Below are positions 1-64,000 of a stretch of DNA of 64,000 nucleotides, piece after piece. The notes beneath the pieces were generated by a model, which had not been told where the DNA came from, made no database searches, and saw nothing but the letters and a program-made list of their open reading frames with translations. Source of the stretch: Podarcis pityusensis. Its lineage: Eukaryota. The stretch is taken from the NCBI GenBank assembly GCA_964106645.2, contig OZ067040.1; one strand, given 5' to 3'. Each line of letters opens with the position of its first letter. Position 1 is the stretch's first letter. Position numbers and translations under genes: made by a program.

Positions 1-415
1 TGTTTTATCAGTCTATATTTACATCCATAAAATTTGCAACTAATGATCTCACCCCAAAGGCTGCTCTACATATTAGGGCTACTCCTAGAGGGCACTTAGA
101 AAGGCCTCTGCTTATGTTACATACATACATGTTTAGGAAGCAAAGAACCAACAGCTGCACTAGCATGAACTTTTTGAAATGGGAATGCAAGATAAAGTTC
201 CTTGGTCATTTCCTAAGTGTTCTATGATTGCAGTTAATCCTTATTATATTTTACACTACCCTTCCTCTGAGAGGAGCTCAGGGCTGAGTACCACATACAC
301 TAACTGCAAATGAACAGTAATACAGCATTAAGAGAATCTGACAACTATAGCAGGTGAGGCATATTGGGTTAATAAAAACAGTCACTATTCTGTAGGGCCT
401 AGGATAAACAGGCAC

Positions 416-424
416 ATAATAATG

Positions 425-465
<41 letters not shown>

Positions 466-858
466 TTATTTGTACCCCGCCAATCTGGCTGGGTTTCCCC
501 AGCCACTCTGGGTGGCTTCCATAGAAACCAAAAACACTAAAATATCATACATTAAAAACTTCCCTGAACAGGGCTGCCTTAAGATGTCTTCTGAATGTCA
601 GGTAGTTGTTTATCGTTTTGACATCTGATGGGAGGGCGTTCCACAGGGCGGGCACCACTACCGAGAAGGCCCTCTGCCTGGTTCCCTGTAGCTTTGCTTC
701 TCGCAATGAGGGAACCGCCAGAAGGCCCTCGGCGCTGGATCTCAGCGTCCAGGCAGAATGATGGGGGTGGAGACGCTCCTTCAGGTATACTGGACCGAGG
801 CCGTTTAGGGCTTTAAAGGTCAACACCAGCACTTTGAATTGTGCTCGGAAACGTACTG
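416..858 (-). mobile_element. L2-clade LINE, 5'-truncated 3' end with (TTA)n tail
   Basis: ORF 545-832(-) KALNGLGPVYL..LRSS..RAFSVVVPALWNALP..FRRHLKAALF is an L2 ORF2 C-terminus; followed by the 3'UTR stem-loop and AATAAAT(TAT)n at 416-470. Confidence 0.9.
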
Positions 859-1104
859 AAAAGATGCCAGAATACTGGCACCGTGTGTGGCAAATGAATC
901 TCTATGACAGGGATGGGGAACCTGACCTCAATAGGCAACAATGACAGGTGGGCAGGGACACCCTGTTAACCACCTAACATCATTATTGTATTCAGTCATA
1001 AGACTGTGCCACTGAGCTCATACATTCATACATATATACATACATAAAAAAGTTCAAGGCTACAGAAAAGTATCAGAGCTGTTAAGAACCACCTATCCAC
1101 TACA

Positions 1105-1350
1105 CAGTCATACCTTGGGTTGAAGTAGCTTTGGGTTGAGCATTTTAGGGTTGCGCTCCATGGCGACCCGGAAGTAACGGAATGCGTTACTTCCGGGTTT
1201 TGCCGCTCACGCAGACAATCAAAATGATGTCATGCACATGCGCGGAAGTGGCGAACCACGACCTGCGCACGCGCAGACGTGGGTTGCGTTCACTTCAGGA
1301 TGCAAACGGGGCTCTGAAACAGATCCTGTTTGCATCCAGAGGTACCACTG
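1105..1350. mobile_element. Tc1/mariner (Tigger/pogo-like) MITE
   Basis: Termini CAGTCATACCTT...AGGTACCACTG followed by TA; same terminus type as 30048-30280 and 39529-39755. Confidence 0.75.
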
Positions 1351-1353
1351 TAC

Positions 1354-1485
1354 CAGCCTTTCTCAACTCTGGGTCCCTAGATGTTGTTACTACAACTCCC
1401 ATCATTCCTAGCCAGCATGGCTAGTGGACAGGGATTATGGGAGTTGTAGTTCAAGAACATATGGACCCAAGGTTGAGAAATCCCG
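1354..1485. mobile_element. Palindromic hAT-type MITE (ACTACAACTCCCATCA...TGGGAGTTGTAGT core)
   Basis: Inverted arms TTTCTCAAC..GGGTCC / GGACCC..GTTGAGAAA; related copies elsewhere in the window. Confidence 0.75.
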
Positions 1486-1600
1486 CAGTATACTGAAGCA
1501 GTATTTAAGAGCGATACACAAGAAAATTAAAATTGGCGACATCTGTCTGCAGACGAAGTGCTGACCTAACAAATGCCTTTGGTGCGATCAACATCTACTT

Positions 1601-1843
1601 CAGGGGTAGGCAACCTAAAGCCCGGGGGCCGGATGCGGCCCAATCGCCTTCTCAGTCCGGCCCGCGGATGATCCGGGAATCAGCGTGTTTTTACATGAGT
1701 AGAATGTATCTTTTTATTTAAAATGCATCTCTGGGTTATTTGTGGTGCATAGGAATTTGTTCATCCCCCTCCCAAATAGTCCGGCCCACCACATGGTCTG
1801 AGGGATGGTGGACCGGCCCACAGCTGAAAAGGTTGCCGACCCG
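1601..1843. mobile_element. hAT (Charlie-like) MITE
   Basis: TIR CAGGGGTAGGCAACCT ... AGGTTGCCGACCC; repeated subterminal CCGGCCC motifs. Confidence 0.75.
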
Positions 1844-2017
1844 TTTTACCTGGTCCAATGTGGCTCAACTACTCCCCTCCCAATTCACTCTGAGCCACGG
1901 TTATCCTTTAGTAAGGGAAGGATATGGCACATGGGATGGATTCATATAAGTATTATAACATATAACCATAAAAATGATCCATCCAACACTATTTAATAAT
2001 TACCTTCCTAAGAATAT

Positions 2018-2072
2018 ATATAAAAAATAAAAAATCTGACTGCATCAGACGAACACGGATACCTACCTGAAT
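2018..2072 (+). mobile_element. Tiny Penelope-like terminal fragment
   Basis: GACTGCATCAGACGAACACGGATACCTACCTGAAT matches the end of the 3368-3556 insert; flanked by 14-bp direct repeat CTTCCTAAGAATAT (2004-2017, 2073-2086). Confidence 0.6.
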
Positions 2073-2501
2073 CTTCCTAAGAATATGCAGTGAAATCTCT
2101 AATAAACACTCCAACCAGCTTTTCAAACTAGTAGCTCTCTATACATCTTATGAAATTGGATCTTGTTAATTTTGCGCAGCAAGGTATTACAGCCCGTAAA
2201 AATTAGTTGAAATATTAGCGAATTACTTCAGAGGGTTTACCACAATGACCAGTTTGGGGTTTTACATAGTCAGCCTTGGAAATCCCCATTCTTGAGTCAT
2301 TTAATCAAATATTCCAAATTTGTCCAGTCTACCGTGGCACCTCTTGTAGGTGAGACACAGTGATAATTATTCCCAGTCATTATGAGGTGTTCTGAGCAGG
2401 CTGTTTGGATGTCTCAGAGAAGACACCTTCATGAGCCAGGAATACAGGTTCAACCTTCAACTGCAGTGTACCAAGTCAGCAGAACCACAAGTATTTCTCA
2501 C

Positions 2502-2642
2502 CTCGTCTGTAGCACCTTTGTTCCTTTTGAAGTCTTCCCTTGCCCAGTCCCTGAGGTAATGGCGATCAGCTTCATTAGGCACCTGACGAACAGCCTTCAA
2601 AATTTTTCTATACAACTGAAGGACCTGCTGCCTTCTCAAGAA
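2502..2642 (-). CDS. LYRM2: LYR motif-containing protein 2, coding exon 2
   Basis: FLRRQQVLQLYRKILKAVRQVPNEADRHYLRDWAREDFKRNKGATDE; LYR motif; ttgcag acceptor and GTGAGA donor; 141 nt, phase 0/0. Confidence 0.95.
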
Positions 2643-3367
2643 CTGCAAGGTATCAAGAAAAATAAAGGATGACCCTTTTACTGTTTGCACGATCTAGTGT
2701 TGATCATGTGCTCACAGCCTCATGGAAAGGTGTCTTAAACCGAGTCAGGTGACTGATAAAACTTTTGTATTCGTTGTCTATTCCAGGGATGTCAACCTGT
2801 GGCATGCTAGCTGGAGTTGTTGGCAGAGTCCAAAAACATCAGGAGGGTGACATGTTCCACCCTTCATCTGCTCTGAATGTCAGATGCTCTCTAGATCTCA
2901 AGTAGAGAGATCCTTTTAACTGGAGTCTGAACCTATGTATATAACCTATGGATGTAGTAATCCCACTACGGGGTCCATCTGCTTTCTGCTGCAAACCACA
3001 GTCTATAAATCAGTTATTCTAACTAGCGCCCTCCCATGCTGTTCCATTTACGGTCATCTATAAAATCACTCCAAAAGTAGAATAAAGGTAACCTTGAGTT
3101 TTAAAACATTTGACAGGATCCTAACAATGATTCAAACACTGCAATGAAGAGGCCCATGTGCAACACAAATCACCACTTACTACACTATGAAAGAAAAATA
3201 GTTATTTTCTGTAATTCAAAACAAATAAATCTTTAAATGAAAAAAGACGGAAGATATGTGAATACATTAATGCGTTCACATGTAAAACGCAATGTTTTCC
3301 AAACTACCAGTTACCATACATCCACTATTGCCCATTCATTTATAAATTGTCTCACTTAAAATATTAA

Positions 3368-3556
3368 TTTTAAAAATTTAAGAAATTGTCCAGTAGCACC
3401 TTATAGACCAACTAAGTTGTTCTGGTATAAGCTTTTGTGTGCAGGTATCTGAAGGCATCTGAAGACGTGTGAAAAAACTTAGTTGGTCTATAAGGTGCTA
3501 CTGGACATTCCTCCCTCCCCCGACTGCATCAGACCAACACAGCTACCTACCTGAAT
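3368..3556. mobile_element. Penelope-like element remnant with inverted terminal repeat
   Basis: Perfect 32-bp inverted repeat 3387-3418/3476-3507; 12-bp flanking direct repeat TTAAAATATTAA (3356-3367, 3557-3568); CTGAAGA..GAAA remnant. Confidence 0.65.
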
Positions 3557-4899
3557 TTAAAATATTAAGTTAAAAAGCTCAGATGCAAAACACACAATGC
3601 CACAGGTAAAGCACTCATCTGCGTAAGATTTCCGCAAGTACCACTGTCCCATTTACATGCAGAGTGTAAATGCCTGAGTTATGGACCTGTGACAAGCTTG
3701 TGCTACACATGAATGGCCAAACTCATGTGGAGCACATGTTTATAAGGGCAAGCACTTGTTCCCATCTTTGCAAGGTCTGCTAGCAAAGCAGAGATGAGGC
3801 CTTGTTTACCCAGAAAGTTCTATCAGTTCAACTCGTGTTAATTCCTCTGCTATTCACAGCAACCAGAATGCTAAAATTCTGCAGGAGTACAAACTCCTTT
3901 TCGAAAAGAAAAGAAACCTAAGTTCTTGATTTTTTTTTCATAGAACAAAAATATAGGTTGCTTTTCTATTTCCTACACTCTTGCCCTGTCCACTACAGAG
4001 GGTAGGGCAGTAAAAAAATGTAAGAAGTGGATCCAAGAACAATTCTAGGACATCACCTGCTCATCATCCCCTCCTGGGTCAAAAAGCAGTAAAGGTATAT
4101 GTTCCATCACCTAAAATGTGAAGAAACAGGACAGAAGCAAGCATGCCTATCCAAATAACCCCTAGATGCTATTGCTAAATGCTATTGCTCAGACGAATAT
4201 AAATGCAGCCTTAATGGGGTCCCCATCACTCCTGCGAAGGGTGAACATAAACATGCCATATACAAACTATACTATTTACACCAACTTTCCTTTTCCTGCG
4301 GAAAATCAGCTGGCAAAGCTTTTCCTCAGCATGCAAATGCTAAGGTGAAAGCAGCTCGAGGAAAAGAGGATAGAGGCTGGAGAAGGAACAGTGGGGTGGT
4401 GAGATGTCCTTTTCCCACCTTTGGGACCCCCTGGGCAACCTGGAACTGGGTGTGGAGAGCGTTGTCCGACTGCTAAAAGGGACATCCTGAGGAAGCCGCT
4501 CCCACCTGCCCACAAAAGCAAGCCCAGACTGAAAAGCTCGGGTGCTGCCAGGAGTTTCTAGGATCCTTCCTCTTCCCGGAATTTTTGCGGAAGAGCTGCG
4601 AGTTTATTTGGGCTCTGGGTGAGAGGCGTGGGAAGGAGAAGGAACCAATCCCGATTTATGTATTAGCAGTAATGTTGTAGTTATGTCATATGCAACTGCT
4701 TGTTGTTGTTTTTTTAAAAAAAACTGGTTACAGTATCGCTTAAGTTGCTGCTATAGCTTCCGTTTCTTGTTCACAACTTTACATTTTTAAATTAAGCGGT
4801 ATAGAAATGGAATTAGTAATAGAAATAATCAACAGGAATGGCTACGCCCCTGACCTAAAGGTAGCAAAGCCATTACAGTATTGCCTGCTGCTGCTGTCC

Positions 4900-5470
4900 C
4901 CCGACCCTGCAGTCTCCTCCAATGCCCGGTCGCCAAGCCTAGACCCTGCTCTTGCCTCGCCGAGGAAAGGGCGAAGAGTCGCCTCGCTGGTGGGCACCTG
5001 CCTTCCCTTCCCTCTCTACCTGCTTCAGAGTGAGCGCCGTCGGGGGCAGCCGGGACGACGCCATGACTGAGGGGCGCGCGCGCGCGCGCTTCGCTTCGGC
5101 GTGGTTCTTCCTTCTCTGCGCTCTGCCGAGGCGCGTCAGAGGAAAGGGAAGCGGAGGCTCTCCCTTCCCCGCCCGGCGTCTCTCTCCAGGCTCTTGGGAA
5201 GAACGAGGTTGCGGCGCCGGGCAGCTCCGCGAGGAGGGAAAGAAAAACTCTGCTTTTGCGCGGCGAGCGGCTCAGCAGGCCACCCTTCGCGCAGGGTTGC
5301 AAGAGAGAAGCGCGCGCACTTTGCCGATATTTGGAAAGGACGGCGCAGGGTGGGCCGAGAGCGGCTCCTCCTCTGAAAACTGAAGGGCGGAACGGACTCC
5401 TGCAGCCTCGCCGACGAAGCAGCCCTTCCGGCCAGAGCTAAGCGGAGCCCAAGTAAAGGGCCCGAGAGAG
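4900..5470 (-). promoter_or_regulatory. CpG-island promoter of LYRM2
   Basis: Dense CpG/GC-rich stretch around exon 1; GC boxes (5167-5174, 5385-5390), ETS core CCGGAAG (5425-5431, minus), (GC)8 at 5074-5089. Confidence 0.85.
5020..5064 (-). CDS. LYRM2: LYR motif-containing protein 2, coding exon 1
   Basis: ATG GCG TCG TCC CGG = MASSRLPPTALTLKQ, then CAG|GTAGAG donor; matches the LYRM2 N-terminus; in phase with exon 2. Confidence 0.93.
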
Positions 5471-7330
5471 GGCTTTGAAAGAGTTTTACTCTTTCATGGC
5501 AGCGTCAAGCACAACGGCGATTGCTCCAAGCACCTTTTTAACCTCGTTAGATTTACATCTGCCTTCATCCACCTTTCAACAAACGTTCCCCACAAAGACT
5601 CAAATAAGTGATTTATTTGCAAATCACTTTGCATATAAGTGGAATATTTACTCACAGATTCCAGAAGCTGCAACGAAACAAGCCCTCCGTCAGCTGGCAG
5701 TGAAACAAACGACCCAAGAAGGCAAAGAACTTCGTTTCCTTACAAATAAGCATCGTGTATGTATAGCACAGGTGCAGGCTTTTCAAATCTGCCTTTTGGA
5801 GAGATCCAGTTCACCTGCAGGATCAGCTGAGCTGGGAGCCAAAGCCACATGACTCCTCCTCCTCTTGCTCCAGGAAGAGAACACACAAACACAGAGAGAG
5901 AAAGGGAGGGGGGAAGCAGAAGCTACTGTGAGCCTGCTAAGCCCCAACCTGAGCTCTGGTTAACCCTCATGCAACTAGCTTTATGTATATTACAACAAAA
6001 AAGTACTTTCTACAGGTTCAGAGGTACACATGTAAGTGCATAAGGTCCAAGGCTAAGTATTGCAGTTAAGGTGACATAGGCCTGTGCCTGAGAGCAAGCT
6101 TGAAGTTCTAACTCTGGTGACATCACTAGTGGCCCTTTTTAATCAGTGAAAGACTGCTTCCATCAGAAGTTAAACAGCTTTAACAGTACAGAGATATTCT
6201 TTACCCTATTGCAACACAACTGAACTTGTTAAAGTAGGAATAAAAGGCATCTTCCTATTTTTTAACATCCTTTGGAGAAAGCCCAAACATTGATACACAT
6301 TTTTGCATCATTTAGGTTTTGATAATAGTGCTATGTAACTTCTATTCAAAACTTTTTTTAAAAAAATAGCAGTTATTTGTATTTGCTGATAGTAAATTGT
6401 TTAATCAAAATTAACGCAGAAGTTGCTAAGTATGAATTTGGAGCATGATTTATCAACTCCTTTCCTACAACTTTGTTTTTCTTTGATAAATCGAGGAAGG
6501 TTGAGGGGGAGGGACTAATCCAAAGGAAAAATTGGGCATAAATATCACATCATTTGAGCATCTTTCACTCCTTTCACTTTGGACGTTTCATATGAGCTTT
6601 CCCTTGCTGCCCAATTTTAGCACTGCTGATTCTATTATCTAATTAGGGTTTCTCAGTTCTGCATCAACAATCAATATTTGGCTTGCAATGCCAGCATTTT
6701 ATCAAGCTTCTTATGCTATTAATCTCATGTATTTTTTCCCTGTAATGCTTAAATTCTAAGTGAATGTGTCCGAAGACTCGTCCTTAAACATTAAATATTC
6801 TGTGTGGTTATCCAAAGGGGCTAACTTAAGTCACCCCTCAATGTGACAGTTGTTTACAGAGAAAACTATGGTGACAAAATTAACTGTCAAAACATAGAAA
6901 TCAGGCTTGGATTTGCCCTCTGAACAGAGCAAAACAAAGGGCTCCGGGTCATCCATGTAGCTTTCAAAATTATTTTCTCCAAGAAGGCCTTAAGTGCGTC
7001 TTTCAGGAAAACGTCATCAGCCCAAGCTCTTGTCCAGCTTCGTTTCCCTGGAGCTGGAGACAAATGCATGGAGCTCTTTGACAAATGCATAGCAACAATG
7101 GCTGGCTTTTTTCTTTTTAGGTCTTCTATTATTGTTTCCCTGGTACTGAATTCCTTCTTTATCTTCTGTAGAGAGAGAAGGGCAAATTCCAAGAGGCCTT
7201 GTGATCAATCAATGGACCCATCTTTGTCCATTCTGGAAAGAAGCTGGAGAAATCTGCATCTGATGGTGAACACGTTTCTTTTATGGGCTGTGCAAGCAAA
7301 GCACACGTCATGTGATGAGTGCTTTTACCT
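5230..7330 (-). pseudogene. Highly decayed hAT-superfamily transposase (ZNF862/C17orf113-like) fossil
   Basis: Motifs in the correct order across frameshifts and stops: MTCAL(C)TAHKRNVFTIRC (~7311-7256), DHKAS (7192-7206), FLKDAL..SPLFC (~7010-6930), TSDGSS (SDG 6159-6167), LELQACSQA (6085-6111), VMWLW..NW (5853-5806), KFFAF (5718-5732), FPNIGKV..P.....C (5337-5275). Confidence 0.6.
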
Positions 7331-7485
7331 GGAAGGGGTGGGGAGGAAGCAGACCTGAGGTCACAGTAGCGCAGGAAGGTCAGGCCCACTCAAGACCAAT
7401 TCTATTAAGTTCCCAAGATTCTTAATATAGAATCTTAATATTCCAACAAATAATGGACACCACAATTACAAACAGCAAAACATTG

Positions 7486-7491
7486 TTTATT
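7486..7491 (-). terminator. MDN1 polyadenylation signal
   Basis: AATAAA (minus) ~700 nt after the stop, followed by a GU/U-rich downstream tract (TTTTGCTGTTTGTAATTGTGGTGT). Confidence 0.75.
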
Positions 7492-8191
7492 AGTAATCAC
7501 GACTGATGCATAGCTTTTGCAATGAAAAAAGTTGGGGGGGGCAGGGAATAGGAGATGACAGAAAGAGCCTTGGGCATGCTTTCAGGATACTAAAATGTGT
7601 TTATCACTATTTCCCTTGAACAGAGGGCAAAGTTCACAGTGTAAAATGATAACGCGGAGTCTTTCTCTAAAAAAACTACTCTTCCAGCATTATCATAAAA
7701 CCAGCAACTGTTCAGCGACAGTTTCAAGTATTCAAGTAGGATTTGTGGTGGTTGTGGGTTTTTTTGGTTGTGTAAAATTCAACCCTTCCTCGAAACACAG
7801 GGTCCCACTAACACATGTGACCCAAAACAGACAAGTATTCTTTAATTATGGTTAATCATTCTAGTTGCAACTTCCTCTCAGAAGGAAACTAGTTTCTTAC
7901 TACTACAGAAAATAGTCTTGGGAGCCACTTATTTCTTAGTGGTACAGAAATAAGAATAAATTATACAAAGAGTAAAAAAAAAAGGAGATGGTTTTCCACT
8001 GTTTTCAGATATAGGCAAGAAAGTGAGCAGTCTGTTAGTTCATCACCGTTTGCATAGTCTCCTGCACTGTTAAGGGGAAAAATGCATGTTATGTTAGTGT
8101 GTAATTTCTGGCCCGTCTGAACAGCAACTCAAATTTGCTGACGACCTTTGCCATTAACTGGTAACCATGTGTTCACATGACCTGCCAAATT

Positions 8192-8380
8192 TTACATGTT
8201 GTCTGAACCAGTCACCAGTTCAAACCACTGCCTCAGTGCGTCACTGAGGGTCTCTGGGAGGGCATTCACATCTCTCAGAATGATGTAGAAAGGAAAGGGA
8301 AATTCCTCCATGTATGACCTGATTTCTGGCAATTCCCCTGGGCCTTTGAACACAGGTACTTTAATGTCCAAGATGGAATC
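8192..8380 (-). CDS. MDN1: MDN1 exon 66/66 (terminal)
   Basis: DSILDIKVPVFKGPGELPEIRSYMEEFPFPFY...QWFELVTGSDNM*; TAA at 8192-8194. Confidence 0.95.
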   Translation of the reverse strand, partial: DSILDIKVPVFKGPGELPEIRSYMEEFPFPFYIILRDVNALPETLSDALRQWFELVTGSDNM

Positions 8381-11300
8381 CTGTGAATTAAAATGACAGT
8401 ATCAGATACAGGACTACACAAGTAGCATTATGCAGCTAGGATCAATGAAAAAAGTTGCCTCCCTCAGTCCTCATCTCTCACCAATCTCCTGAGTCAATTC
8501 ATTCTGTTTTCAAATAAGTGGACTGTAGCCTTTGCAGGCAATCCTAACAATAGTTACTGAAGACTAAAGCAGGAGGTCACTAAGGGAGAGAATATTAGTG
8601 CTGATTTCAGGGCTGTCACCATACACTACTTATAGCTTTTTTACTACTCCATGTGGTCTTTTATAGTATAGTCTCCATGCACAATTTGCTACCTGTGATT
8701 GGAAAGAAACGTAACACAGTAGGAATACTAAATGCCAGTATTGTGGCAGGGAATGTCAAGACAAAGATGCCCGCAGAACTCTGTTCCTTGATTTGGAACC
8801 TGCAAAGTCAGGCTGAGAATAACCTGAGCTGGACCTCCAATGGAAAGGGACTTGTCGCTTTCCTCACCAAGGTGAGAGGCAGAAGAAGCTGGATTTAAAT
8901 ATCAAAAAAACTACTTTGCAGGAAAGGTAGTCAGCAATTAACCATGGAAGTTTGTAAAGATTAGGCAAATTTTCTTGTCAGCAAAATGAATGTTGAAGGC
9001 AAGAACCAGAAATAAGTGCAGATGAAAGTAGATTTTTCCTTACAGTATGAAACCTCAGCTCCCAAATCTATGGTTGGCAGGAAGCTTGACTAGTTTAATA
9101 TAGTTTTTCATATACAGGATGCCTCGGACCTATTTTAAACCCAACCAAGGCGATTTTTCCACCCAGTTAAAAGTAGTACAATTATCTGATGGTTCATTTA
9201 CTCACCCGTGAATTAGGGTTGTCCAACACTACAAAAATGACAAAGATATTTGCATTCTGAACAGATTGAACAGCTGCCGTGACACGTTCTTTGCCTTCGA
9301 GAAAAAGACCTCTTCCATCTGACACTATTAGGAGTAGCTGAGCAGTTTCTATTGAGAAAGGCATGTTTTCAGTTTTAGCAAACAAAACTAGAAAAAGGGT
9401 ACATATTCAGTCTTACTAACATTTTCTATTACTTTAACATACAAGCGGACATGAAAGCCAGCCCCAAGAACAAAGTTTTATGTATAAAAATAGTATAAAA
9501 TATATCCCTGAATGGGATGTGAAAGCTTTGCTTCCCAAAAATGGGACACGAAATTTAAAGTAAGACAATCAATGCTTATGAATGTTCTAAAAGCAACAGG
9601 AAGAAACATCCCCACTGTCCAGTAGTAGTGCCAACAAAGAAGAAACACAAATTAAAATATTAATCTGAGAAGAGCTCACAAAGCTAGCCCAATCATGTCT
9701 TGCCACAACCAAGTCCTACCCAATAACAGGGCTTACTCCCCACATACGTTGGGCTAGGATTTCAGCCTTATTTACTAACAATTGCCGTTTGTGTATTCAG
9801 CATTCTGCCAAGAGAGCCATGCTCCTGATAAATCCAATGAAGAACTATTTCGACTACCATGCCTAACTTGTTTGTATACAAAAAAGGAGGGGGGAACTCA
9901 CCTGGATTAATGTTTTGAGAGAACTGCTGTGCTGCAGCAAACATATTTGTTGAGGATTCTAGGAACTGTAGAAAAGTGAGAGAATATATGTGCATCAGCT
10001 GTGAGCTAACAATTTCTTTTCTAAGACAATTGTTCTACAGAAATGAATGGGAATGCAAGTCGAGAACTGCAGCCTAAGGTTGTGAACTCAAAATAGACTT
10101 AAAATTATACAGCAGCCACATTATTTCCTTCGCTGTTTTGAAGGGGCTGCAGTAAACATAAGACTGCACCACTCTTTTTTGTTACAAGCAATATACCAGG
10201 CTAGTGCAGAGACAAGACCATTTTCTTCTTGTAACATTCTAAGGACAAATTGGACAGGAAAGTAAAAGAACTAACCTAAGAACACCCTTAGCCTGGCACA
10301 ATAGTTATTTAAACACAACATAGGAACTTTTAATGAAAAAAGGCAGCCCCACTCATCCAAGATGAGAGATACCTGAGCTATTTTAGTTTTCTTTTGTTCA
10401 AATTTGCACAGCTGGAGTATTCTCGTTCCCGACTGATCATTGAATTGTTCGTGGAATGGGTGTAGCAGCTGAACAGCCTCTCCAAAACTGAAATAAAATG
10501 AAACATTTTAAAACACTGCACTGAGCAGGAGTAAAAAGATTTCTATGACGACAAGTCCGGCTTTAAAATAGCCTTACCTGCACACAGCAATTTGTCCCAC
10601 TTCTAAGAGTGACAAAGCATTTCCAATCACTGCCAGGGATTCATAAGCAAGCTATAGAAAACAAATAAAAGTTTGAGTCTGTTGTATATCTAAGCTAAGA
10701 ACATAGAATTCACCACAGAACAGTTAACAAACTGCAGAATTCTAACACTGCTTCATGCATTTGTCATGGACCGAAAACGCACTGTGATATGTGATACTAT
10801 CGGAGAAGCAAAGGAATTAGAAAATGGAATGATATACCCCTGCAATGCAATCTGCACTTGCTTGTAACTTTCCCCCTTAGGTGAAAATTTCCCCACTGCT
10901 AAACTCCCTGCTGCAGGGAAAGAAATGCATGCTCATCCATCACAGCCATATGATTACCCCCCTATATCCCTGTCGCTATCCCTGACCTTGTTAAACAAGC
11001 ATCTGGTGTTAAGTAAATCCCATGGTGGCAGACAGAGGGAAGCAAACAGTAGCAGCCATGCTGACAAGAGAGAAGGAACAGCAATGAAGTGGGGAAATGC
11101 CTTCTGTATAGTTAACTGCAAGTTTGATGCGTGAAAGATTAATGCTGAATTCATTCATATAAGACTTTTAAGTTGGCTTCTTCACCATTTCTGTTTTACC
11201 TGCTTAGAGTGGTTGTCTACCATACTGGCAGAGTCATCAAGGGCCAAGCAGATCTGGTACTGCCTTTTGCTGGGCTTGGTCCTCCGTAACCAAATTTTAT

Positions 11301-14300
11301 CTTTTCGGAACTGGCTTGCAACATATGGAATTACTTTGCGCATGTTCAGCCTTTTTCCTGTTCGATAATCACCTCTGGTAGTTAAGAAGAAAAGGCACAA
11401 TATTAACAATAACACTGTTGCTGGGGGAGGAAAAAACAACTTGGGATATCCTTTTCAGAGAAAGTATTTTACATGAACTGGTAGATAATGAATAGCCAAA
11501 AATAAGACAGCTTTTTCGGGCATCAAGATTCATTACTTGCACACCTATGTAACTGTCCTGATATTTAGAGGAGCCAGGCCTATTTGCATATTGCTTCTTA
11601 TTTTGCATAATTTATTTCAGTTTCACATGGGTGGGTCGAATTTCCCCTCTGAGATTTCAGCAGGCAATGCCTACAAAGGCTGGACATGTTTCCTTTCAGG
11701 GAAAAATAAGCTTCTCCAGAATCTTTAATATGGAACTTGCTACTAAACCTGTGTGGAAATCCACTTGTGTTGGGAGGAGAGCAGGAAGGTGATTTTCTGC
11801 CAATAATTCCTCCTCCACCCTCTGCAAAGCTGCTCTAGGAGGTTGAATGACTCCCCAGAGCAGCAGGAGAAGCAGCATGGGCAGCTGCAGGAGAAATTGG
11901 CAAAAATATGCTCCTTCCCTCTTTCCTCCAACACTGGAAACCAGCCGTCCCTGTGAATGAAAAGAGCTCTTTTGTTCATGATACGGTTTGATCCGGAGAA
12001 GTGTCCAGATCAAACCATATCAACGAGGGATGGTGGCCTGCCAGACATGGTTGGACTACAACTCCCATCAGCCTCAGGCAGCATGGCCAATGGTCAGGCA
12101 TAATGGGAGTTGTAGTCCAACGACATTTGAACACTGGCTCCCCATCCCTACTACATACTTTTCTTCATGCATACATGCAAACGACACACATGTACCTCTG
12201 ATGAAGTGGACTTTTGTCCACAAAAAGCTTATACTATAATAAATGTGATACAACAGACGAATATGGCTACACCTCTGGAAATAGTGGCCTGTGTCAAATC
12301 AAAACCTACAGCGCTTTAACTTTCAAGGTACTATGTAAAATGAATGACTTAACAAACACATTTACACCACACATAATGCAACAGGCAGTCTAGAATCACT
12401 TTGATTTCTTGCCATTGACTCCAGCAGGAAGTGAATGATACATCCTATAGTAACAATATGCTAAAGCAGTTCTAGCTGGAAGACGGCTTGGGTGCCAAAT
12501 CGCGATGTATGGGGCTCTGCTTTTATTTTTACAGTGACCCAACTTACTTCAGCTTGGCTGCCTGAGTTGGCTCCAGTATGAGTCTCAGCTGCTCACAGAG
12601 CTGCTGTGAAAGTGGTGCAGTGAGGAGGAGATATCTCTGCCACATCTCTGCTGCTGCCTTTTCCTGCAACATTAAGATAAAAAAACCCATATAATTTTTG
12701 TTAGTAAAGTTAAAAGCCCAGAGAATTAACCCTTTTTATACATAAATCCCTTTCCCAAGTACAAAACCTAAATAATTCAGGATATATCAGTTGCAAATAC
12801 TTTTATAGTGATGCTTTTAAAAATAATTCTTGCTAGAACTTTCGAGTATAGCTTTGTCTTGGCATCCTGTGGTACAAACTGGTCAGCTGCTAAGGGTCTT
12901 TATATGTATAATTGCCGTCCATGTATTGCAGAAGATTATCAGCATCTACAATTCTGCTCCTTGCTCTGTAGTGATTAAGCAGTACCAGAACCCAATATTT
13001 AACATGGCTTTGGAAATAATGTGTTAATATTCCATTTATATTCAATAAATACTTTCCAAAAGAATTATGCAAGTGTATATTGCTTGACTGAACGATTCAC
13101 TAACCTCAGTAGCGTTTCCACTCTGCCAAACTTCCAGTTGCATCTCTAGTTCTCGTCTTAGCTCTTCAGGATCCTTAACAATGCACTTAAAATAACAAAT
13201 TGGAATTTGAATCAAACAATATGGACAGGTATTTTAGAATGACATACTTGCTACATACATGCATACATACATACATAAAAAGGTAAAGGGACCCCTGACC
13301 ATTAGGTCCAGTCGTGACCGACTCTGGGGTTGCGGCGCTCATCTCGCTTTATTGGCCAAGGGAGCTGGCGTACAGCTTCCGGGTCATGTGGCCAGCATGA
13401 CTAAGCCGCTTCTGGCAAACCAGAGCAGCGCACGGAAACACTGTTTACCTTCCCGCTGGAGCGGTACCTATTTATCTGCTTGCACTTTGACGTGCTTTAG
13501 AACTGCTAGGTTGGCAGGAGCAGGGACCGAGCAATGGGAGCTCACCCCATCGCAGGGATTTGAACCGCCGACCTTCTGATCGGCAAGTCCTAGGCTCTGT
13601 GGTTTAACCCACAGCGCCACACGCGTCCCTACATACATACATACCTCCAAAAGCAAACTTTAAAAAAACCCACCACATAACACATCCCTTATTTTTTTAG
13701 GAGAACTTTTAGTGTTCTGGACCACTGGATAGCAACAATTAAGGAGAAATTTTAAATTTACTTTTCTACTCATGGCAAAAAATTATGTGCATGCAGCATA
13801 TTAACCGTACTTATCTCCTCTCTGAACCACATGACCAAGCCCAAATCTGATTTATCTCCTTGTATGCTGGGGGTCTGGAGGAAAACAGAGATCCTCACAT
13901 CCAGCTGCAAATATCTCCATGACTGGTATTTTCTAAATTTCCCCCATCCATCGAGGGAAATCTCCATGCAGATGCAAGTTTCTGCATGAATTTACTGAGG
14001 TGGCTCAGATTGTGCACATGTAAAGCTACCAGAGCTGAATCTCTGCAGAGAGCATGTTGCCCCCAAACTCAAGGATTTCCAGCCCTCCAAATAAGTAATC
14101 CGTGTTGTCAAAGCTGAGAGTGTTGACTCGATTATAGACAGTCCCACCTACAGGCAGCTCACTTACACATGCATTTTGAGGCCACAAGATCTGAGTTTCA
14201 ACTTGTCATTTAATAAAAGCCATCTACTTTGATGTAGGGGGAAACCTGCTTAAGTAATGTAGATCAGATGTATACCTTCCCTTCTCTAGTATCTCACAGT

Positions 14301-17300
14301 CATGTGATCTTCCTATCCCAGTCTCTACAATATGTATATGGAGATCCTTCCTCAGTGGAACCTAAATATTGATTCAGAGCAAGAAACTAATTTGGCGATA
14401 AACTAAAATTACAAAAGCACTGTATCCTGGAGAGATTCACATCAATCAACACATCCTATTTATTTAATAGCACAATTGGTAGTTTACCTGGATGGAGGTA
14501 TCCCTCAAGAACTGATGGGCAGTATGTATGGTAGAGTTTTTGTCTCTGTCCGGCTTTACTTCCGGAGGCGATTTTTCTGTTCCACGCTCTTCGTCTTCTT
14601 CAGAATTGAGGGCTTGGCTGTCCAACTCGACCTCCTCGGGTCCTATCATTGAATAAATGACATGCTTGCTTGACACATTTTCAGGGCCATTAGCAAGCAC
14701 ACTACTAACCTCCGAGTATAGGGCGGTATATAAATTCAATAAATAATAGTAACTCTTTTCAGGTACTGGCCCTTCATTTGGTTACAGTGGTGTGAGGGGA
14801 AGACAAGAGGCTGCGCTTGCTGGCTCTGCCACTCCTGGGAGAGCCTGCCGCAGATGCATAAACTCCCCATGCATGGTAACAGGATTAAAATCATATATGG
14901 CACAAGCAGGCTCCTTGTAGGGGACCTTGGCTCCCCACAACATGTGAGCAGTAGGGGCAGGGTGGGTGAGTCAGAGCCAGGGAGCAAATAGTATGCCCCA
15001 AAGGCACTACAGGACTGTTTTCAATTGAAATGAAGAAATTATTCCCGAAGAATAAAATTCTTTTAAAGATAATGAGCTGGCAATTTACCAGATTTAGCAG
15101 CACTAGGTGCCTTTAATTCTGGATTCAGTTTCTCCGCCTCTACCGTTCTAAGATCCTCATCTTTCTGAGCTTCTGTTTCCATAGCTACATCTTCAGAAAG
15201 TGGTTCTTCATTGTCTTCAGTGACAGGCATGGTTGTTTTCTGTTGTTCTTCACTAGCTACATCTGGTGGAAACATAGCCAAAATCAAACCAAAATCTTGC
15301 AACTCTGTGCTGTTCTCCCATATCACCAAACTAACAGTCATCAATACCTATAAAGTTTTAACTTGACACCCGAAGCACTTGAAAGGGGGGGGGGGGACAA
15401 CAACAATTCAGAGAGTGAGATAAATACTGTAATTTCCGTAGCATTTGAGAATGTTCAAAGTACTTCACCTGCATTATCTTACACTCTTTAAAACCTTTAG
15501 GTAGGGTCAATGTCACCATTCCCATATTGCTAATGGGGAGAAGAGAGTGATGGGGGGGAGAGAATTGTGCCTAAAGCCTCTTAGTGAGGTCATAGCAAAG
15601 GTAAACTTTAAACTGAGGATTTCCCCATTCATAGCTCTGCCTCCTACCCACCTTGCTATGACCTAGCACCTAGGTGAATGAGATGAGATGAATGAAGAAT
15701 TTATGGGAACCACAATCTCCTGCAGTCTAGGCTAGAAAGCTAGAAAATACCTTCGTAGGGATTTGTTTTTAAAGCTTCAACTGATTTAATGTGGAGAAAT
15801 AAAACATGGCTGCCTATTAAGTTTAAAAATGAAGCCACGCAAAGCGAACTATGAGAGAGAAGCAAACACAAGTTCCTTGAAAAATTCCTTATCTAAATCC
15901 TTTCCCCAGCGTTAAGCTATGCAAACCAAATCTAACATGTTTCATTGCTTTTACTTCAATAAAGAATGCGTGCTCATTTTCCTGTAAGCGGAGGTTTAGT
16001 GGTAAAAAGGATTTAAAATTGTCTGTCCCTCTGACATCCCTGTGCGAATGCTGGCATACCATAGGTCTGTGCATCGTAGGCTTCGCTGCCTTGCTTAATG
16101 TGCTCAAAGGCATCAGCTTCTCCCATGTTTCGTTCTGGCTGAACCTGCTCCTGTTCTGCTTCGCTGCTGGATTCAACAGTTTTCAGCCGCTTGTGAACTT
16201 GTTGACTGTGATCCCCCGTTGAGCGCTCATTGTTGGCTTGGCCAGGCTTTCTCTTAAAACTCTGAAAAATGAGCAAGTACAGCAATGAAATTTCAATGAG
16301 GTTCGGAAAAACCAAAGTCAAGACTCAGAAGCTCGGTAACTTATCACACTGCCCACTAGAACAAACCTGCACTATCAAACCAAAATCCTATCTAGGTAAG
16401 CATTTTGTTTTCACAGCAGACAGCCAGGTGCTTGTTCAAAGCCCACAAGCAAAACATGAGTGCATTAGCAGCGTCTGATACTGGGGAAAATATAAACATC
16501 TTTTTTAAAAATGTGAGAAAATTTGCATTTAAATATGAATTTCTAAATGTACTCTCTCCAAAGATGCATTTTAAAACTCAATGCAATTTGAGCTGGGAAC
16601 TGCTTAGGAGCATTTGGGATGTACTACAGCTGCTGAGTAATTTCTGATCCAGGCATTAGTCCAGGAGGTGCAGAAAAGGTCATATAAAAAAGCTAGCTTA
16701 CAATTTCTTTAATCTATGAAAGAATAAAAGACCTGTGTATTTTTCCTGCTCTGTTTCCGACTAGCCAGTCGTGCCATTAACTCAGATTCACGTCCTTCTG
16801 ACTGATCTGCATCAGCAGCTCCAGTTCCATGTTCCTGAAGAAAGATAGACAAACCACCAAAGTTAAGTCTTCTGCTAAAACGTAGAACACACAGTTCCAC
16901 ACTCATCTGAGAATAATGCAGTGTCTTCAAAACACAGAAGCATACCCGACTGCGCTTCTATGAAGAAGCCTGTGTGTAAATTCTGACACTGCAGAAAACC
17001 CCAAGGTTAGTTAGTGAAACACGGTCAATATGCTTCGACCACAGGGTTGGGAAAATCCTTGGGGGCAGCAGCAGGTAACAGAAGGGAGGAGAGGCTATTT
17101 CTGCCCATTTCCTTCTCCCCACCGCACATGCCTTGCAGTTCCCAGCACCCCAAATATTAGTGCTGTAGATTCAGGGGACCTTCCAGGACAGTGTGGGGGT
17201 TGATATAGGGGGTAGTAGCTCTGTTCCTGGGTGAGGAACCACTTGAGGTAGGTGTACTATATGAAGTTTAGTTGAAGGACTCTGGCCTGAGTGGCAGGAA

Positions 17301-20300
17301 GAGTCAATGCACTCTTGGACACCTCTTGCACACCAGAGCCTGGGAAGGTAGCGTGGCAGATGCAAAGGGAAGGGTAAATCAACAAATGCTGCCTCCCTGC
17401 TTGCACTTAGGGTCACAGACTGCTCAGTGTGTATGGCCATCACATATATTGTTCTCCTTTAGTATGAGACTGCCCCAATGGGATCTGCGATTTGTGCACA
17501 CGATTAACAACTGAGGGAATCGAGCAGCAGAAAACAGTGGCTGCTGGCCCTGTGTGTTGTAGTCATATATATGAGCATCTCTTACGTCCATTTAAGCATA
17601 CAGAATTAGCTTCTGGCTTAAGCAGTCCAGCTACTGAGATTTATTGGGGGTGGGGAGAGAGCAGGGAGACAGTCGTGTGCCTCAAAAGCCTTGTATTTAC
17701 CCAGAGAGGAAAAATCAGCAGCAGTAAGACAAGCCTGAAAGTTAAGTGCTTTAGAAGCCCCCCCCCCCAAAGTATGTTCCGCATAATACAAAAGGTACTG
17801 TGGGATTTTCCCTGCTTCACCTCTTTCGCCTGGTCCTTTTCAGAAGCAGTTCCAGCCAGCTCCACAGCCGTGTCGCTCTGCAGGTTCTCCTCTCCTGCCT
17901 GCCCGTAAGTTTCATGTTCCATTCTCTCAATAGCATCAGGCAGCTCCTCGTCCTTGTCAGGGTTATTGATATCCTCCTCTTCCTAAAGCAATTCAGATGA
18001 AGACATCAGTATGAGCATTCGACAGGTGTGATGGGAGGGAGGGCCAGAAATGGTTTTGTACTACAGGAGATCTATTTGCTGTCCAAGAAAACCACAGCGC
18101 TACCACTACCATTTACTGGAATTTTAGCCTTAAAACTGTATACTATCTCTACATACACTAAGGTGCTGAGACTAAGATGTGCTTTTCACATGCCTCCATG
18201 CAGGGGAACTCAAGGAGGCCATTTACTATTTTTTATTAATAAAAGAATAAGCATAACCTGAGGATTGAGGCCTTGGTCATGGATGCCCTTTTCTCCCTCT
18301 TTCTCAGGAGATTCACTCAGGTCTTCTGTTGGCTCCTCTGCTTCTTCCTCCATATTTGCATCAGGATGCCCTGTGCTTTCCTCATCCTTTGTTTCTTCTT
18401 CCTCCATTTTATCTTCTCCTTCACCTTTCTCTTCAGAGGACTCTTTCTCAGCTTGCTCAGGATCCTGGCCATCCTCTCCTGTCTCTTCAGAATCCTTAAT
18501 TTCTTTTTCGTCTACATCCATTGTCTTCTCCTCAATCTCAAAAGGATTTTCTCCTAATGCAACGCAAAAGACACACCTTTCAGAAGGAAGGCAGAATTCA
18601 GTTTTTTCTCTTACCAACTCCTGGGCAGGTAGGAACAGAGAGGAAGATTTACTAAGATTCCTAGATAATCCTTAAAAATGAACAGGTAAGGTACATTTAA
18701 CTTGAAACTTTCCCTTGGTACAAGCATAGATTGTCAATATGTCAACGTACTGCAGTAATGGAAGTGCTACTATTATGTATTTCCAATGCCCAACTCTCTA
18801 TATGGTATCAATCACGCAAACAATGCACTACTTACTTGAAATAGGCGAAACATTTGTTATATACACATATCAACATTTGTGGTACTGAACACCCTAAAAT
18901 ATGAAGAACACATACAAACACAGAGAAAAATGGCAGATATGCCCCATGAAACCAGAATTAGCCCACTGCTCCTTGGTCTATGCCCCTGATGTGCATCTTA
19001 CCACATTGTACAGTGTTTCAGTCCTGCAAATACAGGTGTGAGCTGGACCTAGGGGCCACTAAACAATATCACGAGAATCTCTCTTTCAAACTGTGTGCCC
19101 CTAATTGGAATAGGAGAGGATCAGAAGATGACAGATACTTGAGACTAGAGAGCTACGGAAACCAACACTGATATAAATGGCCCAGGCACCTCAGGAGGTG
19201 GGACAAAACTGGTAAGACTCTTCCTAACTTTCGAGGACAATCAGCCTACTCCAAACCTGTGTGGAAAAGGCAACAGCCTCCCTACTACATGGAACTGGCT
19301 GAATTCCTTCCTCAATGCAAACACAATCAGATGCAGCAATTAATTCACAAACTTCCAATGGTTATAAGCACGAATGATCAAAATTATGACATCAATCCTT
19401 ATTTTCCCCAAACAACAGGGACGACCCTTGTCTGGAATCAGATTAAGGCTCTGTACCTCCACCCAGTCCCCAATTATAGCTAGACACTCAAGAGGCACCA
19501 CAACTACATAATATTTTCTTTTCTTTATATCTGCTGATAAAGGAACACCTTGTGAGCCATACCTCCTTCTTCTTCCTTGTCCTCGTCATCTTTCTCTCCG
19601 TTCTCTAGGTTCAGGTCCTGAGGAAGATCCAATGCCTCAGCTTCAGGCTGTTTCTCTTGATTTCCATGATAAGGGTCTACCTCGTTCTCATCATATTCAC
19701 GCTGTTAAACAGAAAGAAGTGACACATCATACAAGGAATGGAGGCAGGAAGTTGGGGGGGGAGGGCAGGGGGGGGAACCTGTTGAGAGCCACAGTAAAGT
19801 AACTCTTGAAGTTATCTTTAGATGAAGCCCCAACAGAAAGGATGCCAAACTTCATTAAAGAGGCCTAGTTTCCTAGAATAATATTATTTATTTATACCCC
19901 ACCCTCCCCAGCCAAAACCGGGCTCAGAGTGGCTAACATTAAATGTTAACATTAACATAAAATCAGGCAATCAATTAAAATACATCCTAAAATCAGATCA
20001 GGATCAGAATAAAATCCAGTCAGGTGGTAACCCGCAGATTAGGTTTAGGGACCTTAAATACGCACCAGTTAATTAATTAATTAATAATTAATAATAATTT
20101 AGTATTTATACCCCACCCATCTAGCCAGGTTTCCCCAGCCACTCTGAGCGGCTTCCAACAAAAGATTAAAAATACATTAAAACATCAGTCATTAAAAACT
20201 TCCCTAAACAGAGTTCCCTTCTAAATATCAGATAGTAGTTGTTGTTTTTTTACATCTGATGGGAGGGTGTTCTGCAGGGCGGGCACCACTACTCTGCCTG

Positions 20301-23300
20301 GTTCCCTGTAACTTTGCTTCTTGCAGTGAGGGAACCGCCAGAAGACCCTCGGCACTGGACCTCAGTGTCTGGGTTGAACAATGGGGGTGGAGACACTCCT
20401 TCAGGTATACTGGGCTGAGGCCATTTAGGGCTTTAAAAGAATGAAAGCCACAAAGACAATGGGACCACAAACTATTTAAGAAGGAGCAGGTGTTATTCTT
20501 GGAAATAGCAATACATAAAAATCCTTTGGAAACGCATGTTGCTCAAGTTCAGTTAAAATAAATGGTAGTTATATAAACGTAGCTTTCTGCAGCAAACTTG
20601 CTCTCATTACCTCATCTATTTGCTCATGGACTTTCTCTTTGGGTTCACCACCATCTGGTTGATTCTCTTCTTCTTCGTCTTTGGGAGATTTCTTATCATT
20701 TTTGTTGTCAACGTCCGTGTTGTCATCTTTTGCCACAAGTTCTGAATCGCCCTAAATTGTTCAAGGAAAACAGCCATGGAGCCATTTCATTGTACATCCT
20801 GCTACCGTTGGTGTATATACAATTCTGTTGAGTCTGTTACAGTCAAGCCACAGGGAACATTCAACACGTTTTGAGACAAATGGCTACTTTATCAAAACAC
20901 TCTACTTATTACACTAAAGGCGGCGGCACACTAACAGCTTTTTGTGTGTGTAAGCCCAGGGCATTTCCCACAGCAAACGTGCAAAAGGTGGATGATAAAC
21001 ACATGACTGTGTACATTTGCCTGGAAGCTTAATCATAGCAGGGTTCTCAGACAGGTGCACGCAGCTGTTTAAATTACCTGCATAACGTTATGCGTGTATA
21101 ACCTTGTGCGTTTTCTCTAAGTCAGGGATAGTCAATGTGGGGCCCTCCAGATATAGCTGGGCTGCAACTGCCATCATTCCTGACCATTGGCTACATTGGT
21201 TGGGGCTGATGGGAGTTCCGAGTCCAATGACATCTGAAGGGCAACATCCTAGCTACCAGTCTACTTGAGGAAACATGGTTGCACATTTTGGATCCCAAAA
21301 TATATTAGACAACAGTTGTTTTACAGGAATTGTGTATTATGAAGATTGAGTAGGCGTTTAATCTGTTCCTTGTCACTCTATGGATGGATATCCAATTAAA
21401 AACCAACAACCCCTAAGGTCGCTATTTCCTTTCATAGGAAAGCAGATGCCTAAAACTAGGGATGCAACATAAAAGGCTCTGGATTTGGTAGCCCCTGTTG
21501 ATATTTACACCTTGAGGAGTGGACGATTTTGAAGCACTGCCTCCTCAGCCACTCTCTGTGGGTGGCAAGTTCCATATGGAGAGAGGCATCTTCAAAAAAA
21601 GGTAGACAGCAGGCTAGTTTACTCCTTGCTGATTTTATGAAATCCAAGCAAGGCTTCTCAATAATCCCATTCTAAAAAGAGAGTCTCACAAAAAATTGAG
21701 ACACTAATCTCTGTATTGTATTTCATATACTGTACCATGCAATTAAAAAGTTGTACAAAACTTCCTCCTTGGAGCACACTTTTATTTATGTTTTCACCTC
21801 ATCCATTCCTGGTCCCGTTTCTGTTATATTATCATCCTCGTTATCACTCTCATCATCTTCCTCATCATCGTTGTCATCTCCCCAAAGCCTCTCATCCAAT
21901 TTGTCAGCTTCAGCCTCTCCAAGATTTCCCATCTGTTTGTCTAACTCTTCGTCAGATTTGTCGTCTTCTTCTGTATAAGGCAACACAGCTCATTTTGCAT
22001 CATCCTCTTTATAAGGTACTAGAACTCAGTGCATAAGGGACACACGGCCTTTCACAAACTTTCAAGATGAACACCACAAGCATGGTGACATCACAGGTTA
22101 GCAATGCACACGTTCTGCTGGCAGGGACTGGACTAGGGTGACAGCCTAAAACCATTCAGCCACTCTGCATTAAACAGAGGACACCTACATGAGTACAGTA
22201 AGCCTGCAACTTACGTGCATTTAACTTGCTTACATTCAGCTTCATTCACCTGGCAATAATTATTATTTTTAAGTAAAAAGTGGGCGGAAAGGGGGTGGGT
22301 ATCCAGGAAGAGAGACTCTGGCAATCCCACCCGCCATTGAACCCAATGCGTTTTGACTATATGTGATTTTGGGTTTAGATGCAATCCCCAGAATGTAACC
22401 CCTGCGTAAGTTGAGGGCTTACTGTACAAGAAGTGTCTCTCCTGAAATTGTTTCAACACATTTGGCGAAACAAGGGAAAAGTTTATAAGAAATAAGAATT
22501 ATGAACACTTGAACAGAATGTATATTATTGTATATTCTTATTCAGATTTCTCCAAGGGTCTGTCACAGTTTGAAATTAACAGTAATGTCATGAAAAGTTT
22601 TTGGTAAGATTCCCCCATTGCTCGCCCAATTGTTCTATCCCACTTAGAATAACACACTACACACAGATATGATATAGCTGGACTTCTGCTGCATTTAGAA
22701 ATGTTACAATTAAGGGTTTTCCTAATTTAAAAGTTATAGAGGCTTCCCGCTCCAATTATAGTCATTAATCAGGAAGAGCTCCTAACCACGCAAGCCACGT
22801 AAGGATTAATTTAATGAGAGAGCAGCAGCAGCATTACCATTTTCACAAATACTGAACTCTGCCAGATTTTGCCACAGAAGGACATCAAGCTGTTGGAATC
22901 ACACTTAACGTTAATTCTGAGCAAGTACTTCCATTGCATGTCAATGTTTGCACAAAAAGCCTGCAAAGAAAATGTTTAGCGTTCCCCCCTGTATTGGCAT
23001 ATAACAGGACAGACAAGCGAAACCTACAATTGTCAAAGTACAAGCCACATACCTTGGTTTTCTTGCTCCCCGTCATAGGTTTTGCCTTCAAAATCATCTG
23101 ACATTTCAATTGCATTGTCCTCTCCTTCAATACCTGGTTTGGATTCTGGGTCTTCATCCTCCTTTTCTTGACCCTTCTGGTAAGTATCTTCTACCTGGGA
23201 TATTTAACCAAAGATTATTCCAGCTTTTAATGAAGCATTAGTTTCATCCCCACCATTATCTCAGCAACACAGTTTTATTACTGAATAAAATCTAACTGCT

Positions 23301-24139
23301 CAACCCCAGCAGGAGGACAGAACTGCTTTAAGAATCCAAGGCATTTTTCTTCTTCTTTAGGAGTAAGCAGCAGATGGCGGGGGGGGGGGGGGAGACAATG
23401 AAAGTTACTATGAAACCTATTAAACTATATGAAAATAACAGCAGAGTCCAACCCCCAAGGTCCGTTGGGATGAGAAATTCTGAATTCGGAGGAACTTGGG
23501 GCTTTCTTAGCTAACTTTCAGCTAATCTGTAACAATGTCAGTGCAATTCCCCAACCCCTACTCAGCCAGACAATCTTAAACCAGCCTAAGTCCTGAAAAG
23601 GGGCATTCCAGGGGAGTGGTGGGACAGGACAAGGAGACTTATAGCTATTCCAAAGTCTGTTTAGCTAGGTCATGTGACCTAGGGCTTAATCCTCAAAACT
23701 CAAGCCCATAATTGCCTGCCAACACAGCCAACAGTAGCCCCTCCCACCCACTCCTGAACAGGGTGTGGAATGGGTTAACTTGCACTGGTGAAATTTACAT
23801 TGGCTTCCTATCGTTAAGAACGTGCTTTAACTTATTTATGAACATATTCATGGCTACTCTGGAGCCGCTGCCTCAAATCCCACTTGGCACATACCTGATC
23901 TTCGCTTTCTATCTTGTCGCTCACATCCTTTTTGCCTTCCCCTTCTCCAATGCCACCTCCTTCGTAATCATGGAATTCTGTTCCTCCTTCTCCTCCTGCA
24001 TCTTCCATTAGCTCTTTTGGTAAACAAAACCCCTAATAATAATAATAATAACAATAATAATAAGTTGAAACATTTTGGACAGATTTAAGCACTCATCAAA
24101 ACAATTAAGCTTCCAAAGGACAGATTATACACAGACTTG

Positions 24140-24185
<46 letters not shown>

Positions 24186-25736
24186 CATGCACACAAATAA
24201 AGTACTATGGAGCCAAAGATAAGGAGCTCATTCAACACACTGACGAACATCTTGCTTCTGCTGTGGCTTTCTTTAAACAAGCTTTATTCACAACTCCAGA
24301 TATCTCAGAATTCTATCCCCTTTCCCAAATCCACTGAGAGGGTAAACTAGAATTTCTTACCTTCCGGGCCAGTTCTGTAAATATGTTAGCTAGAACAGAG
24401 AGCAATTTCCCAGTGCTCCTATGTGTAGCCAAGGTAACAGTGAGGTAGAAAAGGATGATATTGGAATATTTGTAAAGTATTGGCATTAGACGCACCAGTA
24501 AGTGGCAGGATTGATTGAAAAGCTGTGGACACAAAATAAATCCAATGTTCATTAAAAATATAGGGGCTTCCCCGCCCCCACCAAGACAAAACGAGAAGTT
24601 TCTAAGTGACCTTACAATTTCCCTCTGCTATTTTGCCTTTTACAGAAAGTCTAGAAATTCACGTTCAAAGCCTCCTCCAGCTGGACCAAGCCTCAATGAA
24701 TAGCAAGGACATTTTGACAGATGAATTTTACCTTGCACTTGTATTCAGTGTAATCCTCGCCATAGGATTTTAGTCGCTCCAGGAGTTCTGAAATAACCGA
24801 AATGATTTTCTGCACATGCAGAGAATTCACATCTGCACAGATGTCTTCATCCAAGAGTTTAGTTAAATGACCTGCCTTGAGCCTGTCAACCAAGGATTCT
24901 TCCCCTTGAGTAAGAAAAGGGAAAAGGGAAAAGACTGAAGACTCAATTAATCCTTAATCAGAAAAGGTTTGGGTAAACATTTTTACCCAGTGAAAATGTT
25001 GCCTTTGTATAGTAGGCTAGTTTCTACACACACTTCCATCTTTCATCCAGGCAACAAAAAGGCCTTATCAGAGTTCAAGGACATATTCAAGCCAGGCAAA
25101 AAAATTCAAGGAAAGTATGAAGCAAGACTGGTGAGGGCCTGGGGAAAGGGTGTGTGGCTGGGAAGGGGTTGTGGTGTGGGCTAAACAGAGAGGCCTGGAG
25201 GTGCACATTTGATCCCCATGCCTAAGGTTTCCCACTCCTGCCCTAGAGCACCACGGCATGTTGCAGGATCCAGGAGGAACCAGATGCCCAAGAGAACTGT
25301 ACTGATTGCCCTTCACAGACAAGGGGCCTTGGCACTATTGCCAGTTCTCTCCACCCTCCAGTGTGGTGTAGTGGCTAGAGTTACTGGGTGACCATGGGTT
25401 TGCCACAGTCTTTCAGCCCAACTTACCTCACAAGGCTGATGTGAGGATAATAACGAGAAGGAGAAGAACCGTGTGTGCCACCTTGAGCTCCATGGAGCAA
25501 AGGTGGGATATAAATGCAATAAATAACAGATTAATAAAATATATCAGAGCATTCAAGAATCCTCTGAATTCCACAAGTCTCTTGCCGGGGGGGGGGGGTG
25601 CATTCAGGAAGCAGCGGCTACAGCAAGTACAAATTTCACAATTTCACCGTGGCAATCATATTTAGAACATCCACCTCTGCCCCTGAAACAAAGACCTAAT
25701 TTGCCAGGATATATGTTGTGTTCAGTTACACACACA

Positions 25737-25786
<50 letters not shown>

Positions 25787-28700
25787 TTCTGAAAGTATAA
25801 AGAGTGCTTCAGAGGAAAGGACAAAAGTTAAGACTCACCATCCTCCTTCTGTGAGGTGTCGTCTTCTTTTACCTTTTTCCTTTCTGCCAAACACTGAATT
25901 GCACCCAGGATAGCTTGGATTGCAAGCTCTACTTGTTCTGAGTAGAGTTCGACAAATCCATCATCTGACTTTTGGTTCCCTTTGGAAATACAGTAGAAAT
26001 GTTAGTGGGGAAAACATCTGATTTCGAAAGCAGCAACCACTTTGAGGGTTTTGTTTTGTTTTTGCAATCAAGTGGTGCATAATAAATTTTATGGAATAAA
26101 CAAATGATACGACACAAACAAATTGCAGTTCTAAGCCACAATAACAAATGAAACTTTAACAAGAAAGACATAATGCTCAAAAACCTGAAATAAGACTAAC
26201 TATTAAGATTTGATATGATGGTTGGGCTTTATAAAACTAGTGTCTCCCCATTGTTAAAACCTGGAGAATTCCCAGTTCCCCGCCTAATTTAAAATTTGAT
26301 ATACTCCATTACTCCAAGAGGTATATATGCTTTGCCGCAGTTATCTCACAGAACAAAAGTCTGACATCTGCCTTGCAAGTGGAAGATAGTGCAAATAATA
26401 TTGCCTCTTAGCCTCTCACCAGCCCTTGGCCTAGAAATGAGACTGAATTTTCAGGCAGTGCTGCTGCTAGGATTTTCCCCAAGTCAAGTCAGGTCAAATC
26501 AATGAATCCTTAATCCCCTTGCAATGTTGCCACTGCTATACTTATTCCAGCTCATTTCATAATGCATTAACAAGACTCGGCTAAAGACATGCAGTGGCAT
26601 GAAAACAAATGTCCAACTTTTAATGAGAAAACAAGCTTTGTAGCATCAGATACTAAGAACAGAGGTCCCAGGAAGTATCCAACAACAACTAGCAAGAAAT
26701 AAACAAAACGCCAACTCCCACCAAAGTACAGCCGCTAGGATTTTGACATGCTATATTAAACAAAACGTTGAACATTATTGTGAATGCTTCAATACTCTCT
26801 GCACACTTACACGCCTCTTTGAACTCTGCAAGATTTGGTTCTCAGTAAGCATGCTTAGGATCCTAACAAAATTGTGATCTAATTTTACTGCTCTTAGTCA
26901 CAGATGCAAATATTCAAAGGTGATAACAGAATAATACTTAAATCAACTGCTTTACTGGTTGAAAGATTAAAAGGAACATGTATTTACCATTGCAGTGTGA
27001 AATTGAACTGAAGAGCTGTGTCTTCCAAATGGCAAAGTCATCCACACTTCTATTAATTTCTCCTTGGATGTACACAAGACTTCTGATTAATGCCATCCGT
27101 GTTGAAAATTGATTGGCTTCCATCTCAGGTAGGACAAAGAAAGACTCTATATCTTGCAGTTGGGTTGAAACCTTCAGCAAACATTCTATTCCTGAAGAGC
27201 ACACTTCAAAGCTTTTCCTGTAAGACAAAAGCAATCACAGCTCACTTTAATGAGCCACCTTTTAGCTTGCACATTTGCTTTTGAGAAAGAGTGGGTCTGG
27301 GGTTAACACAAAACATCGCTTCTGTTGGACTTACTGGTAATCAGAAAAACAAGCTAAGACTCAATTGTGATACTAAAAACATAACATCTATGGTTTTACC
27401 AGAAGGTTTGGAAGTTGTCTTACATGAATGGAAAAGGATATTCAGCTTGCATAAGGTAGCACTGCAGATTTCCTTCAGTTTCTTTAGCCTGTACCCCCAC
27501 CTTTAAAAATGTTCTATGATACAAAGAGGCACTACACTGTTTAAACCAAGCACTTTACTGGAAGTTGCAGATTTAATCTACTGTATAGTGTTTACAATAT
27601 AATAAGCTTTTTTATTTTTTGATTCTGTACAAGTCTTATGCAAGTTGGAGGATGGATGGCAGCTAACAGATTGAGGTTGAATCCTGACAAGACAGAAGTA
27701 CTGTTTTTGGAGAAAGGAGGTGGGCAGGTGTGGAGAACTCCCTGGTCCTGAATGGGGTAACTGTGCCCCTGAAGGACCAGGTGCGCAGCCTGGGAGTCAT
27801 TCTGGACTCACAGCTGTCCATGGAGGCACAGGTCAAATCTGTATCCAGGGCAGCTGTTTACCAGCTCCATCTGGTACGCAGGCAGAGATGGTACCTGCCC
27901 GCGGACTGTCTCGCCAGAGTGGTGCATGCTCTAGTTATCTCTCGCTTGGACTACTGCAATGCGCTCTATGTGGGGCTACCTTTGAAGATGATCCGGAAAA
28001 TACAACTAATCCAGAATGCGGCAGCTTGACTGGTAACTGGGAGCAGCCGCTGAGACCACATAACACTGGTCTTGAAAGACCTACATTGGCTCCCAGTACG
28101 TTTCCGAGTACAATTCAAAGTGTTGGTGCTGACCTTTAAAGCCCTGAACGGCCTCGGTCCAGTATACCTGAGGGAGCGTCTCCATCCCCATCGTTCTGCC
28201 TGGACACTGAGGTCCAGCGCCGAGGGCCTTCTGGCGGTTTCCTCGCTGCGAGAAGCCAAGTTACATGGAACCAGACAGAGGGCTTTCTCGGTAGTGGCAC
28301 CCACCCTGTGGAATGCCCTCCCACCAGATGTCAAACAGAAAAACAACTAGTAGTACTTTACTTACCAGGAATGGAAGAGTGTCTCACAAGACAGTTGTCT
28401 GATTCTGTCCACATCCGATTTTACTGCCTTAACCTCCAGCAGCATCTCTTTCACGTCTGAAATCAGCTTCTGAAACAACGGGTCGTGCTTTCGCATCTTG
28501 CATCCAGCGGGCAGCTGATCTGCAGCTATGGGAGTGGAATATTGTAGCTCTGGGGGGTTAAAACCAGGCATGGACTTCAGAACACAAGGGGAATTCAGTT
28601 CAGTTGCTTCAGTCTCTGCCCTGGAAGCATTCAAGGACTGGCCTTTTGGACAGCACTCCATAAGCCAGGACAGCTGCTCCAGGACCACCACACACTGCAT

Positions 28701-31700
28701 TGAAAGGTATTGCAGTCTATCGGTCCACTGTTGAACACCGTCTTGAGGAGGAAACGCCACTTCATATTCACAGGCAGGGTTTAACCGGGCATCAATCTCC
28801 TGCACACAGCTCAGAAGGTTCCTGTAGGAGATTCACAAGGTTAAGAGATCTGCTTATAATAATACTATCGGTACACCTCAGTCAGTATATAGTGGATCAC
28901 GGCAATTTCCAAATGCTGCAGCTTTTGCGGAAAGTTTATTTATTTATCTGGCAATGCCTCTTGCTTGTATGAACAGAGGATAGAGAACATGCGTAAAAAT
29001 GTACTGAGGGTTTACATTTTGCACTATTATTGCCGTATACAGTCTGCCTCTCTCTTTTTTGAGTCAGAATGCTTTCCTTTCTCAAATGAGCTAAAGAAGT
29101 GCGCAGAAAACAAAAGTCCAAATACCTCAGGATAATCCACTGCTCAGTCAAGGCAGTGAGGGAGCTCCTCTGCTTGACAAGCATCTTCATAAGGTGTGCT
29201 GTGAATCCTTTGCATCGCTCAACGGTGCCCAGTCCAATTTCCTGCAGTGTGACAAGGTAGCACTTTTCACTCCTGTGTAATGGTTGCCATAATAATGTGG
29301 CCCCCCACCCAACTGCTACTAGGCAAATCCATGGAACTCTGCCTACGCCTTGACAATGAAAGATGCATGGAACGCATACAAACTACTGTGCAGCCCCATC
29401 TAATATTATGCTTGTTCACTCAAAACTAACTCCCGCTATATTCAAAGGTGCTTATGCCCAGGTAAACGTGCACAGGATTACAGCCTTCGGATAATTTTCA
29501 GGCAAGTAACATACCCAGAAAACAAGATTTGAAAGCCTATGCATAAAAAGATCAAAATAGCACAAATGTGCTTTGAAAATAAATTCCTATCGTAGCAACT
29601 TTAATGAGAGTTTTAAGAGCTGTGGATGATCAGGACTGAAAGTGCTAAATCAGGGAGGAAAGCAGGATCCCCACAACATTCCAGCTGTGGAATGCTCTCC
29701 CTGGAGAGATATGCCCAGCACCATCCCTATCAACCTTTAGCCACATGAAGATGCTACTTAGCACCTAGGCATTTTACTCATAACTGGTGTTTACGTTGTG
29801 CTCTCACGCAATGTATTTTTATGTTGTGAACCACCCTGTGAAGGGCGGTATACAAATTTAATAGATAACGATAGCAGCAGCAGCAGCAGCAATTCATCTG
29901 TTAGTAGGATGTGTCCTTTTTATGCTATGAGGACTAGAGCTGTCAGTAAATGCTTAGCTAGGTGAAATGCTTGTTCTCTGATCAGCTAGTTTATATGCTA
30001 CCATTTTTATTTTACATTAATGTCACCTCCACTTTCTCCAAGGTATACAGTGGTACCTCGTTTTTCGAATGTAATCCACTCCGGAAAACTTCTGAAACGT
30101 TCAAAAACTGAAAACTCATCGCCAACAGCAAGGTCTCAGGATCTTGCACTCAGCGGAAGCCGCGTGGCATGTTCGACTTCCAAGACGTGTATGAAAACCA
30201 AAGCATTTACTTCCAGGTTTATGGCGTTTGAAAACCGAAATGTTCGTCAACAGAGACATTAAAAAACCAAGGTATCACTGTACTGGAAAGTGTATTGGAA
30301 ATTGGAAAGTGAACCTGACTCAGTCCTACAATTTAGTGACTTGCGAAGGATTTCTGAATTTGCCAAGGTTTGTAATTGGGTACATTTGATAAGAAATATG
30401 ATACATAAGTGACAAGTCTCGGTAGATTTACTGGTAGTTTACCTCTATTTATCTGCTCAACAACTACAATGTAGGCAGGTATAAACATGCCTGAGAAAAA
30501 AACTATGTTGATTCGGAATAAAAAGCCAAATGTTTAGATGATGAATGATCCTGTCTTGCCTACTCAAAGCTTTTAAAAGGAGAAGATTTGAAATAAATCT
30601 CTAGTACTGAAGCTACTGTTTACCTTTGAAGGTGCCAATAACGCTGTCTGAAGCCCACAGTGGCGTGCGAGAGACTGATAGAAGTATTTCTGGCATCCAT
30701 CCCAGGACGAAGAGATCTCAGAGAGCAACCTGGAAAGCGTAAGACTTTTGTTCATCCGAGACAAAAATAAATAAATAAGCAATTTCAAAGTCTTTCTACG
30801 ACCACACAAACACAAAACGTGCATCAGTTCAGCTTACCCATGCTTTTAGGCAGTCTTAACCGGCTTTACATTGCCTGCTTAAGGTATCAGTTTGGTAACC
30901 GATACTCCCGACGCTGTAATGCGTTTTTACTTAAGGCAATATCCGGATGTTTTTGTTCTGCTGGTTCCAGAAAATATCACGTTACACAATTTGCAAGTCG
31001 CTCCTTAAAATGAAAACCGAACGAACCAAGGGCCAAACTAGATTCACCATTTGTCACCTTTGCAGAGCTGATTTTCCTTTGCAGCTGGTGGGAGGGAGGG
31101 CTCAAAGATGGAGTGATGTATTTGTCCTCCACCCCATGGTCCTGATCAGAATTGGGTTCCCCTCGATGTCTACTGTTTGCAAGGGGAAGAAAGCAGCCAC
31201 TGGCACAAATGGCGGCTTTCTTCCCACTACTAACAGGAGGGAAGCCACAACTCTTAACAGGGCTAAATGGTTCAAGTCTCCCACACAACAGTTACTTTTC
31301 TATTTCTTTAGGTTTTTAGGATAACCTAATTTATTTGCATTGTTGTGCAATGTTATGTGCATTGATTTTTTCATCCTTATTAATTCTGATTATTTATAAA
31401 GGTTTCTAATAGGTGCATAACAAATATTGTGCATCTGTTATGCTGTGAGCTACTTCGGGCACAATTTCTGTGGAAAAGTGGCATACCAACAAACAGACGA
31501 GGTAACGGTAATATTGGATTGAAAAACCCCAATTAAAACTGTAGCTGCGGAAACAGAAAATACATACGTTGCGTCCAGTTTCTGTGTGCAGTTAACCAGG
31601 GCTAATGCACTGCTCAAATCCAACGGGTGAAGGAAAAGCAGGTCCTGGGAAGTTTTTGAACGAGACCAAGCAAGGCCTTTGCGATATGACAACCCTGGGA

Positions 31701-34700
31701 AGATATTTAAAATACATCTAACTTCAATTTTTCTTTTTGAGACTTGAAATAAACAACATGGAAGTTCTTTTTAGTGAGTCCATTCAGTCATGCCTTTTCC
31801 TCTCCAACACCTAAGTGATGATGGCTGATATAGATGATTCTGAGAATTTAGCTTTAGTGGTTGAAAGGAGCAAAGAAAACAAGCGGCTATAACTAACCAG
31901 CAGAAATTGCTTTCAGAGCCAGTGTGGAGACCAGGATTCAGATCCCCACTGGGCCACAAAGCTCACCAGGGGACCTTGGGCCAGGCACTGCCTCTCAGCC
32001 TGACCTACCCCACAGGGTTCTTCTGAGTATTAAATGAAGAGGGTGGGGGACCATGTATGCCACCTTGAGCTCCTTGGATAGAAAGGTGGGATATAAATGC
32101 AATAAATAAACAATGAAAAGGTTCTGGACCCTATCCTTTCTGTGTGCATGGCTACAAAGCTGTGCATGTGTGTGTGTGTGTGTGTGTGTAGAGCAATACA
32201 GTAAAAATTCATTCCACATTTCCAATTAGTATTCATTCTAACCCAATTGTACTACCTACCTCCCAGCTATTATCATTTGGTACACTATACGTGTGCCTAT
32301 GGAGGTAAATCATGGGCAGTGCCAAACACACTCACATGGCATTTTGCTAGTTTGAGGGGTGGGAGTGGGGGTTACTACTGCTTATTTTTTGTTTGTTGTC
32401 TCCAAAGAGTAGTAGTTCCAGCTCCTCTTACCTGTATTAGCCAGGTTTTTAAAGAGCTCTGTTAGGGCCCTCTGCTTCTGCACGAGTAAATGTTTGGCCT
32501 CGGACTTCTGCTTTTCCTTGTCTGCAGCTGGATTTACAGACATATGCTGCAGCTCATGGGAAGAGGAAATTACATCACCTGTAAAAAGGAGGAGCGCAGC
32601 AGAAAGCAATCTGTCAATCTTCTACTCAAACCCATCAATTCTTAAGAAAAACAAATTACCTTCCTGTTGAATGTTATGCTGTAATAAAAGTTTTACCTGT
32701 GAAATTGTCAAGGCTCTCCACCAGATCCAAGAACGAGTTGTTCTTCACTAGAGATGTACAGATCTTCTCCATCCGCTTCGTAAGTTTGGGTAAGCGGCCC
32801 TGAAGGGACTCTGGGTGAAAAATGTCTCCCTGGATATCCTCTAAGTGAGCAGCCTGCGGGGGAAACGTTCACAACAGGCAAAAGTCCAGGTGACTGAAAT
32901 CCTTGTGCTTCTGGTAAGACTTATGGGACCTATCAGTACCAAGTAGCCTAGAGAGTGAAGAATGGGACTTCAAACCTAATGGAGGGTAGCCATTGGCCCT
33001 TTGGTCAGCTTCCCAAGGCGTCTGGCTGGTCACTACTGACGAAGGAAATACTGGCTTACACATACCTTGGCCTGTAATAACAGCCATATTACTGGGTCAA
33101 TGGGTACTTACTGTGAGATGACAGAAGTCAGCCACAGAGGGTTATGTCGCATCCTACTAGCCTAGACAGGAAAATTCTATTGCAAACTTGAATGCAGCCA
33201 CACCCCCTTCCAAGAGCTTCTCTAGTTTCCATTTCACAGAGAAGCTTGAAAGGATGTCCCTGGAAGCCTTGGAGTCCTAACTGATAAGTATAAAAAAAAT
33301 AAAAAAATAGCAACCAGGACTTTTGTCACCTTTCCAGTTATGCAGATAATAGACAGATGAATAAGGCAGAGAGAGGCAACGCAGCCATCAGCAGCCTAAG
33401 AATGCATGCAGGGCGTGGTCCTCCCACTCATCAGAAAAAGATCCTTCTCAGAAAGCACCCAATGACCAGAGAAGAAAGCAGTCTGCAGAACCCTCTGTAA
33501 GAAGGCTGCCTCTATTTTGTAATCTTGGGCTGCCCTGAAGAGAGGGAGGAAAAAAGAAGTGCAAGCTCGGAGGTAGGGGGAAAGTCAAAGCACAGGACAG
33601 AGGAGAAAGGACTTCTGCTAGTCTCGGTAAGCAAAATAAACCTGAAAAAGTTAGGGGAGGGAGGATACAGCCTACCGATTTGCAAAAGAGTTTTCCTGTC
33701 TAGCCTAGTAGGGTGTGATGTAACCCCTCTGGGATTGGCTCCTGTGTCCATCAGGGAAAAACACACATTTGGTCACCTCTCAATGAAACACTAGGACGGC
33801 ACTGAGAACAAAGTTTATGTTCCTGTTTCGCTGTTATCATTTCAAACATTTTGTCATATCACGGTTACAACTAAGAGTGTTCCAATACGCAGCAAGGGAA
33901 TCCAGCACTCAGGTTAAGAATGCCTACCATTCCATCTGAACGCAAATGAGAACTCCAGGTACCTGAGCAGAATGGGACCTAGCAGTCAGTTTTTTTCTTA
34001 ATATGCTGTTCAGGCTCTGAATTTTAGTTTCTTGGTTGCCCAATGTCTCTGCTTCCTGCAAAGAAGCAAGTTGCTCTTCTTTTGCTGTTTCCACCAAGGC
34101 AGAACGGCAGGGTTCATTGAGAGCAGCTTCAAATTTCTTCATAAACTTGAAAAGTGTCCTAAAACCCAGGAAAAGACAGGGATGAAAACAAGGACCATCA
34201 ATATGGGTGAGCACTCAAGCTCCACGACAACATGGTTAAAGGGGACTTAAAAAGTTAAAAATCCACTTTGAGTGTATGCATATTAAGGTATCCAATGCAG
34301 TTATGGCAAAGCAGTATATCCTCAGTCACCACTATGCTATGGGAGTGTCAAAAGAAGAGGATCCGGATACCAACATTGCATATTAGACACATGCAGGCCA
34401 GTCAGACAGATACTTTAACCCAAGCAAAATTTAACTCTATATTGGTAGCTAAGATTCATACTGTCAATGACTGGCTCTGCAATCTCATAGTGAACAGAAT
34501 CTTGGGACAATGACTCAGGTGTATAATTTCGTTCTCCCACTACTGACTTATTTGCATTTACCCTCCCCATAACCATTCTCAGAGTGGTGTTTAAGGAAAA
34601 AAGTAAGAGGAGAGGAAAGAGGAGAGCAGTCCCCAGAGGACATGTTTCAAGCCCCCCGTCTCTGGGCCGATAACTGATATAATCCTCCTGATGCCCAAAT

Positions 34701-37700
34701 GCCCAATATCTCATCAAAATTTCATACTTACCTATGTGTCTTCTCCACAGACTGTTTTATAGCCCAAAAGCTGACATCATTCCACTTAGAGATTTTTACA
34801 AATTCCTGAAATATATTCAATTCAATAAACTATGATGTTTATTTTAAACAGAATGAAGAATTGCTGAGAGGACATGTGCTTCTGGTTTGAAGAGATGTAC
34901 ATAAAAAGCAGGGTAGGACCTAGCTATTTATTTGAACCAGCTTTACTTCCAACAACCAGAGAATACTATTACACCAAGAAATCTTGTTCTCACCTTCAAT
35001 TCTTTTTCTATCGGATGCCGAAGTTCAGTCAGCCTGGTTTGGACACATCCTGAAAACTGCTTATAATAATTGTAGAGATTCCATAATACATTGCACAGCA
35101 TGTCTGAAAAAGAGAGAATGGGTTTCATACAAAAATGAATCTTCGTCCGCACCTGAGGATTTAGGGATCTTAAAGGACATAGTAGTTCTGACTGAAACAG
35201 CATCTCTCTTTTATTAAATCTGTAAAAGTTTCAAGAAGTTGTTTATTTTTTTAATTCTACTGTATTGCTGCCTTGTTGTTTGCTTCCCTAGGTTCCTTTA
35301 GGAGGAAGGTCAGGGTAAAAAATTGATAAATTAATAATGAAAATCTGTTCAACGCCCCCTTCCAATCAAGAGATTCCTTCAGGCAATTTTGCAAGGGGAA
35401 GACAAGCAAAGAGATGTGGGAAAAGTTTTAATCTTCCATTCAGTGCTTTGCATAGAATAATCTACTTTGTCTTTTGGCAAGCTACCGGGGAGAACTGGGT
35501 TGAATACACCACACTGCAATTTTGCCAGTATCTTTCGGAGAAAACTTTCGATGTAAAATAATAATAACTGGAAAATTTAGCTGAGCTCTATTAAATGTTA
35601 GGAATAATAATTCAACTGCATGCAATAAAGAAAAGAAACATAAGCTCAAAGGTAGGCAGAAGGCAGATCTGGATCTGCTGGTAGATCTCCAGCTGATCCA
35701 CAGTAGACTGGCTGGAGACAGAAACCCTTGGCAAACTGTTTAACAACAGCAACAACAGCAAGCTCTCCTGCTCCCAAAGCAGGCAGCTGAGATCAAGGAA
35801 AGCTGAGCACATGCTCAGAGCCACCCTGCTCTCTTTAATTCTGTGTGTGCATGCGTTCACCACCCAGCGCTACCTGGTGGAGCTAAAGTGCACCCCACAA
35901 GTCTGGCGTCTGGCTTTGGCCCATTTCACCTACCATTTCCTTCCACCTGTGGCATCAGCAAGACGTGGCAGTGGAATTCCAGCAGCATCTGAAGCCGTGT
36001 GTCAAACTCCCCCAATGTTGACCCTTCTATGAAAGCCTGCAGTGTGCCGAGCAGTGCTTTTAAATTCACATCTATCCATTTCATGAAGTTGGGATTGTAG
36101 GGAAGAAAGGGGGGGGGGAGGAGGACAAGATGGCATGTAAATTCATTTTTGACATTAAACAACATCCATTATGGCCCTTTCAGAAGGAACTAACTCTGAC
36201 ACAGACAGAGGGCAGGCTCTGCCTCCCTAGAAACAAGCCTTAGTGCACAATGCAATGCAGGCTGCCTTTTACCTACAGTTAAAGAACTGTAATCCAGATG
36301 CAGGAATAATTGCTCCCTCCTCCAAGCCCTTCTGTCTCTGGAGGAAACTTCCCTCTCCTGCCTTAACAGTGGTTAAAGGGAACCAGTTCAATAAGAGGAG
36401 AAAAGACAACACCATAAACACATCATATTATTCATCTAATTCAATAGTATCTTTACTAACAGTTCACTTCACATTAAAGGAAAAGGTTGTATAGAGTCCA
36501 CCAGAGAGACAATAAAGGCGTACGTCCTGCTCAGATGTGATCTTGCCTACTTCATAAAAGATTTTTTTTGGCACTGATAACAGGTGCTTGGTCTATACTG
36601 GGTTGTTTTCAGCTAGAGTTGCCCACTTGGGACGTCAATCTGGTTTAAAACAAGCCAAGATTTGTGTGCCCTGTTTACAGAGCCATGGTTTCTGAAGTCA
36701 GCAGCGTTGGGGGCTAATGTGGTTTTTCACAGCTCTTGTGAACAGCAATACACAGTTGGACTGCTCAACATTTCAATAATATAGGCAGTTACAAGCTTTG
36801 CCTGTTAAGTTGCTTGAGAATCAAGATGGAAGAATACTTGATTTCTCCAATATGCTACATATTGAAAGAAGCTTTAAACTTGGCTATTGGGCATGTAATA
36901 GAGAATTGCAAATGCAGATATAGATCATATACCATTTGTATTTTTATCAGTTTATAGAAATGTGTATCCTTGAGTGTATGCACTTCTATTAACAGCTTGC
37001 ATTTCTTTTACCACTCTGTTATCAATAGTTACCTTCAGTTTTCTTCTGTGTCTGTTCTTGCCTATATTTCTCAATCATCTGATAGATTGAAAACCAGTGT
37101 TTCATTGACTTTTCTGTGTGATGTTTCCTTGTGTTGTCCAGACTAACAGACCAACAGCTGACAATGCAAGTGGAAAAAGAAAGACCTATTAATGAACATT
37201 AAATCTCAGAGCCCACCCATGCTTGCTTTTAGATCGATGGGTACACGTTTCTTAGAAAGCAGCCCAATTTTTACGACAACTATTTTTACAGTACAGGTAA
37301 GGCTGTTATTTTTGCTCTGCACTAACATCAGTTCTGAAATATGAAAACTTAAAAACATCTGCATTAGTAAATAATCAGATTTTTAAAGAAGTGAATGTAG
37401 CACATTTATTTTGCATAAGCTGCTAGGTTATCTATATTTGAAAGAACAGGGATTCTTCTTTGGCTAAGGATTGAAGAAAAATACAACCCCCCCCCAAAAA
37501 AAAACCCCATAGGGATCTAGAGGGTAGGAAATAGAAGACATGCTGGAACGTAGCAAGAAGCTGTGTAGACGAATGAAACTCCACATCTCTCCCTTCAATT
37601 TCTGAGCTTGCTCCAGATGCTGTGAGCAAACCCCTGATCTGGTTTGTCCCCCCCCCCCCCCCGTCATTTACACTTGAAAATACTCAGCACAAAGGGAACT

Positions 37701-40700
37701 GACAGTACATACTTCAGTTCCAGTTTACGCCACTGGATGATCAGCTGAGTGACCAAATCCAGATGTTTCCTAAGAGAGACAGCTCGACTAGCATTCTCCT
37801 CCCAATCCTAGAAAAGGAAAAGATGCCTTTCAGACAAAAACTGAAATTATACATTTCAACGTTGATATAAAAAGTTGATTTGCTTCCCCATTATGTACAC
37901 CTTTAAATTTAAAAATGCAATCACCTTCATTCAACAAATAAGTTTCCTTTATTAGTAAATTTGGTGTTTCTTATACTACTAAAAATCAGGTGTATTACAG
38001 AAATTTGTTTTCTCACCTTCTCTGGCTATACACACACAACCACTTGCCTCCTGATTTCTTACCTGGGACTTGGCCAGCAGAATTTCCAAGCCATTCAGGA
38101 ACTTCGAAAGGGGACTGGAGAGTGGAAAACTACAGATTCTGTCCAGTACAACCAAAAGCTGCAAAATGAAAGACAATTAGTGCTTCTGGCAGTTGCTTTT
38201 TAAAGCTTAAAACTAAACAACACAAAGGAACAGAACTTTTAACTTCATATTGCATTGCAAGATCTCATCTCTTCTGCTAATAGCAGATATAACTGGTTGT
38301 TTGTCTGTCTCATATAGCTGAACATACTAACAAATTTAGGGGACTAGCAGTATGCTTGTCTCTGTGGAAGGTGCTATCCATGCAAAGCCTTAACATGTAA
38401 GGAATCCTAGGTCAAAGCAAATATAAATTGAACTCTGGTTATTTTAGCTACTGTTTCAGTTCTTGAAAGTCTAGACTCTTACCTGGACGAGCGCAGGGTG
38501 GTCCGGCCATTCTTGCAATAGTGCTTTCACCTCTTTTGTGAAGTTTTCAAGAACATGTTGACACTGTTGCACTTGCTGAATATTAGGATGGTGATAAAAA
38601 TCATACGGCCCTTCGTTTTGCAGGACTAGTTCTGAAGCCCCCTGTTCAAAAAGTGTATTGTGCAGTATTGTGCTAGCTAGAAGTTGGCTGCCATGGAGAT
38701 TATCGTTCATTTCAGAACCTATGATTTGGCCATCCAGGGGGCAAGAAGAGAAACAAAGTCATTAAGGCAATAAAGTTTTCCGTATCTTTTTAAACAGCAC
38801 ATTGATTAAAACAGTAAAGGATAAGCTCAGAGACAAATGTGTTGTGTCTTAGAGCAATTGTTTTGCACAGCCCATCACTATATATAGTGAAAGCTCACTC
38901 CAAAAGCCTCTGTGAGTATCTACTTCTGAGGCACTTAAGACCGGAATGTTTAATTCTAGGAAGAATAACCTAGAATGCCTTTCTACCAATACCCTCTGCA
39001 TAGCAAATCAACAAGATCACAGGGACAGTTTCAATAAATGACCACCCACACCCTAGAGGCTGTCCAAGTTCAATTATACAAGGCTTTGTTTTGCTTTATT
39101 ACTATGTTTTTAGTGTCATTTAGATTCTTGAATAACGAGCAGAACCAAACACGCTACTTTCCCTCAGTGGAAACACATCATGCTATTTGAAAGTTGGAGA
39201 TTCCATTTACCCATCGCAATAAAATCTCCCCAACCCAATTGCATTCAGTAGTATTCTACACATACAACTAACCCTAACCCAAACTGAATTACGCTCATTA
39301 TTTAAGCAGGGAAATGAGAGACCACTCATTTAAGCCACGTTGGCCTTTTAAGGCTCAAGCTAAGTATATCAAACGTGAGTGGGAAAACGGGTTTCTGAAT
39401 ACAAACAACAAGGAAGTCGTGAAGTGGTAGGTGCAACTGCAATGGGACTGTTTTAGAGAACGTAGCTCCTCAGATGTAGCCAAGGCTAAACATTTCAGTT
39501 TATTCTGTCTACTTATTTTTTAGAGATACAGTCGTACCTCGGAAGTCAAATGGAATCTGTTCCGGAAGTCCGTTTGACTTCCAAAACGTTTGAAAACCAA
39601 GGCACGGCTTCTTCCAATTGGAAGCCACAGAAGCCCTGTCAGAAGTTCAGTTTCCGAAAGAATGTTAAAAAACCGGAACACTCACTTCTGGGTTTTGATC
39701 GTTCAGGAGCCAAAGCGTTCGAGAACTAAGCTTTTCAAAAACCAAGGTACAACTGTACATACTTCAACGACCATTAGTGGTAGACACACAGGATTTTTAA
39801 ATCACAGCTGCGGCCTTTGAATGATGGTTCCATGGAAGCTTATCTGGGGTTCCTTAACAAGAAGACAGCTTGCCCATTATTAATGGCTTCACCCTGCCGT
39901 GTTCAGATGGCAGGGCAGTGCTGGGTATGCTGCAGGGAGCACTTTAGCTTATGTAAGAGATAGGAAGGTGCCACACACACTTGTGCAACATATTGGAGGG
40001 GGGATTCTATGGCTCCCTCAAAAGGATGGGGATTCTCTGTCCACTGAAGCACAGCATACTTGAAAGCACAAACAAAAAATCCTTACCAATCAAAGGATAG
40101 AAGTGAGCTACCAGCGAAACACCAGTCTGGTAACAGGAAAGGAATGTATTCAAATGATGCTTCGCCTGATGGGAGGACAGGCTTTGCTGATACCACAAGG
40201 ACCGAGCAAAGTAAAGGCACAGCTGCTGATGAATCGTCATGACTGTTTTCATTGAGTGATGAGAAAGAAGGGCTTTTCCACAAACTGCTTCCTTTTCTAA
40301 ACCGTCATTCATTTCCATTTTCCCCTCAAGGCTTGCCTCTGCTGTAATATCTTCAAAATCCTGCAAATTGTATTGAAAGGTGTATTTAGTGACAACTTGC
40401 AGCACTGTATTTTAAGATCAGCAGCAAAGCTCACCAATTTCAAAGGAAACACTTGCATGGAACAAGGCAGGCTGGTAAGTACCACATGACACCCTCAGGT
40501 TGTCTAGTGAACCAGGCTTTACTAAAGATCCTGCTTCAGTGGGCATCTGAGAAGTTGCAGGAGCACAACTGGGCTCCACACACATCCAGGTAGGAAGCAA
40601 AAAAGTGGCCACCTCTCTGTGGCAACAGAGGAACTAAACTGTACATTTTGCCATAGCACTGCAGCTGTATTATCTGCTCTGTATTCTATTAGGAATCTTC

Positions 40701-43700
40701 TTTATGGTGTTAGTAAAAAAAATGCTTGTACGATAATTGTATAATTTATAATTATTTGCAACATAATATATTTTATTCCTCTTTCCAAGCCTCTTTGTTC
40801 TATTATCCTGACTCCTACACTAATATTTTTACTGTTTTCAAAAAAAGAAAACACAAGCAACAGCACTACAACCAAAAGCAAGCAGGACTCAATTTGGTAA
40901 CTGAAGATTTATTTCCCTGGCTCTGTTTCATAACACAGTCCCCCCCCCCCCATTTACCATTCAAAGCTCTATAAACACTTTCCTCGGATGTGCAGAGAGC
41001 TTTTTCAGTCTTTACACTGTGTGTTCGCCCAACAAGAACAAATAACGTCACAATGGCTCATTGAACACAAAGCGGAAATGTGAACTTAGGATTCTGGAAG
41101 TTAGGCTACTGGACATACTGTCTTCCAGTGAAATTAAAAACATTTTCAGGTTCTGCCCCTATCCCATTTGATCCAGTTCCCAGCTGCCACACTATTGATA
41201 CTTCAGTATTTCTTTCTGATTATGTAAACTGCTGCACAAACAGAATAAAGTTCCGTACACAATTTCTGATTAAAGCAGAAGTTGTTTACCTTCTCATGCA
41301 GAGGGAATTTCCTCCTGAACTCTCTCTCTTCCTCCTCCTCTTCACTGAGGCCACTACCGTGGCTCTTGGTTCTGTATCTGTAAAGACTATTCTTCTGTTC
41401 CTCCTCTTCCTGGGCCTGGCGCTCTTGTTCATCCCATTCATTTATAATTACCTAAGAAATAGAATGCAAACAAACAAAAGCCCGCTCATCTTGAGAAACC
41501 CATAAGAGACTTGTGCATATAAATTCCACTAGTGAGGCCACTAGTATGTTGAAGCCTAGTCAAACAGGCTTTGTTTTCTGCTCCGTTTTTGGGGCAAGAA
41601 AAAAAGCCCAGAGCTTGAGCCTGTAGGCTTGCTTTTATACTGGCTGCTCTAAAGCTGTGACCCCTCTTTCCAGTGAGCATTAGGCCAGTCACCTTTCTCT
41701 CTCCCAAGGGTGTCAAGATTTATCTTTCACAGATGGTTTTTGGCAGAAGTTTCTGCAGCCATTTAGTCTTATTACCAGGTTTTCTTGATATATTTATTTT
41801 TATCAGTTTTGAAACGCTTTGTGCAACCAGAAAAGCAGTCTATAAACAACTGAGATCCAACCTGCTGCATTTTATCAGAGATAAACAAAGCAAAACTCCA
41901 ACCACACAATGAGGTTTTTTCTTGGCTCTTTCCCTCCCTATGGCTCTCAGAATAGCTGCTTGTGAGGATCAAAGGAACTTCTGGAATGGCACTGTGAGGA
42001 ACCAGGGTTGCAAGAGGACACGGAAACCAGAACTTTGCAGAGCCGCCTTGCACAAGCAGAAGCGTATTTCTACTTGTGGGAGTTATTTCTGGGCCGAAGC
42101 AAATTAAAAATATATATAGAGCAACAGTTCCTAGAGTGGCCTGCTTTCATTTGACAAATGCGTCTACGTAACATTTTAAGTTAAGTTTCCAAAGATGTCC
42201 CCTGCCCCCCCCCCCCCGGCCAGAGCAATAAGGAGAGAATGAAGGTAGAGGCTCAAAAAATGTAGCTGCTTAAATAGCACCACCATACCTGGCACAAATG
42301 CCTAAATAGCTGCAGAGATTTGTGGTCCAGTTCTCCCTTGGACAGCACGTGGCAATGGAGAAACAACAAAGCATTCACCAGCAGCTGCTCCTGGGTGAGG
42401 CATACCCTCTGCTCCCCATCAGCAGCCTCAGAGGAGTATTTCAGAGATAGCCTCTTAAGGCCATGAAGGACGTCCAGAGCGTTCACAGAGCACAAGGCAT
42501 CCGCATGGGAAAGGTAACAGGGGAAAGTGGCGCTGACGGAAGGAAACGACAGCAGAGAGGCAACCAGAGTGCCAAGCTTGGCTGGGCAGACAAAACTGCT
42601 GAACATCGTCCTATGGACTTCAGAAGCCACAAGCCTTAGGCCATGCTGCATCTGCAAAATGGCAGCTTGCAGTGGGACAACTGCATCAGGGAAGGCGGCA
42701 TAGTCCTCTGCCAACCGTTTCCTGAACTGGTGGTGCGACTGCTGCCAGGCTGCCTCTTCACTGAGGACATTTTGCACCATCTGGAGAGACTGAGACTTAT
42801 CCAAATGGAGTAACTGCAGCAGGCGGGTCACAAGGTCCTGGACTTTTGAAGTCTGGGCAATGCTGCTGACGTACTGATGAACTTCCTTGTACAATGACTC
42901 ATACGAAGGAGCCTGTGGCCTATAGGCTTGCTTTTGGCTGAGGCTGGCAATCTGGTCCTTCAGCTTCTGGATTCTTTGGCATAACATCCTGAGAGAGGGT
43001 AAGTTGCAAAAGGTCAAAGGTCAGGGTCATCCAACAATTATTAGATGAAAGCCAACTTCAAGAGCAGAACAAATTATTTTGCTGCCATGATGAAATCTAT
43101 GTGCCACCCTGACTATTTATATAGCTTCACTTTTCTTTGCCACGAGGAACTCAGGCAACTCTGTACAGGTCTAGGTAAACTGGATGAAAGCAAGCTTTTT
43201 AAATTGTGTCCAGATGGATGGGCACCAAATGGCAAGAGCCACACACCTGTTCTTGCAATCCACCCACCTCCGCCTCAAATCATTCATCACCCAAACGGCA
43301 AACTGAGAGTCAAGAAAACAAGAATCCTGTAGTTAAGTGCAACTACCCAAGGCTCTGGTACAAGTAGGGATTTGAACCCACAGCCCACTGGACTATTGTG
43401 ACCATTTACAATTACCCTTTCAAATTTGGGAACAGGAGGTAAACATTACAATATTCCAAAGCCACAGGGAATCTTGTAGTTACCTAATGTGAGGGTGACT
43501 GTGATGGCTGATGGCTTCATCTTCCAGATCTTTCCCTGTGCGTAACTGAGTTGACAGATTGTGTGTCTTCCATTCACATTCTAGATGGTGCAGCTGAAGG
43601 CGTCAGGCAAAAAACAAAAAACCACGCAAGTTTTATTCAAGATAAAGCTCTGCCACCACTCCAACTGGGTGGAGGAGGAGCTATTCTTGTGTACTGAGAA

Positions 43701-46700
43701 TTTACAGATCCTTCTGTATGTTCTAAGTCTACAGCAAGGCTATTACGTCATGACAGGTAAATGGAACCTCAAAGTCTAGAAACAGTGGGCTGTCTCCAAT
43801 GTTGTCATGTTTGGGGAAGGACTTATGCTTGCATAAATGAATTTGGCCCCCTCCCCACACACCCAAACCTGTTCTTGGCATTCCCAAAACCCTCTGGAGA
43901 AGATTGGGAAGGGGTATAGGGAGAGGGAGGGGAAGTCCTTGCACAAATGGGATGATTTTGTTGGATACACCACTACCCCTGTTACCTCTGAATACCCATG
44001 ACTAGTGACCATCATTGTCTAGGGAGCTGATCTCTAGCAATACACAGAAGGGCACAGATTCCTCACCTGTGCTCTATCTGCATATTTGTGTATATCTTTA
44101 TTCATCTTGTAGGGTTTTACGTGACTATGCACACTCATTTTCTGTTTTGAAAAATGAATAAGATCTTGCACCCGCCCTAGTACTTGTAGTTATGCACAGT
44201 GTTATCTGAATATTGGGTTGTTTTGTCTCATACGACAGCAAATTTCCAATGCAATCTTACTACATTTGTTCATGTGGTTTGGTATAGTTTAGCAATCGTG
44301 TGAAGATTTGAAATGTCGGTGTAGGTGTAGCCTAAAAATCCCATTAGCCACAAGGCAAGGGAACCCAAGCCCTCACCTCTTCCTCTGCGTACTTGAGCTT
44401 GTATTCTCTTTTCACAGCTGGATCATACTGGGTCTGTGGAAGCCACAGCTGGATCTGCAGGAGACCTAGGTTGACCCAGAGACTGCCTCGCCGAGCCGTT
44501 TCGGGCAAGTTCTGCAGCCCCCCTTCGTGCCCAAAGAACTGCTGCAAGCAAGTCAGCCAGATGCAGACGATATGCTCAGGCAGTATTTCCCGGGCAGCAG
44601 CATCCCTGAGCACTTTGCAAATGTACTGAAACGCCGCTGGGCTCTTGGAGGAAACCTTATTGCAGTTCCGGAGATATTCCTCCTGCTGTTCTGCCGGAAC
44701 CAGGCCTTTAAGAACTACGAGTTGCCTATGCAACATGACACCTTGGAACCTGGAATCTGTAAACCTGAAAGAAGAAAGAGATGTTCCAAATAAGGATGAA
44801 GAAGAGATCTGCAACTGGAAAGTCCCTAGAGCTTAATCAGGCTACTGGATAGGTATCACCTAGGCCTCTGCTGCCAACATAGAGACAAGAGAACTATCTC
44901 TACAGTAGGGTGGGGAGTCCAGCCACCCGCCCACCACATCCTCAGGTGTGCTTCTCTTTTACAACCAGCTGTTAACCAAGGGTACAAAGCATCTATCTCT
45001 CCTGACCCCCCGGCTTTGTTTCTTAATGCAGTACCTAAATTCAGCCATGGAAGAAAAGGGCAAGTTGGTCCACAGAACTGTGCTGACTTCCTGAAGCTGC
45101 TGTGCTCTCTCCAGCCGCTCTCCCAGTGTGACGTTGGAGGCGGACAGGACAGGAAGGCCGGTCACATCCCACTGGCTCCACTTGCTGCTGCTAGTTAGAA
45201 TTTCAGAGAGGCACTTGGAGAAAACTGCTCGACTCAAAATACCCACACCCTAAATTAATAAAGATCAAAACATATATTTATAGCATTGATAAAGGTTTCC
45301 ACATTTTATATTTTATTTTTAAAAAGGGCAGGTCACAGACTTGGAAATGTCAGAACATTTTGGGGAACATGTTACCAAAAAACAACATCATCATCATTGG
45401 AACATTGGAACCCACTGAAAGTCACTGAAATTTAAGTGGTGCACCAGATTGGGTGGATGCAAAACAGGATTTCCAAACCAACATCCCACCCGTATTTAAA
45501 ATACCATGCATAAGCACTAAACTAATCCCTACCTTTAGCAATAAGATAATCCCAAAATCTGTAATTTTGCTAAATATATTTCCTAATTAAGTTTATTTAA
45601 AAGACACTTCCCCATCTTCTAATGCAGGGTTTATGCTATTTGTCTACCTGTCCTCTACGGTGGGAGAAAAACCTGTCATCCCACCCCCGGCATTCTGATA
45701 ATAAAAATATTTGATAGGGAGAAGTGAATCTAGCCTCATCTCAACTGTGTTCCTTTATCTCCTGCACTGTCTCCAATCAATGACTTTCATTGACCACTAC
45801 AGAAAAATGCAAACAAAAGTGAACATACTGACAGGAACTTTGCTAATTTTGCACAAGTCGTTCAAATATGAAATGTCCAGCTGGATTTTTGGACAGGGCG
45901 TAGAAAATGGGTTTAGTTTTTTGTTCAAGTTGTCAGGCTCCTTTTCAAGCTTTGTTTAAAAAGCAAATCCAAGTTCCCCAGAATTTAGCATCAGTTGCAT
46001 GGAAGAATTATCCAGATTGCAGCTTGTCACAAACATCTCCTGCTTAACAGGCAGCTCAAAAGCACTTTAGGAGCATTAACGCTTTATTTTATATTAATGC
46101 TGTATTTTAAACCTGCATAAGCTATAAATAGCAGAGCCTTCCTTGGGATCAGTTCTAGTAGCTAATTCACACTCCAAGCTATGGGAGTGAATACTTTCAA
46201 TCCTCTGAATGAATAGTGAACCCATTCTCTATGTGACATCAAAATGGCACCGTTCATTCACAAGAAGGAACTATTAGAAAGTTTGTAGGAAACTTGCTAT
46301 GTGCAGAAGTACACTCCACCCCCCCCCAAAAAAAAGATCTCCAGAAAAAATCGTAACAGGGAAAACTGAGTGAAGACTGAGCATGCTCAGTGGGCAGAGA
46401 GGACTCACAATTAGGAGAGGAAAAAATTAAATGAGGTGACAGAATGGAGTAACCTAAAAGAAAGCATGGCTGGCTGGAATTGTGATCAGGAGCACTTGGC
46501 AGTGCATCATTTTGTTGAAGGTCCTACACTATTCTGTAGAATAGTTTATCGTATAGTAAGTTCCTGCCCTGACAATAGAGTCTTACCCTAACCCTTTAAA
46601 AAATGCAAGTTTCCTCACACAAACCTGAACAGAACAGTCCATGAGAGATTTGGGCATCTTCTTCTCTTTCACGGACAGCGGCTGCCAAGTCAACCAGCGC

Positions 46701-49700
46701 TCTGGATTTGTAGTAACGACACTGCTCCAGAACGCTACTAAAGCAGCATTCACTAGTTCTGACCACACGAGAGAAATTTCTTCTGCAGAGACCTAAAAGC
46801 GCAAGATGAAAGTGAAGAAGACTTAAAGAGACTCTCAATGTTTGCCTCCGCTTTTTAAGCGTTCTAATGGAAGTGTGCACAAGTTTTACTTTTCAGGGAC
46901 CAACCACATCAGCTAGAATTTTCCTTAGCTTTGTTATTAAGGACAGGAAGCATTTCCTGCATCAGATATGAAAGTAAGGTTCTCCCTTGGGCCTAAGAGA
47001 GAACCTAAGACAGAAAACACCACCACCGCCACATTGTTCAACTAGTTATAGTTAAGGGCTTACTGCAGCATTCTCTGGACAAGCAATAAATGGGAGGGAA
47101 TAGAGGAAACTGAGCCAGATGCACTGGGAATAGTACACCAAAAGTGATGCAGCCTACATAGGAGCAAGCAAATAGCATGGGGGGAAGGGAGAAAGAGTGC
47201 CACAAGAACTTATAGCAGTACAAAGAGTTTAACAATGAATCAAGCAGAAGGAAAGAACTTTCCCACTCCTAAAAATTTGCAAGCAACCACAAAATGCTAG
47301 CTGATTCTTGAAGATGGTTTCCAGCACACTGGACAACTGAAACCAGAGATGCTCACCAGGTAGCAAGGTTAAGGAAACAAAGTAAGGGGGCAAGAGAGGA
47401 GAAATGTTGGCTCCTTAATCCACAGTGGATGCTTTTTAGAGCCATCTTACCTACTTTCAATTTTCCCGTTGTTTAGTTCTCGCTAAACACACAGTTTATC
47501 CAAAAATAAATACGGGAAGTCAATCAAGGACTTCTGTTTGAATGCCAGGAAGTTAGTTTGTCATTCCCCCCCGACCCCCACCTAGCTGCTACTTTTATTA
47601 AGTAACAGTTAAATTTACGTCAATTTGATTTTTTAATTCTTTACATAAATTACTCAAAATCTGAACGACAAAAAAGAAAATAATGATGATAATAATAAAA
47701 GTAAAGGGACACCTGACCATTAGATCCAGTCATGGCCGACTCTAGGGTTGCGGCGCTCATCTTGCTTTATTGGCCGAGGGAGCCGGCGTACAGCTTCCGG
47801 GTCATGTGGCCAGCATGACTAGCCGCTTCTGGCGAACCAGAGCAGCACACGGAAACGCCGTTTACCTTCCTGCCGGAGCAGTACCTATTTATCTGCTTGC
47901 ACTTTGACGTGCTTTTGAACTGCTAAGTTGGCAGGAGCAGGGACCGAGCAACAGGAGCTCACGCCATTGCGGGGATTCGAACTGCCGACCTTCTGATTGG
48001 CAGGTCCTAGGCTCTGTGGTTTAACCCACAGCGCCACCCGCGTCCCTTATGCTAATAATAATAGAGATAAAAAGTACCCAGGTGTTTGACACTGACAATG
48101 AGAACGAGAATGTGCAGAGCACTATAATACAGCCCCTTTTGATATCATATTACATTTTCCCTTGTTTTGTATGTTGCAGGTCTCTGTCCTGGATTGGAGA
48201 ATACAGTGCAATGTGAATAAAGAAAAGAAAAATGAAAAGGGAAGGGGAGTTTTCTGAACTTAACACTTGTTCTTACCTTTTGAGAGTCTAACAAGTAATA
48301 AAGGCCTTGAAGCTGTTGTGAGGTAGATGGTGTAAACTTAAGGCAGAAAGCAATAAATTGCCTTATTTCTGAACATAGGCTTGATTGTTGACTGCTATCA
48401 TTCCTGAGAAAAGAAAAGGCATGGGTATTGATTGACAGTTTGTATACACACCAAGGTACAAAAATACTGAAAGAGGAAAGATGCAACACGTCAATCACGT
48501 CAATTAGAAATTAAAGGAAAGTCCCACATTCAAAATCACCCTGGTCCTATTCAGAAATGTTCAGAATGTCTCATAATCCTTTTGAGACATAAATTCTGAA
48601 ATTCTCCCCAATTCAAAGTTACTTGCATTTCTGTCAGCAGAATTGAGGTTTAAAAACATCTTGAGACATTCTAGCTCAGAGTGCGCGTTCATGAATTTGC
48701 TACCTGACAGAGCCATGGCAAACCACAAGATAAAAAGACTACAAAAGCTTAAGGAAGGGAAAGGCTGGATAATCGACCTTACATGAATCCCAGAAACCTT
48801 TTGCTCCATCACAGAAAACTTGCCCTCACCTTTGCAAAGAAGCCTCAGCTATACAATCAGTGGTTAGCTTGTACTGCCAAAGCACAGCTAGATACTCCAT
48901 TGCAGGCCACAGTTGCACCTTATTGCAGAGCTGAGTTATCAAACTAGAATCGACCTGTTTGCCTTCAGCAGGCTTTTCTTTGAGAGGCTCAAGCAAGACA
49001 CCTCCTTCCCTCAGCTTTGACTGCTGGAGATTCACCAGAGCCCATAACTCATCTGAAAGAAATAAAGAACAGAAATAGCCTGCAACTAAAATCTTGTACC
49101 AAAATAAGATTTAAGGCAAAAACAAACTCACTTATCAGCACAAAATATAACAGGGGGGAAAATACAAACCTGCAAATATGAATTTTATCTGGATTTTTAT
49201 GTTCATTTGCAGGAAACACGGAAGCTTACTATATGAACATGAAAATACATATTTGAAGTAACCTGTAGTACAAACATTATGAGGTGTTCTTCACTCCACC
49301 TGACCACAAATAAATCATTTACCTGAAATGACATCCTTCAAATTATTGGCTCTGAGAACTAGGCCTTGAGCCTGGAGCAATGCAGTCTTGATTTTCCACT
49401 CTGTGGCGGCCATTTTCAGAATACAGACCTCCTTCTGCCATTCACCATCTCCAATAGCGGGCCTCAGCTCCTGGACATTAAGTGCTTTGGAAATTTTCCG
49501 CAACTGAACAGACGCATCCACTACTCCTACATCCTGAATAAGTTGAATAAAAATAAAAGTGGCAACTCCCAACTCAATAGACTGAACACTATTTTGTTTT
49601 GTTTTACTAAAACGCATGATAGAGACCACTTATGCTGACCTCTTCTGTAAAGACTGAAGGGGTGCATATAATTTATATGCATGCAAGCAGCAGTCAACCA

Positions 49701-52700
49701 TTTAGCCAATTGTGCCAAAGTCCAAAGCATGAGAATGCCCCACACTTTGGTATGTATGCAGTACTCTGTCTAAGAGAGTGGGTACTTTTGCGTCCGGTTA
49801 ACAGAAGCAGCGCTGCAGGACAGGACAGGCAGGATCAACGGTTTGCTTTGTTTCCTAAGCCAGGCCCCATTGGTCTCACAGCTTCTGCACAAGCATGCTA
49901 CTAAAAATTCTGCTGCCTGAGCATTTGTATAGCTGTGCAAGTATATTCAAAAGTGATATACTGTACTAGGAACTGCTATCTAGGAACACAGAAAACAAGT
50001 CAGCTGATTGGTCCATCCACCCAAGTACTGTGTGCACTGAATGGCAGTAAGCTCTCTGGGTTTTCAGGCAGGAATGCGAAGATTGAAACCCAGCCAGATG
50101 GGTGGGGTATAAATAATAAATGATGATGATGATGATGATACTTAATTATAGCTCTCGCTGTAGGGTGTTTAGTAAGTCTGATCTAACTTTTCTTGAAAGG
50201 AGAGTATTTATATTTCTAAATCCATACACTCACTTGATCACCTTCTTAAATATCTATAAGCAGTTCTGTAACTCTGAGACACGAGTTCCTTAAATAATTC
50301 TAGATGGGTAGGGTAGCAGTGTAATACAACTGTTTTTCTAAAATGTATTACCAAAGAGAAACCTCCATAGAAGTCAACAGTACTCAGTTACATATAAATA
50401 CATTGCACCTTGAATGGAAGAGGTCTTCCCCAAAACTTCTGCAGCTTCTTAACACTAGCAGAAACACCAGCAGGATTGGCTAGGCAAGCCTGGATTTGTT
50501 GTGAGGCAGACTGAATATCCTTGGGCAGCCTTAAAATAAGAGAAGGAATAATTGTTTATACAGAAAACTGAGAAAAGGTAAGATTGGTCATCAAACCATG
50601 CATGCAGCCTGGATATACAGCAACCTATGAAACCTCATTCCCCCAGTTCAGAGCTTTCCAAACAGTGTGTCACGGCACATTAGTGTGTCGGCTGCAGTGT
50701 GTAGGTGTGTCACGCAAACACTCCCCACACTCCTCCTAGGGCTGGAAAGGGGTTAGTTTAACCTCAGGTTTGCTAATAAAACTGAATTATAGATGGTACA
50801 TAGCCCTCTTGACATCATTACCTACAGGGAACACTAAGAATACCTCTGTGCAGGGACTTTATACCTTCTAATCCCAGCCATTCCAACATATATAGGAAAC
50901 ATAATAAAACATTAAACCTTAAACAGCTTCCCTATAGAAGGCTGCCTTCAGATTTAATGCATTGGTGTACAAGCTAAAGACAACATACTTCTGCTGCTCG
51001 TATGTGCTCAGCAACTTAGTTGTCCTGCTGATTAAATGTTTCACAACCCAGTGCCAGTGAAGAGACAGGAGTGCTAAGCCAGAGGAATCCACAGCAACCA
51101 TGTCAGATATCGTCCAAAACCTGTCACGCCACAATAAACAGTGCAGTATCTAGAGGCAAGCCAGAAAAAAAATGAGTCTTCCATTCTATGATGCACACGG
51201 TAATGCTTTTTCAGGTGGAGAGCATTGCTCTTTTATCATTAGGAAATGACAGATATTTTAAATCCAAAAGGGCCTTGTTTGAGCAGAAAGACACCTTCAT
51301 TCCTGAGACTTTACGTCTGAGATGGAAAAGGTGCAAGTCTAGGATAACACAAGCTGCTAGACAAAAATTGCACCTTCCAACTTTCGGTGTATCAGGAGGG
51401 TAACCTCTTGCACTTCACCCACTGAGCTATGAGCCTGAAGTAGACTCCCTGTGGCCCTTGCTCAGAGAATCTCTTAAGGCAGCTTCCATGACCCATCCAG
51501 GCTGTGCTCCAGAAAACAGTATCTTTCTGGAAACAAATTTCTCTGATCTAACATCCTAAATTAGACCAGAAAAACAGAAAGCTGGAGCACTGCAGTTCTT
51601 GCAATTTAGCTTATCCTTTGGCATGAAGATGATCAGCTTTCCATTTCTGCAATCATTCATGGATCCTTGGCTTCGTTCTGGAATGTACTTATATTTACAG
51701 GGACACACTATTTCCCTACAGTTCAAACTAGGCAAAACATTTATCTGTTTTAGACAAGCTCTTATTCCTAAGTCAGAGGAATCTCTTGAATGTGACTAAC
51801 CACTGTGCCCAATCCTCCAAGCAACTGGAAAAGACAGGTGGATTTCATGTCCTCTTTCCAGGTTTCCACTTTCAAACAAAATGGTATGACAAAAGTATCA
51901 GAGACCGTAACACAGGGAAAGCAAGTGGACAGCTCCTAAAGTCCAAGCAATGGGTGACCCCAGACATTTGTATGGTCTACTTACTTCATACATTTTTTCA
52001 TCAGAGACAGACCCTTGAGTAGACTTCACCCAGTTCAGCACGAAGGCATCCCAAAGTTCAAAAAAGCCTGCGAGGTTCACCACAATAGCATGCGGCAGTG
52101 AGCTGTGGCTGCCGGGATCTTCATTTCAAGAATAAAATTAAACCAAAAGACAATGCAGAAAATTAAACCAAAATAAAATGCAGAACTGTATCCAAGCACC
52201 GTGCTACAAAAACAACATCAGTGATTCGTTTAAGTAATTTTTAAATGGAAACACAATAGATACCTTTATGGAACTCCAGTGACATCCTCAAAGCACTAGT
52301 TCTTGGCTTTTTGGTATTAATCAGGCTCCTTTCAACGTAGCTCTTTTTCTCACGGTCCAGAAACAGTATTGCCCTGTAATCACAACACAACAAACCCACA
52401 CGAATATCATTTAAGTTATGTCAATAGTAAATCAAAATCTTGTTAAGAGGAAGCTAACAACCCACAAATTGAATCATGTTGGGACTATTTAACATATACA
52501 TAATGCAGAGAAAGCATTAGACACTACAAAATACTAATGTGAAATGGATCCTGAATAGAGAATTTATAATCTGCATTAGACAAGCAAAACAGGAGGAAAG
52601 AATTCTGACTACGGCAGTGGGTAATGGCAGAAGATGCATGAATATTCTGAATGATTTATGTAAAAATGAGTTTCCTTGTGAAATAAAGGCTCTGATGTAA

Positions 52701-55700
52701 CTGTACTCTTAGATTTTGGATTATCAGTGAGCATAAGGGTACCCGACTTTTTCTAGATTGTACATTACACCAGCCTTCATCAATCTGGTGCCCTTGAGAT
52801 GTTTTGGACTACAACTCCTATCAGTCCCAGCACAGCATAGCTGTGGCTGATGGGAACTGTAGTCCAAAACTTCTTAAGGGCACCAGGTTAGTGAAAGCTG
52901 CCTTACAACTTGCCTTCCAAAAGAAAACATAGCCAGGGATTGATTGGTTGGTTTTTTTAGCAGTTGGAGGAGGGGGTGAATCTGTGACAAATATAGACTT
53001 TCGACCAACTTAAAAAGGTAAAGACATTATTATAGAACGTGGAAATGACAAACTAACTTTTCTAATCAAAATAACAGAACGAAGGTGGATACCAATTGGT
53101 CCTCCACATGTTGCTGGAACTACAACACCCATCATGCCTGGCCATCGGCCATGGCTGAAGCATATGGGGAGAGTTGGGAGACCAAAAACACCTGAAGGGC
53201 CACAGGGTTTCCCCATCCCGGAAATAGCACATGTGTGACTGAACTCACCGATTTGAAAGTGATTTCAGCAGGATAAGCAGTTGATCCGAGTGTTCTTCTG
53301 CTTCAAAGTCCACTGAATTGCTAATGATATCCAAACACTGCATGTTCCATCTGGGATCCATAGGAATCACATGCTCATCTGTTTTGATAGATGAACAACA
53401 AGGAAAACTCACGTTTGTTTTCATTATAAACATTTTACAACTCCCTCAATCCAAGAAATAGAGCAAGCAATATGCATCGGCATGAACATGATGCAAGACA
53501 TCTAACACATGTTTACTGCGTAAAGGAGAGATTTGTTTAAATGGGAACGAACGTGGGGCAGGTTCCAATATGCAATTTACTGTGTCTTATTTTACGCAGA
53601 GTAGCATTTTCTAAGCCCAATGAAAGGTGTTTTTTTTTAAAGAAACAAAACAAAACACAGCCCACTCAGTTCTGTTGCAAGCTACGTTTCACTCCCCATA
53701 ACCTCATCAATATCGCAAATCAATCTTCACTGTATCAAAAACACAGGAAGAGAATACACACTCGCAGCCAAGAGAGAAAGAAGACATCTTACCGGTCATA
53801 TTTGGTTGCAGCAACTTTATTACATTACTGATCGCACCTGAGAGGGGACTGAAGTAAAAATTATTCAGAGATGCCGCACCGGCTTCCAGCTGAGTATACA
53901 CTGAATCTGTAGAAAGAAGACGACCTGTGAATTCATGCCTTTCTAAGCTTATTATTTTTATTTATATGCTGGTAAGAATTCTTACTCGCCCTTCATCATC
54001 AGGGCAAGTTGCAGCAATAGCACAATGATGAAAACAGATAGAGCCATTACAATTATAAAACGAGTGAAACGAACAGAACAGTGTAATTTCAATTAAACGT
54101 GGTGGGTCCCATGAATCAAAACACCTGGACTGCCAAAGGATTCTGCTGCGATCCAATCCCAGAGCCCCTTCCACCCATGCTTAAGGACCAAGTGCTCCTG
54201 TGCATATATTTGGGGGGGCACTACTTCCTATTAGCTGCAGCTCCTTACACATCAGGTGACGCACTGAAAGTCTGGCAACCTGAATGAGTGGGGTATTCAT
54301 GGGGTAGCTGTGAGAAGAAAGCCAACCCCTGCGGAGAATGCAGTCAATTAATCAAGATAAAGCTGAATTGGTATCAACATATGAAATCAGTTGTGAGCTA
54401 GGGAAACCCAGCCAGATGGGTATGGTTATTATTATCAGAGGCCAAGAAGAAGCCGCAGGCCACAGAGCCAAGAAATTCCAGTTTTGGGGTTGAGAGTCTA
54501 ATCATATATTTTTTTTTTTTTTTTTGCCATGAGACACTATTTCCTTTCACTCACTTATTGCACACACTATTCTGGTGACGCTGTGCTTTTAACTTCCTCC
54601 ATCTCTCTACATTTACTTACAAAACTCAAGCATAGGATCGTGCTGCATGATTCTCTTCCACCACCACAAACATTCAGATTAGTCTTGCTTAAGCAGCAAG
54701 AGTCAACACTTACCAGGCACTTGTGGCAAATTCTTTTTTAACTGATTAAGCCACCCAACTCTCAACGTCCAGTCTTGATTCGTTGCTTTCTCTATGAATA
54801 ACTTAACGGCTGCAGAAAGGACCTCCATGCCGTCTGCCCAAGAGGCACTAGCTTCCACTGCACCAAATTTGAGGCAATCTGGATTAGGAGAGTGCAGGAT
54901 TTTCTCAAAGTCATGTATAGTGAGAGGCAGCGTCCTGAAACGAGAGGTCATTGTAAGAAGATCATACCTATGCAAAGAACAAACAATCTATACAATTTCC
55001 AAAGGCCTAGAGGAGATTTAACCTCTAAACATGTTAGAAGTAACCATGGTGTGCTGCCTTAACTCTGAGTAAAATCCCAGCTGGACACTGAAACCATGCT
55101 TTCAAACTATTGCCACGTCCAGAATTGACACTTTACAGTATTCCATTTTTCCAACATGCACTATTAAAAAATGTGGTAACACCCACATTTTATGTGATCT
55201 TTCACATGATGTAAGACATATCTGGAAATCTGTGGGACCTAATGGAAGTTCAATGCTCATTTCCATGTTAACTGCTTCCAGAAAAACAACAGCAACTCTG
55301 CACCACCCCATTAACCTGGAATATCTCAGTAGTTTTGAGCTGTAATTTCCCTGCCGTTTTCATGTGATGAAATCTAGGAGAGTAGGTAGTCCATCATACA
55401 GTTCCCCTCCCCCCAACATTTTCATGGGTGAACAATGGGGGAACTGAAGCATGTATGCATATAGAGGGGGGTGAAATGCCCAATGACACCCGTCACGTCA
55501 CGCCCACTGGTGAGAATGACTTTTAGCATGACATGGTGGTATATCCATCAAAAAGCCACGGTTCCATAACACAACAGGTAATGCAGTGTGAAAGGAATGT
55601 TAGAAACCGGTAGAGCATGGCTAGCATTATAACCAAAATAGCAACACAATAAACCCCACATTTGAAAGCAGCTTAAGCTTCGCAGGTATAGGGAATGAGA

Positions 55701-58700
55701 GCTGCTTGCTACCTTGTAAACAAAGAGAGTGGAGGCAGGAAAACGGCCATAACTATGGTAGCCCAGTGCAGATGTAACTGCTAACGTTGCTCACTTATTT
55801 ACACAGAGGGGCAGGCAAAAGGCTGCTCACCAATTAACCTGGAACAGTTCACTCTTATATTTCCAGAGGGATAGCAACACCTTGTGCTCACCTGCTGTTT
55901 CTCAGATTCAGCCTGTTCAGGCAGTAAGCCAGGACCTGGCCATCGTGATGAACCATAGAAAGCAGAGAGTCTTCAGCTGCAAACAAAGCACTGGATGCAG
56001 AATCTGGCCACAATCCTAAGGCAAGGAGGGAAGCACCCCTCGTTTCCTCTGAATCCAAGACTGAAACATGCTTCATTATCAAGTCCAGCATATGCTAGTA
56101 TATCAGGAGAGACAAAGGGTTGCGATTAGGTTCTTCAACTGGGAAAAACAATAACAGTAGTCTTCTTTCTGTAACATTTTTCTCAGGCATGGAAAACAAT
56201 TAAAATGTAGCAGTTAGTTTGAAAAGATAGATATACACATGGTCTCTAATTCTTGATTGCTCAGACTTTGAACTGTCTCTCACTGATTTTGCAAAAGTTG
56301 ACTCTCTAGCACAAACACTTGATGAGCACATTTCCAACCGAGGAAGACTTACCTTCTGATTGTCTCCTGACTGTTGTGAACTGACGTAGATGTCCCAACA
56401 CGCTTTATAGAAGCTCTTTGCTAAACCGAATCCTCGGCGCAACTGCTGCACGATCAGCGTTGCAGCATTCATCAAAGCAGATAGAGTGTAAGAGGAACCT
56501 GAGAAGGAAAAATTAACATTACAACCCACCAAGCACCTTTGTAGAATGCCTAGGAATTTAACCATTTTTTTTGCTTTCCCCCTTTTTCAAACCACCTACC
56601 TGAGCTAACTTCCGTATTATAAATCTGAAATCATAATCAAAATTTCCCAATTCATTCTCTCTCAGATGGTCTCTAACACAATCACTAAATAGAAGTTATC
56701 TCTTTAGCGCTTGCCAAGTTTATTATGCATGCTTATCTCACCTGCTATGCTTTCCTTAACTTCTGTATGCACAGCCACGAGCTCATCACATATGCTGCTT
56801 CCAAACAAGCCCATTCCATGAAGCAGCAGCTTCACATCGTGAAGATCCAATGAATCACTCTCTCCAGGAACGTAGATCTCAATTCCACGATTCCGCATGG
56901 CTCGGGATATTTCACCGTGTGATGGGTCCATCGAAAGGAAAAGCCTTTTTAAGTTTCAATACACATAAGAGAGTATGGTTATTTAAGTTACCCATCCAGT
57001 ATGTAATCTTACACTGCTGCTCCTGGGGTGGAGCGAGCGAGGAAGAGGTCACACTACAGCCTTGCAATTAGGCACTTGCCTGCAATGTTTAGCGATCAAG
57101 GTTATCACCTTGATAAGAGCAATACCAACAGTACATTTCTAAGCTGAGATTCTATTAGAGGGGTACTTGGGTTTGTCTGGCTCTTCCCTATGCACAAAGT
57201 TTTTTTTAAAAATGCTTATTGCACCCCTGAACTGCCTCCTCTCCACCACCAGGGAACTCTGCCTTGGCAGAAAAGGGAACTAACCACACTGTTCTACTGT
57301 CTTGGCTAGGTGAACACAGAGGCATGTTGTGGCTGCTACTTTCATGGCTTCCTCCTCTCCTTATCCTACTTAGAATCAAAGAATTGTAGAGTTGGAAGGG
57401 ACCCTGAGGATCATTGATTCCAGCCCCCTGCAGTGAAGGAATATGCAACTGTCCCTATACAGGGATCAAGCCTGCAACCTTGGCATTATCAACACCGCAC
57501 TCTAACCAACCAACCTCCCCAACCTGCTTTATTAAACTTGCTGGACACCCAAATAGCAAATGCTCTCTAGGCTTTATGCAGAAAAGGAGGAAATGATTTT
57601 TTAAAAAACACAAGAATCCAGTAACAATCTAAAGGCAATAATTAAGCAGAGAATGAAAACGTATGTGTGCGTGCGTGCCTGCATATACACATGCAGTTCA
57701 GAGAAGGTGGAGAGACTAGCATTCGTGCATCACACTGCTTTGCTGCCCAGCAAAGGAAGACAAATGACCTTGTTATAAAAAAAAAGGGGGGGGGTGCTAA
57801 GAGAAAACTATCAAGCAATACATCACTTTGTTGACCCAGCTGAGTGATGATCAAACCTACACTTATTTTCTAGGCTGCAGTAGTGATACCTTAAAGAGAC
57901 GGTGTTCCCACCCCAATGCATACTGCAATTCTCAAAGCATAATCCAACAACACACTCCAATAAGCACAAAGAATGTCAGCGCACCTGAAATTTGGATGCG
58001 GTGTGATAGTGGGGGTTACACCATCGATCACTCCTCTTTCACTCATGGTGAGGACTCCTCCAGGTTCAAGCAGAGCATTCAAGCGGTCCAGCACAGAAGG
58101 ACTACACACAAGAAGTAAAGGAACAATTAAGCACTAAAGGTGGCTCACTGATTTACTAACAAGTGCAAGCATTCATTTGGCTTCATAATGGAAGGAGTAT
58201 TCCCCCCCCCCCGCCCTGCTCAATCTGATCAGTTTTATAGGATCAGATATATGGAAGTAATGCAGAAATGTCATGGGATGGTGTCCAGTTCTGTCCCCTC
58301 TGCTCAACAAAGACTCTTTGCCCCAGTGGATGCTTCTGTGACTGGAAGGGAGGGGAAAGCAATTTGTGCAATTTTTTGCAAACTTCCCCCTTTCTTCTGC
58401 ATTGCCTCCTCCTTTTCCAAAGTGTTCCCTAACCCTCTGGAGCAGGAATTCTTTTTTTTTGGGGGGGGGGGTGTCACAGCAGGCTACAGAGAGAAGGGAG
58501 AAATAAGCAAAAATTGCCTTATGACTTCCCCCTTCTGTTCACGGAACTTTGCTGGAGCAAAGGACCTCCTTGAGTAGATGGGAGATAACTGTATAATCCA
58601 GTTTCCTTTGAAACAGTAAATGATGATCTACTCCTTGAATTTCTCTCTTTGATCTGGTACATGATTTGTAACAGAGATTCAATGACGTTTATCCAATGTG

Positions 58701-61700
58701 GTTTTCTATATTTATGATAATTTCTTTCTAACAACACAGTTACGCTTACCTGCAGAAGTTAACATTGTCCATCAAGAGCCATTCTCCGGACTGTAAAGCA
58801 TGAACCAACATCCCATCAACCCATTCAAATGTGCCGTGGTTGCTGCTGCTCATATACTGAATAACCTGCAGCTTGAAGTGCCGAAATTCTTCTACAAGTC
58901 TTGAAAACTCTAAAATCAGGGGGAGAGATACTTAGAATACAATTCAATGAACCAATAAGCCAGTACTCAAGATTCACACAGAGTGCTTTTCACAACTACA
59001 TTTAGTCTAGTATCCTTCGCCAACTTAGACAAACGGTCCCTCTTTCTTTGTTCAGTTGTGATCATAAGATCTTTGCATTAGCTTCGACAAGATGTGATGT
59101 CTAAACTAATGCATGTAGATCAACCAGGTTTTCATTAAAAAGGGAGAATGTCTTTAATATTCACAGAATGATAAACATAATAGACTATTGCTAACTGGTG
59201 TGGGGGAGCGGAGCAACCATAACTGTGATGGAGGCTGGAAAAATCTTTAAGGAAGCAAATAATTATGCTTTGTGCTTCCTCAGATTATGTAGCTTTAATA
59301 AATATGGACCTGGGTGGCTTGCTCACAAGTGCTCTATGTGCATTCATCACTGTACATGTAAAGTTCCTGCACACTTCGGCTGAATGCCAGTGGGTGCAGG
59401 AGAATAGAGAGGTGGTTGCACACATGTCTAGACCATGTGGCACCACAAATACTCATACTTTTCCTCTGGTCACATTTGTACACATTTATCTCAGTTGACA
59501 ACTGCTCCATAAGGACACACCATCTCTCGCCATGAAAATGTCTTCCTTGTAACATTGGAGCAGTCTTTAAAATGCTTTGTGGTTTTTGCCTTCTCTGGTG
59601 GCATGCAGCAACTGGAATTTGCACATGCTTAGCTGATGACATTTTAAAAGGGAAAAACGCTATCACTTCCTACTGCTTCTGTGCATACCTGGCTTTGAGT
59701 AGGAGCTGATCTTGTTGTTCAGCCGCTGGACCAGTGCAAGGACTCCCTCCAATTTGTTCACCAGTTCAATGGTTATGTTTTGATTCCCTTCCCCAAGGGA
59801 CTTTGGCTTGAAATTTAGAACGAAACTGCTCCAGGCACGCAGCACAATTTCAGCATCTTCTGGACAGATAGCAGTGAGGAGGAGGCTGTCCCTTAGAAGT
59901 GTGCTTACAACGTTCTCCACCTTCTCCAGCAAGCTCTTCCAAGGCCTAATGATGTCAACCTATAGGACATTTATTACATTGGTCACTGCTTGAACCACCA
60001 CTTCCCACTGGGTTCCTTCAGCACAGTTTTGGAAACCACTTAGAGATGTTTCTTTCTTGCTTTCAGTTAAGACATTTAAACTTTGCCCATTCATATACTC
60101 CTCAAATTTAAGTTAAGTGGTATCTTGTATGCACTTGACTTGTCCTTATTCCCAAATTTAAAAAATGCACACTTACTTGCTCAAATCCACCTAACAGCTC
60201 CGTTGTATCCATAGAACTGTTCATCGCCATGATCTTCAACTGATGACCTGTCAGATATGCTAGAAGCTGAATGAGGCTGGTCTTGCCAGCAGCCGCAGGG
60301 CCTACCAGTATCACCATCCAACTCATATGCACACATTTCATGATGGACTCCAAGGGCTGGAGTGAATGGTGAAGCAGGGATAAGTTTCTGCCAGGAGGAG
60401 GAGCATAGTTTGCGCGGGAGAGGATTGAGAAACCAACCTTCAGTAGAATTAAAAACAAAATAAGCAAGTGCATTAGTGTGCATGTATAGTGTGGAGCAGA
60501 AATTCAAGAAGATGCCCAAGTAGCAGCAACTTTTGTTCTCTCTCACCTGGACGTCATAAGGAGTGATGTGGAACTGTCTGGAACCCATATATGGTTCAGC
60601 ATCCTGACCAAAAATGTCCCTGAATAGACACACTACCTAAAACAAACAAACAAACAAACAAACAAACAAACAAACAGATGAAAGATCACATTTATAAAAA
60701 ATGCTGAAATCCTTATATTCTAATTCTGCAGCAACTCTCAAATGAACGATTTTAAAAGAAACCGGGGAAACTCCAAATGGGTTGTTTGTTGAAGTCTGAC
60801 GTCACCTGCTTCAGGATACAGATCTGCCCAGCTGCAACCTGAACTAAGCCTCAGCTTGAGAGAAGCTGGAATGCAAAACTAGACTGCTTACATGCGGGGC
60901 CAGTGAGTTTTCAATTGCCCCTCAAAACCACATTTATTTTTCACGCCATTTTTCTGAGCACTAATCATAAGCAAAACGAGAACAGCATTCTGCAAATCCA
61001 CTAAAGGCTGATTGTGGTATCTGAGAGTTGCTGGCACAGGACACAGCAAGAAAGCTGTGGGATCATTTTGTCTGATCAAGCTCCCTAATCGCAATGAAAT
61101 TACACTTAGGTAGGTTCCCTTTCCACACACTTGCTGTAAGCCCTCTTACCCAATGTACCAGGAGTTTAATCTATCTCTAACACATCCTTAGCATATGAAT
61201 GGTGATAAAACTACATGAGGTCCCTTCAAATCCTGCACCTGCTTAACTGAAATGCTAATTCAAGGCCTTGGAGGAAAGTAGATAATCTTAAATAGAAGTC
61301 ATTCAATGTTTCAAATAATGTGGGAAAAGGTACCCAAAAAAATTCAGTAAAATTTGTGTTTAAGATCCAAGAATGGTTTAACATATCCATACTTGTAAAA
61401 CAGAAAAGACTAATAGGATTAAGCACATTTTTCATGCTCCTTACCTTCTCCTTGTCTGTATTTGTTCTCATTCTTTCCCCGTATATCAAGAACATGTGTT
61501 GGCCTGGATCGTAACTGCCAGGCGACTGGTCAACAAGCATCAGCTGACACCATCGGAAAAGGTCACGCAGATTAAACTCCCAAGGTCCACCTTTATGCCC
61601 CCACTTCTTCTCAATCATAACTTCTTGATCAATCTGAATAACGTACCAGTTCAAAAGATTAAAAACTCAGACATGTTTCAGCTCATGGTAGATTATTAAA

Positions 61701-63918
61701 ACGCCATTGCACAAGAAAGCATTCATCGCGCCAAGCATGCAACTTAATTTACTGCTCTTCTAAGCTACCACCACTCTTTACCGTCCATTCAAAATCTTTA
61801 TGGAATGCTCTTGTTTCAGAATAACTGGGGAAACCTAAACACATACAACATGCAGTTGTCTTACCTTGGACACACATGTATGATTCTATGCCTACTTGCT
61901 AGGGGGAAAGCCTCAAAGAAACTTTTATGTGAACTCAGACTTAGTAAGCCTCAGCCACACAAACGGAACATGCCATAGGAAGAAAAAAAGGGAAGTTCTG
62001 TCTGACATATTAGGCAACAAAAAATGAAATACAAACCCAGTCTGCAGTGGCTGTTATCTGTGGAGCCCAGCTAGTTTACATGCCACTGCAACTCCAGAGT
62101 TGAAAATGACTACAAATGAAGTTTGTCTCAATACATGTTCGGATGAAAACTGTGACCAGCTTTTCACATAGTTGCAGCAGTCATTGGCTTGGACTTGTGG
62201 GGACAGTCACCAGAACCCTGAAGTCCCTCTCCTTAAGAAGACCATTCACATCATCAAGAGGAGTTTCAGGAATTATACTTACCATGTTGTTAAATTCAAC
62301 CATTTTTGCAATAATCTTTTTGTCAATAGCAGGAAACAGGGTATTTCCAATGTACTCCATGTCTGCGGATGAGAGAGGGTCCACGAAAACCTACATCATC
62401 AATATAATTAAATGGGGTGGGAGGTGAGACTCAAGTATTATTTTTATGTAGACACAGAAAAATGCACAGTACGCTTGCAAATGAAATAAAAATGATTCCA
62501 TTTAGAAAGGAACTGCAAGGAGGACAAGAGAAATAGTTTTAAATGACATTATGGACTTGCCTGTGTGAATCTGTTCAGAAAAGATTTGGGCAACCCCTTT
62601 CTGCCACCTCCTTGCCTGTAGGGATTCTGGCATCCAAAGATCTTTGTTTTCTTGTGTTGCACATGGAAGCTCATTCCCAACTCAGGAATGTAAATCTCTG
62701 CCCGATGGTCAAAACAAGCATTCAGGCCTTCTAGTACCGACTGAGAAGCCAAGTTCAGCTATTTGAGAGAAACCAACAGGAAAATTTACACTGCCCCTCT
62801 TCTTCACAACACACACGTTTGCCCACAAAACACCTTTAAATCTATAGCAAATAAGCAAAAGTACTGTAGTTAGCTCAGGAAAAGTTAACTTCAGATTAAC
62901 ACAAATGCCCTGGTTATTTAGCTACTCTTTTGGCTTCAAGCTCCTTTTGCACAACTCAAAAGAGCAACAGCATAGCCCAGGGACGTCCAACTCCCAAAGA
63001 CTGTGATCTACTCACACTATAAAAAAACTGGCAATGATCTACCCATTGTTGTTGGATGGACCAAAGTTGTTGAGCTTTTTAGGAGGCCAAAACTGTTGAG
63101 CTTCTTTGGGGGGAGGGGGAGGAGGAGATCACTGAGGGGCCTGAGATCTACCAGGATCTACCAGTAGATCATGATCTGCCTGTTGGACACGCCTGGCATA
63201 GCCTAAAGGTAAATACAACTGTGAAGTCAATGAGGCTGTCGGAATCCACCCAGATAAATGCCATTGCTCAGGGGTAGAGTAGATGCCTTGTGTGCAAAAA
63301 AAGGTCCCAAGAATCAATGGCTAGCATCTTCAAGTGGCACTGTTTGAAACCCTGAGCTGGATGGACCAATATTATAAAGCCACTTCCTATGGATTCTATT
63401 AAGAAAGTGTTGATTTCAAGCTAATTCAGCCCTAAGACGGCACTTAAAAGGTAAGTAGTAGTTTTAATCTTCTGTAAACTGCAGCACATCCATGACACAG
63501 AACTCAAGCTGTTTGTCCACAAAATCGCCTTCTGTAACTGCCACCCCAGAAAAAGCAAGTGTGTGTTCTCCCACTGGAAAACTGAAGATAAAATCTGAGC
63601 AGCCTCTTGAATAAATGGGAGCAGCAGACTGTTCCAGGATACTTTCTCCACGTAAGGAGAATGCACTGTTAACTTTACCATGTTTGGATAAGAGCCTTTT
63701 AAAGTCCCCAAACAGCAAACTGAGACAGCTAGAGACCTCATTTTCCAAAAAAGGAACGAAAATCCTTTTTCTGTGCTACATTAAGCTGAACTCACCTCAT
63801 CTAATACAATCCAGTGTCCAGCTTTCAATGCTGCAAGCAAAGGTCCATCACGCCAGGCAAATTCCCCTCCTTTGCCCCCTTCAACAGGTAAGTCTGTGCC
63901 AAACAAATCTGTGACGTC
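8192..63918 (-). CDS. MDN1: Midasin AAA-ATPase (Rea1 orthologue), 3' portion, 66 coding exons; 5' part lies beyond the right edge
   Basis: Exon chain with consistent phases, 11,337 nt; AAA Walker B WIVLDE, Walker A GPAAAGKT, SRAMRNRG, D/E-rich tract, MIDAS DDSASM and SDGRG, C-terminus LRQWFELVTGSDNM*; LYRM2 downstream as in mammals. Confidence 0.98.
9206..9348 (-). CDS. MDN1: MDN1 exon 65/66 (MIDAS)
   Basis: TAQLLLIVSDGRGLFLEG...NPNSR; AG/GT, phases fit. Confidence 0.95.
9902..9965 (-). CDS. MDN1: MDN1 exon 64/66
   Basis: FLESSTNMFAAAQQFSQNINP; AG/GT. Confidence 0.92.
10373..10487 (-). CDS. MDN1: MDN1 exon 63/66
   Basis: FGEAVQLLHPFHEQF...KTKIAQ; AG/GT. Confidence 0.93.
10578..10651 (-). 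CDS. MDN1: MDN1 exon 62/66
   Basis: LAYESLAVIGNALSLLEVGQIAVC; AG/GT. Confidence 0.93.
11200..11374 (-). CDS. MDN1: MDN1 exon 61/66 (MIDAS DxSxS)
   Basis: GDYRTGKRLNMRKVIPY...ALDDSASMVDNHSKQ. Confidence 0.95.
12026..12150. mobile_element. Palindromic hAT-type MITE
   Basis: GGACTACAACTCCCAT / ATGGGAGTTGTAGTCC arms; AGGGATGG / CCATCCCT ends. Confidence 0.7.
12195..12280 (+). mobile_element. Penelope-like terminal remnant with decayed minimal hammerhead core
   Basis: CTGATGA-A-GTGGAC-TTTT-GTCCAC-AAAAA-GCTTA..AATAAA..CAGACGAATATGGCTAC. Confidence 0.55.
12548..12663 (-). CDS. MDN1: MDN1 exon 60/66
   Basis: EKAAAEMWQRYLLLTAPLSQQLCEQLRLILEPTQAAKL. Confidence 0.95.
13105..13185 (-). CDS. MDN1: MDN1 exon 59/66
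   Basis: CIVKDPEELRRELEMQLEVWQSGNATE; AG/GT. Confidence 0.85.
13278..13629 (-). mobile_element. Sauria SINE, full length
   Basis: 5' GGGACGCGTGTGGCGCTGTGG (A box), B box GGTTCAAATCC (13556-13566), 3' GGGGTCCCTTTACCTTT; flanked by TACATACATACATA on both sides. Confidence 0.9.
14488..14642 (-). CDS. MDN1: MDN1 exon 58/66
   Basis: PEEVELDSQALN...STIHTAHQFLRDTSIQ. Confidence 0.88.
15089..15262 (-). CDS. MDN1: MDN1 exon 57/66
   Basis: VASEEQQKTTMPV...APSAAKS. Confidence 0.9.
15435..15660 (-). mobile_element. Old MIR/CORE-like SINE remnant
   Basis: Degenerate tail (AGCATTTGAGAATGTTCAAAGTACTTCAC) and core (ATTCCCATATTGC..GGGG..GCCTAAAGCC). Confidence 0.45.
16060..16261 (-). CDS. MDN1: MDN1 exon 56/66
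   Basis: SFKRKPGQANNERSTGDH...YDAQTY. Confidence 0.93.
16733..16834 (-). CDS. MDN1: MDN1 exon 55/66
   Basis: EHGTGAADADQSEGRESELMARL...KNTQ. Confidence 0.92.
17821..17982 (-). CDS. MDN1: MDN1 exon 54/66
   Basis: EEEDINNPDKDEELPDAIERMEHETYGQ...DQAKE. Confidence 0.9.
18258..18553 (-). CDS. MDN1: MDN1 exon 53/66 (D/E-rich)
   Basis: ENPFEIEEKTMDVDEKE...DQGLNPQ. Confidence 0.92.
19563..19701 (-). CDS. MDN1: MDN1 exon 52/66
   Basis: REYDENEVDPYHGNQEKQPEAEALDLPQDLNL. Confidence 0.93.
19880..19945 (-). mobile_element. L2-type 3' tail fragment
   Basis: GTTAGCCACTCTGAGCCCGG..GGGGTATAAATAAATAAT (minus). Confidence 0.55.
20070..20437 (-). mobile_element. L2-clade LINE 3' end
   Basis: Close copy of 416-858 (KALNGLSPVYLKE..LRSSAEGLLAVPSL), same 3'UTR stem-loop and AT-rich tail. 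Confidence 0.88.
20611..20751 (-). CDS. MDN1: MDN1 exon 51/66
   Basis: GDSELVAKDDNTD...HEQIDE. Confidence 0.92.
21123..21260. mobile_element. Palindromic hAT-type MITE (diverged)
   Basis: GCCCTCCAGAT..CAACTGCCATCA / TGATGGGAGTT..ATCTGAAGGGC. Confidence 0.6.
21798..21970 (-). CDS. MDN1: MDN1 exon 50/66
   Basis: EDDKSDEELDKQMGNLGEAEADKLDERLWGDD...GPGMDE. Confidence 0.93.
23053..23194 (-). CDS. MDN1: MDN1 exon 49/66
   Basis: VEDTYQKGQEK...EDNAIEMSDDFEGK. Confidence 0.93.
23895..24032 (-). CDS. MDN1: MDN1 exon 48/66
   Basis: GFCLPKELMEDAGGEGGTEFHDYEGGGIGEGEGKKDVSDKIESEDQ. Confidence 0.95.
24140..24185. repeat. (TATC)n microsatellite
   Basis: About 11 perfect units. Confidence 0.95.
24361..24522 (-). 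CDS. MDN1: MDN1 exon 47/66
   Basis: LFNQSCHLLVRLMPILY...HRSTGKLLSVL...ELARK. Confidence 0.93.
24732..24904 (-). CDS. MDN1: MDN1 exon 46/66
   Basis: EESLVDRLKAGHLTKLLDED...YKCK; acceptor slightly uncertain. Confidence 0.87.
25065..25240. mobile_element. hAT MITE fragment (one terminus)
   Basis: Terminus AGGTTTCCCACTCCTG (=CAGGAGTGGGAAACCT) at ~25225-25240. Confidence 0.45.
25358..25527 (+). mobile_element. tRNA/CORE-type squamate SINE with L2-like tail (internally deleted)
   Basis: GTGTGGTGTAGTGGCTAGAG head; tail GCCACCTTGAGCTCC..GGTGGGATATAAATGCAATAAATAA shared with 31919-32110. Confidence 0.7.
25728..25781. repeat. Compound (CA)n(GA)n microsatellite
   Basis: Direct reading. Confidence 0.95.
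25839..25979 (-). CDS. MDN1: MDN1 exon 45/66
   Basis: NQKSDDGFVELYSEQVELAIQAILGAIQCL...QKED. Confidence 0.87.
26988..27217 (-). CDS. MDN1: MDN1 exon 44/66
   Basis: KSFEVCSSGIECLLKV...SSISHCN. Confidence 0.92.
27641..28349 (+). mobile_element. L2-clade LINE RT C-terminal fragment, truncated at both ends
   Basis: WMAANRLRLNPDKTE..SLGVILDSQLSM..SRLDYCNAL..QNAAA*..LHWLPVRFR..LWNALP; in-frame TGA stops; no 3'UTR or tail. Confidence 0.92.
28366..28821 (-). CDS. MDN1: MDN1 exon 43/66
   Basis: NLLSCVQEIDARL...AFPPQDGVQQW...TLFHS. Confidence 0.95.
29126..29241 (-). CDS. MDN1: MDN1 exon 42/66
   Basis: EIGLGTVERCKGFTAHLMKMLVKQR...WIIL. Confidence 0.93.
29665..29865 (+). mobile_element. Older L2 3' end remnant
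   Basis: CTGTGGAATGCTCTCCCT (LWNALP) and tail TGTGAACCACCCTG..GGGCGGTATACAAATTTAATA. Confidence 0.6.
30048..30280. mobile_element. Tc1/mariner (Tigger/pogo-like) MITE
   Basis: TA|CAGTGGTACCTCGTTTTTC ... AAAAACCAAGGTATCACTG|TA. Confidence 0.85.
30624..30729 (-). CDS. MDN1: MDN1 exon 41/66
   Basis: LLSEISSSWDGCQKYFYQSLARH...APSK. Confidence 0.93.
31568..31694 (-). CDS. MDN1: MDN1 exon 40/66
   Basis: LSYRKGLAWSRSK...HPLDLSSAL...KLDA. Confidence 0.92.
31919..32110 (+). mobile_element. tRNA/CORE-type squamate SINE with L2-like tail
   Basis: B-box-like GGATTCAGATCCC, core GACCTTGGGCCAG..CTCTCAGCCT, tail GGTGGGATATAAATGCAATAAATAAA. Confidence 0.75.
32167..32189. repeat. (TG)n microsatellite
   Basis: Direct reading. 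Confidence 0.9.
32432..32578 (-). CDS. MDN1: MDN1 exon 39/66
   Basis: DVISSSHELQ...QKQRALTELFKNLANT. Confidence 0.93.
32697..32853 (-). CDS. MDN1: MDN1 exon 38/66
   Basis: AAHLEDIQG...LQGRLPKLTKRMEK...LDNFT. Confidence 0.9.
33121..33745. repeat. Long imperfect inverted repeat (probable old MITE)
   Basis: Arms ~33121-33190 and ~33676-33745 (CCTACTAGCCTAGACAGGAAAATTC / GAGTTTTCCTGTCTAGCCTAGTAGG). Confidence 0.75.
33963..34158 (-). CDS. MDN1: MDN1 exon 37/66
   Basis: TLFKFMKKFEAALNEPCR...RSHSAQ. Confidence 0.9.
34732..34805 (-). CDS. MDN1: MDN1 exon 36/66
   Basis: EFVKISKWNDVSFWAIKQSVEKTH. Confidence 0.95.
34994..35103 (-). CDS. MDN1: MDN1 exon 35/66
   Basis: MLCNVLWNLYNYYKQF...PIEKELK. Confidence 0.93.
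35934..36071 (-). CDS. MDN1: MDN1 exon 34/66
   Basis: VNLKALLGTLQAFIEGSTLGEFDTRLQML...VEGN. Confidence 0.9.
37033..37157 (-). CDS. MDN1: MDN1 exon 33/66
   Basis: CWSVSLDNTRKHHTEKSMKHWFSIYQMIEK. Confidence 0.92.
37713..37807 (-). CDS. MDN1: MDN1 exon 32/66
   Basis: DWEENASRAVSLRKHLDLVTQLIIQWRKLEL. Confidence 0.95.
38063..38158 (-). CDS. MDN1: MDN1 exon 31/66
   Basis: LLVVLDRICSFPLSSPLSKFLNGLEILLAKSQ. Confidence 0.95.
38483..38718 (-). CDS. MDN1: MDN1 exon 30/66
   Basis: SEMNDNLHGSQLLAS...PYDFYHHPN...WPDHPALVQ. Confidence 0.95.
39529..39755. mobile_element. Tc1/mariner (Tigger/pogo-like) MITE
   Basis: TA|CAGTCGTACCTCGG ... CCAAGGTACAACTG|TA. Confidence 0.85.
40087..40360 (-). CDS. MDN1: MDN1 exon 29/66
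   Basis: DFEDITAEASLEGK...IHQQLCLYFARSLWYQ...FYPLI. Confidence 0.93.
41290..41451 (-). CDS. MDN1: MDN1 exon 28/66
   Basis: VIINEWDEQERQAQEEEEQKNSLYRYR...FPLHEK. Confidence 0.93.
42289..42988 (-). CDS. MDN1: MDN1 exon 27/66 (700 nt)
   Basis: MLCQRIQKLKDQIASLSQKQAYRP...WQQSHHQFRKRL...FRHLCQ. Confidence 0.96.
43484..43593 (-). CDS. MDN1: MDN1 exon 26/66
   Basis: LHHLECEWKTHNLSTQLRTGKDLEDE...HPHI. Confidence 0.92.
44377..44764 (-). CDS. MDN1: MDN1 exon 25/66
   Basis: FTDSRFQG...GSLWVNLGLLQIQLWLPQ..DPAVKREYKL..EEE; alternative nearby AGs. Confidence 0.9.
45035..45249 (-). CDS. MDN1: MDN1 exon 24/66
   Basis: GVGILSRAVFSKCL...WDVTGLPVLS...MAEF. Confidence 0.92.
46625..46792 (-). CDS. MDN1: MDN1 exon 23/66
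   Basis: VSAEEISLVWSELVN...FWSSVVTTNPERWLTW...CSVQ. Confidence 0.92.
47698..48046 (-). mobile_element. Sauria SINE, full length
   Basis: Close copy of 13278-13629; 5' GGGACGCGGGTGGCGCTGTGG, B box AGTTCGAATCC; imperfect TSD ATG(A/C)TAATAATA. Confidence 0.9.
48277..48403 (-). CDS. MDN1: MDN1 exon 22/66
   Basis: NDSSQQSSLCSEIRQFIAFCLKFTP...DSQK. Confidence 0.9.
48830..49052 (-). CDS. MDN1: MDN1 exon 21/66
   Basis: ELWALVNLQQSKL...VQLWPAMEYLAVLWQYK...ASLQ. Confidence 0.92.
49323..49533 (-). CDS. MDN1: MDN1 exon 20/66
   Basis: DVGVVDASVQLRKISKAL...LLQAQGLVLRAN..DVIS. Confidence 0.92.
49968..50140. mobile_element. CR1-type 3' end remnant (minus) abutting an L2 3' tail (plus) with (TGA)n
   Basis: ATTGGTCCATC..CTGAATGGCAG..GCTCTC; then GAAACCCAGCCAGATGGGTGGGGTATAAATAATAAA, matching the L2 tail at 465-505. 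Confidence 0.55.
50409..50529 (-). CDS. MDN1: MDN1 exon 19/66
   Basis: LPKDIQSASQQIQACL...KLQKFWGRPLPFK. Confidence 0.92.
50649..50790. mobile_element. hAT-type MITE fragment
   Basis: Terminus CAGAGCTTTCCAAAC followed by repeated GTGTGTC subterminal motifs; other end missing. Confidence 0.5.
50989..51149 (-). CDS. MDN1: MDN1 exon 18/66
   Basis: ILHCLLWRDRFWTISD...LSLHWHWVVKHL...YEQQ. Confidence 0.94.
51985..52118 (-). CDS. MDN1: MDN1 exon 17/66
   Basis: PGSHSSLPHAIVVNLAGFFELWD...KMYE; weak acceptor. Confidence 0.85.
52264..52373 (-). CDS. MDN1: MDN1 exon 16/66
   Basis: AILFLDREKKSYVERSLI...LRMSLEFHK. Confidence 0.92.
52770..52900. mobile_element. Palindromic hAT-type MITE
   Basis: CTGGTGCCCTT..TTTTGGACTACA / TGTAGTCCAAAA..AAGGGCACCAG. 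Confidence 0.75.
53083..53220. mobile_element. Palindromic hAT-type MITE (diverged)
   Basis: GGTCCTCCACATGTTGCTGGAACTACAACACCCATCA .. AACACCTGAAGGGCC..TTCCCCATCCC. Confidence 0.6.
53249..53378 (-). CDS. MDN1: MDN1 exon 15/66
   Basis: EHVIPMDPRWNMQCLDII...KSLSN. Confidence 0.92.
53793..53906 (-). CDS. MDN1: MDN1 exon 14/66
   Basis: SVYTQLEAGAASLNNFYFSPL...QPNMT. Confidence 0.92.
54714..54967 (-). CDS. MDN1: MDN1 exon 13/66
   Basis: YDLLTMTSRFRTLP...FIEKATNQDWTLRVGWL...QVP. Confidence 0.9.
55892..56094 (-). CDS. MDN1: MDN1 exon 12/66
   Basis: HMLDLIMKHVS...LGLWPDS...DGQVLAYCLNR. Confidence 0.92.
56353..56498 (-). CDS. MDN1: MDN1 exon 11/66
   Basis: SSYTLSALMNAATLIVQQLRRG...ACWDIYV...DNQK. 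Confidence 0.92.
56742..56944 (-). CDS. MDN1: MDN1 exon 10/66 (AAA6 end)
   Basis: LFLSMDPSHGEISRAMRNRGIEIY. Confidence 0.93.
57371..57512 (-). mobile_element. tRNA-derived SINE with CR1-type tail (Squam3-like)
   Basis: Head TTGGTTAGAGTGCGGTGTTGATAATGCCAAGGTTGCAGGCTTGATCCC; tail GATCCTCAGGGTCCCTTCCAACTCTACAATTCTTTGATTCTA. Confidence 0.8.
57985..58101 (-). CDS. MDN1: MDN1 exon 9/66
   Basis: PSVLDRLNALLEPGGVLTMSERG...PHPNF. Confidence 0.95.
58750..58909 (-). CDS. MDN1: MDN1 exon 8/66 (AAA6 Walker B, LMDN)
   Basis: FSRLVEEF...GTFEWVDGMLVHALQSGEWLLMDNVNFC. Confidence 0.95.
59689..59959 (-). CDS. MDN1: MDN1 exon 7/66
   Basis: VDIIRPWKSLLEKVE...RLNNKISSYSKP. Confidence 0.93.
60177..60437 (-). 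CDS. MDN1: MDN1 exon 6/66 (AAA6 Walker A)
   Basis: VGFSILSR...VILVGPAAAGKTSL...MDTTELLGGFEQ. Confidence 0.96.
60547..60636 (-). CDS. MDN1: MDN1 exon 5/66
   Basis: VVCLFRDIFGQDAEPYMGSRQFHITPYDVQ. Confidence 0.93.
60640..60676. repeat. (AAAC)n microsatellite at a splice acceptor
   Basis: About 9 units; (TTTG)n on the sense strand directly before TAG|. Confidence 0.9.
61445..61633 (-). CDS. MDN1: MDN1 exon 4/66
   Basis: IDQEVMIEKKWGHKGGPWEFNLRDLFRWCQLM. Confidence 0.95.
62283..62390 (-). CDS. MDN1: MDN1 exon 3/66
   Basis: VFVDPLSSADMEYIGNTLFP...MVEFNNM. Confidence 0.93.
62561..62758 (-). CDS. MDN1: MDN1 exon 2/66 (AAA5; GC donor)
   Basis: LNLASQSVLEGLNACFDHR...GGGRKGLPKSFLNRFTQ|GCAAGT. Confidence 0.94.
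62978..63195. mobile_element. hAT MITE with intact 8-bp TSD
   Basis: TIR CAGGGACGTCCAAC ... GTTGGACACGCCTG; TSD GCATAGCC at 62970-62977 and 63196-63203; repeated GATCTAC subterminal motifs. Confidence 0.88.
63345..63398 (+). mobile_element. CR1-type 3' end remnant
   Basis: CTGAGCTGGATGGACCAAT...CTTCCTATG. Confidence 0.45.
63796..63918 (-). CDS. MDN1: MDN1 exon 1/66 in window (AAA5 Walker B)
   Basis: DVTDLFGTDLPVEGGKGGEFAWRDGPLLAALKAGHWIVLDE. Confidence 0.96.
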
Positions 63919-64000
63919 CTGGATCAGAAGGAAGAAAAGTCAAGGTTTCCAAATGCATGTGAAACAATTGCAATTTAGAAAAAGCTCTCCTAGGCTTGCA

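Follow-up and report, generated by a model that had tools for sequence, protein, structure and literature searches.

The two ends of the interval between MDN1 and LYRM2, at 7328-6890 and about 5340-5275 on the minus strand of the 64-kb stretch of DNA analysed here (the window), may be remnants of the head and tail of an ordinary, long-decayed hAT transposase with a repeat-filled middle, a reading to which we give an even chance. The order of the two end motifs and the distance between them are suggestive of hAT ends, and two features beyond the earlier claims, a site at 7330 that resembles a splice acceptor and an ancestral frame inferred to span 146 codons, favour hAT ancestry. A preliminary description of this DNA had placed here a near full-length transposase coding region; as a single coding region this could not be upheld, because much of the middle matches dispersed repeats, three of the claimed peptides lie inside one of them, and the spacings misfit both Hermes and Ac. 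The hAT ancestry claimed with it stays plausible, to the degree just given, for the two ends, although no search confirmed the homology.

The 3′ part of MDN1 and LYRM2, both on the minus strand, border the spacer, with the MDN1 stop just above 8191 and the LYRM2 ATG at 5063. The gene names follow the preliminary description and the known proteins, and a Midasin AAA lid was a Pfam match among the ORFs of the window. The types of repeat suggest that the animal is a lacertid-like lizard. DNA contigs of relatives came from four runs (organisms B-E), whose listing covered 40 of the 104 differences, 12 of the 21 indels and 15 of the 19 joints, and RNA-type contigs from four further runs (organisms F and G), assigned to RNA by guess, with canonical splice joints present.

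End motifs and the putative transposase head

All 12 of the claimed peptides that were looked up were indeed found on the minus strand in the order described: MTCAL (7311-7297), CTAHKRNVFTIRC (7294-7256), DHKAS (7206-7192), PAIVAMH (7105-7085), FLKDALKAFLEKII (7009-6968), SPLFC (6943-6929), TSDGSS (6170-6153), LELQACSQA (6111-6085), VMWLW (5853-5839), KFFAF (5732-5718), VNIPLI (5651-5634) and the hAT C-terminal-like peptide FPNIGK...VAC (5337-5275). They switch among three frames. TSDGSS and LELQACSQA stand at baseline contig depth between the two repeats described below, VMWLW, KFFAF and VNIPLI inside repeat A, and the C-terminal-like peptide inside both a CpG island (about 5000-5600, CpG o/e about 1.0-1.1) and the LYRM2 5′ exon. 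The frameshift of +2 nt that had been placed at the cysteine pair is unneeded, since frame 0 already reads CFAC at 7303, and the position of the W in the claimed NW (5806) holds a stop codon in almost every covering contig of the four DNA runs and in all four RNA runs. The inferred ancestral states mostly depart from the claimed motifs (W5806 to stop, F7009 to I, S5304 to P).

When at least 6 of its 10 named residues were required, the C-terminal motif had one match in 64 kb, at 5337, and the finger pattern CxxC-x3-14-NxF[TV] likewise had one, at 7303, the two standing in the correct order and 2.0 kb apart, that is 676 codons, a plausible transposase length. The 10 scored residues are those named in the preliminary description, and the finger pattern, taken to be typical of such fingers, was set after the match was seen. 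The null consisted of 2-mer shuffles within 300-base blocks, in two sets (n=150 and n=200). Taken alone, the C-terminal motif occurred in 16% of the 150 and in 41 of the 200 (21%) shuffled 64-kb windows, and the finger in 23% of the 150 and in 26 of the 200 (13%); both in order and 1.4-2.6 kb apart, with the pattern post hoc, were met in none of the 150 and one of the 200. A loose finger and the C-terminal motif occurred jointly in 0 of 200 shuffles (6/10 residues) or 30 of 200 (5/10), and any CxxC..H with the same motif in 11 or 115 of 200, respectively. The strict finger, the acceptor and the C-terminal motif coincided in none of 200, and the loose finger, the acceptor and a 5/10 C-terminal match in one of 200. 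This null under-counts cysteine motifs about twofold (CxxC..H, 48 real against 28), and likewise C-terminal matches of at least 5/10 (10 real against 4.6). Given the post hoc finger pattern, the counts for looser patterns and the under-counting null, the end-motif arrangement is not decisive.

A strong splice-acceptor-like site lies on the minus strand at 7329-7348 (16 of 17 pyrimidines and CAG, with the AG at 7330-7329), 26 bases before the first cysteine codon. It is the best of the 217 minus-strand AG sites in the spacer, and its level is reached by 4 of 4562 in the window. Directly behind it runs the putative transposase N-terminus (6890-7328, minus strand), whose frame is interrupted in the window by one additional base at 7327 and by a stop codon at 7207-7205. 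Since the base at 7327 is missing in all four DNA relatives, and since organisms C, D and E carry Arg at the 7207 stop, the ancestral frame would have been open over 146 codons from the acceptor to 6890; a run of at least 147 codons occurred in 11 of 1000 shuffles (P about 0.01). The stretch at 7192-7303 on the same strand, which we liken to TTF fingers, reads CxxC...NVFT and then DHKAS in another frame, a shift that by eye is explained by a 4-base tandem duplication near 7207. Taken together, the acceptor and the open frame slightly tip the balance towards a real transposase head.

Homology searches, coding constraint and transcribed ends

Pfam matched no hAT family in six whole frames, 66 ORFs of at least 22 residues and 19 read-through pieces, Dimer_Tnp_hAT included, which the preliminary description had named for the translated pieces, and none in 113 of the 126 long ORFs of the window, so that no hAT seed was found in it. 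No match was obtained by phmmer among 1.84 billion representative proteins for the frame with TSDGSS and KFFAF, the one frame used, which is not that of the finger, nor by word-index protein searches at E 10 (0 of 7989, 0 of 69 and 0 of 219 candidates). PDB sequences gave two chance matches and nothing relevant, Rfam two chance-level matches, and scans of contigs 466 and 28 matches by pattern, not one of which was confirmed; a short-motif match among viral contigs, at one locus with phage-tail-like ORFs, was judged to be chance. In the Atlas, two natural ORFs had best scores of 0.77 and 0.85, below 0.9, with unrelated families. One of the middle frames, a 52-residue ORF at 6834-6989 (minus strand), has thioredoxin-like nearest Atlas clusters (0.85, 101 shared features), probably by chance. 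The finger stretch had no Pfam match, and AlphaFold on single sequences gave models of low confidence, uninformative here, with a pLDDT of 42 for it and of 34 for a second sequence, for which Foldseek found no match under E 0.001. Searches of this kind have little power on a fossil broken by frameshifts, and HMMER discards matches with E above about 0.1. The statement that no TIRs are recognisable agrees with our count of 0 candidates with TIR and 8-bp TSD (null mean 0.2 over 30 shuffles), an absence expected of a very old copy; the inverted pair 5179-5200 / 7410-7431 was rejected as TIR, being one of 109 pairs and without target duplication.

Coding constraint was scored on 45 differences, 40 from DNA contigs (of 104) and 5 from RNA contigs. 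Of these, 24 lie within the claimed peptides, the frame at 7324-6890 or DESSD, 5 being synonymous and 19 non-synonymous, against a neutral expectation of 22-28% for the synonymous share. The C-terminal peptide carries 2 synonymous and 7 non-synonymous differences, which hit F1 and P15, and the 146-codon frame 2 and 6, respectively. Indels of 1 or 2 bases stand at 5534, 6257, 6352, 7169 and 7327 (among the 12 of 21 listed). The 146-codon frame is broken in organisms A and B by the 7207 stop, in E by a 2-base insertion and in G by a 184-base skip; in organism D the indels listed explain all three gaps of the covering contig, and, with 8 of its 19 substitutions listed, a stop among the other 11 is possible. 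DESSD (6782-6768) was discarded as the first-Asp motif, its last Asp being Gly in all four relatives. Judged from these sequences, there is no coding constraint today and nothing forms an intact reading frame. The idea of a lost domesticated gene, raised in the preliminary description, found no direct support, as in none of the relatives seen is the region open throughout and the differences are neutral; such differences fit a dead copy.

Canonical splice joints were present in the RNA contigs at 2642-5020 in all four runs and at 8379-9205 in two. Spliced contigs of the LYRM2 first exon (5020-5341, minus strand) reach 5341, 5290, 5308 and 5212 in the four runs, and the C-terminal motif is therefore part of a transcribed LYRM2 5′ exon. 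In three runs, contigs of the MDN1 3′ UTR (7220-8191, minus strand) extend as far as 7534, as 7475 and as 7220 or past it, a reach that cannot mark true transcript ends: those of organism F (7534 and 7475) come close to an AATAAA at 7486-7491, and that of organism G passes 7220, spanning most of the finger. The label of spacer is only partly right, since both ends of the region are inside transcribed UTRs in relatives.

It is a serious possibility, though short of probable, that there is no transposase here, and that the interval combines the 3′ UTR of MDN1, two old repeats unrelated to each other, and the promoter and 5′ exon of LYRM2, with peptides picked by chance across three frames. All homology searches were negative, each end motif alone was met in 13-23% of shuffled windows, the C-terminal motif is in a CpG island and inside spliced LYRM2 RNA, and the middle peptides sit in repeats. 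The middle ORF with the thioredoxin-like Atlas score of 0.85 indicates that frames can mimic other families, and an arrangement met at 0.1-1% per window is expected often in a scan of this size. Chance would, however, have to bring together the finger, the acceptor-like site and the long ancestral frame, with the C-terminal motif at a fitting distance, and the negative searches were low-powered for a frameshifted fossil, the most sensitive one covering a single frame other than that of the finger.

The acceptor and its frame could also be read as a lost domesticated exon: spliced at acceptor 7330, the transposase head would once have been part of a host transcript, perhaps serving MDN1 as an alternative last exon, and would have been retained for some time before dying out ahead of the divergence of these lizards; we consider this improbable. 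The acceptor is in frame with the 146-codon ancestral frame, so long an open frame would hardly last in a neutral copy of great age, the last intron of MDN1 is of phase 0 with donor 9205 and acceptor 7330 both in phase 0, and the fusion mechanism is known from Cosby et al. (bioRxiv 10.1101/2020.05.07.082677). Against this, the phase match has a one-in-three chance, three RNA contigs run unspliced across 7330, and the 10 joints listed for the four RNA runs, whose contigs cannot prove absence, include none at 7330; the breaks of the frame in organisms A, B, E and G and its 2 synonymous against 6 non-synonymous differences also speak against it. About as improbable is the further reading that an alternative last exon, once functional, added a hAT DNA-binding head in frame to the C-terminus of MDN1, a ribosome-assembly ATPase, and was retained in early squamates or amniotes but has since been lost. 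Were the exon preserved in outgroups, the locus would be of more consequence, as an example of an essential gene that acquired a transposase fusion and later lost it.

Dispersed repeats in the middle

Summed contig depth, which is not copy number, rose to 19-26x the local baseline at 5504-5579 and to 1.5-4.6x at 5732-5959, was raised in patches over 6188-6719 and stood at 3-6x at 6872-6947, being at baseline at 5276-5427, about baseline at 5960-6187 and near baseline at the finger end. Contigs that match only in patches are collinear within each of two old dispersed repeats, repeat A at about 5500-5950 (joints 5533-5785 and 5592-5905) and repeat B at about 6200-6934 (joints 6253-6642, 6324-6640, 6426-6893 and 6653-6892). 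By eye, the loose ends around repeat A look non-coding. In two runs, three contigs each depart from the window behind 6934, so that SPLFC straddles the edge of repeat B. Should the middle be inserted DNA, it would be by coincidence that the overall length of the region fits.

A core of 50-90 bases in repeat A is matched by many contigs; an exact 20-mer of this repeat had 0 matches in the contig scan, and no second copy of either repeat is present within the 64-kb window. Compared with the window, each of the four DNA relatives is longer by about 150 bases at 6286-6297 (at 6288), and organism B has an opposite-strand joint at 6389-6428 that resembles a 39-base inversion. Elsewhere, summed depth was very high in each of the four RNA runs over a short repeat at 3360-3565 in LYRM2 intron 1, a trinucleotide run lies near 400-470, and the segments at 548-901 (minus strand) and 13238-13659 are presumably fragments resembling an L2 LINE end and a Sauria-type SINE.

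A splice donor, GTGAGT at 5650-5655 (minus strand), is carried by repeat A; it is the only GTRAGT donor in the spacer and adjoins 5656-5674, of which 18 of 19 letters match an RNA contig (X20) that continues from LYRM2 exon 2 at a loose end behind 2642. This contig skips the ATG-bearing LYRM2 first exon by use of the donor. RNA contigs cover parts of 5595-5932 in all four RNA runs, and after the stop at 5742-5740, upstream of the donor at 5655, there is no in-frame ATG. The donor joined to exon 2 is a possible repeat-derived alternative 5′ exon of LYRM2, a small separate lead.

It is most unlikely that about 5500-6934 is a single ancient multi-copy element, whether of a different kind or a decayed hAT that spread as non-coding cargo, and that the flanking motifs come from something else: the joints are collinear inside repeat A and inside repeat B, and the gap of 250 bases between the two is not necessarily a boundary in view of baseline gaps of 135-150 bases within each, but an A-B link is found in none of the 15 joints listed (of 19), and the finger, the acceptor and the frame are left unexplained.

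Possible history and comparison with known hAT systems

For the reading of two hAT ends around a repeat-filled middle, we infer the origin, the order of events and the age as follows. Before the sampled lizards diverged, a hAT element with a TTF finger would have entered the interval between MDN1 and LYRM2, on the minus strand. With it would have come a splice acceptor of its own, immediately in front of the transposase frame, an arrangement often found in such elements. Deletion and the later insertion of repeats A and B would have cost the element its termini and the greater part of the catalytic core, and the remnant would then have drifted neutrally. The neighbours would have passively absorbed the remains, the tail as LYRM2 5′ exon and CpG island, the head as a long-form MDN1 3′ UTR in one relative. 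In one lacertid genome, hATs are given as 2.3% (PMC9498476). As an ordinary decayed hAT the locus would matter little, such fossils being common in lizards; if the history is true, it would be a modest case of transposon debris turned promoter and UTR of two housekeeping genes.

The proposed order of zinc finger, catalytic core and C-terminal dimerisation motif, and the overall length, resemble those of Hermes (D180, D248, R318, W319, E572) and Ac (D301, D367, R463, W464, E719), as numbered in PMC6027215. By the same source, the spacings on the map of the preliminary description differ: 106 codons here from the second Asp to the Trp against 71 in Hermes and 97 in Ac, 191 from the Trp to the Glu site against 253 and 255, 297 from the second Asp to the Glu site against 324 and 352, and 260 from SPLF to the second Asp, a gap filled by repeat B, against 68 and 66 between the two Asp residues. 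Here the Glu site is a stop, RW is absent, the first Asp is unplaced and the second has two rival placements. By eye, core-like landmarks fit either near 6164 or inside repeat B (6890-6610, near 6700), and two rival catalytic maps mean that eye matching is unspecific; repeat B, likened to a core by eye only, is not claimed as one.

ZNF862, C17orf113 and KIAA1586 are TTF-finger hAT-derived proteins encoded by intact, conserved genes. The locus resembles them, by eye only, in a finger-like CxxC...NxFT followed by a helical-looking segment, and differs from them in being broken in every genome seen and without a detectable match. In the open-licence literature we found no paper linking these three to transposases, nor one on the MDN1-LYRM2 locus.

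The host-transposase fusions of Cosby et al. (bioRxiv 10.1101/2020.05.07.082677), in whose main text, as far as it was accessible, MDN1 and LYRM2 go unmentioned, differ from the present locus, where no fusion transcript and no conserved frame were seen. Among the captured splice sites reported in the same work, eight of nine are acceptors just upstream of the transposase ORF, and in this the locus resembles such fusions, its acceptor-like site standing directly upstream of a putative transposase frame and downstream of a host gene.
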